The position numbers and the translations under genes are program-made. A stretch of DNA of 59,005 nucleotides, filler included, from Stramenopiles sp. TOSAG23-2 (Eukaryota), in NCBI GenBank assembly GCA_900128395.1. It is 3 parts of 3 records of this genome, joined end to end, with 100 filler letters (N's around TTAATTAATTAA, not from the genome) between each part and the next. Parts side by side here need not be neighbours in the genome. Positions count along the whole stretch, not along the records: positions 39,453 to 59,005 come from LT649579.1; 2 more parts are not named here. One strand, written 5' to 3'. This document shows positions 1 through 59,005 of the stretch, one piece after another. Position 1 is the stretch's first letter; every line of letters begins with the position of its first letter. Below the pieces are notes generated by a model, which worked only from the letters and a program-made list of their open reading frames with translations, was not told the DNA's origin and did not search any database.

Positions 1-1
1 A

Positions 2-1666
2 TTCCATTGTATTTTTCATGCACGTACGACATTTTTCATTTATATCAATCCTACAAATCGGATAAATATGTTGGTTGCGCAGCGAAAAAAATACTGGACG
101 CGTATCAATGCAGAATTAGCCGAGAGGCAACGAGTTGCATCCACCATGATTCAATGCACTTGGAGATCTATGAAAGCTAGGATGGAATTACAACGTAGAA
201 GAGAAGTGAAAGCTAGGCGTTTCTTACAACGAGTGTGGCGTGGTTGTATAGCGCGCCATGGTATAGTGTGGATTAAACGAAAGGAAAGAGAACAAAATCG
301 ATTTCGCCATCGTGTATTGTTTAGATTATCAAATCAAATAGCAGTATGGGCATTGAATGGTTGGCTAACTTATGTGAAGCAAGAGCAACTATGGAGACAG
401 CGATTATATTTAGCACGACAAATTGCAGAAGCAAAATGGAAAATGCATTGTGCTATTCGTATACAAAGAGCTACAACAATTTTTCTGAAAGCCCGCCAAA
501 GCAAAATAGATCCTATATTAGCAAGGTTGCATCCGCGTTTACTTAATTTAGTAAATGATTTTATAGCAACATTAGACTGGCAGACGTTTGTACATGAGTT
601 GGTGGAAGATGCGAAAGCACGGCAAAATCCCGAGCTGAAAATTATCCAAGATGCACAGCGGCTAAACATGCATTTGCCTTTGATGGAATTGGATTTGAAT
701 GACGAATTTGTATGGCGTGCGGTTGAAAAATGGATAAGTTGGCGACCATGCCCATTGGGACCAGTAGGTATGTTAATTCCTACGTGCTTTTGGTATTTCA
801 TAGCTGAAGTGAACGAGCATTATAAAGATTATGATACGCTGACAAGGTACACGTGCGAAGTAGTACAACGATGTCAAGAAGAGGGTATGATAGCACAATT
901 GACACGCTTGCTACTTAGTGATTCCTATGATTGGCCACATAAACGCTGGAATAAATTAAATAAAAAAAATCGTCGATCTGTTATGAACTTACATGCCCAA
1001 AAGCGCGATAAAGCATCATTTTCTTATTTACGTTGGTTTATCGATGGGGAAGATTTATGCGGTCATTGCGGCGCTCTGTTATCATGGGATCAGAACGGAA
1101 AGTGTGCTATATGCAAGAAACACCGTTATGAGATGGAAACCTCAAGTGAAGCTTCTAGAGTAAAAAAATATAGACTGGGTAATCGTGACGGTAGCCATGG
1201 TAAACGCCCGGTCATTTTTGGTGTGGAAAATATCCAAGAACCTGTCTTTGATTTTTTATGCCATGCAGCATTTTGTATACATGCTCCAGTTGGACATTGG
1301 CGCAGATTAATGCCAAAAACACAAATATGGGAAGAAAGTCGTAATAAAATTGAATCAATAGTAGAACATTTAACAATACACAATATTCATACTATTGGCT
1401 CATTGTGGATATCGATATTGTCTGGAGAATTTCAAACCTTACCGATAGAAAAAAAATTAATGAAAAAAATTATGTTTCTTATGAAACAGTTGCATATTGA
1501 TATTATGACGTGGGTTTCTACTGGGCAACAACCAACTGGTAGTATTATTGTGGAAGATTCAAATTCGGATTTCCTACCAAATATACCGTCAATATTGATG
1601 ACAAAACCATCAATGTATGGTGGACGAAGTAGATTAAGTAGTAGAGGGGCGTACCGACGGCGTTAA
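2..1666 (+). CDS. IQ-motif protein with CxxC..CxxC zinc ribbon, 5'-partial
   Basis: Frame is open from the window start through the ATG at 68. IQ-like motifs IQCTWRSMKAR, LQRVWRGCIAR and IQRATTIF; CGHC...CAIC pair. Confidence 0.7.
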   Translation, partial: FHCIFHARTTFFIYINPTNRINMLVAQRKKYWTRINAELAERQRVASTMIQCTWRSMKARMELQRRREVKARRFLQRVWRGCIARHGIVWIKRKEREQNRFRHRVLFRLSNQIAVWALNGWLTYVKQEQLWRQRLYLARQIAEAKWKMHCAIRIQRATTIFLKARQSKIDPILARLHPRLLNLVNDFIATLDWQTFVHELVEDAKARQNPELKIIQDAQRLNMHLPLMELDLNDEFVWRAVEKWISWRPCPLGPVGMLIPTCFWYFIAEVNEHYKDYDTLTRYTCEVVQRCQEEGMIAQLTRLLLSDSYDWPHKRWNKLNKKNRRSVMNLHAQKRDKASFSYLRWFIDGEDLCGHCGALLSWDQNGKCAICKKHRYEMETSSEASRVKKYRLGNRDGSHGKRPVIFGVENIQEPVFDFLCHAAFCIHAPVGHWRRLMPKTQIWEESRNKIESIVEHLTIHNIHTIGSLWISILSGEFQTLPIEKKLMKKIMFLMKQLHIDIMTWVSTGQQPTGSIIVEDSNSDFLPNIPSILMTKPSMYGGRSRLSSRGAYRRR

Positions 1667-1895
1667 ATGCTTTCACTATGTACATTCGTAGAAATGAAAC
1701 GTGCTTGCAAAATCGACGTTTGTACGAAGGAGTTCGTTAAAAAATATACGAATAATATTCTTAAAATTTTTTATATACTGTGCGGTAACTTAGATTTTAA
1801 CCATCAATATATTATGCTATGCGGCATACACGAGATACATAATACGAATACGAATACTCGTACGAACTCGTAAAAAATAAAAAAATGTCAAAAAT

Positions 1896-3371
1896 TTATT
1901 TTGTTTTGGTTGGCATAACTTTTGCATTAATTTTGTCACCATTACCTTTTTGCTTTGGTCCTGCCTTAGCACCTTTTATCCCAATTAATTCTAACCCTTC
2001 GGATTTCATTTCACTTAGTTTCTTTGCTCTTAATTGTTTTTCCAAATCTTGCATCAAATCTTCATCCTCTGGATCATCATCGACCTCTATTTCCCCCTCT
2101 TCGTCATCTTTAACTTTGTTTGGTCGTATCTTTTGTTTGCACCAACGAATGTATGCGCACACTTTTTTTAAATGTAAGAAAATCATCGCTATAATAAAAA
2201 AACCCAAAGAAGCAATGAAAAGAGCAGCAATAGCGGTATGGATGGCAGGTCGGCATTCCCTTCCATCTACGTTAATACTTGGTATGGGATAATATCCGTC
2301 TGGACAATCGTAAATACATTTTCCATAATGCCAATAGGCACTATCTGTACAAATGTTACAAGTTTCATTGTTCGCACATTGTTTACAAAATTTACCGCAG
2401 TACTTGCATTTTATTCCAGTGAAATTATTTACAGATATATATCCTACTTCATATTCTCTTAATGGGCACGATGGCTCACAATTACCATTTAGTTGTTTGA
2501 CATACCCATCTTTACACACATTACAATCTTGGTAATTTGAATAACATGCTAAACAATTATTTACTATGCAGTTCTTGCAACTTTGATTATTTTTATTTGA
2601 CAATTCAATACCATACCCAATTTCACAAATACTACAATTTTCAAATGTAGTACAATAATCACAATTATCTTGACATCTTTTACATTCTTTTCCATATGAA
2701 CTATAAGTAACATCCCCTTTAGCAACATAATATAATTTACTCGGACATTCTTCTACACACGCATCACCATATAATACAGTATTATTGTAGCATACTTTAC
2801 AATTTGTTGCCGTCGTACATTTGCTACAATTTCCTTTGCACATAATGCATTGACCATCTATTGGTTCATCAGTAAAATAATAAGAACCGTCACTTTTTTT
2901 TTCATCACATTTTGTACACTCTGTCGCACTGGTACATGACTGGCAATTATTTGCACACGCATGGCATTCTTTACCAAGACCGGCCGAACCTAGTGTACTA
3001 AAATAATACATTGGACACGTGTCATAACATACGTCGTTTAAAAGACTTTTGTAATTTTGGCAAGTTGCGCAGTCATTTGCACCTGTACATGAGTAACAAT
3101 CAGATTTACAAGTATTACACCTACCACCTGTAAATTGACTGACTGGATACGTAGTAGAAGGACAAGCGTCCAAACATGAACCTGACGATTCTCCACTTAG
3201 GATATACAATAAGCGGTTTTCCGTACAAGTTGTGCAGCGCTGATCAGATGGACATATGCTACCAGCATCACACGTGTCGCAAAATTCGCAGCAAGTTGCA
3301 TCAACTACACGGACTAATAAGAAACAGTAAAAAGACAACAATGTGAAAGATAATAGTATTGAAAAATTCAT
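1896..3371 (-). CDS. Cys-rich furin-like/growth-factor-receptor repeat type I membrane protein (PCSK5/VSP-like ectodomain)
   Basis: N-terminal signal peptide; many CxxCxxxCxxC..CxxC..CxxxCP repeats; one TM segment (AIAALFIASLGFFIIAMIFL); acidic and basic cytoplasmic tail. Confidence 0.85.
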   Translation of the reverse strand: MNFSILLSFTLLSFYCFLLVRVVDATCCEFCDTCDAGSICPSDQRCTTCTENRLLYILSGESSGSCLDACPSTTYPVSQFTGGRCNTCKSDCYSCTGANDCATCQNYKSLLNDVCYDTCPMYYFSTLGSAGLGKECHACANNCQSCTSATECTKCDEKKSDGSYYFTDEPIDGQCIMCKGNCSKCTTATNCKVCYNNTVLYGDACVEECPSKLYYVAKGDVTYSSYGKECKRCQDNCDYCTTFENCSICEIGYGIELSNKNNQSCKNCIVNNCLACYSNYQDCNVCKDGYVKQLNGNCEPSCPLREYEVGYISVNNFTGIKCKYCGKFCKQCANNETCNICTDSAYWHYGKCIYDCPDGYYPIPSINVDGRECRPAIHTAIAALFIASLGFFIIAMIFLHLKKVCAYIRWCKQKIRPNKVKDDEEGEIEVDDDPEDEDLMQDLEKQLRAKKLSEMKSEGLELIGIKGAKAGPKQKGNGDKINAKVMPTKTK

Positions 3372-3970
3372 TTTAGAATATTGATAACTTTGATACTACA
3401 CTTTATTGATACAATACTAAACATTTCAACAAACACACAAAATTTATGACCAATGACTTAAATTTAAAAGTTATATATACATGTGTATATATGTATGTCC
3501 TTCCTTATAAAATGTGTTTTGTAGAATTGTAGCAATATATTTTTTAGATACAGATTTTATTATTTTTACGTCTACTGTATAATGTAGTATGATATGTATA
3601 ATATATCTATTATATTACGGTATTCTGTATTGATGTATAACGTCTTTCACAGTCAGATTAAGACAGAGACGCCTCTCTGATGTGGGTGCTGATTGCTGAT
3701 TTATAGATTATAGCTGATTGCTGATTAGATTAAAAAAATGAATTTCATAGACTAATAAATATTTTATATAATACAGTACTTTACAAAGTTATGCTATATT
3801 AATTATGTACGAATAAAAACAAAAAAACATAGAGTGTACCTGGTATAATAAAACACTGCTGCACTCATACTAGTATAGCGCTGCGTATGCGCATGCGAAA
3901 ATTTATACCCCTCTCCAGCTCTCCCAAAGGTTGCCAAACTTTAAAACTTGAGAGTAGGTTTCATTATATA

Positions 3971-5726
3971 CTATTGTTTTTCACCCGCCCCTTCCAAAAA
4001 TAGAAAATGACTTTTCAAAACATTGAATAATTCCCCTCTTATCTCTTGATACTTTGCATCAAACGCTAAATTCACAACTTCCCCATCTTCAGGTACAAAT
4101 CGCTTATCCGTGTGTCTGCGCAAGTCATATAGTTCAGGATATACACAAGTACCTTCAATTGCTTTTAATTTTTGGCCATCCCATTTACAGAAGATCGAAA
4201 ATCTAAAATTACTATATGTATAAACTGAAAATCCCATGTAATCAATTAAATTTCTTGGTGTCATGGCGCATGGGACTGTATAATACTTTCCATCTTCTTT
4301 CTGATCCCACACGCATTCATTTGGGGTACCACTTGTAGCATACGAAAGCGTGCAATTCTTACATCTACTAATTTGACTAAATGCATATTTTTTCAAAATT
4401 GATGTGGAAACATTTACATTATTATTATTATCAATAGAATCACCTAAAGTAGTATATAAAGCTTTCGTCAAATCAATTCCAGGTATATAAAAGGGTATCT
4501 TTGGTAGACCGGCTAATGCTACCACTGTTGGGAATATATCAACTAACTCTACTGGATAGTTATATTGTTCATTTGTTATTTTTCTATTTTGCACATTCTT
4601 TTGTATCGAAGAAGCAGCTGGTTTTATAATTAATGGTATTTGCAAACTAGTTTCCATTAAATTCATCATTGACCACATATTGAATTCTCCAAGGTTTTGT
4701 CCATGATCAGCCATTAAAATAATATTTGTATTTTCCATTAAATTTTTATCTTCCACATATTTCAAAAGTAATCCAATCATATTATCTACATGTGTTATAC
4801 CAGAATAATAATCCCTTCGTAATTTCTGTTGCATAGATATAGGAAGGTAAGAATCATGCGTAACTTGTCTAATATTTGAATACATATCTATTTCGGTTGG
4901 ACGAAACTGTGGAGCGTAGCGTATGAAAAGTTATATGTGTTAGAGGGTGTATATCTTTTTTGGGTTTACGGAAAAAATAGAATTTACTTACCCATTCCAA
5001 TCTAGATTTTGTTGTGGCATTTAAATTTTGTGCTACTTGAATATTGCTACTGTTTTTATAAAACTTTTTTGCAATAGCATCCGGATAACTCCAAGGTAAT
5101 CTAGGAGATTGGAAACCAACTGCAAGAAAGAAATTGTTATTGGAAGTGCTGTTTTTCTTAAAATAGTCAATTCGTTTTGTTGCCTCAATATAAGTTAAAT
5201 AATCAACATCTGAAAAATTGCTGCTGACATTGTTAAATGGGCAACTCATTGTATCATTTGGACATAATGGCTTCACAGGAAAATAGGGATAATCTGTCCA
5301 TGAGTTCGGAAAATCAAATTTCGGGGGAAGTTTTGGATGGAAAATCTTTCCGACAGACGTGGTATAATACTTATTCTTTTTAAAATATTCCGGCATAGTA
5401 ATCCAGTCGTCTCCAACATTTTTTTCTCTAAATGAATCTACAAAGTTATATGCTTTAGTTTCATTTGGGTATCTGCCAGTCAAAAAAGAATTACGAGATG
5501 GGGAACACCATGGAATCTGACAGTATGCACGAGCAAAAGTGGTTCCACCGTACCCTATTGAATCCATATTCGGCGTTTTAGCCTCTACATTGGTGTAAGA
5601 AGATAAGGCTGGTCGAAGATTATCTACAACAATTAATAAAATATTACTTGAAGCACTAGCTTTATCAACAAATATAATCAACGATAATAATGGCAAAAAA
5701 AAGAATAGTTGATAAAAAAATATCAT
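3971..5726 (-). CDS. Secreted sulfatase (iduronate-2-sulfatase/choline-sulfatase-like), two exons: 5726-4992 and 4906-3971
   Basis: Signal peptide; NILLIVVDNLR; formylglycine motif CSPSR-NSFLTGRY; GKIFH; ADHG. An 85-nt phase-0 intron (GTAAGT at 4991 to CAG at 4907) joins LEW to FRPTEIDMYSN in frame. Confidence 0.92.
4907..4991 (-). other. Spliceosomal GT-AG intron, 85 nt
   Basis: Minus strand reads TGG|GTAAGTAAATT...CTCCACAG|TTT. Removing it fuses the two sulfatase ORFs. Confidence 0.88.
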
Positions 5727-6045
5727 TTTATTTGATACAGGTTACATCTTTACCATAATTCATGCAATGTATTCAATATCAACCAAATTAATTCAGATGC
5801 AAAGATGGTAATACTGTATTACCACACACTACATTGTTTCATGGTAAAATAAAAAGCGATTCTACTGTTGTCTACACTTTGTTTTGAACTTCAATTTAAT
5901 AATACTAATAATAAAATTAATTTTTTGATTCACATCATCATCATCATCATCATTTTTTTATAAGTTTTTTTTTAAAATTTAAGGTAGCTACCTTCACCAA
6001 AGCCAAGCGGCTGCTGCGCTGCTGCCGGACTCGTCTCATAAAATT

Positions 6046-6585
6046 TTATAACGAAGCAAATATATATATAGATGACCATACACTTGTCATTGCCTCTTTT
6101 GTTTGTTTGTACCAGCCACGAACGCGAGGATCATATTGACGGGAACGTTGGATTCCTTGGTTATAAAGAACATTGCCGTTAGTGTTGTCTGCCCACCAAT
6201 ATAATCGCGTGTCATTGTCGCCAGCTTTTCTATCTGTATATTGATATGTGATAGGATCTGCTGTTTTTCGAAAATATCCGCTGAAGAATCCATTCTCGAA
6301 TCCAGCGTAAATCATGTAAATCGATGGAAATGAAATTAATTGCGCGAAGAAATTCTTTCTCATATTTTCAGTACCGGATACATCTAATAAACCAACCTGC
6401 ATGTTATGCTTTGTAATTTGATTGGGGATATGTGGCACTGACATGAATTGCTTGATTGTACTTTCGGTTCGTTTACTGATTTCGAAATTGAACGCTTGTG
6501 ATTCCACTTGTTGTACATTAATATTCACAATTGAAAATAGCAAAAGGAATGCTACAACTGTTACTTGACTTGGTTTCTTAAACAT
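6046..6585 (-). CDS. Secreted or membrane-anchored dCache-domain fragment, apparently C-terminally truncated
   Basis: Hydrophobic N-terminus; IYAGFENGFFSGY and YDPRVRGWY...WSSIYIF are typical dCache_1 segments; the ORF stops immediately after them. Confidence 0.6.
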   Translation of the reverse strand: MFKKPSQVTVVAFLLLFSIVNINVQQVESQAFNFEISKRTESTIKQFMSVPHIPNQITKHNMQVGLLDVSGTENMRKNFFAQLISFPSIYMIYAGFENGFFSGYFRKTADPITYQYTDRKAGDNDTRLYWWADNTNGNVLYNQGIQRSRQYDPRVRGWYKQTKEAMTSVWSSIYIFASL

Positions 6586-7587
6586 GTTGTAATAGTTTTT
6601 TTTTGGGTTGTTTTTGTATAATATGGTTATTATTGGTTTATATCTTGTATTAAATATTGTCTATCTTTTTAATTTTATATTTAATATCTTTATCTATGTA
6701 TGTTTATGTATATGTATATCTATATATCTATATATCTATCTATGTAGATATTTTTTTTGTGTTTTTTGTCGGTGTTTGTTGCTAAGACATGTTATTCCAG
6801 TGCTGCACTGCTGCTAAAATCAGTGATATAAATGGGTAAAATAAAAATAAAAAATGTAATTTTGTAATATATGAGGTAGAAACAACAGGTCTACCTGGTC
6901 TATAGCATTGGAATCTTCGTTTTTATAGACGTCTTGGGATTTCTTTTGGAAATAGACTAAGACGTCTGCATAAGTTCAATAATAGCCCTAATGATAGTGT
7001 TTCATTTTTGAAAGCAAGATTTCCATTTCTGAATGTTGCCCGGCTAGTGTTTTAGCGTTCGCACAGCATGCAATTCCTATGGCTATATGTCGGACAGTAT
7101 TACTAGTTAAGTAATTACTAGACTTCTTTTAGTTTTGTAGAGGAAAGAATAGGATGCGTACACGACAGCCTACAGAAGACTTCTTAAATTCTTAAATACC
7201 GGTGATTTTTGCAATGCGGAATGGATATTCTTCAAATATGCCATTTTAGCAAATGAACAAAAAGCAGTTACACACAAAATTGCTGAAGAAAAAAGTTCCT
7301 CTCTGGTTTCACCCTTTTTTACTTTCTTTGTTATAATACTATTTATTTCTGCCCGTTCACATCATGCTTTATTATTTAATAATACTTACTATCATCATAT
7401 AATAAGTAATAATAATAATATATAATATAGTACTATCTACAACACAATCTAAAGTTGCCTTGAAACATAAAACAACACGTAATCATTTACTGGTGCTATC
7501 AACACGAACTGATTGCGACAAACAACTTTGTATTTATCTCTACATAGTATTATTTACTAAGCTGCATTTTTAAAATTTTTTTCCAGC

Positions 7588-9528
7588 ATGTTGCCTTTAC
7601 CAAATTGTCGCATTATGCAGCCTGTTACAAGTTTTGCAATGTCCCCAACAACTGGCAATAAAAATTTGGTTGAAAAGGCTATCGGGAAAAATATGGGTCC
7701 GTTTTATGGCAAACAACAAGCAGATGAGTGGAAGAAGGAACTGCATAGAAAAGAATATGATAGACAGTACGGATTAAAAGCATATGATCCCGAAAAATAT
7801 CCAGATTTATATACAGAAGAAGAAAGAGAAGAAAGGCGAGATCGTTTCGTCAAATTAGCGGAGTATGAAAGAACAGTACCAGGTGGGTACAGTAAATTAG
7901 GCCCTAAAGACGACAAAATCACCTTACATGCTAGTGCTCTCTCGGGATCCATCAATCAATTTTCTCCCCGTTTTTTGGAAACGTTAGTAGGAACACCAGC
8001 CCATAAAGCCAATAAGTTTACAAAAGGCACGAAAGATTTATTGTTACTTGGACTTATGCCACAAGAGAAAGTCAAGCCAGATTTACATACAACCGATTTA
8101 GGTTATAATCCATTATTGCACAAATACAGTGGAAAACCACCAACGCATACAGCTTTGCAAAAACGTACTACTCGTGAAAGAACAGGCTATGTAGCGATTG
8201 CTGGTGGAAAAAAGGGAAAATCGGAATTTAGCGCCGAAAAGGATTCAAATATGAAAAAACATATGGAAAATGCATATTCACGCATTCCACGCGAGGTAGA
8301 AATTTTCAAAGATGAAACTGCTGACTTGCAGAACAAACTAAAAATGATTAAAACTAAAATTGGAAATGGTGAAGAAACAAAAAATTTGCTAGAGTACGAT
8401 CAAGAGCCTTTTCCGGATAAAGTGAAAGAAAGAAAGGAATACATGGAAAAATTTGCCGAGCAACTGAGTACGTACAATGACGAACGGCAGAAACAATTGA
8501 GTATTAATAAAAAAACAATGCAAACGAATTATAGGCTCGTAGATCCGTTTACTGAGCATCCCTACGGAATCAACTATGGCCGCACGGGTGAGCCAATAAA
8601 AGGTTATAACCCAATTATGGATCGCCCGAATAGTTTAAAAGAAGAATATGATTTGCAAATGAAGGAAAAAGAAGCATGTTTAAAACGAGTTGAAAAAGGA
8701 TTTCAGGAACAGATGAAAAAAGAATCAACGTGGAATGTGGTAACGAATTGTGACAAATTAACAGGAATTGAACATTTGACTCCACACGATGCAAAAGTAA
8801 TTCCACAACTTCAACGGGAAAGGATAGACAAAGCAACAGAAACAGCCAAGGAACTTACGAAAGTCATACAACATCATCATGCACCACACTTTCCCCAATC
8901 GTATTATGAAAAACAATTTCCTAAAGTAGGAAGGCATTGCGAACCAGTAGACGCAACTCACCATGTAACACACAGGCGGTATTATAAAAAAGAATTAGCA
9001 GACGAATACAACAGACTATTAGAACGTAAAGATGTCAATGTCGCAAAGCACAAAGAAGTCTCTTCTGGTGATTTAATATTCGGTAAAGTTGGTGCAAAAG
9101 AAAACAAAGTTAGAAAACCGGAAACAACAAAACCTAGTATATTTGATCCAATGATAGATAAAAATATGAAATATCCACAGAAAAGGGCAGCACCATTTAG
9201 ACATAAATATTATTTTGAAGGTCAAAAAAATCCAACTAAATATATCGAATACGATAGTGTTCAGAAAATCGGAGGTCGAATAGGTGATAGACCAAAAGAA
9301 TATATTATACCAATACCCCCACATAAACGTCCGTTGTGTCCTAAAGTTACACCAGTCAAGCATCGTAAGGTTTGTAGAGTAACATCCCCACCAAGATCAG
9401 ATGGCAATTTAAATATTTCTAAATTTAGTGTAATTGTTCCAAGTACACGAGTTGAATACGATCGTAGGCATATATATAATAAGTTTGGAAAAGTAGGCGT
9501 GGATTCTAAGAGCAAAGCATTTCATTAA
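7588..9528 (+). CDS. Hypothetical 646-aa basic, Pro/His/Tyr-rich protein, possibly axonemal
   Basis: Long ORF with coding-like composition and recurring YNPL/YNPI/WNVVT motifs. No family recognised. TTTTTCCAG just before the ATG could be a splice acceptor. Confidence 0.65.
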   Translation: MLPLPNCRIMQPVTSFAMSPTTGNKNLVEKAIGKNMGPFYGKQQADEWKKELHRKEYDRQYGLKAYDPEKYPDLYTEEEREERRDRFVKLAEYERTVPGGYSKLGPKDDKITLHASALSGSINQFSPRFLETLVGTPAHKANKFTKGTKDLLLLGLMPQEKVKPDLHTTDLGYNPLLHKYSGKPPTHTALQKRTTRERTGYVAIAGGKKGKSEFSAEKDSNMKKHMENAYSRIPREVEIFKDETADLQNKLKMIKTKIGNGEETKNLLEYDQEPFPDKVKERKEYMEKFAEQLSTYNDERQKQLSINKKTMQTNYRLVDPFTEHPYGINYGRTGEPIKGYNPIMDRPNSLKEEYDLQMKEKEACLKRVEKGFQEQMKKESTWNVVTNCDKLTGIEHLTPHDAKVIPQLQRERIDKATETAKELTKVIQHHHAPHFPQSYYEKQFPKVGRHCEPVDATHHVTHRRYYKKELADEYNRLLERKDVNVAKHKEVSSGDLIFGKVGAKENKVRKPETTKPSIFDPMIDKNMKYPQKRAAPFRHKYYFEGQKNPTKYIEYDSVQKIGGRIGDRPKEYIIPIPPHKRPLCPKVTPVKHRKVCRVTSPPRSDGNLNISKFSVIVPSTRVEYDRRHIYNKFGKVGVDSKSKAFH

Positions 9529-10131
9529 AGAAACGGAAAATATGTGTAAAAATATATATGTGCATCCACATGCGTATATTGGTTGTGTGTGTGTATTAAT
9601 GCTTGTAAATATTGTTTCAGTACTTTATTGAATGTAGAAATTACGATACATGTGAAATTATTTATGTTGTTGTTCTTCTTTCTTTTTTGACAAATTAAAT
9701 TATTAGTTCAATTGTACTATACCGGTTTACATCGTCGTACGTAGTACAGCTCTTTGTAAAGGTTTGTACTTCTTACATATTTGGTATACAAATATTGATT
9801 TTCCCCTATATATATTAACAGCCTTTTTATCTTTTATTTTTGCTGCTTTGCTGGTTTGCTGGTTTGCCTGGTTTGCTGGTTTGCACAAAAAAAATAGACT
9901 ATGGTGGTTATAGCAACTTAAACTATAGTAAAAATTAACTAAACTGGTAATAAAACTAAAACGTTATTATTATCAGAGAGATGTAATTTATTATTACCAG
10001 TATTTTTATTATTATTGTATTATTATATTTTATTAAAAATACATAATTATTAGTATACTACAAAAGTTTAAAGAATTAAAAGTCCCGTAATAGCTAAGAA
10101 TTCCCAACAAAAACATTACATATATTGCCAA

Positions 10132-11301
10132 ATGCAACAAATCATAGTAGGAGATCATGTCGTAGCGTCTGTACGCAATAAAAATTCGGGGGCAGCTTTT
10201 TTACGCGCAAGTGAAAATGTTTATCCAAGGAACAATACGGACATTGTTCACGGAGTGGTAACACAAATATATCGAAATGGTGCAATTGCACTTTCTGTTG
10301 GAAGTAGAAGCGCTAATGTTTGTTTCGTTAATGCTTCAGATGTGATAAATATCATCCCGAGACCATATATCAGTAGGAGAGATTTAAATTTTGCTAATTT
10401 AAATAGAATGCCAGGAGGTATCAGTCATGGCAGTGGTAATCAGCATGCACAAAATAGAAGAAAACCAAGTGAATCTTCACTACATATGAGGAAATCAAGT
10501 TCAGCGAAAAGTATTAACAGCAATAGTAGCAGTAGCAATAAGAATAAATATTTGTTTGATCACCATATTGAGATGTGGCAAGTGTTGCGCGGAATGGCAC
10601 ACCAGAAGAAAAATAAAAGACTTAATTTAAGCCAAAGTTTAGAAGAATTTAATGCCGAATCCAATTTGGATTATAACAATAATGGGAGGTTCCAGTCTTC
10701 TCCTCCTCATACAAACGTCCATGTCAATAATCATATATTATATAATCCAGAAAATAATAGCGATCATACAATGAAGTCAAAATTATTTTTAAAAGCTTTC
10801 CAAAAAAAGGAAGTGTTCACATTTCAAAGAAATAAATTTTCACGACCAAAATCTGCCCAATTGAATAATAGAAAGAAGAAAAAGAAATTGAAAAAACGAA
10901 AAAGTATAGCATTTGGTGACAATATTCATAGCCTCGGCAGTACTACTCAATACGATGAGAACTTTAAGACGCCAAGAGATGTTGAAAAGGATAGATTAAT
11001 GTTACTTAGCAAAGTTTTTACAAGTACAAATAATAATAATGATAGAGACATAAAGAACTCAAAACACCAAAACAATGATAAAAATCAAAATCTTTACAAG
11101 AGTAATAGCTACAATTTTAATACTAACGATAACGAAAACGAAGAAACGTGTGAAATGCGAAAAGATTATAAAGAGTATAACAGCAGAAAGTGTATTCGAC
11201 GACCTCGAACCTCGAATGGTACAGGTATATATGCAAGGCATGACGGCGCAAGAGAAAGAGCATTTTTAATAGAAGCAAGAAGAAATAAATTGCTTGGATA
11301 A
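10132..11301 (+). CDS. Hypothetical protein with a small beta-rich N-terminal domain and a disordered Asn/Lys-rich remainder
   Basis: 389-aa ORF with an A-rich leader; RPKSA and RPRTS motifs. Confidence 0.6.
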   Translation: MQQIIVGDHVVASVRNKNSGAAFLRASENVYPRNNTDIVHGVVTQIYRNGAIALSVGSRSANVCFVNASDVINIIPRPYISRRDLNFANLNRMPGGISHGSGNQHAQNRRKPSESSLHMRKSSSAKSINSNSSSSNKNKYLFDHHIEMWQVLRGMAHQKKNKRLNLSQSLEEFNAESNLDYNNNGRFQSSPPHTNVHVNNHILYNPENNSDHTMKSKLFLKAFQKKEVFTFQRNKFSRPKSAQLNNRKKKKKLKKRKSIAFGDNIHSLGSTTQYDENFKTPRDVEKDRLMLLSKVFTSTNNNNDRDIKNSKHQNNDKNQNLYKSNSYNFNTNDNENEETCEMRKDYKEYNSRKCIRRPRTSNGTGIYARHDGARERAFLIEARRNKLLG

Positions 11302-11497
11302 AAACGTTTTTGGATGTGTACAAATATATCATATTAATAAAAAATACGAGGAGGAGTATAATCGAGAAAACGTACGAGCGTACCCGATCGTATTTTATAT
11401 ATGGTATGTCAGTACAAGATATTATTATTTTTAAATCTTTATTTTTTATTATAAAAATATTTAAAATAAAAAATATACGTATATTTTCACATAAGTT

Positions 11498-13411
11498 TTA
11501 CAAACCATAAGACTCCAAGCGTGAGTCAGATATATTGTTCTTATGTTTCTTTCTTTTTTTCTTACTTTTTTTATTATTACTACCTTCAGCAAGATCCTTT
11601 CTTTTCATATTATTGCTATTATTGTTATCTCTTCCATTATTTTTTGCATCACCATCATTATTTTTACTTAAACCCTCCCTGTAAGATACCCTAAATTTCT
11701 TACGTGATTTACTACTAGCTTTCCATTTCAAATCTCTATATGGCGCTATTTTTTTCAATGGCACAAATTGTCCTAATAATTTGTCATCAGCAGTTAATAT
11801 TTCTTCTGTAGACAATCCATATGCATCTTTTTCAACTGTATGATATTTAAAACGTGTTGGCATTCCAGCAATAATATCTTCATAATCTAAATCATTTAAA
11901 CTTTTTGTGTGATCCACAATTGCTTTTTTTTTCATTTGATTCATATTTTTTATTTTTTCTTGATGTTCGTTATTATCATCATCATCATCATCAACAACAA
12001 CAGGACGCTCAACAATATTTGTTTTAAATTCTGCATCATCAGTTGCATCATCATCATCTACCATTTTATTTACAAATTCTTTTTCTCCTGCAGCTTCTGG
12101 ATCATATTCTTCATCTTCATAAAAATCATCGTTGTACATTTCTTTCATTTTCTTATCGAATTCATCTGGATCAAAATCACCATCCAACATGTTAACATCA
12201 AATTTAGACGATATTTGCCCATCTAAACCAACTTCTTTTTCAATATTTGCTAAGCGTCGTTCTAATTCTTTTCGTTTTAGATTTTTTAAACGTTTCAATT
12301 CTTCTCGCTTTTTTTCTTTTTCCAAACGTTTCCGTTGTTTTTTCTCATCTCGTTTTTTTTTACGTTTATCATCCGTCCTTCGCATGGTTCCTTCTACATG
12401 TCTTGCATGTGAAACGATCTCATTACTACCTGCCTGTTCGAATCGAAAGTTATAAGTTTTCTCAAACTCTTCAGCTTTCTCAACTGCATCTTCATCATCA
12501 TCATCATTTACAATCGAATTATTTTTCTCGTTATAAACGCGTTGCCCGATCCCACCCGTTGAAGCATCGTCCCAACGCCTATTTAAAATATAATCCCGTA
12601 AAAACTGCTCATTTTGATCTAAATCTTTTGTTTCGGCATAATACCTTTGCAATGCACCTCTCTCAGCCTCTGGTAATAATTCAGATTGATGTTTTTTACG
12701 CCATTCTTCTAATTCAGCTGCTTCCTTTGCTTTGTCTTCATCTGATTTTTTGACAATTGATAAAAAATCGTCTCCATCATCACCATCAACATCATTCTTT
12801 CCTTTCTTTTTCATGTTGTCATTATCCATATCATTATCATTTGTATCATTTTTGGCTTGTTTAATAAATGCTTGGCGTAACTCTTCTTGTTCTTGATTAT
12901 ATGTTTTTATTTGAGGATGATTGTCATCATTGTTCTTTTTTTCCATCTTCTCATCATCATCATCACCTTCACTGGCATATCCACGTTCAGCAGCTTCTTC
13001 CATTCGTTGTCTCATATAATCTTTATATGTCATAACTTTGTCTTTTTTTTTATCGCTGTTCTTTTTATTAGTAACTTTATTGTTTTCTTCATACCAATTT
13101 TTATTTTTATCATAAATAGCTGGATCACGTTCTTTAATCATTTGTAAAGTTCGAAATATACCAGCTTCAACGGATGGTGTAAGCAACTCTGCCCCTTCAT
13201 CCTCACTTTCACTACTGCTTTCATCACTATCACTATATTGATTGTTTAAATTATTTTTATCATTGTATCGTCTTCGTTTTTTCTCCAACTCTTTAATTTC
13301 TAATTGTCGTTTTTCATCTTCATATTTTTTTGCAAATTTTTTATTAATTGTAATAGATGTTGTAGTATTGCTATTGTCTTCCTCATCATCCGATAACCAT
13401 GATTTCGGCAT
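11498..13411 (-). CDS. KRI1: KRI1 homolog (40S ribosome biogenesis)
   Basis: INKKFAKKYE, IKERDPAIYD, EQFLRDYILNRRW, FEKTYNFRFE, and the C-terminal RFKY..YGLSTEEILTADD..FVPLKKIAPYR. Confidence 0.93.
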   Translation of the reverse strand: MPKSWLSDDEEDNSNTTTSITINKKFAKKYEDEKRQLEIKELEKKRRRYNDKNNLNNQYSDSDESSSESEDEGAELLTPSVEAGIFRTLQMIKERDPAIYDKNKNWYEENNKVTNKKNSDKKKDKVMTYKDYMRQRMEEAAERGYASEGDDDDEKMEKKNNDDNHPQIKTYNQEQEELRQAFIKQAKNDTNDNDMDNDNMKKKGKNDVDGDDGDDFLSIVKKSDEDKAKEAAELEEWRKKHQSELLPEAERGALQRYYAETKDLDQNEQFLRDYILNRRWDDASTGGIGQRVYNEKNNSIVNDDDDEDAVEKAEEFEKTYNFRFEQAGSNEIVSHARHVEGTMRRTDDKRKKKRDEKKQRKRLEKEKKREELKRLKNLKRKELERRLANIEKEVGLDGQISSKFDVNMLDGDFDPDEFDKKMKEMYNDDFYEDEEYDPEAAGEKEFVNKMVDDDDATDDAEFKTNIVERPVVVDDDDDDNNEHQEKIKNMNQMKKKAIVDHTKSLNDLDYEDIIAGMPTRFKYHTVEKDAYGLSTEEILTADDKLLGQFVPLKKIAPYRDLKWKASSKSRKKFRVSYREGLSKNNDGDAKNNGRDNNNSNNMKRKDLAEGSNNKKSKKKRKKHKNNISDSRLESYGL

Positions 13412-13771
13412 GATGTATTATAGTTGATGTTACGTGCGTTTGATATATCTATCTATCTATCGATCGATCTATACAGCTATATGTATCTAGTACTACTGAA
13501 TGCTCTGAGTGAGATGTGATGGTTGATACTGTCTTATAATCTACCTGATGTATCAACTATCTCTCTTCCACAATATTTCTTTTCAATTATAATTATTTCA
13601 ATTATGTATAGTTATAATTTTAATAATAATTTTGTGGACGAAAAAATAATAATAATTCGATGGTGGACGAGAATCGAGGAAGAAAAAAATGTTGTGAATT
13701 GGATAGGAAAAATAACGTTTGAAGTATACCAAATAATTGTACCAAACGAAAATTGCTGTATAAAAATCCCT

Positions 13772-13940
13772 AAACCGCATGACAAAACTGTACAAACCGC
13801 ATGACAAAAAACTGTACATTTAACACTATTCACTATGGGGGAAATATTCATAATTTTTTTCCTAATATTTTCGGATATTTGCTATTCACTATGGGGGAAA
13901 TATTCATCATGTTTTTCTAATATTTTCGGATATTTGCTAT
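13772..13940. repeat. Two adjacent short tandem duplications (~22-24 bp x2 and ~56 bp x2) in the KRI1/ADK divergent promoter
   Basis: aaaccgcatgacaaaa(aa)ctgtac occurs twice; ctattcactatgggggaaatattcat...tattttcggatatttg starts at 13826 and again at 13882. Confidence 0.85.
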
Positions 13941-14351
13941 TTTTTACACTTGGCATATGAAAAATAAAATTGGCATTTAAGAAAACGATAAATATATACA
14001 TATATTTCCCATCCAATAGTGAATGGTGTTAATTTGTGGGTCTTCGACACGGTTTACTGGTGGTAGTCTAGCACTGCTTATATGCCTACATATGTATTCT
14101 TTTTTCAGCGGCTTTCCAGCTTCCTTTTTTCCCTTCCTTCGTCGATAGCCACAAAAACACACAAAAACACAACAATTCAATTAGAACAAAAAGATATATA
14201 TCGATCTCTATACATGCGTATATATATATATATATATATATATAGAGTATAAAATACAGGATTATATATAGAGAACAAATAACCAATTAAGGAAACATTC
14301 ATTATTATTACAAAAGAATTATTATTATTATTATTTAAAAAGAAAAATACA

Positions 14352-15404
14352 ATGTCAGCAATATCAGAAAATGCAAATTATACAGGCACCTTACTTGGTA
14401 TGGGGAATCCTTTAATGGACGTATCAGCAAATGTTGGACAAGATATGTTTGATAAATATGGTTTAAAAGCAGGTGATGCCGTGTTACAAGAAGAGAAGCA
14501 AGCTGGTATTACAGAAGATTTGATGAACAACTTCAGTCCAGATTTGATTCCAGGTGGTTCCACTTTAAATGCTATTCGTGTATGCAATTGGATGTTAGGT
14601 TCCAATATGGCAACTGGTTTCACTGGTTGTGTCGGTACTGATTCATATGGTGAAACTATGGAAAAATTAGCTTTAAGTGAAGGTGTCAATGTTAACTTTT
14701 TAAAAACGGCGGAGCAACCAACTGGTACCTGTGCAACCTTTATCAAAGATGCCGAACGCTCATTATGTACAAATTTAGCAGCAGCTAATTTATTTAAAAA
14801 TGACCATTTACAAACGGAAGGCATGAAAAAGTTGATCAGCGAAGCAAATTATTATTACATTGCTGGATTTTTTTTAACTGTCGATGTTGCAAGTATGGAA
14901 CAAATCGCAAAACATTCCAGTGAAAATGATAAAGTGTTCATGATGAATTTATCCGCACCATTTCTAGTTGACTTTTTCGCTACGCAAATGAATACCATCT
15001 TACCATATGTTGATATTTTATTTGGAAATGAAGTTGAAGCTGCATCGTTTGCTAAGAAACAAGGTTGGGGTGAAATTTCCACAAGTGAATGTGCAAAACG
15101 TGCTGCAAGATTACCAAAAGCATCTGGTTCACGTCCACGCATCGTCGTATTTACACAAGGTAAAGATGCTACATGTGTTGCTATGAATGGTGAAGTTACT
15201 ACATATGATGTTGAATTACTACCAAAAGACAAATTAGTAGATACAAACGGTGCCGGGGATGCATTTGTTGGTGGATTTCTTTCTCAATTGGTACAAGGTA
15301 AAGATATGAAAACATGTGTATTAGCTGGACATTACTCTGCACGTGTTATTATTCAAGCTAGTGGATGTACTTTACCAAAAACAAGACCACAAATGAAATT
15401 ATAA
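14352..15404 (+). CDS. ADK: Adenosine kinase (PfkB family)
   Basis: GMGNPLMD, PGGSTLN, TGTCA, RSLCTNLAAAN, NLSAPF, FGNEVEA, DTNGAGDAFVGGFL. Confidence 0.96.
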   Translation: MSAISENANYTGTLLGMGNPLMDVSANVGQDMFDKYGLKAGDAVLQEEKQAGITEDLMNNFSPDLIPGGSTLNAIRVCNWMLGSNMATGFTGCVGTDSYGETMEKLALSEGVNVNFLKTAEQPTGTCATFIKDAERSLCTNLAAANLFKNDHLQTEGMKKLISEANYYYIAGFFLTVDVASMEQIAKHSSENDKVFMMNLSAPFLVDFFATQMNTILPYVDILFGNEVEAASFAKKQGWGEISTSECAKRAARLPKASGSRPRIVVFTQGKDATCVAMNGEVTTYDVELLPKDKLVDTNGAGDAFVGGFLSQLVQGKDMKTCVLAGHYSARVIIQASGCTLPKTRPQMKL

Positions 15405-15832
15405 AAATATTATTTAAATATACAAAGTGTGAGATACATCTAAACAAAATATCATATTAAGAAGCGTGTTTGATAGAGGGATTATAGTTGTAAGTGTGGT
15501 CGTAAAAATGTGTGTTTTTAAGAATATAAAAATACGCGTGGACAGAGAGTAGAAAGGTTTGTTTATTTTTAAAAATATATGATATGATATATATTATATA
15601 TATTTCACACAAAAAATAATTTTATAATAAAGTATTTTTACATATTATTTTAAAATGTTATTTCAAAACTTAAATTCAGTGCCTGGACTCTCCCGACATA
15701 CTGTCAAAAATAGTTTTACATATATATATACACACACATAATATGAGTAAGAGATAATTACACACACACACACACACACATAAAGACACGAACACAAACA
15801 CAATTCTTACGAACGTATATCTCTCTCTTACA

Positions 15833-16204
15833 TTATGATAAATCATCAAATTGGAATAGTGTATCTTGTGTATTATTTGCTGATTGATAACCAACTGTTC
15901 GATCTATTTCAATGGAAAACGATTCCTTTTTTCCACCAGATTCTTCTAATGCTAACGGTTGATTGAATTTCGGAATATGAATCGGTGCCGATCCTTTGTG
16001 AGTTGAAATACTTTTACGAGATCTTTTAACAGGACTAACAGGTATGTATTGTCCTAACCTTGTAAAAGTTGTATTTTCGTCAACAACGTTTGGACTAACT
16101 GATGCTTCAACAGATGATTTACCTAAATCAAATAAAGCTGGTGCGGTGCGTATACGTCTCAATGGATTTATCATGACTTTCGCCGCTAAAATTTGCTGTG
16201 CCAT
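15833..16204 (-). CDS. Small disordered protein with RRxxTAP, SAPIHIP and C-terminal FQFDD (TOS-like) motifs
   Basis: 123-aa ATG ORF with coding-like composition, converging on ADK; short linear motifs visible. Confidence 0.6.
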   Translation of the reverse strand: MAQQILAAKVMINPLRRIRTAPALFDLGKSSVEASVSPNVVDENTTFTRLGQYIPVSPVKRSRKSISTHKGSAPIHIPKFNQPLALEESGGKKESFSIEIDRTVGYQSANNTQDTLFQFDDLS

Positions 16205-17278
16205 ATGCAGTATGATGAAAGACGTATATAATAATAAATAATAAAATAGATTGTTTTTCTAACGATGATAACTCGTTTATCAACTAAAAGAATACTTATT
16301 TGTTAATATCAACTAAAATGTGTTTAATATAAAAAAAATAAACAACAATTTGCCACAAACAACAAAAAAACAAAAGTTATATATTTTCAAACAAGAAGAT
16401 GTGACAGATTCTACAAAACAATTAAAATAACAATAGAGCCTATATAATCAAATTAATATATATCAACTTTCGTATCTATATGTTAACAATAATACAAAAG
16501 TTGTTTAACCTCACTGTATCTATATATCACACACATATCTATATATATCACCCTTTTGTTGTATGAAAATTCCAATGGTATGTGCATGGTGCTTCGTGTT
16601 CATCCACAAGAAAATGTTTCGAGAGGGTAAAAATATGGAATTTAGAAGTATAGCGAAGATTCGTTCTTGATGTGCCGTGTGCTCTGACCAGCTGACGCCT
16701 TCCAGGCCTTCTTTCATCATTTGCCGCTGGAGATTGCTGGATTGATGCTAAACTCATCTTATAATATTGCGACGAGACTGAAAAATGAAACCTGAAAGAA
16801 GGTTGTAGTTATGCAAAAAAAAAAAAGAACGAATAGCACACGCGAAGAAAAGTGTGTGATGGAAATGCATCGTCATGTATGGCTTTTTGTGGCTTTTTAC
16901 GAACCCCCTATTTGCAATCATGACGATGGTATGCATGTATCTTTCATCACAGTGTACTTCATCATATTTTTTCACACAGATTTGGCCTCTATTGTATTAT
17001 GGTTATGTACACATCTGAAATATCTATAATAATACCTTATTATGAATTTAGGCTAGCCAGCTTGGCGAAAGGAGAAAAACTTCTCTTTCTTCTTCAAAAT
17101 AACAACAACATCAACAACAACAACCATTAAATTATTTACAAGGATATAAGTTCATTTATAGCATTATGCATTATGGTATTATATGTATATTTATATTCCA
17201 TATACAATAAACGAATTAAAACAGTGAAAGGCATTGCATTAATATATACTAGGCGATATATCATTAAATAATATAAAA

Positions 17279-18691
17279 ATGTACAAAGTAGTATTGTTTT
17301 ATAAATATATCAAATTAAATGCAAAAAATGAATCAGAAAAACAAATTAATTTAGGAGAAAAATTAGGGCTTTCTGGACGTATATTAATAGCTGAAGAAGG
17401 TATTAATGGGACTGTTGCTTCGTTAGCAAGAACAGAAACGCATAGTAATAACAACAACAATTGCCCGTTGGATGAATATATAAAATTAATGTCAGAAGAT
17501 ATACGCTTTAAAGATGTTGGTTGGAAAGTATCATTTTCAAATGTTGAACCATTTCCTGATTTTGTTGTTAAAAATCAAAAAACAATTATTAGTACAGGAA
17601 ATTATATTATTCCTCCACCAAATCCAGAAACATTTCCTGGCGGAAAACATTTAAAACCGGAAGAATTTCATAATGAATTGACAAAAGCATTAACAACACA
17701 TAAAGATGATTATGTTGTATTGGATGTTCGTAACAATCAAGAACATTTAATTGGTAATTTTCAAGGTAGTATTAATCCGAAAACACGTTTCTTCAGTGAA
17801 TGGCCAACATATATTGAAAAAAATTTAACATCAATCAAAGATAAGAAAATTTTAATGTATTGTACAGGTGGTATACGATGTGAAAAAGCAAGTGCATTTT
17901 TAAAATCAAAAGGATGTGAAGATGTTTCCCAATTACAAGGTGGTATTCATCGTTATTTAGAAACATATGAGAATGATGGTGGTGGTTATTGGGTTGGTAA
18001 AAATTTTGTATTTGATAAACGTGTTACACAACCAACCTCAGCTGCATCATCAAAAATTATTGTTGGAAAATGTTTTGAATGTAAAGATCCATTTGATGAA
18101 ATTGATGGTAGTACAGTATGCACTGTATGCCGTGATCATGTAATAGTATGTGGAAATTGTAAAATAAAATGCAAAAATGTTTATTATTGCAATAATCATT
18201 TATATTTAAAAGGAAAATATTATTATTTTATTGACAAATTTTCCATCGAAGAGTTAGAAATACAAATGAAAGAATTAAAAACAATTCATGAACAAATGTT
18301 AATGTTACCAACATCATCAACATCATCAACATCAATAACAACAACAACAACAACAGCAAATAATACGAATATTAATAATAATGATAACGTAATAATAAAT
18401 CATAAAAAGAAAAAGATAAATAATAATAATAATACTAGCAATGATGATTATGGTGCACCTCATCCAAAACGTATGAAAAAGAATATAAATAAAGAAAAAC
18501 GAAAACAAGGTACTAAAAAATTTAAAAACAAAAGACGTACTATTATGAAACAAATAACTAAAATTGAAAATCGTATAAAAAATTTAAAAAATGGTACATG
18601 TAGGATTGATATAAATGAAAAATGTCGTACGTGCATGAAAAATACAATGGAATGTAATGGAGAATGTTGGGGATTTTGGTCTAAAAAGTAA
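17279..18691 (+). CDS. TSTD2: Rhodanese-domain protein of the TrhO/UPF0176 (TSTD2-like) family
   Basis: VLFYKY, GRILIAEEGINGT, LDVRN, MYCTGGIRCEKAS, QLQGGIHRY, GKNFVFDKR, followed by a Cys-rich C-terminal region. Confidence 0.9.
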   Translation: MYKVVLFYKYIKLNAKNESEKQINLGEKLGLSGRILIAEEGINGTVASLARTETHSNNNNNCPLDEYIKLMSEDIRFKDVGWKVSFSNVEPFPDFVVKNQKTIISTGNYIIPPPNPETFPGGKHLKPEEFHNELTKALTTHKDDYVVLDVRNNQEHLIGNFQGSINPKTRFFSEWPTYIEKNLTSIKDKKILMYCTGGIRCEKASAFLKSKGCEDVSQLQGGIHRYLETYENDGGGYWVGKNFVFDKRVTQPTSAASSKIIVGKCFECKDPFDEIDGSTVCTVCRDHVIVCGNCKIKCKNVYYCNNHLYLKGKYYYFIDKFSIEELEIQMKELKTIHEQMLMLPTSSTSSTSITTTTTTANNTNINNNDNVIINHKKKKINNNNNTSNDDYGAPHPKRMKKNINKEKRKQGTKKFKNKRRTIMKQITKIENRIKNLKNGTCRIDINEKCRTCMKNTMECNGECWGFWSKK

Positions 18692-19687
18692 AAAAAATAT
18701 AAAATTTTTTATAAAAAATGTAAAATATTTACACACCGTCATGAATCGAGAAACGTAACGACGTACACCTTCGTATCATTATCATTAAATATTATTTTTT
18801 GTTTTTAAAATCGTACGAAGTTCGTAAAATACATTTCATCCATCATTTAAAATATATTATATTTCATGTTGTGTATATAAATATTTTTTCTCTTTCCTTT
18901 CTCTCCCTCGCGCTGCAGTATATTCTAAATCCGTCGCTGAAAATTCGCTTGCGAGTGTTAAAAGATCCTGGCAAAAACTTATTGACCCTAAACAATCTGA
19001 ACTACAAGGCATACTACTAATCATAGATAGACGACTATATACACACATGTTTTGATGTCGTCTAGGGCATATATATATATAAAATACGTTAAAAAATGTG
19101 TACATGTTGCAAATCATATGGTTCGAATTTACAGCAATAATAAAAATTAAAAACAATAGTGTCCTGTGTTATTTTATTAATTTTTGCTTGCTTTTCTATA
19201 CTTCAATTGTATCAAAAAATACAAACCTCTCTCCCAGAGCACAGGAATGGCATATTTAATTTTCATCATCATCATCAAAATCGGTCAAAAAAAGCAATAC
19301 TGTGCTGTTATAAACATAAATTAAAACTACACAGTATATGGAGAATTTTTGGCCCGGCTTCTCACTTCTTACATCGATTTCTTACCCTATCAACTGACCA
19401 ATAATTTATACTTGAATTGGAAATTAGAATATCAGAAAACTTCTCATCGGATGAGTTCACCATTATTATTTTAAGTTCTAAGAATGAATTTACGAAATAA
19501 AATATATATTTATAAACATAAAAATAGATATACATGCAGAGGAAGTACGAATCAAAATGCGAACCAGTAATAATAAGAGGAAGTAAATTGAGAATTGGTA
19601 ATAATAGATTAATTAAATTGAAAAAAAAAAACACAAGATGTTGTTTCGTACGATCAGTAAACAAAAATGTATTTTGCAACAATCCAT

Positions 19688-19787
19688 NNNNNNNNNNNNN
19701 NNNNNNNNNNNNNNNNNNNNNNNNNNNNNNNTTAATTAATTAANNNNNNNNNNNNNNNNNNNNNNNNNNNNNNNNNNNNNNNNNNNN
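19688..19787. other. Artificial contig spacer (N44-TTAATTAATTAA-N44)
   Basis: Exactly 100 bp with a six-frame stop linker; identical to 39353-39452. Confidence 0.97.
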
Positions 19788-20005
19788 TTTTCCCCCCCCC
19801 CCTTTTCCTTTTCCCTTTTTTCTCTCCCCCCCCCACCCCTGGGCAGAGCCCATCCAGGTCGTCCAGAATTCTTTTTTCTTCCTCCTCAATAACACAATGT
19901 ATATATTATATGTCGATATCGATTTGCAGGTAAGACATTCATCGAAAATCATAATCGATATATATGTACATATAAGATATTAATCACAACAAGAAAATAA
20001 AGAAC

Positions 20006-21358
20006 ATGTCGTCATCAACAACAACATCTTATACGAAATTGAATGATGTCGTAATACATGACGAAGAAATGGATTTAAAATATGATAATAATAATAATGA
20101 TAAAATAATAAATGAAACAAAAATAGACGATAAAAATAATATGGAAGATGATAATGATACAAAAGCAACATCTTCGTTTGGAAGTGCGGTGTTAAATACG
20201 TTTAATACGATGGTTGGTGTTGGTACGTTGTCGTTGCCATTCGCGTTGAGGCATGGTGGGTGGGTAATGTTAATTTTACTATTCGTTGTATATATATTAG
20301 CAACACAAGCTGCAAGATTAATTGGGATTATGATGGATGATGACCATAGTTTAAAATCATACGGGGATATTGCTATGAAAGCGTTTGGAAAACGTGGTAT
20401 GGCATTAGTTACACTTATATTTTCGATTGAATTATTTTGTGCATGTGGTATGTTTTTGGTATTAACAGGCGATACGCTAAATAGTATTTTTCCACAATAT
20501 TCACAACAAACATTTGTCCTGTTCAGTTCAATTTTTATGATCCCAACTGCTTTAACAACACGACTTGATTTTCTTGCGTATCTAAGTTTTTTAGGAATGA
20601 CAGGTAGTACAGTATTGCTTTTAGTCATTGTATATTTAGGTGGTAGAAGCAATGTAGAAGATGGATCGTATTTACATCCACAGCCTACTCGTATATGGAC
20701 AACGATTGAAGAAGCACCATTTTCAATTGGATTATGCATTGTTGGGTTTGCTGGCCATGCCGTATTTCCTAGTATTAAAAATTCTATGAAAAATAAAAAA
20801 TCCTATGGAAAAATGATGATTACAAGTTTTACATTAGCATTTATTTTTTATTTAACTGTTGCCATCTTAGGTTATTTAATGTATGGCGAAGATGTGGAAA
20901 AAGAAGTGGATTTGAATTTTCGTGAAGGTATTAACAACGGTAAACATGGTAAATTTACATTTGCTGTTTTTGCTGTATCATTAACGTCATGGCTTGTCGC
21001 AATCAATCCAGCTACTAAATTTGGTTTATGCATGAATCCAGTTGCTAAAAATTTAGAACAAATTTTTGGTGTTCAAAATAGTCCAATAAAGGTACTTTTA
21101 ATACGAATCATATTGTCTGGCTTATGTTTAGGCTTGTGTATCATTTTACCATTTTTCGCTAAAATGGCAAGTTTTATTGGAGCATTATGTTCCAGTTTTT
21201 CAAGTGTAATTTTTCCATTTTATGCATATTATACATTAAGTTATGAGAAATTAAATACATGGGAACGTTCTATGAATTTATTTATAGCATTTTTTGGATT
21301 TGTTATGTGTATAACTGGTCTGTTTGGTGTTATTGAATCATTTGAGTTACAGAATTGA
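20006..21358 (+). CDS. Amino acid transporter, AAAP/Aa_trans family (AVT1/SLC32-like)
   Basis: NTMVGVGTLSLPFAL..GGW, SYGDIA..AFG, FAGHAVFPSI..SM, GYLMYG; about 11 hydrophobic segments. Confidence 0.92.
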   Translation: MSSSTTTSYTKLNDVVIHDEEMDLKYDNNNNDKIINETKIDDKNNMEDDNDTKATSSFGSAVLNTFNTMVGVGTLSLPFALRHGGWVMLILLFVVYILATQAARLIGIMMDDDHSLKSYGDIAMKAFGKRGMALVTLIFSIELFCACGMFLVLTGDTLNSIFPQYSQQTFVLFSSIFMIPTALTTRLDFLAYLSFLGMTGSTVLLLVIVYLGGRSNVEDGSYLHPQPTRIWTTIEEAPFSIGLCIVGFAGHAVFPSIKNSMKNKKSYGKMMITSFTLAFIFYLTVAILGYLMYGEDVEKEVDLNFREGINNGKHGKFTFAVFAVSLTSWLVAINPATKFGLCMNPVAKNLEQIFGVQNSPIKVLLIRIILSGLCLGLCIILPFFAKMASFIGALCSSFSSVIFPFYAYYTLSYEKLNTWERSMNLFIAFFGFVMCITGLFGVIESFELQN

Positions 21359-21680
21359 GGGGTGTGTATGTGTGTGTGTGTGTGACTGTGTCAAAATGTG
21401 AAAAAAATAAAAGTATTTTTTAATTAAAAAAAAAAATAATATATTATTAAAAACAATTTATAAAATCTACATATATCCTACATCACGACGTGCGCGATGT
21501 TTTGTCTACCACCCTGTACCTGCCTGTGTCTGTTGACTGTGTACATTGAAAGGACGTATCGAGACGGCGTAGACACATACGCTTTTTTTATTATTTATAT
21601 TTAAAACAATATCATCATGTACACACACACTTATATCTTTTTTCCCTCTTCCCCTTCCCCCAATTCTTTTATTTTTATTT

Positions 21681-24077
21681 TTAATCTTGACGATTAGCTT
21701 GTTCATTAAACATTGTCAAAACTTGATCACTAGATGTAGCATCTAAAACATCTTTATCATCTCTTACGCGTAATAAACGTGGGAAACGTAAAGCAATGCC
21801 TTTTGTATCATGCGCTTCACCAATTGCAGCTGTATGTGCAGGTGAAATGGATAAATCAGCAGCTTTGACTTCCCATACCATACTACTTTTTAACCAAATA
21901 TCTGGACGCAAAGTTGCTGCATCTGCCCTAACATTATAATCCATTGGTTTAGCTGGTAAAATACGATCTTTTCCTTCTTCGTTGAAAAACTTATAAAACT
22001 TTTCTAAATTTTCATCGGAAAATCCAGTACCAATTTTACAAACAGTTTGAAATTCTTCTTCATCTGGATTGTAACATGCGCATAAATATGCACCATACCA
22101 ACCTGTCCGCTTTCCTTTACCACGCCAAGCTGCAATTGGTACTAAATCCAATGAATCGCCCATACCTTCCAAATAATCTTTTTTCAATTTCAACCAATTT
22201 AACGAACGTCTTGATGGTTCGTATGTCGCATCTTCATCTAATGTTTTTACCATTAAACCTTCACAATTTCCTTTAATAGATTCATCTAAAAATGTTTCAA
22301 TTTCCTCAACGCTTTTGCAATCTTTACCAACAACGAAGGTAAATTTATTTTCTACCTCTTGAAAATTTTCAAATAACAATCTACGCCTTTCCGATAATGG
22401 TTTCTGTAATAAGGATTCACCATTTAAATACAATAAATCAAATGCAGTCATAATAACTTGGATTTTAATATCTTCTTTCTTCGTATCTTTTTTCGATCTT
22501 GTACTTAATGATTGAAATGGCATCAAAATCTTTTTCTCGCAATCATATGCAACAATTTCACTATCCATGATGCAAGACGTAACTTTACCAGGTTTCAATG
22601 CTTTTGGCAACATATCAATAACATCTGGATATTTACTAGTATTATTTTCCATATTTCTGGAAAATACTTTCACCGTGCCATCTTCAAGTAAATGTACTTG
22701 GCCACGTTCACCGTCGTATTTAAATTCACACGTAAAATCTAACCCTTCGAATCGATCCAACACTTCCGATACACCTTTTGTTGGCTTTGCAAGCATAGGT
22801 TTTACCGGGATACCAGCAGTCAAATTACATATTTCATTAATACCTTCACAACCAGCTTTTAATAAACCAGGAACAATTGCAGTGAAACTTGGAATTTCAG
22901 AAAATGCTTGTTTTAAATTAATTTCATTTGCCTCTTTCATTGCAGTGAATTTTTCAGCACTAATACCAACACGTCTATCTAATACGGTTGGTGACGTCAT
23001 GGAAAATGCCATTGATAATGCTTTTAATACGGTTTGTTCTGACATACCAATACGTAATTTCCCTTGTAAACCCCGGATAATATATTTCGCTTCCACACCT
23101 TTTGAATCGACTAATAATTTTTTAATAGCACCACATTTTTTATCTTGTGATTTATTGCCAGAAATAGCAGCAATTTCCTTGAAACATTTAAAGACATCTA
23201 CTAATTTCAATGGCTTTGGTTTTGTAAACATGATTTGTTTTTGTCTACCACGGTAATAATTTGCTACTTTACCAAGATCTCCTAATTCAACATATTTCTT
23301 ATTGATAAATTTTAAATTAGTACCAGTTGTTTGCACAATTGATTTTTTCAACAATGCTTCACCTAAACCAAGTTCCACATTTTCAAATCCTGGAGCTACT
23401 TGATTACATGCTAAATATACACATTGTAGCAAACTATCTGGTGATAATGCAATGACAGAACGTAAAAATTCGCATAAATATGCTTCAATCTCTAAACGTT
23501 TTGTAGTACCTTCAATTTTTTCAAATACTTCACAAATTGCACGATATGGTATTTTCTCACCTTTTTTCCACTCTGCATCGTTTATTGGATGGAACGATCC
23601 AACAACTTTATCCGAAGAATATGTTGTTGTGTTGGTGGTCGAACTTTTTTTCTTGCTATTGCTGTTGCTGCTACTAGAAGAAGACGACGAGGAGCTACTG
23701 GTGGTGGTGGTGGTGGTGTTAATAACTTTTTTTGCAACTTTTTGTTTTTTGACTTCAACTTTTGAATTATCACTATTACTTTTATCAGTAGGTGTTGATC
23801 CAGGTGTTAATGCTTGTTTCATTTCTACTACAGGTGTTTTCTCTTTTTCAATATCTTTATGCTTTCGTTTGCTAGTCGTACTTGGCGTCAATGTATTATC
23901 TTTTTTTTCCGTCTCAACATTTGTTGCATCAGTAGAAGTTTTCATCTTTTTATTGTTACTACTACTACTACTAGCTTTTGAATTAAAAAAAGAAGTAATA
24001 GTACCATTTTTATTGGAAGTTGTTGATTTTTTTCTTTTTGGTGGTGGTACACCATTTCGTGTAATAAACCTATCCAT
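21681..24077 (-). CDS. LIG1: DNA ligase I
   Basis: PMLAKP, adenylation motif EFKYDGER, EGLMVK, WLKLKKDY, CKIGTGFSD, LRFPR..RDDK; N-terminal PIP-like TITSFF. Confidence 0.97.
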   Translation of the reverse strand: MDRFITRNGVPPPKRKKSTTSNKNGTITSFFNSKASSSSSNNKKMKTSTDATNVETEKKDNTLTPSTTSKRKHKDIEKEKTPVVEMKQALTPGSTPTDKSNSDNSKVEVKKQKVAKKVINTTTTTTSSSSSSSSSSSNSNSKKKSSTTNTTTYSSDKVVGSFHPINDAEWKKGEKIPYRAICEVFEKIEGTTKRLEIEAYLCEFLRSVIALSPDSLLQCVYLACNQVAPGFENVELGLGEALLKKSIVQTTGTNLKFINKKYVELGDLGKVANYYRGRQKQIMFTKPKPLKLVDVFKCFKEIAAISGNKSQDKKCGAIKKLLVDSKGVEAKYIIRGLQGKLRIGMSEQTVLKALSMAFSMTSPTVLDRRVGISAEKFTAMKEANEINLKQAFSEIPSFTAIVPGLLKAGCEGINEICNLTAGIPVKPMLAKPTKGVSEVLDRFEGLDFTCEFKYDGERGQVHLLEDGTVKVFSRNMENNTSKYPDVIDMLPKALKPGKVTSCIMDSEIVAYDCEKKILMPFQSLSTRSKKDTKKEDIKIQVIMTAFDLLYLNGESLLQKPLSERRRLLFENFQEVENKFTFVVGKDCKSVEEIETFLDESIKGNCEGLMVKTLDEDATYEPSRRSLNWLKLKKDYLEGMGDSLDLVPIAAWRGKGKRTGWYGAYLCACYNPDEEEFQTVCKIGTGFSDENLEKFYKFFNEEGKDRILPAKPMDYNVRADAATLRPDIWLKSSMVWEVKAADLSISPAHTAAIGEAHDTKGIALRFPRLLRVRDDKDVLDATSSDQVLTMFNEQANRQD

Positions 24078-26145
24078 TTCGTTTTCAATGTCAATCTTAT
24101 ATATATATATAGGTAGATACTACGTATTACTTATATAGTTTTGTGCTTTCGTGTTATGAATGTTGGTTATTTTTCATATATATACAAAGAGGAGGAATGT
24201 ATTGTGATTTTGTCTGTATATCTAACTCTGTTTGTAATAAAGTATATATATATAATAGTGTGTAATAATAAATTTGGAGGTATTTTCCCACGTAAATTTA
24301 AAAAAAATATGTGATGAGTTGGTATTGCACTATTCTAATTTCCACTTCAAGTATAAATTATGTGTCATTTTTGATAGGGGGATTTTCGAGTTTTCGAGTG
24401 ATTTTACTTTGCCTTTTGGGTGTGCTTTGTGCTTTTTTATTATTTTGCATTTTTAGCAGGGGAATACAAGGATGCTCCGAAATATAACCAAATATATTCT
24501 TATTTTATATAATACAAAATATATTTCATATATTGCTTAGATTACTTAGATACTCATTCACACAAAACCGAAGAAAAAAAAAACACATCAATGGGATATT
24601 CGCCACATTTCGATATTCCGTGAAAAATTGGTAATTTAAATTTGAGCTATTATTATAGTCAATATTGCCAGATTGGATCCTTAAACTTATATCAATATTT
24701 CCGATAGGGATGGTATTTATTATTCTAATTATATATTATGGTAGTATAAATTATCATTTTACCATAGAAGGTGGATGATTCCTCGTTTATCCAATTTATT
24801 ATTGAAATATCCGATACGGTATTTTGCATAAAAACACATATCATGCTATCAAATACCCGATAAGTTATACTTGAACGTGGAATTAGAATATAATAATTGA
24901 ATTACAATATCATAGTAATATTATTAGGTAATAGTATACTATTTTATTGCTTTAAGTACGAAATATGCAGTATTCGGATAATTTATGCTCTTTTAAAATC
25001 CAATATATTTTTATTGCTAAAACACAGTGCAACAAGTTTAAATATTTGTAAAAATAACAACATTTCGATCTTCTTCTTTCTTATAGTACTATATATTTAC
25101 ATATGGTGCTATGCTATTAGCTATTATCTATTAGTATACATAAGGATGGACAAAAAGATCCAAGGAGGTGTACATATATATATATCGATATAGTACATAA
25201 AGTGAATAACAAATATAATAAACAAAAAAAAAAACAAAAGAACGGGATTAGTACATAATTCATACAAGTTAAAACGTAAGTGGAAGATCGAAAATGGGAA
25301 CAGAATCCATTGGAAAAGATGGAAGAGGAAAAGTTGAAACATCTTGAAATGAGATGAGAAATTTATGGCGAGAGAGTGGCGAAAGAGCTGGGAGAGAGTA
25401 AAGATTAAAAAATATATATATATAAAATGCATTTTGAACTGCACATCTAACATGTGTTGCATGTTACGGAAATGACTGTCAACATGGGAATTTGAGAGGC
25501 CTATATTATAGAGAAAGGGGATTTTGAGATTATTTTTGACGACTTTGGCGACAGCGTAAACTTTATTGTTCCGGCCCCTAATACCTGCGAAGTAGCAGTG
25601 AAACTGCATTTTCTAGGCGATGGTGTTATTCCCCTGCTAAAATCACAACAATGCTATTCCCCTGCTATACAATGCTATTCCCCCACTATATTTCCTGCAA
25701 AAATTTTAAATAAATCGCTTTGTACCCTAACAAGCACATAGTCCCTATATACATCTCTGAGCAAGAACCTTAACCCATCTTTTCTCATCTCACATAGAGT
25801 CGTTTTACAAACAACAAAAACACATAAAAACATATATATATTTATACAAGTAGATGTGGAAACAGAGAAGGAAAAGTACTAGAGAGCGACAAATAAAATT
25901 AAAAAGTTACAAGTAACCAAACGACGATTGTAGTATTAATATTCGTATATATATATATCAGGGTTTTAATATAACATTAAACGCGTATACGTACATATAA
26001 ATAAATTAATCCACGCCCTTTTTTTTATTGTCAATACAACGCCAATCTATACAATAATATATATATATATATTGAAGGCAACACATTTATATAAACATTT
26101 TGTAAAATAAAAGTAAAAAAAAACACACACACACACAACAACAAT

Positions 26146-26574
26146 ATGTCCGTACAACCAGAAGAAGCAATTGAAGATAATAGACCTCGTACTACTGGTA
26201 AATTTCCAAGACGTGAAGGTGTAAAAAATCAAATTGCAGATATAACCAAAAGACTTAGGGAACATGATTTGACGTTGGAAGAAATTAAACTAAAAGAACA
26301 AAGTGAGGAAAGTAGTAATACGGAAATGTTAGATAATTTACAATTAATGTTTGAGAATATGATTAAAGATATGCGTTCCGAATTTGATACAAAATTAGGA
26401 GCTGCACATAATGAAATTGACAAATTGAAGAAGCAAATTGTTATTATGAGAGGTGAAGCAAAAATACAAGGACAACAAGTAAAAGTAACATCTAAACATT
26501 TAGGAGATTTAGCAGACACCGTCGATGAAATTGTACGTGATATCAACGGAGATGTAGATGATACATATGCATAA
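26146..26574 (+). CDS. Small coiled-coil protein
   Basis: 142-aa ORF with heptad pattern and an A-rich leader. Confidence 0.65.
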   Translation: MSVQPEEAIEDNRPRTTGKFPRREGVKNQIADITKRLREHDLTLEEIKLKEQSEESSNTEMLDNLQLMFENMIKDMRSEFDTKLGAAHNEIDKLKKQIVIMRGEAKIQGQQVKVTSKHLGDLADTVDEIVRDINGDVDDTYA

Positions 26575-26749
26575 TAAGAAAAGGATATGGTGGTGGAGAG
26601 AAGCTTTTGGACAAAAAAAATTGACCGAACAAAAAAATATTAAAAAGATATAACACATGATAAGCATATATATATAAAATAAACACAAGATCTAAATTTA
26701 TCGGTGTGTCGGGGTTTTAAAAAATCTCTCTCTATCTCTTCTCTCTACA

Positions 26750-28441
26750 CTATTTCAACCCTCTATCATCTTCATATTCATGATTATAAAATTTATATTT
26801 CTTCATTTTTGGTTTTTTCATTCGAATCATTTTCTTATTGTTTTTTGTAATTACTTCCTTTACGTTGACCCTCCTTGCCCTACTCCCCGTTCTTCTATTA
26901 TTTTCAAAAAATTGTTCATAAATCAAACCAATAAAACCCATAGAAGCCATTACAACGACTAAGGCAGCAGCTCCATACAGAATATATTTTGCTATATTAT
27001 CCGTAGCTCGATGAGATGAAAATCGTACACGATTATCATAATTTTCTAAACGTTCAATCCAACTGGGTACTTGATTAATTGTTGACATTTGATTCATTAA
27101 CATTGCATGTCCAGTTTCATTGCGTATTGAAATGGTTACCATTTCATTTTTCCAATCAAAATCAATGCTACCAAAATTTTTCCCAGTATAATAAAAATGA
27201 TCACTACTACGATGATCTTTAAATTTATGCAATATATATGGACAAGTAAATCCATATAAATATGGTGTTGTACATGTATGTGTTAAACCACTAGATGTCA
27301 CTTCAATTAAGCCACCTTGTTCATCATTATCCCAACCAAGAAATTCACCAAAATGAACATCCCCACTTAAAAATATTAATCCTTTTGGTCGATTTCTACT
27401 GATAATGTTCAACAAACGTACTCTAGATCGTGGAAAATGAGTCCATCCTTCAAACAATGGATTGGAACTAAATACTTGTATGGATGAAACAATGATATTA
27501 AATTTAATATCATGTCCATTTCGTACAGTATCATTCAATACTTGTTCAAACCAATGCCATTGTTCTTCACCAAGGACATCTCCATTATAATCAACATCGA
27601 AACCAAAGACGGAGCTGAAAAAACGTGTAATACATGCAATCACTGCACCGAATGGATGTAACCATGAAACACCACCAACTGATGGTATCACATGTTTATC
27701 CCTAAATGTTCTTGTATCTAATAAAATAAATCGTACTTTTTTCCCTGGTGGTCCATATGTAAATGTTGAATACATTCCTTTACGTGTTCTACGTTTGGAT
27801 TTCAATGGAACTTCTAAAAAGTTTAAAAATAAATTTTGTCTTAAATTTTTCTCATTTAAATCTTTTCCCGCATCATTTACCCCATAATCATGATCATCCC
27901 ATGTACCATCAATATATGGTTTCGGTTTTGATTCTCTGAAAATTTTATAATCTGTCCGTTTATATTGTTTGATATAATTGTTTTCCAATGTTGTAATATT
28001 ATGTCCATCTTTATGATATACTGCATCCCCTGTCCATAAAAAAACATCAGGTTTATAATTTTTAATAGCTTTGAAAATTGTTGTATTTTTATCTTGATGA
28101 TAACAAGATGCAAATGCTAGTTTTGATAATGGTTTTGAATTTAATTTTATAATATTTGATGGGGATTGGTCGTAATGTTTCTGGGTACGTGTATGTTCCT
28201 CTACTTGATCAAGATTAATTGGAGTTTTATCGTTATTATTACTTAATGTAGCAGTGTCATCATCACTTGTCTTCTTTGCATTTATGTTAATAAATAGAAT
28301 TATTATTATTATTGAAATTAAATATTTATTATATTGATGTTGACGTGGACGAGAAGATAGACAAGTTGATATTTTTTTATATTGTTTATTATTATCATTA
28401 TGTACAAATATTTTCTTTCTGGTAAAAGATAGTAATTTCAT
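26750..28441 (-). CDS. phoD: Alkaline phosphatase D (PhoD) family protein with N- and C-terminal hydrophobic segments
   Basis: AFASC, WTGDAVY, WDDHDYG.ND, LLDTR, LGEEQW.W, LSGDVH, EVTSSGLTH, NFG.IDFDW. Confidence 0.93.
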   Translation of the reverse strand: MKLLSFTRKKIFVHNDNNKQYKKISTCLSSRPRQHQYNKYLISIIIIILFININAKKTSDDDTATLSNNNDKTPINLDQVEEHTRTQKHYDQSPSNIIKLNSKPLSKLAFASCYHQDKNTTIFKAIKNYKPDVFLWTGDAVYHKDGHNITTLENNYIKQYKRTDYKIFRESKPKPYIDGTWDDHDYGVNDAGKDLNEKNLRQNLFLNFLEVPLKSKRRTRKGMYSTFTYGPPGKKVRFILLDTRTFRDKHVIPSVGGVSWLHPFGAVIACITRFFSSVFGFDVDYNGDVLGEEQWHWFEQVLNDTVRNGHDIKFNIIVSSIQVFSSNPLFEGWTHFPRSRVRLLNIISRNRPKGLIFLSGDVHFGEFLGWDNDEQGGLIEVTSSGLTHTCTTPYLYGFTCPYILHKFKDHRSSDHFYYTGKNFGSIDFDWKNEMVTISIRNETGHAMLMNQMSTINQVPSWIERLENYDNRVRFSSHRATDNIAKYILYGAAALVVVMASMGFIGLIYEQFFENNRRTGSRARRVNVKEVITKNNKKMIRMKKPKMKKYKFYNHEYEDDRGLK

Positions 28442-29070
28442 ATTTGTTAATTTTGTTTTGCTGTATATGTATATATTTGTGTGTTTTTCTATATGATTGA
28501 TGTATGAATTGTTTTATAGGGAATGTGTTCTTAGTTTCTATATTATCGTGTATTGAATTCAATTAATTATAATGGACCGCAAACTAAAACGCATTGAGAA
28601 ACATTAAAATAGAATAGAAGACAGTGTGAATACGTGTGAATCGAAGAAAGAGCTCTTGAACACTGTCATTCGTAATGTTTAGATTCAGATAATATGTACA
28701 TATACTTTATAAATATCACAATAAAAAAATAAAAAGTATTTTGACCATTTATAATACACGCACATCAACTGATTTTGCAAAAAAACACACATATTTTGCC
28801 AATGTACATGATGTCATCACACTTCAATTTTTATTATATTTATTGAAAACTTGTTTTATAAATCAGGTGAAAATACAAATAGAACGAGAATGTTGAAAAA
28901 AGAGAGTGTCAATGTTTGCTTTTCCTTTTCTCCCCCCCTTCATTCTATTTGTACAAAACAGTTCAATTATTACACATTATTTACAACAATATATAATTAT
29001 TGAACATTCAATGAGGATGAATTCAAAAGAAAAATTATTTATCTTTTCGAAGAAAAATAATATTTCTTTT

Positions 29071-29682
<612 letters not shown>

Positions 29683-30002
29683 TTATTTGTTGTTTTTTTT
29701 TTTGGTTGTTTTTGTTATTAATTTATAAAAAATTTGTTTATTGTTGTTTATATATTTCTATTCTTTCGTATATCTACCATAAACACTATCCTATTCATAT
29801 CTTCATTCAAAGTCTATATGTTTTCAAATGAAGTAGAAAGATGATTTGTAATTGTATTTGCCTGCTAATTTAAATTATTTAGTTGTCCCGGCTAGGCCGT
29901 CAGAAATCATTTCATTCACTTTCACAAGAATGAATGGACATATGCACGTTCCAGTGCTATGCCAGCCTAATTAAAATATTAAAAAGTTTGTTGCTCGATG
30001 AG

Positions 30003-30352
30003 CCTATCAAAGGATACGTAAATTATACTTGAAGTGGAAAATTAGAATACCAAAATACATCAATATCCGATTTTTATCCTATCAAATGACATAAATGATA
30101 CTTGAAGTGGAAATTAGAATACCAAAATACTTCAATATCTGATTATTTTATCCTATCAAATGACATAATGTATACTTGAATGGGAAATTAGAATAACAAA
30201 ATACTACAATATCTAAATTTTATCCTATCAAATGACATAAATTATACTTGAAGTGGAAATTAAAATACCAAAATACTTTTTAATATCTAAATTTTATCCT
30301 ATCAAATGACATAATGTATACTTGAATGGGAAATTAGAATACCAAAATACTT
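30003..30352 (+). repeat. Tandem minisatellite, ~74-bp unit, about 4.7 copies
   Basis: Units start with cctatcaa at 30003, 30078, 30152, 30224 and 30298. Core sequence: atacttgaa(gt/tg)ggaaattagaataccaaaatac. Confidence 0.95.
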
Positions 30353-30684
30353 TTTCCAACAACCACAACACCACAACACACAACACCACCCTTATTTTAT
30401 TATAGAAGGCTACCAGGTGCACAGGTACTAAAAAAAAATAAAAAAAATAATATAAATGATATAATAATATACCCAAAAACGTTAAAAAAACAACAAAATT
30501 TATTTTGAAACAAAAAATATATATAATTGTATGTATGTATGTATTTATGTCTATATATACTGTACAAATCAACCTCTCGTGTGTATGTATTGTAAATAAT
30601 AATAAATACAATCCCACAATAATTTATGCTTTAACTGTCGTCAACAACTTTTAGTAAATATTTTATGTAAAAAGAAACAGAAAT

Positions 30685-32094
30685 ATGTCAACTACATCAA
30701 AATATATTACTACTACTACTAATAATAATAATAATTCAACAACAATTGTCCAAATGTCAACATTTGACAATAATAATAATAACAATAAAGTGGAAGCAGA
30801 TGAAATTGAAACTCTTCATATTGATGATGATAATAAAACTCTCCCTATTTTAAATGACAAAACCGAAAAGTACATATATGATTTATATAATAGTGATGTT
30901 GTTCGCGCCGAAGAGGTATTTTCACCATTGGTTACTAGTATTAATAAACGTATTTTGGGAATGAGATTTTTTGGAGGTGGAAACTGGAAAAGTGAACAAG
31001 AAGACAATGATAATAATAAGAAAAATATGCATCAACAAAAAGCAGTCAATTCATATAAATATCTTGGTTTGCATTGTTTCTACTGGATTATGTTCACTAT
31101 TACATTTTTCCCGTTTTTGTATTTAATCGGTTTGGATATAGGTATTGCTGTATTCATTGCAACATTGGTGATGGGCCCGATGATTTTGACTACACCTTTT
31201 GCCGAACTTCATATTTTTAGGTCTAAATTTTTATCACTACGACTAAAAGATCAAAATGATTCTGTAGTAAAAAGTTTAAAGAAAAATTTTGGTTGTAGTG
31301 ATTTATGGCTGCGTTTCATGGAACTTTCTGTTACTACAATTACATGTGTTTTACCATGGCAATTACTGGTTGTACCATATGTTAAAATGTATCCAGGAGA
31401 ATATTTTTTAGAGATTATTTCAATTATATCTATATTTGTGAATGTAATAGCCTTGTTTATTGGAATTGGATTTCAAAAATGGCAACCTCTAGTCGTATTG
31501 CATCAAAAAGAAATTTTAGTTGCAATTAAACATACTACAACATGTATTGAAGAAATTCTATATGATGAGAAGGAAAACCCTCGCCGCTCGCAGATTAAAT
31601 TAACATATCTATCAAAAAAATTAATCGAACCTATACAATGGGAATTAAAAAAGGTTTGGGGTGCCGAAACAACATACATTTTTGTTGGTGTTATTATTAA
31701 TACTGGGCTTTCGGTTTTCATTGCTATTGGGCATATGACGCCACGAATGGAAAGTGCTGCGCTTCTATATGTACGTATTGGAGTTGTAGTTTTATTGGCA
31801 ACTATGTTTCCATTTATGGGCGTAGGACTGTTAACAGATTCTGCTAAACCGTATGAAATATGGCATAAAATGGAAAAGAAATTGAGGCAACATGCTGATA
31901 AAACATGTAAAGCTGTAAATAAATTTGATGGAAATTATACTTCGTTAAATGAATGGTTACAGCAAAATCGTATTGCATTATATTTATTTGGCCATGCAAT
32001 TGATCATGATTTGCCAGCAAAAGTTGGTGGTGCATTTGCTTCTACACTTGGTGCATTTGCAATTTTATATGCCCGAATGACTGGTAGCGTTTAA
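30685..32094 (+). CDS. Seven-TM membrane protein, candidate gustatory-receptor-like (7TMIC) channel
   Basis: About 7 hydrophobic helices, no signal peptide, long helical loops after TM4 and TM6, and LYLFGHAID preceding the last helix. Confidence 0.6.
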   Translation: MSTTSKYITTTTNNNNNSTTIVQMSTFDNNNNNNKVEADEIETLHIDDDNKTLPILNDKTEKYIYDLYNSDVVRAEEVFSPLVTSINKRILGMRFFGGGNWKSEQEDNDNNKKNMHQQKAVNSYKYLGLHCFYWIMFTITFFPFLYLIGLDIGIAVFIATLVMGPMILTTPFAELHIFRSKFLSLRLKDQNDSVVKSLKKNFGCSDLWLRFMELSVTTITCVLPWQLLVVPYVKMYPGEYFLEIISIISIFVNVIALFIGIGFQKWQPLVVLHQKEILVAIKHTTTCIEEILYDEKENPRRSQIKLTYLSKKLIEPIQWELKKVWGAETTYIFVGVIINTGLSVFIAIGHMTPRMESAALLYVRIGVVVLLATMFPFMGVGLLTDSAKPYEIWHKMEKKLRQHADKTCKAVNKFDGNYTSLNEWLQQNRIALYLFGHAIDHDLPAKVGGAFASTLGAFAILYARMTGSV

Positions 32095-32360
32095 ATTTAA
32101 AAGATTAATGTGAAAAATATCGGATCGGTGGTGTGGTGTATGTGTGTGGTACAAATATTTTTATACAGTATACACATACGAAGTATTATTATATACTCGT
32201 AAAATAAATACTCGTATCGTGGTAGTATATATCATATTATTTTTTATAATTTTGTCAAAAAACATTTAAAATTCTATTTTTTTTATCAGCAGTATCATAA
32301 TTATAAAAACGCGGGTGTGCCTTTTTCCTGTTTTCGTTTCCCCTTCCCCTCTCTTACTTT

Positions 32361-34880
32361 CTATTTCAATGGCTGGTCAAAGCTTGCTTTGACTTTTTCT
32401 AAAATTTTCTTCACTTTCTTTTTATCCGCATTATAATATTTACTAAAAGTAGATGAAGTTTGAAATAAATAAATATCAGTATCCCTTTCCGGTCTCCAAT
32501 GTTTATTTCCGTTTTTACTAAATTGGGGTTGATGTTGAAACCCATATAGAAAAGCATGTTTATCCTTTTCAACTCGAATACTACCTCGCTGAAATATCTT
32601 TAATTTTTTAAGCTCTTTTCCAACTTTGGTTCGTTTTCCGAAATGACCAAAAAACACAGCAAACGATAAGTTATCACCTCTCCTTTCAGCGTTCTCCAGT
32701 AATTGCTTAATTTTTTCCAATGTATTTTTAACACTGCTGATATCAAATGGAGGATTCGCTTCCCAACTTCCAGTCATTTGATTATTATCCTTGTCAAAAA
32801 AACTTCCAAGACTACCAAAACATCTATCAGTATCTGGAAAGGCAGAATAAAATTTTGGTAAACGATGATTTAATGGGGATGCAAAACATTCGCCTTCTAC
32901 TTTTAAGTTTGTTTTTAATGCATGAAATACTTCATCTGGTAATGCACCATGAGCACCACTATTTTTATGCCATAACGTATGATACCTTTGCATCATGGAA
33001 AATATCCTTTTTAAGAATAATGGCGTACGATTGTCATAATTTGCATAGCGATATATTATTTTTTTGTCGTCGGTACAGATTGTTGCTTTGTTATGATCCC
33101 TCTCTAGTTTATGGTAATACTTTGTGAACATTGTTATAAAGCTACTTTCTCTATTCTTATTAAAAGGTATATATTCTAAACGAGTTGTCTTCAAATGATT
33201 ATTATTATGGTGTACAAAAACCCGGCCCTTATCCACTCGGGATTTAGCATCCTGTTGTATCTTCGCCTTTGTTTTTTCTATACATAACATTATCTCGCTG
33301 TACAGCTTTTCCCCCCATTCTACAGGATATTCTACATCAAATTGACTACGTAATCGATTTAGAAAATCTGTCTTATTGCTTTCATTTCTATCCGGCAACA
33401 TGCGATCTTTACCATGTAAAATCAACGAATTTTTCATATTTTTTTTTTTACCAGCATGTGTCCACTGCTCATCCTCTTTTTGACACAATGCACCTTCACG
33501 GCTACAATCAAAAATCCAATTAGATAGCACTTTAGATGCATTTTTCTCCCTATTTTTCTTTTTATATAAATCCAAACTTTGGATTTTCCTATCAAGCTCG
33601 TCCATTTCCTTTGCAGAAGAAATTTTATCTTTTAAATCTTTGAATTTTTTTGCAACTTCTTCTCCTATATAAGAAATGATTTTCTCCATACATTCTTGAC
33701 GATATCGTTCATGTTGTGGAAAAACGTAATTAAATGACCCTAATAATACGTTAGTTTCCAGTAATTGCGGTGGTGGAGTGTTTGCGCCGAGATAAAATAT
33801 CATGCCAAACCATCTATAATTAAATACACGATTTTCAGTAAAGTTTTGCAACCAATTGGAATGCACTCTGTTCCTGCTTTTTTCCAAATCTGCTTTTTCC
33901 AAACGAAACGTCCTATTCGATATTACAATTGGTAGCATACGCTTGTATTGTACTAAAACGTCTAAAAAAAACCATTTTTTGTTTGTTGATATGTGAAATG
34001 AGTTTGGATATCTTTCTTTTATCGTTTTATATTCAGCACAACATTTTGTACATTCGCTATCCATTTCGATAGGCATACTGAATAAAATATTACTATAACC
34101 ATAACCATCTTCCATTAAGTCTTTCATGGCTGTTGCAATAGCTTTTCCTTTATTATTTGGAGCTTCTTCGGCTGCTGCAATGTTGTAAGCATCTATTATA
34201 AGAAATGGATTTTCTCTTATATTAATACCTTTTTGATTAATTAATAAATTTATCTTTCGCTTAATAGTAGTAATAGGCTCCGGTTTTGCTCTTAGTTTTT
34301 TATTCGTTTTGAATTTATTCTGCACATTTTGTTTTGTTTTGTGCGACACTATACTAAAAATTTTCGATTGTAAATCAAAAGTTTTATTATGTTCCTTTGA
34401 TTTTATTTCTGTATTACGTTTGAAACAAAGATGTTTCGTCGTCCCTACTAAGAGTACATCACGGCCCATCACGATGTTAGCACCAGCAATCATTTGTTGT
34501 ACTTCTTCATTTTTAATTTTTTTTTTACTTTTTTTGTTTTTCGATCGTCGAATATTATGTGCTTGGCAAATTTGTTTGACAAATACTTGTGCTTTAAATC
34601 TTTTATGCCAGTTAACCTTTTTGCAAATATTTAATTTTGGTTTACACGTTGCAACAAAAATACCATTGTAATATTTTTTTGTCGTCAAATTCTTTAAAAA
34701 TAAAAGCGTTTCGAATGGGTTGATGCTAGATTGTAAAAGTGAAAGTTCTTTTTCTGGGCTTCCAAACACGGAAAAATCAATACAGCCTTTTTCCGTTTTT
34801 GCGTCGCAATGAAATTCAAATCCTGTTAATAATTTTTCTTCGGCATTGTGATATAGTGAATCAGATGCGATTTCAGTCAT
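32361..34880 (-). CDS. PCIF1: PCIF1/CAPAM-family adenosine N6-methyltransferase domain protein with a long unrecognised N-terminus
   Basis: GALPDEVF, ECFASPLN, SAFPDTD..FGSLGSFF, GSWEANPPF (catalytic NPPF), H.FLYGFQH. Confidence 0.82.
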   Translation of the reverse strand: MTEIASDSLYHNAEEKLLTGFEFHCDAKTEKGCIDFSVFGSPEKELSLLQSSINPFETLLFLKNLTTKKYYNGIFVATCKPKLNICKKVNWHKRFKAQVFVKQICQAHNIRRSKNKKSKKKIKNEEVQQMIAGANIVMGRDVLLVGTTKHLCFKRNTEIKSKEHNKTFDLQSKIFSIVSHKTKQNVQNKFKTNKKLRAKPEPITTIKRKINLLINQKGINIRENPFLIIDAYNIAAAEEAPNNKGKAIATAMKDLMEDGYGYSNILFSMPIEMDSECTKCCAEYKTIKERYPNSFHISTNKKWFFLDVLVQYKRMLPIVISNRTFRLEKADLEKSRNRVHSNWLQNFTENRVFNYRWFGMIFYLGANTPPPQLLETNVLLGSFNYVFPQHERYRQECMEKIISYIGEEVAKKFKDLKDKISSAKEMDELDRKIQSLDLYKKKNREKNASKVLSNWIFDCSREGALCQKEDEQWTHAGKKKNMKNSLILHGKDRMLPDRNESNKTDFLNRLRSQFDVEYPVEWGEKLYSEIMLCIEKTKAKIQQDAKSRVDKGRVFVHHNNNHLKTTRLEYIPFNKNRESSFITMFTKYYHKLERDHNKATICTDDKKIIYRYANYDNRTPLFLKRIFSMMQRYHTLWHKNSGAHGALPDEVFHALKTNLKVEGECFASPLNHRLPKFYSAFPDTDRCFGSLGSFFDKDNNQMTGSWEANPPFDISSVKNTLEKIKQLLENAERRGDNLSFAVFFGHFGKRTKVGKELKKLKIFQRGSIRVEKDKHAFLYGFQHQPQFSKNGNKHWRPERDTDIYLFQTSSTFSKYYNADKKKVKKILEKVKASFDQPLK

Positions 34881-36195
34881 ATTTTTTGTGTTGTGTTGTC
34901 GGTTATATATTTGTTGTATGTATTTTTGTTCTCTTGATCAACTACTAGCTTTTTTTAATTATATTATATTAGCGAGCAATGTTTTAATTTTAAATTTAAA
35001 ATATAATATTACGGAAAGTGAACGTATATCGTTTTGTGGCTTAAATATAATTAATATTGTTTTTATTTAAATAGTTTATATTGGTTTATCGTTCTATATA
35101 GTTTTTTGCTCTTTCTTTTCTGTGTTATATTTTTGTTTTGTTACACTTTTCTCTGTGTCTGTATATATATACGAGGTCAAGAGGTCATTTTTATATAACA
35201 CAGACTTCTTATTGAACTACTTATTATACTACCTCTTATACTTAACTACTATTGCTATTGCACTTCGCAATAATAGCCAGGAAAGTTGCAACAAGTTAGT
35301 CATAAAAAACAATGCTGTGCTGTTATAAATTATATTGTGTAAAATGACCTGTAAAATCAAGAACCAATTTAAAATGTTGGTCTCTTCATGCTGTGTGTAT
35401 GTATTGCACTTTTTTTGTACTTGTTACGAAATAATAGTCCCAATTTTAGAGGTTAACATATAAGGTCACATAAAGTAAATAACAGCAGTCCCGATTATGC
35501 AATATTAGACTACAATATGAGCCTATAATATCAAAATTGCTGTGGATATGAATTTGTGATCAAATCTATAAATCTGGAAATATGTTAGCTGGAAATACTC
35601 TGGACCTCTCACTATTTCAATAATTCTGAAATACTACTTTTAAATTTATACTTAAATCTATTGATATTGTGTGTTTAAGAAATGTCAATGTCCGAATTCG
35701 AGAATGATGATACGTTGTATATATAGAAGGGATTATAATATTTAAGGTTTAATATGCTAGGGATTATTAGTATACGAAGATTCAGGGAGAGGGATTTGTT
35801 TGGGTTTAAGGTTTAGTTTATCGTTTACGTTGCAAAAAAAACAAACTTATACACACACCAAACACACATTTACATTGAAAACAAAGATGGGAGAAGGACA
35901 CATGAAGGAAGGACATTATAGACGTATGTATATATATATATATTACAGCAAGAGTTATCCATTGGATACAATACAACAATTTTTATCTTATATAAATAAC
36001 TTCCATCCTCTCTTCTTGTTGTGGAAGATATTTAATATATATATATATATATAATATATTGTAAATCATTTATTTTATCATATAAATAATATTGATAGTA
36101 GGAATAATATAATTTATATATATTATTACAATTACAAAAAAGGGGTAATATATCATATACATATAAAGAAAGATAAAACAAAAAACAAAATAACG

Positions 36196-36928
36196 ATGAA
36201 ACAAAAAAATGTATCACGTTGGGCAATGCGACAACCATTGAAAAAAACACCTGAAAAAGTTATTGTTCCATCGGCATCAAAAAAACATAATAATAATAAT
36301 AAAAAATCCAAATGCAAATGTAAACGATTTGAGTGACTTAGTATTGAAAATTTTAAAAGATTTAGCACAATCGAAACATTTACAAGCAAAAGTAAAATTA
36401 GAACAAGAAAAGAAAAAACCTGGTCGTAAAATACAAATTACACCAGAACAAGCGGAGGAACATGCAATATGGGATGCAATTGAAGTTAGAAAAACAAATC
36501 ATGAACCACCAGTATTAAAAGAAACAATACGTGGTATGGAAATATTAGAAGCGCATGTATATGATTTATTAGATATTGTGGCAAATACACGACCAGATTT
36601 ATTAAAAGATCCTGATGCGGTATATCATGGTTCATTTAACAAAGCATTACTTTCCATGCACGGCGATGGCAACAACAATAATAATAATAACAAATCACAT
36701 TTAAATTTGGATATTAATACTTCGTTTGATAAAAGACGTTCATCGTATTTTGGTCCACCTAGTCCATATCAAAAGAATAGGGCATTATCAATACATAAAA
36801 CAAAGCATGGTATTAAATCTTCATATCAACATGCGGAGGAGAAAGAAGGTGAGCCAGTATCGCATTTAGGTGTTCTATCGACGGAGCAATTGCGTAAACA
36901 TATGATGATGATGGGGAATACGGTGTGA
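36196..36928 (+). CDS. Hypothetical protein interrupted by an apparent one-base frameshift near 36301-36306
   Basis: ATG at 36196 reads MKQKNVSRWAMRQP... and stops at 36334-36336. The +1 frame (NPNANVNDLSDLV...) is open to 36928. The junction lies at an AAT repeat and A6 run. Confidence 0.5.
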
Positions 36929-37420
36929 TATGTGTGTGGTGTGTGTGGTGTTGGTTGGTTGTTTTTGTGTTACAATTTAAATTATTTATACCATATTTTA
37001 AAATCAGTGATATACACATTATAACATTATATAGCATTATTTTTAATATTAATAGCGTCAAAAAGCTTCTTTATCCGTACCAAAAGTATATATACAGTGT
37101 TTTGATTTATTTGATTGGTAAATTAAGGTAAATTTACCGCAAAATTTTTTTTGGACAAAAATTAAAAAAAAAAATCCGGATGATTTTTTTAATTTTTGTT
37201 AGAGAGGATCCTCTCTAATTTTTGTACAACTAATTATAATATATATATATTAATATATATTATAAGTCACCAGAAACATCTGGGAGATGCAAGAATCGGA
37301 AATAACTTATTTACCAATTACATTATATATAAGAATTACATTGTACGATTATCATCACACCATAAAAATATACACATCGATTACGATATTGATACTTCAT
37401 ATACATATCTTAAAAAAAAA

Positions 37421-38683
37421 ATGAAGTACCCCAACATTTACATTCTCACCATCATATCGTTATCTCATTTAATATTATTTATTAATACTTCCATTAATGC
37501 AACTATTATTATTTCCGATAATAATAATAGTGGATTAAGACGACAACCATTTAATAATATAAACAAAGACGATACTAGTTATGGTCATACCTTTCTAGTC
37601 AAAGTACATAATAATACAAAATATGGTACCCGTATATATGTTCATACCGATTGCCGTGTTGCTTTATTAGATGGAAATAATATACAAAAAGAAATGGCAA
37701 ATTCACTTATTGCTATATCAAATCCATTAGGATCACCGTGTAATAAAAATGATGTAAATGGAATAGGTGTTAGTACAAGTGGTACATATGCTATCGTTAC
37801 ATATGGTACAAGTATTTCTGTTTTATCTTTTGCAGAAAACGATGAGGATGATGATTTAAATATTCCCAAAACACTAAAAACATTACAATCGAGACCCGTC
37901 AATATCATCAGTAATGATAACAATGTTTTTGTTACATATAAAAGAATAACAAATGGTATCTATGATAAAAAAAATAATCGTGATTTATTTATTGGAATTG
38001 GTTGGGATCAACAAAATGATGGGCATGTATTAATTATTGCTTCTAGTGGAGAAGGTGCAACATTATCGTTAAAAATTATTGCATCTTTAAAAATTGGACC
38101 TGATTTATATGATGTAAGACCATATGATGGTTATTATTTACTTGATTCGTTAATGGTAGCAAATTGTAAAAGTGGTTTACAAGTATTGAATTATGATGTG
38201 GAGAAAAACCAATTAGTAAAAGTACCAAAAGGTGCATTTCCACTTTCATATTCAAGTGGAAGTACTGCGGATGGTATGGATGTGACACCTAATTTTGCTT
38301 ATATCGCAGCACAAGGAGATGGTTTATATGTCTTTGATTTGAAAAAAAAACAATTAGTCGGTAAAACGAATGATGGTTTAAATAGTGGTTGGGCTGGAGG
38401 TGTACGTGCAATAGGTAATTTAGCATTAATAGCAGCAGATCCTGGTTTAGTAATTTATGATATCAAAGATCCAACAAAACCTACATTGAAATATGTATGC
38501 AAAATGGGTGGAAAAGGGAAAGGATGGAATATTGCTCTTGATAAATCTAGTAATACCGTATTTTTAGCTGATAATGAAGGTGGATTACAAATAGTTCAAT
38601 TAATAGATGGTGGTAAAGCTAAAATTATTGGACATTTTGGTATGGGCGTTATACAAGATTGCGATGGATCGGGAGGGGATTAA
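37421..38683 (+). CDS. Secreted LVIVD-repeat/beta-propeller protein
   Basis: Signal peptide from the ATG at 37421 (MKYPNIYILTIISL...). Repeats VANCKSGLQVLN, AYIAAQGDGLYVFD, ALIAADPGLVIYDIKDPTKP and VFLADNEGGLQIV. Confidence 0.82.
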   Translation: MKYPNIYILTIISLSHLILFINTSINATIIISDNNNSGLRRQPFNNINKDDTSYGHTFLVKVHNNTKYGTRIYVHTDCRVALLDGNNIQKEMANSLIAISNPLGSPCNKNDVNGIGVSTSGTYAIVTYGTSISVLSFAENDEDDDLNIPKTLKTLQSRPVNIISNDNNVFVTYKRITNGIYDKKNNRDLFIGIGWDQQNDGHVLIIASSGEGATLSLKIIASLKIGPDLYDVRPYDGYYLLDSLMVANCKSGLQVLNYDVEKNQLVKVPKGAFPLSYSSGSTADGMDVTPNFAYIAAQGDGLYVFDLKKKQLVGKTNDGLNSGWAGGVRAIGNLALIAADPGLVIYDIKDPTKPTLKYVCKMGGKGKGWNIALDKSSNTVFLADNEGGLQIVQLIDGGKAKIIGHFGMGVIQDCDGSGGD

Positions 38684-38858
38684 AAAGGTTAATGGTGGTG
38701 GTTTGAGAGAGAAAATTTAAAAATATTTTTACACAGAGATAGACTATTATGTTTTTTAAAAATGATACTCCGTATAATACGACTCGTATATATGATGATG
38801 TGGATAAAAAAAAATGATAATATATCGATATGTGATATGTGGTTGTGTATTACTCTTT

Positions 38859-39220
38859 TTATAAATCTTTTGTATACACGGTAAAATCACAATCACATGC
38901 TAACATTGGTACAATTTGTGGATATGCACTATTGAAATCTTCTGTTATTCCTTTTTTATATTTCAACTTGGTATACCATAAATTCAATCGTTTCTTAAAT
39001 GGATGTTCATAACTTTTTGGTGTTAAAAGTTCCAATCTAATTTGTTTACAATTTGAATTTTTACAATATTCTTCTGCACAATTAATTAATAATGTTCCAA
39101 TTCCTTGTCCTAAATAATTTTTATTTACAGCTAACATACCAAGCTCACCAAGCTCTGAATTTTCATTAAAACAATTTGTTACATAGACACTACCAACAAT
39201 AATTTCTTTTTCTTTCACAA
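38859..39220 (-). CDS. GNAT acetyltransferase, 3' part only
   Basis: IVGSVYV, ELGMLAV, acetyl-CoA motif YLGQGIGTLL..AE, WYTKLKY. No ATG. A possible TAG acceptor near 39221 suggests the upstream exon is lost at the contig end. Confidence 0.78.
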
Positions 39221-39352
39221 CTATTATATTATTATTTTCTCACGCGGTGATGTAGAAGTAGAGGAAACAAGAATAAGTAGATATGTAATTGTAATAATAC
39301 TTAGTAATATATTATTACAAGAAGATTGATATTTGAATTTCACCATCCTTTT

Positions 39353-39452
39353 NNNNNNNNNNNNNNNNNNNNNNNNNNNNNNNNNNNNNNNNNNNNTTAA
39401 TTAATTAANNNNNNNNNNNNNNNNNNNNNNNNNNNNNNNNNNNNNNNNNNNN
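39353..39452. other. Artificial contig spacer (N44-TTAATTAATTAA-N44)
   Basis: Same 100-bp linker as 19688-19787. Confidence 0.97.
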
Positions 39453-39454
39453 AC

Positions 39455-39455
39455 G

Positions 39456-39486
<31 letters not shown>

Positions 39487-41386
39487 CAACAACAACAATA
39501 ATTCCGATTCTGACGAAGGTACTGAATGGTTACATTCCGACCATGAAGAAGTAGAAGTCGATAAATATAAGACACAAACTGAATTAGCCATGGCACGTAT
39601 GGTAGCAGGTCAACGAGAATCAACTGTAATAGCATCAGTAGCGGCAAGGGAAGCAGCTAAGTTGAAATATGAAGTTGCAAAACATTTAGAAACGAACAAA
39701 GCTCTTGAGAAAAAAATTAGAGATGGTTTAGATCGTGAAAGAGCTATGACATTATCCCGTTCAAAGGATAAAATGGAAGTTCGTGAATTGAAATATCGTG
39801 TGACATATTTAACCAAAGAATTGCAAGTTATGAAAGATGCAGATGAGAAAGGGAATAGCAAAACAAAAGCACGAATAGAAAGTATGGTAAATGCATTGAA
39901 TGAACTGGAAGATTTTGTTGGTGCAAGAGCACGTGCCGTCCAACGGGATGTCAGGCATTTAAAAGCATTATTATCATCATTACAACGGCATATGTCTCGT
40001 GGTTTTGTTTCTTCTACATCGCAAACTGGACAACGTTTAATTACCGCATTGTGGAAAATTTCAGAGTCCATCATTAATTCTGCCGGCCCAGAAGCATTAC
40101 CAAAAGCTGGAATGGCACAAGCACATGTACATACATTTCGTAACAAAGGTGCATCACCATATAGCAAAGATAATAAGAATAACAACAACAATAATAATAA
40201 TTCAAAACGTTTGTTGACAAATAACAAAGGAGAGGAAGACCAACATGTTAATCTTGCCACAACTATGGATGGTATTGTAAATGATTTAGAAAATGAAAAT
40301 AGAAAGTTACGTGCAGAATTAGATGTTATTCGAAATGATTTTATAGTAGAACAACAAAAATCGAAAGATGCTGCTTTAATTCCACAATATAGAACGGCTG
40401 TTAGAAGAGCACGGGCACATGCTGAAAGTTTACGACAACGACTTTCAAGTGAAATACAGGAAAAACAAGTAGTCTTGAAAAAATTGCATGTAATGGAACG
40501 AAAATGGCGTCAAGCTGCAATGTTATCTACGGCAAATGCAGAGCGATCTGTATTAGCAGATGCAACTGCAGTCCAATCACATCGAATGCTTTCAAAACAA
40601 GCACAAGAATTAGCAAATGAACGTGCTGCGTATCAACAAGCATATGATGATATAGCAAGAACAGCAGAGGCGCAACAGAAATTAATTGTAGAATTACAAC
40701 GAATTGTAGATGAGCAACGAGAACAATTAGAATTAGCACCATTAACAAGTGGAAATCATAGTAATAATAAGAATAAGAACAATAATCGTATGTTATATCA
40801 TCAACAACAACAAGGGAAAAATAGACCGAGTGGTAATATGATATCAACAACAGGAATGCAAAATGTTGGTATGGGTGATTTTGATTTTGAAAATGCAGAT
40901 GCTCAAGTTATAACACAAATGCCACCAAGAAATAATGATAATAATGCAGATCAGGATATATCATCTGTTGCCCAAACTTTAAATAATAACAGCAACAAGA
41001 ACAACAAAAATATTGGTAGTATAACGACAGATGATGTTCGATCGATTGGTAGTAGTACAGATGCAGGCACGGAGTTGCTAGGAGAAAATGCTTCGATGAC
41101 AGTAGCAGCTTTAAATAATGATTTGCAATCTTTGGATAGTGAAATAGCTGATTTACAAGAAAGTTTAAGGCGTATACAAATGAATGCTGGCAATACCACT
41201 ACATCTACAACAGCAGAATTACCACCACCACCACCATCGACAGCATTTGTAAATAATCCCAACAACAATAATAATGATAATGCGAAGAACAATATAGGTA
41301 GTAACAATGTTAATGACGTTCCTGTACAACCAGCACCAAACAACGAGACAACTGATGTGCAATTGGATCAAGAAATTTTGTTGTGA
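39455..41386 (+). CDS. Long coiled-coil protein, 5'-partial
   Basis: Frame is open from the contig start through the ATG at 39590; heptad-rich segments separated by poly-Asn linkers. Confidence 0.75.
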
Positions 41387-42161
41387 TGCGGTTCCTCAGA
41401 TATGATAGATATATATTAATGATTTACCTGGAGATATTATCTCGCCTGTATTTGGAAAATTGAATGTAGTAGAACGCGTGTGCGTCGTGCGTCAATTTTG
41501 TGCGGTGTGGTGCAACAAATATTTTTTATTGCGCATATATGCGTGTGTCTAGTGTCTGTTTTTTATTTTAAAAATATATAAAAATGACTCTTTTTTAAAT
41601 TTTTACGTAATACGGCGGTACATATTATTTTAAAGACACACTCTTCTTGACTAAAATTATAAAAAAATTTCAAACTCTTTCTCTAATCCTCGACGTGTAA
41701 TCTTTATTGATGATTGAGATTCAATAAAAAAATCTCTTCTCATCAGAACTTCTTTTTTCTTTTTTTTTTTGACATTGACTTTCGACACTAATTCACATTT
41801 TTTTTTCCTATTTTTTATTTGTTTTTCTTCATCAAAAAATCAAAAGCTTTTTGTAAATTTTAATATTACATAACAACTTTCTCCTTTTTAACTTTTTTTC
41901 CTATTGGTGAAATGTTTATTTTATTTTTTGAACAAAACAATATATTTAAATTTTCTACTATTTTATCTATCTATTTACTAAAACCTATCAACTATTGCTA
42001 TTATATAAATATTTGTTTTGTCCTAAAATGTTTTTTTACATTTCTTTTACATTTATTTGTATTGCATCCCTTATACATACAATGTAAATAAACTATTACT
42101 ATACTAACTATATTCTGTCCTAACGTTTTGTTTTTCTCTTTCTTTTTTGTTGTTATAAAAT

Positions 42162-42884
42162 TTATTCATACAAAATTTCCAATGTCAACATCAAATCCAA
42201 ATTACTACGGCAACTGCAAATATGATCTAAGCAATTGTCAAGTAATGCAACTTCACGTTGTAATTGATCAAGCGTTGGTCTTTCAACAAATTTCACACTT
42301 TTGATAAATGCATTTGGTAACCATTTACCAGCTTGTTGTACTGCATCACGCTCATGTATACTATCACCAAAGGAGATAATATTTTTCTCAACACCACCTG
42401 CCATGAATTTATTGCATTCATCTAATTGCTCTTGAAATGCATGTATTTTCCATTTCAATGGGTTGTCTGGAAATTCCGGTTCATAATTTGTACGCGCAGA
42501 TATAACTTGGATTTGCGATAAAAGCGTTTCCGTTTTTGGCATAAAACGTGCAGCGCTCAATTCGACCCAACCACGCTCAGCATTGGTGATGATAACACAG
42601 TTGCCATATGTCATTGCTTTTGATAACACATTAAAAACTGCCGCGTCATGCGGTGCAAGTGCTTGGACGACATCCTCTGGAATAATTTCCGGGTAGTCTA
42701 ATCGTAAGCCTTTCAAGTTTAGCCATGTGCTTGGCAATAACGTATCATCCCAATCGAAGATCAACTCAGCAGTTGGTTCTTCAATGTCCAAATCTTCCAA
42801 TGCATAATCATAATCTGGTTCAATATCGTCAATAAAATGTGACGAAGGTGACTCAGGTTGTATGATCATAGTTGATGCCGACAT
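42162..42884 (-). CDS. HAD-superfamily phosphatase-like protein of a type common in protists
   Basis: Motif I IFDWDDTLLP, motif II IITNA..GWV, WK, motif IV ISFGDS..ER, KSVKF...P. Confidence 0.85.
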   Translation of the reverse strand: MSASTMIIQPESPSSHFIDDIEPDYDYALEDLDIEEPTAELIFDWDDTLLPSTWLNLKGLRLDYPEIIPEDVVQALAPHDAAVFNVLSKAMTYGNCVIITNAERGWVELSAARFMPKTETLLSQIQVISARTNYEPEFPDNPLKWKIHAFQEQLDECNKFMAGGVEKNIISFGDSIHERDAVQQAGKWLPNAFIKSVKFVERPTLDQLQREVALLDNCLDHICSCRSNLDLMLTLEILYE

Positions 42885-44893
42885 TTTTTGTTAATATCCA
42901 AATATTATGTATACTACTAATACAAAATGACAAAATATAAATCAACTAACAATTTTCTCTACCTTCCAATTTTCTAATATGGGTTTTCCTATAAAACACG
43001 GATGTAACTTTTCTTATGTACTAATTCTTTTTATTATGTTTAAAAATATATATGCGACAATTTAATGTAATAAATATATTTCTTTTCTATTTAAACCTAA
43101 TAAAAACGTTATGTTACAACGCGAGTAATTTGTTTTAACTTATTAAACTTCTTAATAATCTTGGTATATATATAATTCAACAACGTATTCGTATTATTAT
43201 TGCTTCTTCTTCTATTTCTCTAGACAAAATAATGTGCTCTATCTATTCTATTTGTCGAGAAAGAATATGAAATATAATAATATAAAAAGATCGTTATCTA
43301 CTTTTTTTTTTCTATTATATATGTACTAAATATAATACCAAAATGTTTTTTTGTAAAATGTGCGAAGTATTAATGAAGTTAACCTAGGAAACTAAACCAA
43401 CAATTAAAAAACAAAAACCTACCTTTTAAAGGAAGGAAAGGGAAGAAGAGAAAGGGAAAGGGGGGAGAAAAGAATGAAAAGGGAAAGCGAGAACCGATAA
43501 ATCGTCCGATATGTGTTACATCTGCTACATATATATTTCTATAAATATATATATTTGTTTAGATGTATTTTCCCATTGTTATACGTTTTATTTACTACTT
43601 GATGGTTAATGATCAAACTACTCTTCCAACTATTCTTGGGATGTATTTAGTAATGCTGTGTCTATGCTATTTATAACAATCATAGGAAATAGAAGATATA
43701 CTAATAGTATACACTTTTGTTTTTTTAAAAACTACTACATATTTCCAGAAATTTCTGTGAAGGGTGCTAGGAGTTGGTGATGTTCATCTATACAATGCTA
43801 TGTACGTAATTTTAAAAATACGAAATGTCAGTTATGTATAGCACTATATAGCAATGGAGAGAAAAACTTTGTGATGTGTGGATTCATTTTTTTTTTGTGG
43901 CCAGTCAATTTTAAACAGAGAACGATACTATCGTTCTGTATCGTTCTCTCTAATTTTCCAATTTTTATGGCATATATGAAATATACCATAACAATATCCG
44001 TATAATATTAAATATAATAAATTATTTTTATAGTTATAAAAACTTATAAATACTATCATGATTTCCATATTTATATTTTCAGATTCCCAAAATTTAGAAC
44101 AATTTTATCGAACGATAAATCTCATTTTTTTATCTTTTATCTAGCATGGACACAGCATGAGAGAACGATACTTTTTCATGCGATATTTTGGACCTCAATG
44201 CTATTTCCATGCTAAAGTATCGTTCTCTGAAAAAAATTGACTGGGCTGGCCCAGCTGGCATTCCATCCAGGCATTTATTGATGAATAATTCTAGAATAAT
44301 TAGTACGGAATTTGAGCATACATCAATGTAATAATATAAATATACTTCCAATCAAAATTCAGGTTACCTACGTATATTCTATACTAAATGACAGTAATAT
44401 ACCTATCAAATATATCAATGGTCTTCCAGTATAGTGTCCTGACGTCAGACGTGTAAATGTGTACATTACTGGAATTACATGTAATATTTATACCTTTTTG
44501 TAATATAATCATTGATGCGTTTTCCACAAGCACAACATTTTGATAAATACGATTCATTATTTATTTATGAATTATTATTTATGAATTATATTTATTATTC
44601 TTTATACAATCACACATTATATTAGAAGACCCTATAACAATCCATACATCATCACTTTTTTCACATTGATATATCTAATATATCTATAATATATTATTAT
44701 TATTAATAATAATAATACGTAATATGGGAAAATTAAAAAATAGAAAAGGTAATCATAAAAATCATAGTCATCAATCACATACACATCATGGACATAGTCA
44801 TCATTCCCATCAACGACATGATGAAGATGATTTAGATTATGAAAAAAAAGAACAGCAACGAGCACGCGATGAATTATTAAATCATGAAATATC

Positions 44894-45100
44894 ATGATTC
44901 GACATTTATAATTGTGCATTAATTTTCATGGTGTTTACGTATGTATTTTTGCACAACAATACGTAAACATGATCTATAGATTTACTTCTTTATGTATGAT
45001 TCGACATTTATAATTGTGCATTAATTTTCATGGTGTTTACGTATGTATGAATGCACAACAATACGTAAACATGATCTATAGATTTACTTCTTTATGTATG
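44894..45100. repeat. 102-bp tandem duplication (2 copies), each with an internal inverted repeat
   Basis: atgattcgacatttataattgtgc... starts at 44894 and 44996; the copies differ at about 3 nt. Each contains the tgtttacgtat/atacgtaaaca stem. Confidence 0.92.
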
Positions 45101-45905
45101 GCACTATGTGCTAATTATTTATAATATATTTCGTTTGACGTGGACATGTACAGCTAAAATAAAAAATGGATAGCCAGATAGCCATGTGCAAGGGCACCAA
45201 GTTGTCGATTTTAGAGGCAAAAAAATTTGTCGTTTTTTCATAGAGGCCGTTCAGCACTTTTTGGGAGGAAAATGCTAGATTAATAGGAGGATTTGGTTAA
45301 TATGTTATACACTATCAAGTACATACTTCAAAATGGCTATTTTATTAAGGGAAATGATATTCATCAGTTTCTCTCCTCGATGCTATTCCCCTGTAAAATA
45401 ATTTTCCAGATTTCTGCCAAGTATATACCGTACCTTCGCTTCGCTCAGTTTTTGTACTTGTACATAAACTGAGCGTGGCCGTAGAAGGTACGCCCTATCA
45501 TGGGTTTAGTCCTGGCCGTATAATATAAGCTTACGTATAATATATTACACCTATACCTGTGTATATGTTAAAAATTGTTGTGATTTTAATAAAACCTTGA
45601 AACACTTATTTATGCTTATCGGATTAGCACATTATTAGTCTATATTATATGGTACATATATTATATTATTATAAATATTATTATTATTTAGTAAAATTAG
45701 TAATAGCAACAATAGTTAGTTATACCAAAAAAAACATATGTAAGAGATAAGATAAAAATATAAAATACATTTTCAAAGACTGTATATATATATAATATAT
45801 ATATAGATCATTTATCAAAGTATATTAAGATATTTTTATTCAAATAAAAATAGCAATTATTAAACAACCCCGTTATATTACATAAACACACACAAAATAA
45901 TAATA

Positions 45906-47354
45906 ATGACATCAGTCACTAATAATAATAATATAAATCTTTCCAGTTTTGTTTATCAAAAGACAATATCGAAACAATCACCTGGTATACGGAAATTATT
46001 AGGTACTATTGACAATGAACAAGCCATTGTGACGCTTAAAATGCCAAGCTTCAACGATAATGGTGATAATGACATGGATGTGGTAGATTTAATCAAATCA
46101 GGAAAAATTAATGATTTATTATTATCAAATGAAGAATATAATATGTATCATTTAGTAGCAAATAGTAATAGCGAGAATAACTTTCCTTTTGTGCTTGAAG
46201 TCATATGCCCAGCAAATGATTTTCATATCGAAAAGCATACAGATAAAGAATTCATTTTTGTGCGTGAGACCGAGGAGATGTACCGGGATATGACCACCGT
46301 TTATTTGGAAAACCATGCAGATGAACATTTAAAACAAATCCAATGGTTATTAAATATTTTAAATGGAAAAAGTGAACAAGATACGATTATTTATAAAAAT
46401 GAAGATCCATCAAATGGTTTCGTACTTTTACCAAATATGTATTGGAGAAGTGGAAATACGAATAAACCGGATTTAAATAGCCTGCATTGTTTAGCAATTG
46501 TAAATACCTTTGGTTTAAAAAGTATTCGCGACTTGACTGGTACACATTTAACATTGTTGAGAAATATTAAGAAAGAAGGAACAAAAGCCATCGTTGAGAA
46601 ATATGGCGTTGCTGAAAATCAATTACGTATTTATTTTCATTATTTACCATCATTTTATCATTTACATGTTCATTTCGCGCACATTAATAACAATATGATG
46701 TCAGGATGCAATATTGAACGCGCTATCTTTTTAGACGATGTCATTGAAATGTTAGAAGAAAATACAAATGCAACGATTGAAAAGACAATGACATTTGGAT
46801 TATCTACTAGCCATGACTTATATCATTATGTCACTACATATTTAAGTTTGCCTTCACCTTTGAAACGTATGTCAAAAGGAATAAAACATGCAAAAGATTC
46901 ATTAAAACTTGATCGTATGAAAGATTTTAAACGTAAGGGTGAGGATGATAGTGAGGGTGGTGGTAGTAATGGTGGAAGTAAAAGAGGTTCATCCCCTTTA
47001 GGTAGAAGTGTCTCTTCCAATATCGACGATGATGATGATAATAATAATAATAACAAGAATGTATCCTCTGCAATTGCGGCTTCCAAGTTTAATACACCAG
47101 AAGCTAATAAAATATTACCAAAACATTTACGTGGTATTGGTGGAAAAATCACAAATGCAACAGATAGTTTAAAATTAAACAGAACAAAGGATGTGAAAAG
47201 AATACAAAAACCAGCAGCAACGAATATATTAAAATCAGAAACAATAAGCCCAAGTACTCGTCGATCTAAAATAAGCAGTTCAGTTGATAGTTTAAAAATA
47301 ACACGGAAAAAAGACATTAAACGTATACCAAATACAAAGGAAATATTTAAATAA
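45906..47354 (+). CDS. DCPS: Scavenger mRNA decapping enzyme (m7GpppX diphosphatase) with a C-terminal extension
   Basis: VICPA...HIEK, VRET, W..NIL.GKSE, GFVLLP..W, KSIRDL...HL.LL, HIT-type FHYLPSFYHLHVHF, RA..LDDVIE.L. Confidence 0.92.
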   Translation: MTSVTNNNNINLSSFVYQKTISKQSPGIRKLLGTIDNEQAIVTLKMPSFNDNGDNDMDVVDLIKSGKINDLLLSNEEYNMYHLVANSNSENNFPFVLEVICPANDFHIEKHTDKEFIFVRETEEMYRDMTTVYLENHADEHLKQIQWLLNILNGKSEQDTIIYKNEDPSNGFVLLPNMYWRSGNTNKPDLNSLHCLAIVNTFGLKSIRDLTGTHLTLLRNIKKEGTKAIVEKYGVAENQLRIYFHYLPSFYHLHVHFAHINNNMMSGCNIERAIFLDDVIEMLEENTNATIEKTMTFGLSTSHDLYHYVTTYLSLPSPLKRMSKGIKHAKDSLKLDRMKDFKRKGEDDSEGGGSNGGSKRGSSPLGRSVSSNIDDDDDNNNNNKNVSSAIAASKFNTPEANKILPKHLRGIGGKITNATDSLKLNRTKDVKRIQKPAATNILKSETISPSTRRSKISSSVDSLKITRKKDIKRIPNTKEIFK

Positions 47355-47797
47355 GAGAGAGAGAGAGAAAGGATAAAAAGCTCTTTTTTTATACAACTAG
47401 TACTAGCACACCAGCACACTATCATCATACTTAAAATATGCATCATCATTATGAATAAGTAATACGTACATAATTAATGCAAAATAACTTATTTTTATTA
47501 CTTCGTATATAAATTTATACTCATGATAATTCCTATGATACTCTCCAGAAAGAATACATAATAACTGAAACAATAATATCTAACACTAAACTGAAAGATG
47601 GACAATGAATCTTCGTAACATTGCGATACAGAGTTCATTGAAATCCACAGAGTGTATGTACCAATATGTTTTAAAGAATATAAAAACATTGGTGGAGAGG
47701 TAAATAGATCATTATTGAATATATATGAATAAGAGAATTTTTCATATTGATGGTTAAAATCTACGCGTACTTCGTAAAAGTTATAATCATAAAATAA

Positions 47798-48874
47798 TTA
47801 TAATTTACTCTTTATTTTATTACTAATGTCACTATCATTCAATTCACCTAATGCTACACCGAGAGGCCATTGTGCTCTTAATACATTGTCACTACTGCCA
47901 ATATCAAATGAAGTTGCAAAAAAAAATGTTGCACTACTGCTAAACATATTCAATAAACCATCAACAATTACCGTTAATGGTCTTCTTGCCTCTGCAAAAA
48001 AACTTAATGATGATTCTGTTCTCCCTTTTTTCCCACTGTTTAAATTAATCTTATTATCTTTACCTTCCACTAAAGACAACGTTTGAAAATGTTGTGTAAT
48101 AAGTTGCACCGCTTCACGTTTCGGCACTAAGCGATCCGCTAAACCTGCTTCTTTTCCTATACTGCCAGCTAATTCGATCACTACAAATGTACCGCGTATT
48201 TTAAAATTTGGCGATTCATCTTTGATTAATTGCCACATTGAATTCTCTAAGCTTGCATATTTATCAGTAGGTGAATCGCTTAAACGATTCATGGTACCAA
48301 TCAAATCAGTTCGAAACGATAAAAATTTATCCTCCTTAGTAGAAAGATCATTATAAGCTACTTGGGAGGAGCTGCCACCACATGACAAGACACCAATAGA
48401 ACCGCTTCCAGATCTACCACCTGTAAAAATAGGAATGGCGCCAGGCAATGCATGCTTTGCTATGTATCGCACAGCAGCTAATTCCAATTCAGCTTCTTCT
48501 GCACCAGAATATTGAACAAATTTTGCATTTTCAAATTGTCTATGTAAAATTTCTTTGAATCGTTCTACTTGACTGTATGTTACAATTCCTTCATCTAGCG
48601 CTTTACGTAAGCCACCCGTTGCTCCTACAGTCAAATTCATGGAGCTGAAATAATCTGGGCGACTTATGTTTGAGTCTAATTTCTCCAATGCATTTTTTAA
48701 ATCTTCTATAAATAGCTCTTGCTTGTCCTTTGATAAAGCAATGGCAAGGGTTGGTATTATGCCTGATGGAATATAAAGATCTTCATGAATGTATCCATCA
48801 TTATGATATGAATATTTCGACAACCTAGAAGAGCCTGATCCACAATCAATTACATATACAGGCTGATTATTCAT
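47798..48874 (-). CDS. GDA1/CD39 (apyrase/NTPDase)-like ASKHA-fold protein, soluble and divergent
   Basis: ACR1 VIDCGSGSSR, ACR2 GATGGLR, ACR3 SGAEEA, ACR4-like SCGGSSSQ, ACR5 WPLG. Confidence 0.75.
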   Translation of the reverse strand: MNNQPVYVIDCGSGSSRLSKYSYHNDGYIHEDLYIPSGIIPTLAIALSKDKQELFIEDLKNALEKLDSNISRPDYFSSMNLTVGATGGLRKALDEGIVTYSQVERFKEILHRQFENAKFVQYSGAEEAELELAAVRYIAKHALPGAIPIFTGGRSGSGSIGVLSCGGSSSQVAYNDLSTKEDKFLSFRTDLIGTMNRLSDSPTDKYASLENSMWQLIKDESPNFKIRGTFVVIELAGSIGKEAGLADRLVPKREAVQLITQHFQTLSLVEGKDNKINLNSGKKGRTESSLSFFAEARRPLTVIVDGLLNMFSSSATFFFATSFDIGSSDNVLRAQWPLGVALGELNDSDISNKIKSKL

Positions 48875-49250
48875 ATTGTGTTGTGTATTTTGTACATATG
48901 TCAGTGTATCGATCGAATGCTTGTCTAACTATATATATATGTTTGCCAGTTTGTTACATGTGCATGTAGATGATGATTGCCAGGATTGCCCAGGATTTAG
49001 TAGATTATTGAAATTAAAATCATCATCCCTATTCCGAAATGCTGATGCTATTATAATGCTAGCTCTTACCAGCAAAAGGCTATAATATATTACAATAACA
49101 ATACCAGGTACCCACCACCAAATAATAAAAAAGATACCGAAGGCCGAGTGCCCGAGAAGAAGATTTATTAAAAAACAAAACATAGATTAGTACCAAAGAA
49201 TACACACAGATATATTGTATACAAAATCAAAAATATTTACAATACAAAAT

Positions 49251-49772
49251 ATGTTTTCAATTGTTGCGAAAAGAGCTTTTACTGTTGCGGCTACTGTTGG
49301 TGGAGCTGCTGCATTTACTACATATAATACTAATTATAATAATAATAATAATAACAAATTTTTAAGAGCACATTGTCAAGTACCATGTGGAATTTATGAT
49401 GACTCTGGGCGTATTGATACATTGAAAGAAGATGCAACCACGATCAAAAAGGCTATGGACAGTGTGAAAAATATGGGAGGAAGTTACGAAGAAGATCCAA
49501 AAAATTTAAACCAAGCAGTAAGATGGATTAATACAAAGGAGCAACATGCAAGCCATATTATCACGACGGTTTCGGAATACTTCTTGACTCAAAAAGTGAA
49601 AGATGTCGGAAAATCAGATGCAAACTATGATGATTATTTAATTGCACTTGCATTGCATCATAAAGTCATGCGATTAGCAATGAAAGCAAAGCAAACAATG
49701 GATCCAAAGGTAGCAGATGAATTACAACATGCTATTGGACATCTTGGAGCATATTATGGAAAGTCAAGTTAA
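49251..49772 (+). CDS. sodN: Nickel superoxide dismutase precursor with a 40-aa N-terminal presequence
   Basis: Nickel hook HCQVPCGIYDD at 49371; NQAVRWINTKEQHA, YFLTQ, AMKAKQ. Confidence 0.95.
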   Translation: MFSIVAKRAFTVAATVGGAAAFTTYNTNYNNNNNNKFLRAHCQVPCGIYDDSGRIDTLKEDATTIKKAMDSVKNMGGSYEEDPKNLNQAVRWINTKEQHASHIITTVSEYFLTQKVKDVGKSDANYDDYLIALALHHKVMRLAMKAKQTMDPKVADELQHAIGHLGAYYGKSS

Positions 49773-49995
49773 CAAAAAATGAAAAATTATGGACTTTGAC
49801 AAACATATATTTAAAAATATAAGATGGTTAAAATCTATGATATCATATTAGATATGATTAAAGTTATCATATTTATCATATAAAATAATTTTACTTCCTA
49901 TAAAATGATGGTTTAATATGCATGCAAGATGCATATATATATATATGTATCTTTAATCACAACAAAATATTATTACCAACGTGTAATATATATAT

Positions 49996-50026
<31 letters not shown>

Positions 50027-50576
50027 AAGACAGACAGAGTTGAAATGTAATATTTTTTGTTAAATTTTATATTAATACATAACACACGGGAAGTGTGTAA
50101 AATTATTATAACTTTAGATTTTAACCAAATATTTAATACGAGTACAAAAGTAAATATAAAAATATTTATAACGCACACAAAGTTTTTCTAATTTGTATAC
50201 ATACTCTTGACACTTGACGGTGCACGAGAATTGAAAATATTTTACACATACGCACGCTTTCATACACACAAAATTTTTTTATATGATTTTATATATAATA
50301 TTATAATATAAAATCTTTTATGACATGCATATTGATATTAGATTTTATAAAAAAATTACATAATGTCTACTACGTACTTCATTTATCTCGTCGTATATAT
50401 TATATATATAATATATATATATACTATTTTTGCACAATTGCACACTCTACTGCTGCCGCTCATCACAATGATTAAGCTAAAATATGTGTATGTAATCTTT
50501 TCTTATACCAACAATCACATTTAACATCTCCTCATTTCCCCCCATGTGATGATATCATACTCTCTATAAATTTTTT

Positions 50577-51233
50577 TTAAGCATTCACTTGAGTTGTATT
50601 ATTATTATTATTATTATTATCATTATTTCCGGTTTCTTTATTATTGCCTTCTGCTGATTTGCCACGATTCTTTTTCTTTTTCTTCTTCTTTTTCTTCTTC
50701 TTTTTACCAGTTCCTTGTTGACCAGCATCGTTTGCAGCCTCCATAACCTTTTCATCTTTTGTTTCATTTGCATTTACAGTTACTTCTGGTGCAGGTGGAT
50801 TAGACTCGGTTTTGGTAGAAGCTGTCTCTTCTTCCTTTTTCAAATTTTGCTTTGCTTTTTCTTCGTCTTCGCGTTTTTTCTTAGCAGCTAATTCATCTTG
50901 TTCTTTCTTTAAACGTGCTGCTTCCAATTGTTTTGCTTTTTCTTCGTCTTCGCGTTTTTTCTTAGCAGCTAATTCATCTTGTTCTTTCTTTAAACGTGCT
51001 GCTTCCAATTGTTTTGCTTTTTCTTCGTCTTCGCGTTTTTTCTTAGCAGCTAATTCAGCTTCTTCACGTTTCTTTGCAGCTAATTCAGCCTTTGCTGCTA
51101 CTTCCGCTTCTGCTTTCTTAGCTGCTAATGCTGCGTTTTCATTTGCAGCACTTGCATTATTTTCTCCATCTTTAAAACCGACAGTTGGTAAGGTATCATC
51201 AACTGCATCGTCTTTTGAACACATAGAACCCAT
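50577..51233 (-). CDS. Putatively dual-acylated (MGxxCS) protein with Lys/Glu/Ala-rich helical repeats and a poly-Lys tail
   Basis: MGSMCSK start; 27-aa repeat ELAAKKKREDEEKAKQLEAARLKKEQD; long Lys run. Confidence 0.75.
   Translation of the reverse strand: MGSMCSKDDAVDDTLPTVGFKDGENNASAANENAALAAKKAEAEVAAKAELAAKKREEAELAAKKKREDEEKAKQLEAARLKKEQDELAAKKKREDEEKAKQLEAARLKKEQDELAAKKKREDEEKAKQNLKKEEETASTKTESNPPAPEVTVNANETKDEKVMEAANDAGQQGTGKKKKKKKKKKKKNRGKSAEGNNKETGNNDNNNNNNNTTQVNA
50847..51056. repeat. 81-bp coding tandem repeat, about 2.6 copies
   Basis: gctttttcttcgtcttcgcgttttttcttagcagctaattca recurs at 81-bp spacing. Confidence 0.9.
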
Positions 51234-52039
51234 GTTGTTAATTTTTGTTGTTATATTATTGTATTATTTGAGATAGTACTATTTTGTTATATATATGTAA
51301 GTGTGTATCATCAAATATATATCTTCTTCTATCGATATATCTATACAATATATATCATCTATTTTTTTGTGGATAGCTAGCCCATAAGTTCATAAGTGTT
51401 GCAAGTGTGGTGGGTGTATTGTATAATATTTAAGGCGGCGTAAGTAGCACAGTATACGAATAGCATAGCGGTGGTTTCCTAAAACGGCGACGTTTTTCTA
51501 AATTATAAGAAAGCCAGGAAAGCCTAGCTTGGTTGGTGTACAATGATGCTATTTACCTGTTATTTTATAATAGTCGATTTAGAATCCTTCCGGCTCCTTT
51601 GTATTTGCTAAGGATTGCCTGGATTGTAATTGCCAGATTGCTGGATGCTGGATAGCTGGATAGCTGGATAGCCAGGATAGCTCTAGCTGGATAGCCAGAA
51701 TATAAGATGCATCACAGATTGCTGGATTGCCAGATTATTGCCACAATAAAAATAATAATCGGTAGGGAGTGTGCTGGCCGGCTGGGGTGCAATAATAAAT
51801 GCAGCGTGCAAATATATATAAATACTACTGTACAACATATAAGGCACTAAGCTATATTTAATATAAATATGGCACAAGGCCACATATGATACTAATATGT
51901 ATATTAATAATATAATTTCAATAATACAAACTGGAAATAATAATAGTCACATAATTAATACTATTATCAAAAGAGAAAGAAAAAAAAGCAGAAGTATAAT
52001 AATAAATTATAAAAGAATATTTTAAAAATAACAAAAAAC

Positions 52040-53371
52040 ATGTTTAATACTGTTACAACAAAAACGGTTCAAATTAGTTTTATTATTGCAATAGCAACAA
52101 CTGCAATAATATCAGTATTGTCACAATCAACACCAACAGAATTATGTGCGAATCCATTATTTATGAATCCTAGTGAATATGGTGCTGATACTAATGGTCC
52201 TTTCAATTCAAAAGTTTTACAATTACCTGGGATGGACAAACCGCAAGCATATCCAGCATCGGATGGTGGTACATGTGCATATTTTGTTGGCAATCCGTCT
52301 ACTTGTTGCAGTCCTGATACACTACAAGCTATTATTAAAGCATTTACAGACGCAGAACAAGTTATTAAAACAGCTGAAGCGGAAATATCCAAAGATAAAA
52401 ATCCTGTATCAAATGCTGTCATGACCTCCGTTGAAAGTATTGGTAAAATAATATGCGAAGCTGGGAGTAAAATAATACCAGGTCTTGAAGGGAAATGCAA
52501 GCAATATACTGATACTGTCGCTAAATATTCAAAAATATTTACACAAGATTCATATGATATTGTTGAAGCACAAACAAAATGTGCTGAAGCAGTCACTGCA
52601 TATGCAGAAGGTCTAGTATGTTTTGCATGTACAGTGAATTTCAAGGATTATGTCGATTTAGAAAAAAAAGTTATTAAAATTTCTACTAGAACATGTGATG
52701 GTATTTACGACCAATGCGAAACTGCTGTACAAAAAACAGTGGTACAACTATTGCAACATATACAAGATTTTGTTGAAGAAATTATTCAAATTTTCGCTGG
52801 GACAAGTGCAAAAGGGTTCCCAAAAGTATCAGAGTTCCCAGATATGTGTGGTGGCACAGTATCTAAACCCGGTGATTGTAAAGCGTTTGTATGTGATATC
52901 ATGTTAGACGGTTTCGTGACCTCTCAATGGTTGAATTGGGATCGATTAAAGCCATCATCCAGTGTATTGCATACTAATCGTCGTTTAATTGCAGAATCTA
53001 AAACTGCAGGGAAAAAATTAAAAACGGAAAATGATGTTGCAGAATTTGTTCATTTCCATTTAACAACACAACATAGGCATTTAGCAGAACATGTTACTAA
53101 TGAATATACTAAGCTATCTGCATCAACATCACATAATGAATACACAGCAAGTGGATTCGATGCATATACTGTAGGGTGTGCTAATTCAGGCGTTCAGTGT
53201 GGTGGTTTGCCAACATGGGCGGTAGTCTGTGCATTAGTAGGTGGTGCAATGATTATTATTGCAACTGCATTTATTGCTGTAAAACGATGTAAGAACAAAC
53301 AATCAGGTAGAAATGGTGCAAGTTTATTAGGTGGCAACGGAGCAACTAGTAGTGCCTATAGTGCTATATAA
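52040..53371 (+). CDS. Cys-rich type I membrane protein with a folate-receptor/NPC1-NTD-like Cys pattern
   Basis: Signal peptide; C..F...TCCS, C.......LVCFAC and TCDGIYDQC; C-terminal TM segment followed by KR. Confidence 0.65.
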   Translation: MFNTVTTKTVQISFIIAIATTAIISVLSQSTPTELCANPLFMNPSEYGADTNGPFNSKVLQLPGMDKPQAYPASDGGTCAYFVGNPSTCCSPDTLQAIIKAFTDAEQVIKTAEAEISKDKNPVSNAVMTSVESIGKIICEAGSKIIPGLEGKCKQYTDTVAKYSKIFTQDSYDIVEAQTKCAEAVTAYAEGLVCFACTVNFKDYVDLEKKVIKISTRTCDGIYDQCETAVQKTVVQLLQHIQDFVEEIIQIFAGTSAKGFPKVSEFPDMCGGTVSKPGDCKAFVCDIMLDGFVTSQWLNWDRLKPSSSVLHTNRRLIAESKTAGKKLKTENDVAEFVHFHLTTQHRHLAEHVTNEYTKLSASTSHNEYTASGFDAYTVGCANSGVQCGGLPTWAVVCALVGGAMIIIATAFIAVKRCKNKQSGRNGASLLGGNGATSSAYSAI

Positions 53372-53863
53372 TATATATATATATATGATATGTGTTCCAC
53401 ATGTGAATAGTGTACATGTTATCAATAGGAAGAATATCTTTTCGAGAGAGAAAGTGAAAAAAGGTATGGATGATGATAATAATTATATATAATATTTTCT
53501 TCTAGTAAAGCAGTTGCTAAAAAAAGTAATCCTATTATCATCGTTGGCCTGGCCAATACTATAATGTAATAAATAAAACAGCACACTATTGAATCTCCTT
53601 TTATTATACAGGTATTTTATAATAAACACCCCACAAATAATATAATACCAACATATTCTAATATTTGAATTTTTTTCATTCACTGTTTTGTATAACTGGT
53701 AATACTAGTTTATATTTTTATTAATGTTAATACATTCTATATACATATATTTATACCTAGATTTACATATAATTTATTTACGTACAATTCAACCGGGAAT
53801 AGGAAGATAAGAAATTATTTACATAACAGAGATATATATTCATCAGAAAAAAAAATAAAAAGC

Positions 53864-56617
53864 ATGGGAAATGCACCAAATATACCATATCATATTGCAG
53901 GGAATGTACCGTCCTATAATGACCACTCTGGATGGAGTTTAAATACCGGAACTACAAAAGCAACTTCAGAACCAGTATCTATTTTTAAAATTAAATTAGA
54001 CGGCTTGTCCTCCTCCCGTAAAGAAGCTTGTACAAATGGTTTCAGTAGGATAAAAACAATTAGACACCCAAACGTATTGAAATATTTAGATGGTATAGAA
54101 AATGACAAAGAAATTTTGATCGTAACAGAACCTATAAAACCACTTCAAGATTGGTTAAAAGTTGCTAAGGAAGTAAATTCAGAAGAGCAATTCGAGGCTG
54201 CCTTAGCTTGGGGTCTTCGTTGTATATGCAATGCCTTGCAATTTTTGGCTAATGATTGCGAACTATTGCATGGTTTACTCTGCTCAGATTCTGTCTTTGT
54301 TACGGAGGGCGGAGATTGGAAATTAGGACGTCTTGATATGGTCGCTGCTTTAAATAGGAATGGACCAGATACAGTTTTTACATATAATAACGAGTTGTTG
54401 CCACAACAATATAGATCCCCAGAGCGTTTACAACGTAGTTGGACCGCTATAGCAGATAATCCAATATGGGCAACCGATGCATGGTCGTATGGTTGTTTAA
54501 TCTATGAAGTTTTCAATGTTAAATTAACGCGAGCTGAACAGACGCAAAATATGCAAAATATACCAACACAGCTACGGAAAGTATTGCAACGATTATTAGC
54601 CAGCAATCCTAAACAAAGACCAAATCCAAAACGTCTTTTAACAATGCCATTTTTTGATCGTGAACTTGTTCAAACGTTGACTTTTCTAGATGAAATTGCT
54701 GTGAAAGAACCGGATGAGAAACGTATTTTTTTCCAACAATTGCCAAATAAATTGAATACAATACCAGCACATGTATGCATTCATAAAATTTTACCAGCAT
54801 TGAAAAACTCAATGGCCATATTACCACCTGCAAGCTTAGTTATTCCAATGTTGAGTATTGGTAAGATGATTGGAGAGGAAGATTTGGATACATATAATAC
54901 CTGTATTATGCCAAGTTTAATTGATTTTTACAAAATGAATGATCGTAATGTACGCGCGTCATTATTACAAAACGTTGAATCTTATAAACATGCATTGAAG
55001 TATAAAAAAAATGGTAAAGGAGAAAATATTTTAAACAAAGAACTTTTTAAATGCATGATCACTGGATTTCGTGACTCCGCACCACAAATGCGTGAATTAA
55101 CATTAAAAACGATGCCAACAATTGTCGATATGTTAAACCCTAAAAATTTAAACACTACATTAGGAAACATGTTGAAAAATTTATTATCAGATCCAATGCC
55201 AGGCATAAGAGTGAATGCGACTATTTTATTGGGTCTCTTGGCTGAAAAATTTGATGTTGCAACGCGGAAGCGCTTGTTGTTACCCGGATTTACACAAGCA
55301 TTAAATGACCCCTTTTATCACAATCGCGCGGTGGCATTAAAAGCATTAGGAAGTACCCATCGTATGTATGATGCTAAAGATGCATGTTCTAAAATTTTAC
55401 CACACATTGTATGTAGACTTGTAGACGATGTTCACGCTGTGCGCCAGCCAGCATTTGCTTGTTTAGCACAATTTGTTAAACGGCTTGAAGTTGTATCTGA
55501 TGAAATGGGGCTAGTTGAAGCTGAGCAAAGAAAGGAAGCGGAGAAAAAACGAATTGAAGATGAAAAATTAGCAAAAGAGCAAGAAAAATTAGCCAAAATG
55601 AATGGTACAAGTATTAGTAGTAACAATGGTACAAGTATTAGTAGTAACAATAACAATAGTAAGAATGGTGGCACTTATGGTGGTACGGCGAATACTCCAC
55701 GAAACAATGCTAATAGTAATAACAACTCCAATCAGAATGCTAGCATTGATATGGGATGGGGAGACGATGATGACGATGAAGATTTTTTCAGCAATACTAG
55801 TTCTCCTAAAATAAGCAGTAAATTAAAACCGAAGAGTGTTAAAGTGAGTAAATTGGATTTGAAAAAAAGTAAAAAAAAAAGTAAATTAGGTACGAAAAAG
55901 ACGCGGGCCAAATCTAAAGATATGGATGATGATTTCTTTGGTGATGGCTTTGGTTCTATGTCAATTGGTAATAATGATAATAATAATACAAGTCGCACAA
56001 AAGGCAATAGTATGTCGAAGGGTAACCCATTCCATAATGATTCAAGCAATAATGATAAAGCTTGGGGGGATGATGACGATGATTTGTTTGGTGATATGAT
56101 GATGTCTTCCTCCTCTTCTTCTGCAACAAAACAGAAAAAGAAGATAATTCCACCAAAAAAATCCTCGTCTTTGCGTACTTCACATAGATCATCCAGTAAG
56201 AAAAAAACCTCGCCTGAATCACCTGTTGCTGACACGTGGGGTGATGATGATGATGATTTGTTTGGTTCATCACCATCACCACCAAAAACGAAGACAAAAC
56301 GTAAAGTTACTCCACCTGCTAAAAAGACATCTATAACTAAAAGCAAAACAAAAAAAAGTAACACTATGATGACATCCAATAGTAGTAGTGGCGGCGGGTG
56401 GGATGGTGACGATGATCCATTTAGTGATTTACTCTCTGATAATGCATTTAAAAAGAAGGAACCGAAGAAGAAAATAAGTGGGGGTATTAAATTGAAAACA
56501 AAAAAACAGCCATCCACAAATGCTAAAAGCAGAAAATCAAGTAGTAGTAGTAGTAGTAGCAAGAAGAAACATGAACTTGGAGATAAAGATGATTTCTTTG
56601 GTGATTTTGGTTTTTGA
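53864..56617 (+). CDS. SCYL1: SCY1-like pseudokinase with HEAT repeats
   Basis: MGN start; KTIRHPNVLKYLD, IVTEPI.PL, HG....SVFVT.GGDWKLG, GFRDS...RELTLK, DP.PGIR.N, DPF...R; acidic-aromatic tail. Confidence 0.92.
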   Translation: MGNAPNIPYHIAGNVPSYNDHSGWSLNTGTTKATSEPVSIFKIKLDGLSSSRKEACTNGFSRIKTIRHPNVLKYLDGIENDKEILIVTEPIKPLQDWLKVAKEVNSEEQFEAALAWGLRCICNALQFLANDCELLHGLLCSDSVFVTEGGDWKLGRLDMVAALNRNGPDTVFTYNNELLPQQYRSPERLQRSWTAIADNPIWATDAWSYGCLIYEVFNVKLTRAEQTQNMQNIPTQLRKVLQRLLASNPKQRPNPKRLLTMPFFDRELVQTLTFLDEIAVKEPDEKRIFFQQLPNKLNTIPAHVCIHKILPALKNSMAILPPASLVIPMLSIGKMIGEEDLDTYNTCIMPSLIDFYKMNDRNVRASLLQNVESYKHALKYKKNGKGENILNKELFKCMITGFRDSAPQMRELTLKTMPTIVDMLNPKNLNTTLGNMLKNLLSDPMPGIRVNATILLGLLAEKFDVATRKRLLLPGFTQALNDPFYHNRAVALKALGSTHRMYDAKDACSKILPHIVCRLVDDVHAVRQPAFACLAQFVKRLEVVSDEMGLVEAEQRKEAEKKRIEDEKLAKEQEKLAKMNGTSISSNNGTSISSNNNNSKNGGTYGGTANTPRNNANSNNNSNQNASIDMGWGDDDDDEDFFSNTSSPKISSKLKPKSVKVSKLDLKKSKKKSKLGTKKTRAKSKDMDDDFFGDGFGSMSIGNNDNNNTSRTKGNSMSKGNPFHNDSSNNDKAWGDDDDDLFGDMMMSSSSSSATKQKKKIIPPKKSSSLRTSHRSSSKKKTSPESPVADTWGDDDDDLFGSSPSPPKTKTKRKVTPPAKKTSITKSKTKKSNTMMTSNSSSGGGWDGDDDPFSDLLSDNAFKKKEPKKKISGGIKLKTKKQPSTNAKSRKSSSSSSSSKKKHELGDKDDFFGDFGF

Positions 56618-57013
56618 GTTTCATTGTGCGTATTATAATACATGTGGTATTATATGTAATTATATACCGACGTATTTAAATATAATGATGGTTAAAATCT
56701 AAGTTATACGAGTATAATATAATTTTATACTTCCCGTGTTAAGTACTCGTAATATAATATAATGCCCAATACTCAATCGCAAGAATAATATTCTATATTC
56801 TATCCTACTATAAGTAAAGCTCTAATGCACCTCTGCAAACTAAATATGTAAGGCTTCGTACTCTACAAGCACGAGTAGGTTTCTATCCATTCATATGTAA
56901 AGTGTAATTTATGTGTAAGAGAAAATTTTTATATAAAGTGCACGACACATTAGAAAAATACTTCTCGCTATATTGCGTTATATGGTTGTATGTTCACACA
57001 CACACACGCAAAC

Positions 57014-58471
57014 TTATTCTCTTTTTTTATTTTTTTCTATCATGTCCCTTAAATATACTACCAATTCCTTTACACCATCACCAGTCATTGCACTTATTGG
57101 AAATATTTCTCTGCCATCAGCTACATTTACTAATGATTGAAATTGTTCCTCTTGATGTAATAAATTCTCCAAATCATCATCGTCGAACGCATCTATTTTA
57201 TTTGCAATGATCACGGCATCTTTATTTCCCAATCCATCCTCGTATAAATTCAATTCTTCTTGCAATGATCGTAAAACTTTGCCAGCAGGTGGGTTGAATT
57301 GGTCAGACACATCAATTACATACGCATGAATACGATTGCGTTCAACATGGCGTAAAAAGGAATGTCCCAAACCAACATTATTATGTGCACCATCAATTAA
57401 GCCAGGTATATCAGCAACAGAGAATCTATGGCCATCATCAAATTCTACCATACCAACAAATGGATGAAGGGTTGTAAAGGGGTATGCAGCAACTTTTGGG
57501 CGTGCTTTTGATACCATTCCAAGCAATGTTGATTTACCTGCATTTGGATATCCTACTAGACCAACATCAGCAATTAATTTCAATTCTAACTCATAAAACC
57601 GTTCCTCGCCAGGTTTACCAAGATTAGGCCTTGGTTCATTATTTTCCAACACATCTTTAATAAGCATATTGTTATTATCAAGTTCTTTACTTTCATTACT
57701 ATACAAAGGAAATGGGGAAAATACCTGTACCCCGTCATCGTCATAAGTTACATACATTTCACCTATATCTGGTAAATCGTCTTCTTCACCTTCAAAAAAA
57801 TGTTCTTCCATATTTTCTAAATTTTCAATCATATCATCCATCTTTTGCTGTTGCAATAATTTTTGTTTTTCTTCTTGTATTTTTTTTTGTTTGAAATATT
57901 TTCTCCCAGCACTTTCTGAAAATACTAAATGTTGGTTTCCACGCCCACCTTTACCACCATAGGCCCCAATATGCTCTATACCTGGTTGATCCATGTCTAT
58001 CGAAACAGTTTGTTCCTCAGTTATATCTCCATATTCATCATAACTACGATGTATTTCCTTTACCAAGGTGCCTAGTGGAACGTCAATATATACATTTTTG
58101 CCATTTTTTCCAGTACAATTTGATGAGCTGCCATTCCCACCATCTTTAGCTCGGTAATGATGTGATGATATGTTCAAAGATCGCAAGCCACTGTCGGTGC
58201 GTATAATAGCATTACCCCCATCTCCAGCGTCACCACCATCCGCGCGTTTCTTCCCTGGTCCTAAATGTTCATGAGATTGGCATCCTAAACCGCCATTGCC
58301 ACCAATTAAAGAAACACGTACACGGTCAACAAATTTACGTCGATTATCAGCATATTTCACTTGCATATATTTTGTGCCAGCTTTATTACTTTTCGTGGAC
58401 AAATTTCTTCGTTGATGATGAAATATAGCAGAAACATTTCGTGGTATATATTGTTTGGAAATACAATACAT
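57014..58471 (-). CDS. MTG2: Obg-family GTPase, probably mitochondrial (MTG2/GTPBP5-like)
   Basis: Basic presequence (RRNLS); FVDRV...GGNGG Gly-rich Obg fold; ELKLIADVGLVGYPNAGKS, YPFTTLHP, DIPGLI.GAH.N.GLG..FLRHVER, NKID, SA. Confidence 0.88.
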   Translation of the reverse strand: MYCISKQYIPRNVSAIFHHQRRNLSTKSNKAGTKYMQVKYADNRRKFVDRVRVSLIGGNGGLGCQSHEHLGPGKKRADGGDAGDGGNAIIRTDSGLRSLNISSHHYRAKDGGNGSSSNCTGKNGKNVYIDVPLGTLVKEIHRSYDEYGDITEEQTVSIDMDQPGIEHIGAYGGKGGRGNQHLVFSESAGRKYFKQKKIQEEKQKLLQQQKMDDMIENLENMEEHFFEGEEDDLPDIGEMYVTYDDDGVQVFSPFPLYSNESKELDNNNMLIKDVLENNEPRPNLGKPGEERFYELELKLIADVGLVGYPNAGKSTLLGMVSKARPKVAAYPFTTLHPFVGMVEFDDGHRFSVADIPGLIDGAHNNVGLGHSFLRHVERNRIHAYVIDVSDQFNPPAGKVLRSLQEELNLYEDGLGNKDAVIIANKIDAFDDDDLENLLHQEEQFQSLVNVADGREIFPISAMTGDGVKELVVYLRDMIEKNKKRE

Positions 58472-58697
58472 GACCTCCTAATTTGTGTTGTTTGTTTAGT
58501 ACTGCATTATATATGATTATTTTTGATATGTTATGGAATGGCATTTTATCATTATCATATTTATTACATTTCGTGGTATATATTGTTTGGAAATACAATA
58601 CATGACCTCCTAATTTGTGTTGTTTGTTTAGTACTGCATTATATATGATTATTTTTGATATGTTATGGAATGGCATTTTATCATTATCATATTTATT
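58434..58697. repeat. 132-bp tandem duplication spanning the Obg start codon and leader
   Basis: acatttcgtggtatatattgtttgg...catatttatt starts at 58434 and 58566; the two copies appear identical. Confidence 0.93.
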
Positions 58698-59005
58698 ATG
58701 ATATATATTATTATTTAAGCATTTTATTTGAGGTTAATATAATTAATACAACCCACCATAACCACCACCATAGACTAAATACCTGCTGGTTGTTCCTAGA
58801 CTATATATTCTTACATATAAGCGATATAGCTAGAGAGGATCCTCTCTAGATATAGCAACGCTTATTAATAGCCAGGTTAGCTGGTTAGCAGCACACCAGC
58901 ACACTAACACAAAAAATAATAATATTATAATGTGCTAGCCCAGCTAGCTAGCTAGCTCTTATTCTGTAATGTGTAGTATACATTGTCCGTTTTTTTTACA
59001 CACAC

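What the first reader, a model, noticed from the sequence alone, without database searches (positions are those of the whole stretch)
49251..49772. Eukaryotic nickel SOD with a mitochondrial-type presequence ending exactly at the nickel-hook His
Seen: a 40-aa leader (MFSIVAKRAFTVAATVGGAAAFTTYNTNYNNNNNNKFLRA) with no acidic residues, a basic start and a short Ala/Val/Gly hydrophobic stretch, followed directly by HCQVPCGIY. Arg sits at -2 from His. Established: NiSOD needs a free N-terminal His1. Bacteria generate it with the S26-family peptidase SodX, and several algae use ubiquitin-SodN fusions. Neither a ubiquitin moiety nor a sodX gene is seen on this contig. Inference: organellar import processing matures the enzyme, either MPP via the R-2 rule or the S26-family inner-membrane peptidase acting on a bipartite signal. 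That would imply a mitochondrial Ni-SOD and nickel delivery to the organelle.
Basis: partly seen in the sequence, partly recalled or inferred. Interest (0 to 1): 0.8.

Follow-up and report, generated by a model that had tools for sequence, protein, structure and literature searches.

The report
Stand-alone eukaryotic nickel SOD with signal-type leader
A marine protist gene encodes a nickel superoxide dismutase whose 40-residue leader looks like a weakened bacterial export signal, so the enzyme is probably activated by a general signal-type peptidase, most likely in the mitochondrial intermembrane space.

Summary
Window 49251-49772 (+) is an intronless, expressed eukaryotic gene for a 173-aa NiSOD precursor, and its 40-aa leader ends exactly at His41 of HCQVPCGIY.

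The leader is not a classic matrix presequence. It has three parts: n (MFSIVAKR), h (AFTVAATVGGAAAF) and c (TTYN...KFLRA). This layout is shared with about 100 bacterial homologues that carry Sec-type signal peptides ending AxA|H.

In 201 Planctomycetota genomes, SodX occurs only with the other NiSOD class (HCDGPCG, short non-hydrophobic leaders). It was over cut-off in 7 of 11 such genomes and in 0 of 29 genomes with only the window's class. Arg at -2 is kept in only 2 of 18 eukaryote-clade leaders. Small or aliphatic residues at -1 and -3 are nearly universal. This points to an S26-type general peptidase, not MPP, ubiquitin or SodX.

The 18 eukaryote-clade leaders have much less hydrophobic, Ala/Gly-rich cores than the bacterial ones. 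Their n- and c-regions are also longer, and they differ from this organism's own secretory signals.

I read this as retargeting to the mitochondrial inner membrane: stop-transfer, cleavage by IMP, and a soluble intermembrane-space NiSOD (about 0.45). ER signal peptidase is the main rival (about 0.25). No targeting predictor or experiment was available.

The parts
49251..49772 (+). NiSOD precursor ORF, 173 codons plus TAA, no intron
   Evidence: Pfam PF09055 105.9 bits. PolyA-RNA contigs run colinear over 49245-49970.
49251..49274 (+). Leader n-region, M1-R8 (MFSIVAKR), net charge +2
   Evidence: Seven of these 8 residues are identical in the 75%-identical relative P0002.
49275..49316 (+). Leader h-region, A9-F22 (AFTVAATVGGAAAF): 14 uncharged residues, Ala/Gly-rich, no Leu or Ile
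   Evidence: best 11-residue Kyte-Doolittle mean is 1.70, against 2.25-3.74 for five secretory N-termini of the same window. GC of codons 1-22 is 0.42, against 0.32 for the window.
49317..49370 (+). Leader c-region, T23-A40 (18 residues), holding a poly-Asn tract (N30-N35, 49338-49355) and ending L38-R39-A40
   Evidence: The tract varies in length between environmental variants (N6 or N7; 3-letter gaps in RNA contigs). It is absent from P0002.
49368..49373 (+). Predicted cleavage site A40|H41 (between 49370 and 49371)
   Evidence: The solved Streptomyces NiSOD chain starts at the aligned His. The -3/-1 pattern is conserved. Cleavage itself is inferred.
49371..49397 (+). Nickel hook, H41-Y49 (HCQVPCGIY)
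   Evidence: H, C, Q, P, C, G, I and Y are invariant in 40 aligned homologues.
49371..49769 (+). Mature domain, 133 residues, four-helix bundle
   Evidence: AlphaFold2 helices at 51-75, 83-115, 126-148 and 152-170, pLDDT 87-98 per 10-residue block over residues 51-170. The top Foldseek hits are all Streptomyces NiSOD, with target-normalised TM 0.67-0.80.
49188..49190 (+). In-frame TAG, 21 codons upstream of the ATG
   Evidence: (open frame 49191-49772).
49773..49970 (+). 3' untranslated region, as far as an RNA contig reaches
   Evidence: record 2 of run X1 (49552-49970). Contigs cannot show the true RNA end.

Best explanation
The gene encodes a precursor of a class-B nickel SOD (hook HC[QE][VI]PCGI[YF]). 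An uncultured marine stramenopile inherited it from bacteria that export this enzyme with a Sec-type signal peptide and have no SodX.

Proposed mechanism. The short basic n-region (MFSIVAKR) and the weakly hydrophobic Ala/Gly core (AFTVAATVGGAAAF) take the precursor through TOM and into TIM23. There the core arrests as a stop-transfer segment in the inner membrane. The inner-membrane peptidase IMP1/IMP2 is the mitochondrial S26A homologue of bacterial leader peptidase. It cuts after L38-R39-A40 on the intermembrane-space side and frees His41. The free N-terminal amine, with Cys42 and Cys46, then binds Ni(II). The result is a soluble intermembrane-space NiSOD, in the compartment that corresponds topologically to the bacterial periplasm.

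Shown here: the gene, its expression, the leader anatomy, the class-B/no-SodX link, the conserved -3/-1 pattern, and the systematic weakening of the leader in eukaryotes.

Inferred: the peptidase, the organelle and nickel loading.
For: 1. Genuine and expressed.
- Pfam match, NiSOD fold, and a solved chain that starts at the aligned His.
- 12 contig pieces from 4 RNA runs of 4 studies cover 49245-49970. Pieces from 3 of the runs span the leader colinearly, with no joint.

2. No SodX route in this class.
- In 201 Planctomycetota genomes, 40 have PF09055.
- 11 are class A: HCD[GA]PCG[VI]Y, leaders of 9-33 aa, KD11 -0.72 to 1.39. All 11 have a SodX-like match: 7 over cut-off, 10 on the same contig next to sodN.
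- In the 29 genomes with only class B, 0 have SodX over cut-off. My hand-computed Fisher test on 7/11 versus 0/29 gives p = 1.8e-5.
- 0 of 5 further genomes with the window-type gene have SodX.
- No conserved neighbour exists in 80 bacterial loci; the largest neighbour family is in 8 of 80. tblastn with a LepB-like query finds nothing in them.

3. S26-type site. Position -1 is A/S/N/C in 17 of 18 eukaryote-clade leaders and A/G in 100 of 100 others. Position -3 is A/L/V/T in 18 of 18.

4. Shift away from an SRP/Sec-type signal.
- The eukaryote clade is 20 rows, SH-aLRT 95. It holds all 9 eukaryote-labelled rows and none of the 5 rows with bacterial names.
- Core hydrophobicity has a median of 1.70 against 2.52 (p = 6.6e-10). 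Ala+Gly make up 60% of the core against 27%, and Leu 7% against 25%.
- The c-region median is 12.5 against 7 residues (p = 9e-4). It exceeds 10 residues in 9 of 18 against 3 of 100. The n-region median is 8 against 4.
- Five secretory N-termini of the same window score 2.25-3.74 and are Ile/Leu/Phe-rich.

5. Selection on the leader. Residues 1-21 are 20/21 identical to P0002, while the mature domains are about 82% identical. The Ala/Gly core persists in a 32% GC genome.

6. One clade member, P0005, has a 27-residue N-part with 6 Arg before the core. That is a textbook bipartite layout.

7. The stop-transfer route, with IMP1/2 cleavage releasing soluble intermembrane-space proteins, is established (PMC8061763, passages read).
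Against: - No targeting predictor (TargetP, MitoFates, SignalP, DeepLoc) could be run, and nothing was localised.
- The n-region is short (8 residues, +2) with only one Arg in the first 22 residues. That is weak for a matrix-targeting part.
- An 18-residue c-region is long for any S26 peptidase. IMP specificity outside yeast and human is unknown to me.
- Weakly hydrophobic signals can still enter the ER post-translationally (recalled, not tested).
- The in-genome comparison rests on only five secretory N-termini.
- 'Bacterial' status of 95 of the 100 comparison leaders rests on tree position, not on names.
- The class of 10 of the 29 class-B-only genomes rests on Pfam score alone; their loci were not read.
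- The organism's genome is not held, so IMP1/2, other SODs, SodX and nickel transporters could not be checked.
- The intermembrane space has an oxidising Mia40 system that could threaten the two thiolate ligands (inference).
Confidence: 0.45

Rival explanations
1. ER/secretory route. The leader is a cleavable ER signal peptide. The ER signal peptidase complex (Sec11, S26B) cuts at A40|H41, and the NiSOD is secreted or sits in an endomembrane compartment such as a food vacuole. Nickel is picked up there or from sea water.
For: - The n/h/c layout and the -3/-1 site fit a signal peptide equally well.
- The bacterial ancestors are Sec-exported by sequence.
- A transferred bacterial signal peptide would by default engage the ER (established knowledge).
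- There is no ER-retention or PTS1-like C-terminus; the protein ends YYGKSS.
Against: - The core hydrophobicity of 1.70 is below all five secretory N-termini of the same window (2.25-3.74), with no Leu or Ile.
- The whole eukaryote clade has moved to weaker cores and to longer n- and c-regions. Selection for ER entry would not favour that direction.
- c-regions above 10 residues occur in 9 of 18, which is atypical for ER signal peptidase substrates (the usual 3-7 residues is recalled).
- P0005 carries a 27-residue Arg-rich N-extension.
Confidence: 0.25
2. Dedicated or unknown protease outside the organelles. The leader is a propeptide, possibly a membrane tether on the cytosolic face. It is removed by a SodX-like or other specific protease encoded elsewhere in the genome, giving a cytosolic NiSOD.
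For: - SodX-dependent maturation is the established bacterial mechanism for class-A NiSOD (family TIGR02754).
- The genome is not available, so a distant SodX cannot be excluded.
- High conservation of leader residues 1-21 (20/21) could reflect recognition by a specific enzyme.
Against: - SodX never accompanies class-B NiSOD in the bacteria sampled: 0 of 29 and 0 of 5 over cut-off.
- Class-A leaders recognised by SodX are short and non-hydrophobic, unlike this one.
- No S26 motif appears in the 59-kb window (crude scan).
- A 14-residue uncharged core has no obvious role in a soluble propeptide.
Confidence: 0.13
3. Matrix import with MPP cleavage by the R-2 rule. MPP cuts between A40 and H41, giving a matrix NiSOD.
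For: - R39 is at -2 and the leader has no acidic residue.
- Its closest relative also ends RA|H.
Against: - Arg at -2 occurs in only 2 of 18 eukaryote-clade leaders and Arg at -3 in 0 of 18.
- The same Arg occurs in 9 of 100 bacterial leaders, so it is not a eukaryotic adaptation.
- Several clade members have Asp or Glu close to the site (P0005, P0013, P0017, P0034, P0038).
- A 14-19-residue uncharged core would arrest in TIM23 rather than pass (PMC8061763).
- The leader has few Arg residues.
Confidence: 0.07

Closest known systems
Stand-alone (ubiquitin-less) eukaryotic NiSODs, e.g. Bigelowiella natans 125878, Guillardia theta 112465 and the UBQ-lacking diatom paralogues (PMC6332867; PMC4460010; passages read)
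   Same: Same kind of gene. The B. natans model is hit P0117, and Lotharella (P0011) and an MMETSP sequence (P0010) fall in the same 20-row clade. As those papers report, the clade branches with bacterial NiSODs.
   Different: In the passages I read, neither paper says how these forms get a free His1 or where they reside. SignalP and TargetP were applied only to ubiquitin proteins. The host here is an uncultured stramenopile. A 58%-identical cluster carries a MAST-4 label, so this is probably a heterotroph.
SodN-SodX system of Streptomyces, cyanobacteria and class-A Planctomycetota
   Same: Same enzyme family and fold, the same need for cleavage exactly before His1, and a small residue at -1.
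   Different: The hook is HCD.PCG.Y, leaders are 9-33 residues and non-hydrophobic, and a dedicated S26 protease gene lies next door. The window's protein fails the NCBIfam sodN equivalog (36.1 bits against a cut-off of 90), has a hydrophobic leader, and its class never co-occurs with SodX.
Ubiquitin-NiSOD fusions of marine algae
   Same: A eukaryotic solution to the same problem of exposing His1 precisely with a general cellular protease (PMC4460010).
   Different: No ubiquitin is present here. RNA contigs run colinear through the 40-residue leader, and there is no RLRGG in any frame. One diatom NiSOD is listed as cytosolic in PMC8777261; whether that isoenzyme is ubiquitin-fused was not stated in the passages I read.
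Bipartite stop-transfer precursors of the mitochondrial intermembrane space (cytochrome b2, cytochrome c1, Smac/DIABLO, Ptc5, Prx1; PMC8061763)
   Same: Basic residues directly before a moderately hydrophobic uncharged core, then a polar stretch and an S26 (IMP) site. In Smac/DIABLO, as recalled, the newly made N-terminus is itself the functional motif.
   Different: The N-part here is only 8 residues, with no obvious separate MPP site. This is a resemblance of layout only. No import, cleavage or localisation was tested.
Exported bacterial class-B NiSOD (Planctomycetota, Phycisphaerae, Myxococcota and others)
   Same: 51-65% identical mature domain, the same hook, and the same n/h/c leader ending AxA|H.
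   Different: The bacterial cores are Leu-rich and strongly hydrophobic (median 2.52), with 7-residue c-regions. The eukaryotic ones are Ala/Gly-rich (median 1.70) with longer n- and c-regions.

Membership tests
NiSOD (Pfam PF09055, Sod_Ni) | Pfam model over the gathering score | tested here: met
   105.9 bits against 25, E 2.8e-30, residues 39-170.
NiSOD (Pfam PF09055, Sod_Ni) | Nickel hook H-C-x-x-P-C-G-x-Y at the start of the mature chain | tested here: met
   H41-CQVPCGIY. It is invariant in 40 homologues. His aligns with residue 1 of chain 1q0d_A.
NiSOD (Pfam PF09055, Sod_Ni) | Four-helix-bundle fold of solved NiSOD | tested here: met
   The AF2 model has mean pLDDT 83.7 and four helices. 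Foldseek ranks 1-10 and 13 are all Streptomyces NiSOD, target-normalised TM up to 0.80, best E 4.9e-3. No hit reached E <= 0.001.
NiSOD (Pfam PF09055, Sod_Ni) | Free His1 amine, nickel binding and SOD activity | not testable with these tools
   Needs protein chemistry.
SodN equivalog (NCBIfam TIGR02753, the characterised actinobacterial/cyanobacterial type) | Score over the curated cut-off | tested here: not met
   36.1 bits against 90. The protein belongs to a divergent class (class B here).
SodX-dependent maturation | A dedicated S26 protease gene (TIGR02754) beside sodN or elsewhere in the genome | tested here: inconclusive
   None in the window, but the checks were crude. The organism's genome is not held. 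In bacteria with the same class, 0 of 29 and 0 of 5 genomes are over cut-off, against 7 of 11 for class A.
Ubiquitin-NiSOD fusion | Ubiquitin ending GG directly before His1 | tested here: not met
   A 40-residue non-ubiquitin leader precedes His41. RNA contigs are colinear over 49245-49441. No RLRGG in six frames.
Matrix presequence cleaved by MPP (R-2 rule) | Arg at -2, conserved among orthologues | tested here: not met
   Present in the window, but in only 2 of 18 clade leaders and in 9 of 100 bacterial ones.
Matrix presequence cleaved by MPP (R-2 rule) | Arg-rich amphipathic leader without a long uncharged hydrophobic core | tested here: not met
   There is a 14-residue uncharged core, with one Arg in residues 1-22. 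Amphipathicity was not computed.
Bipartite stop-transfer intermembrane-space presequence | Positively charged targeting part at the N-terminus | tested here: inconclusive
   8 residues with net +2 in the window; 27 residues with +6 in clade member P0005.
Bipartite stop-transfer intermembrane-space presequence | Moderately hydrophobic uncharged core right after basic residues, followed by an S26-type site | tested here: met
   K7-R8, then a 14-residue core with KD11 1.70. Position -3 is L and -1 is A.
Bipartite stop-transfer intermembrane-space presequence | Import through TOM/TIM23 and cleavage by IMP1/2 | not testable with these tools
   Needs import assays or mutants.
Sec/ER-type cleavable signal peptide | n/h/c layout with small residues at -3 and -1 | tested here: met
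Sec/ER-type cleavable signal peptide | Core as hydrophobic as the organism's other signal peptides, and a short c-region | tested here: not met
   1.70 against 2.25-3.74 for five window ORFs. The c-region is 18 residues, against a bacterial median of 7. The sample of own signals is small.

The most novel reading that the evidence does not exclude
This would be the first nickel enzyme of mitochondria: an intermembrane-space NiSOD in marine stramenopiles, chlorarachniophytes and other protists. It would have arisen when a periplasmic, leader-peptidase-matured bacterial NiSOD was retargeted to the topologically equivalent compartment. It would be cut there by IMP, the mitochondrial homologue of the same peptidase. 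It would do the job that Cu/Zn-SOD does in the intermembrane space of yeast and animals, and it would imply nickel supply to that compartment.
Probability: 0.4. Interest if true: 0.8.

Novelty: new variant of a known kind. Interest (0 to 1): 0.6.

Why it matters
NiSOD is active only with a free His1. So far three solutions are in view: SodX in bacteria, ubiquitin fusion in algae, and nothing stated for the stand-alone eukaryotic forms.

This analysis shows that the window's class of NiSOD, in bacteria and eukaryotes alike, carries a signal-type leader and is not accompanied by SodX. That makes general S26 signal peptidases a third maturation route.

If the eukaryotic leaders do sort to the intermembrane space, three things follow:
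- Many marine protists would guard that compartment with nickel rather than copper and zinc, which bears on nickel demand and on trace-metal economy in the ocean.
- It would be a clean case of a bacterial periplasmic protein being converted to a mitochondrial one through a conserved peptidase.
- The claim is directly testable with leader-reporter fusions and yeast imp1, imp2 and sec11 mutants.

Tried and rejected
- PDB by single sequence: no hit at E 1e-3. The profile search gave only E 0.008.
- Whole-genome search of the window's organism: no genome is held.
- Earlier findings of this scan: nothing for this genome or sequence.
- Second protein search with a profile of the eukaryote clade: no new clade members beyond about 19 clusters.
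- Metagenome scan with a back-translated clade motif: 3 loci only. One is identical to the window, one is the MAST-4-labelled relative and one is bacterial. No new leaders and no synteny information.
- RNA contigs: there is no cover upstream of 49245. Because these are contigs, that is not evidence for a transcript start. The two loose ends are a 33-letter overlap with an unrelated 624-letter record (X2) and 9 letters (X11).
- First careful tree run did not finish in time. The quick IQ-TREE run was used instead, so supports are SH-aLRT only.
- Plastid targeting was considered and dropped. The same leader layout occurs in a MAST-4-labelled lineage and in chlorarachniophytes, and cleavage directly at His leaves no transit peptide.
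- Rhomboid cleavage was dropped, because the site lies 18 residues outside the core.
- Literature: I found no paper on mitochondrial, periplasmic or MAST NiSOD with the term sets. Dupont et al. 2008 (Environ Microbiol) is not held. It may already describe leader classes.
- Supplementary figures and tables of PMC4460010 (S13 Fig) and PMC6332867 could not be seen. They may list these sequences.

Full report
**1. What is there**

It has 173 codons. A 40-residue leader without acidic residues has R39 at -2 and A40 at -1, followed by H41-CQVPCGIY.

An in-frame TAG at 49188-49190 and the lack of an upstream in-frame ATG fix M1 as the start in this window.

- The protein matches Pfam Sod_Ni at 105.9 bits, cut-off 25.
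- An AlphaFold2 model built on 40 homologues gives four confident helices over residues 51-170 and a low-confidence leader.
- The best Foldseek hits in the PDB are all Streptomyces NiSOD chains, with target-normalised TM 0.67-0.80. The best E-value is only 4.9e-3.
- A profile of the family aligns His41 with residue 1 of the solved chain 1q0d_A.
- The protein fails the NCBIfam sodN equivalog, 36.1 bits against 90. It therefore belongs to a divergent class.

**2. Host and expression**

The window is eukaryotic nuclear DNA of about 32% GC, with mostly intronless genes. These include DNA ligase I, NAC-alpha, Kri1, DcpS, PCIF1, a PfkB kinase, an amino-acid transporter, a sulfatase and PhoD.

The PfkB kinase has unnamed environmental relatives at 91% and 77% identity. 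Its best named hits, at 53-57%, are mostly diatoms and other stramenopiles, with a few plants lower in the list.

A NiSOD cluster 58% identical to the window's protein holds a EukProt entry labelled Stramenopile-MAST_4. I therefore take the host to be an uncultured marine stramenopile, probably a heterotroph. This is not proven.

Of the sequencing runs found, 22 rows from 12 studies hold part of the stretch. Fifteen are on record as RNA, and many are polyA or oligo-dT libraries.

Twelve contig pieces from 4 RNA runs of 4 studies cover 49245-49970. Pieces from 3 of the runs span the leader colinearly, with no joint. So the leader is in the mRNA, and no ubiquitin exon is spliced onto His41.

**3. 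Where the leader comes from**

Among the 120 best homologues, nearly all have a leader that ends exactly at the hook.

A quick IQ-TREE of 120 mature domains gives a 20-row clade with SH-aLRT 95. It holds all 9 rows I could label eukaryotic from source names or cluster mates. It holds none of the 5 rows with bacterial names.

The other rows, and 80 loci fetched from prokaryote genomes, are mostly Planctomycetota and Phycisphaerae. Myxococcota and others also occur.

Their leaders are textbook Sec-type signal peptides. They start MKK or MKR, have a Leu-rich core and end AxA|H.

**4. No SodX with this class**

I sampled 201 Planctomycetota genomes. Forty have a Sod_Ni match, and they split in two.

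Class A, eleven genomes:
- Pfam scores of 146-170 bits and the hook HCD[GA]PCG[VI]Y.
- Leaders of 9-33 residues that are not hydrophobic (KD11 -0.72 to 1.39, 11 loci read).
- All eleven have a SodX-like match. Seven are over the TIGR02754 cut-off, and ten lie on the same contig within a few hundred bases of sodN.

Class B only, twenty-nine genomes:
- Pfam scores of 59-121 bits.
- In the 19 loci I read, the hook is HC[QE][VI]PCGI[YF], and the leaders are 21-44 residues with KD11 2.14-3.20.
- The other 10 are assigned by score only.
- None of the 29 has SodX over cut-off. Nine have weak matches (28-48 bits) in LepB-sized frames elsewhere in the genome.

My hand calculation of Fisher's test on 7/11 against 0/29 gives p = 1.8e-5.

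Further checks agree:
- Five further genomes carrying the window-type gene have no SodX.
- The 80 loci share no conserved neighbour. The largest neighbour family is in 8 of 80 loci.
- tblastn with a LepB-like query finds no relative in those loci.

The window's hook and its Pfam score (105.9 bits) place it in class B. Class-B NiSOD therefore appears to be exported and matured by the general leader peptidase in bacteria. That last step is inferred.

**5. Which cleavage rule**

I compared 18 eukaryote-clade leaders with 100 others. Four rows were dropped: P0001 (the same gene as the window), P0003 and P0117 (truncated gene models), and P0004 (replaced by its cluster mate P0150, which has the shorter call).

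| Position | 18 eukaryote-clade leaders | 100 other leaders |
|---|---|---|
| -1 | A13, S2, N1, M1, C1 | A94, G6 |
| -3 | A, L, V or T in 18 of 18 | not tallied in this report |
| Arg at -2 | 2 of 18 (the window and P0002) | 9 of 100 |
| Arg at -3 | 0 of 18 | not tallied in this report |

This is the -3/-1 rule of S26 peptidases, not an MPP motif.

**6. What changed in eukaryotes**

| Feature | Eukaryote clade | Others | p |
|---|---|---|---|
| Best 11-residue hydrophobicity, median | 1.70 | 2.52 | 6.6e-10 |
| Ala+Gly in the core | 60% | 27% | |
| Leu in the core | 7% | 25% | |
| c-region length, median | 12.5 | 7 | 9e-4 |
| c-region above 10 residues | 9 of 18 | 3 of 100 | |
| n-region length, median | 8 | 4 | 0.005 |

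Five secretory N-termini encoded in the same window score 2.25-3.74 and are Ile/Leu/Phe-rich. They belong to a furin-repeat protein, a sulfatase, an LVIVD protein, ORF 52040 and PhoD. The NiSOD core scores 1.70 and has no Leu or Ile.

The Ala/Gly core is kept against the genome's AT bias. GC is 0.42 for codons 1-22, 0.13 for the poly-Asn part and 0.32 for the window.

Residues 1-21 are 20/21 identical to the relative P0002, whose mature domain is about 82% identical. The poly-Asn tract is missing in P0002 and varies in length among environmental variants. The distance from core to site is therefore not tightly constrained.

One clade member, P0005, has a 27-residue N-part with six Arg before the core. 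That is a classic bipartite layout.

**7. Reading**

A leader that keeps the S26 site but loses SRP-grade hydrophobicity, and gains a longer basic N-part, fits the stop-transfer route into the mitochondrial intermembrane space. There IMP1/IMP2, the homologues of bacterial leader peptidase, release soluble proteins (PMC8061763, passages).

The layout recalls yeast cytochromes b2 and c1 and Mcr1, and human Smac/DIABLO, whose function also depends on the new N-terminus. This is recalled, not tested.

My probabilities are:
- Intermembrane space with IMP cleavage: about 0.45.
- ER signal peptidase, giving a secreted or endomembrane NiSOD: about 0.25.
- A dedicated protease elsewhere in the genome: about 0.13.
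- Matrix import with MPP cleavage: about 0.07.

That some general S26 peptidase makes His41 I hold at about 0.7.

**8. Known or new**

Stand-alone NiSODs of eukaryotes are in print. They are reported to branch with bacterial sequences, below the ubiquitin fusions (PMC4460010 and PMC6332867, passages).

In what I could read, neither paper addresses their maturation or location. TargetP and SignalP were used there only on ubiquitin proteins.

A diatom NiSOD is listed as cytosolic in PMC8777261 (passages).

My searches found nothing on mitochondrial, periplasmic or MAST NiSOD. Dupont et al. 2008 and the supplements were out of reach.

The gene is therefore a new member of a known group. The maturation route proposed for the group is a new variant.

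Noticed in passing
L001-L080 and L102-L120 (bacterial loci): A large bacterial NiSOD class (hook HC[QE][VI]PCGI[YF]) occurs in Planctomycetota, Phycisphaerae, Myxococcota, Verrucomicrobiota and others. It carries Sec-type signal peptides and is never accompanied by SodX in the genomes sampled. This implies a periplasmic NiSOD matured by the general leader peptidase.
   Followed up: partly
window 49251-49370, against protein P0122: The EukProt gene model for this same gene (152 aa, mature part identical) reads part of the leader in another frame and then splices onto A|HCQ. The public model has therefore lost the true leader.
   Followed up: partly
window 49338-49355: The poly-Asn tract inside the leader differs between environmental variants: six or seven Asn, and one variant with Ile. 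It is absent from the 75%-identical relative.
   Followed up: partly
window 49191-49250: Other environmental variants (P0001, P0124, P0125 and others, 191-192 aa) have an in-frame ATG 18 codons upstream of M1. The window lacks it, and the first three codons of that extension do not match the window's DNA. The reason is not resolved; an (AC)n indel or another allele are possibilities.
   Followed up: no
window 3971-5726 (-): A sulfatase is split into two ORFs that overlap by 17 bases (3971-4885 and 4869-5726). Each matches one half of Pfam Sulfatase. This may be a frameshift, a sequencing error or a very short intron.
   Followed up: no
window 47798-48874 (-): This gene is divergently transcribed from the NiSOD gene across a 376-base spacer. 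It encodes a 358-aa protein with only a weak GDA1/CD39 nucleoside-phosphatase match (15.2 bits, below cut-off) and no signal peptide.
   Followed up: no
window 50577-51233 (-): A 218-aa Lys/Glu/Ala-rich protein has three near-identical repeats and a poly-Lys run. It starts MGSMCSK, which looks like an N-myristoylation/palmitoylation start. No Pfam family matched.
   Followed up: no
window 57014-58471 (-): An Obg-family GTPase (TIGR02729, 283 bits) has a basic N-terminal extension without a hydrophobic core. It is a candidate matrix presequence of this organism and looks unlike the NiSOD leader.
   Followed up: no
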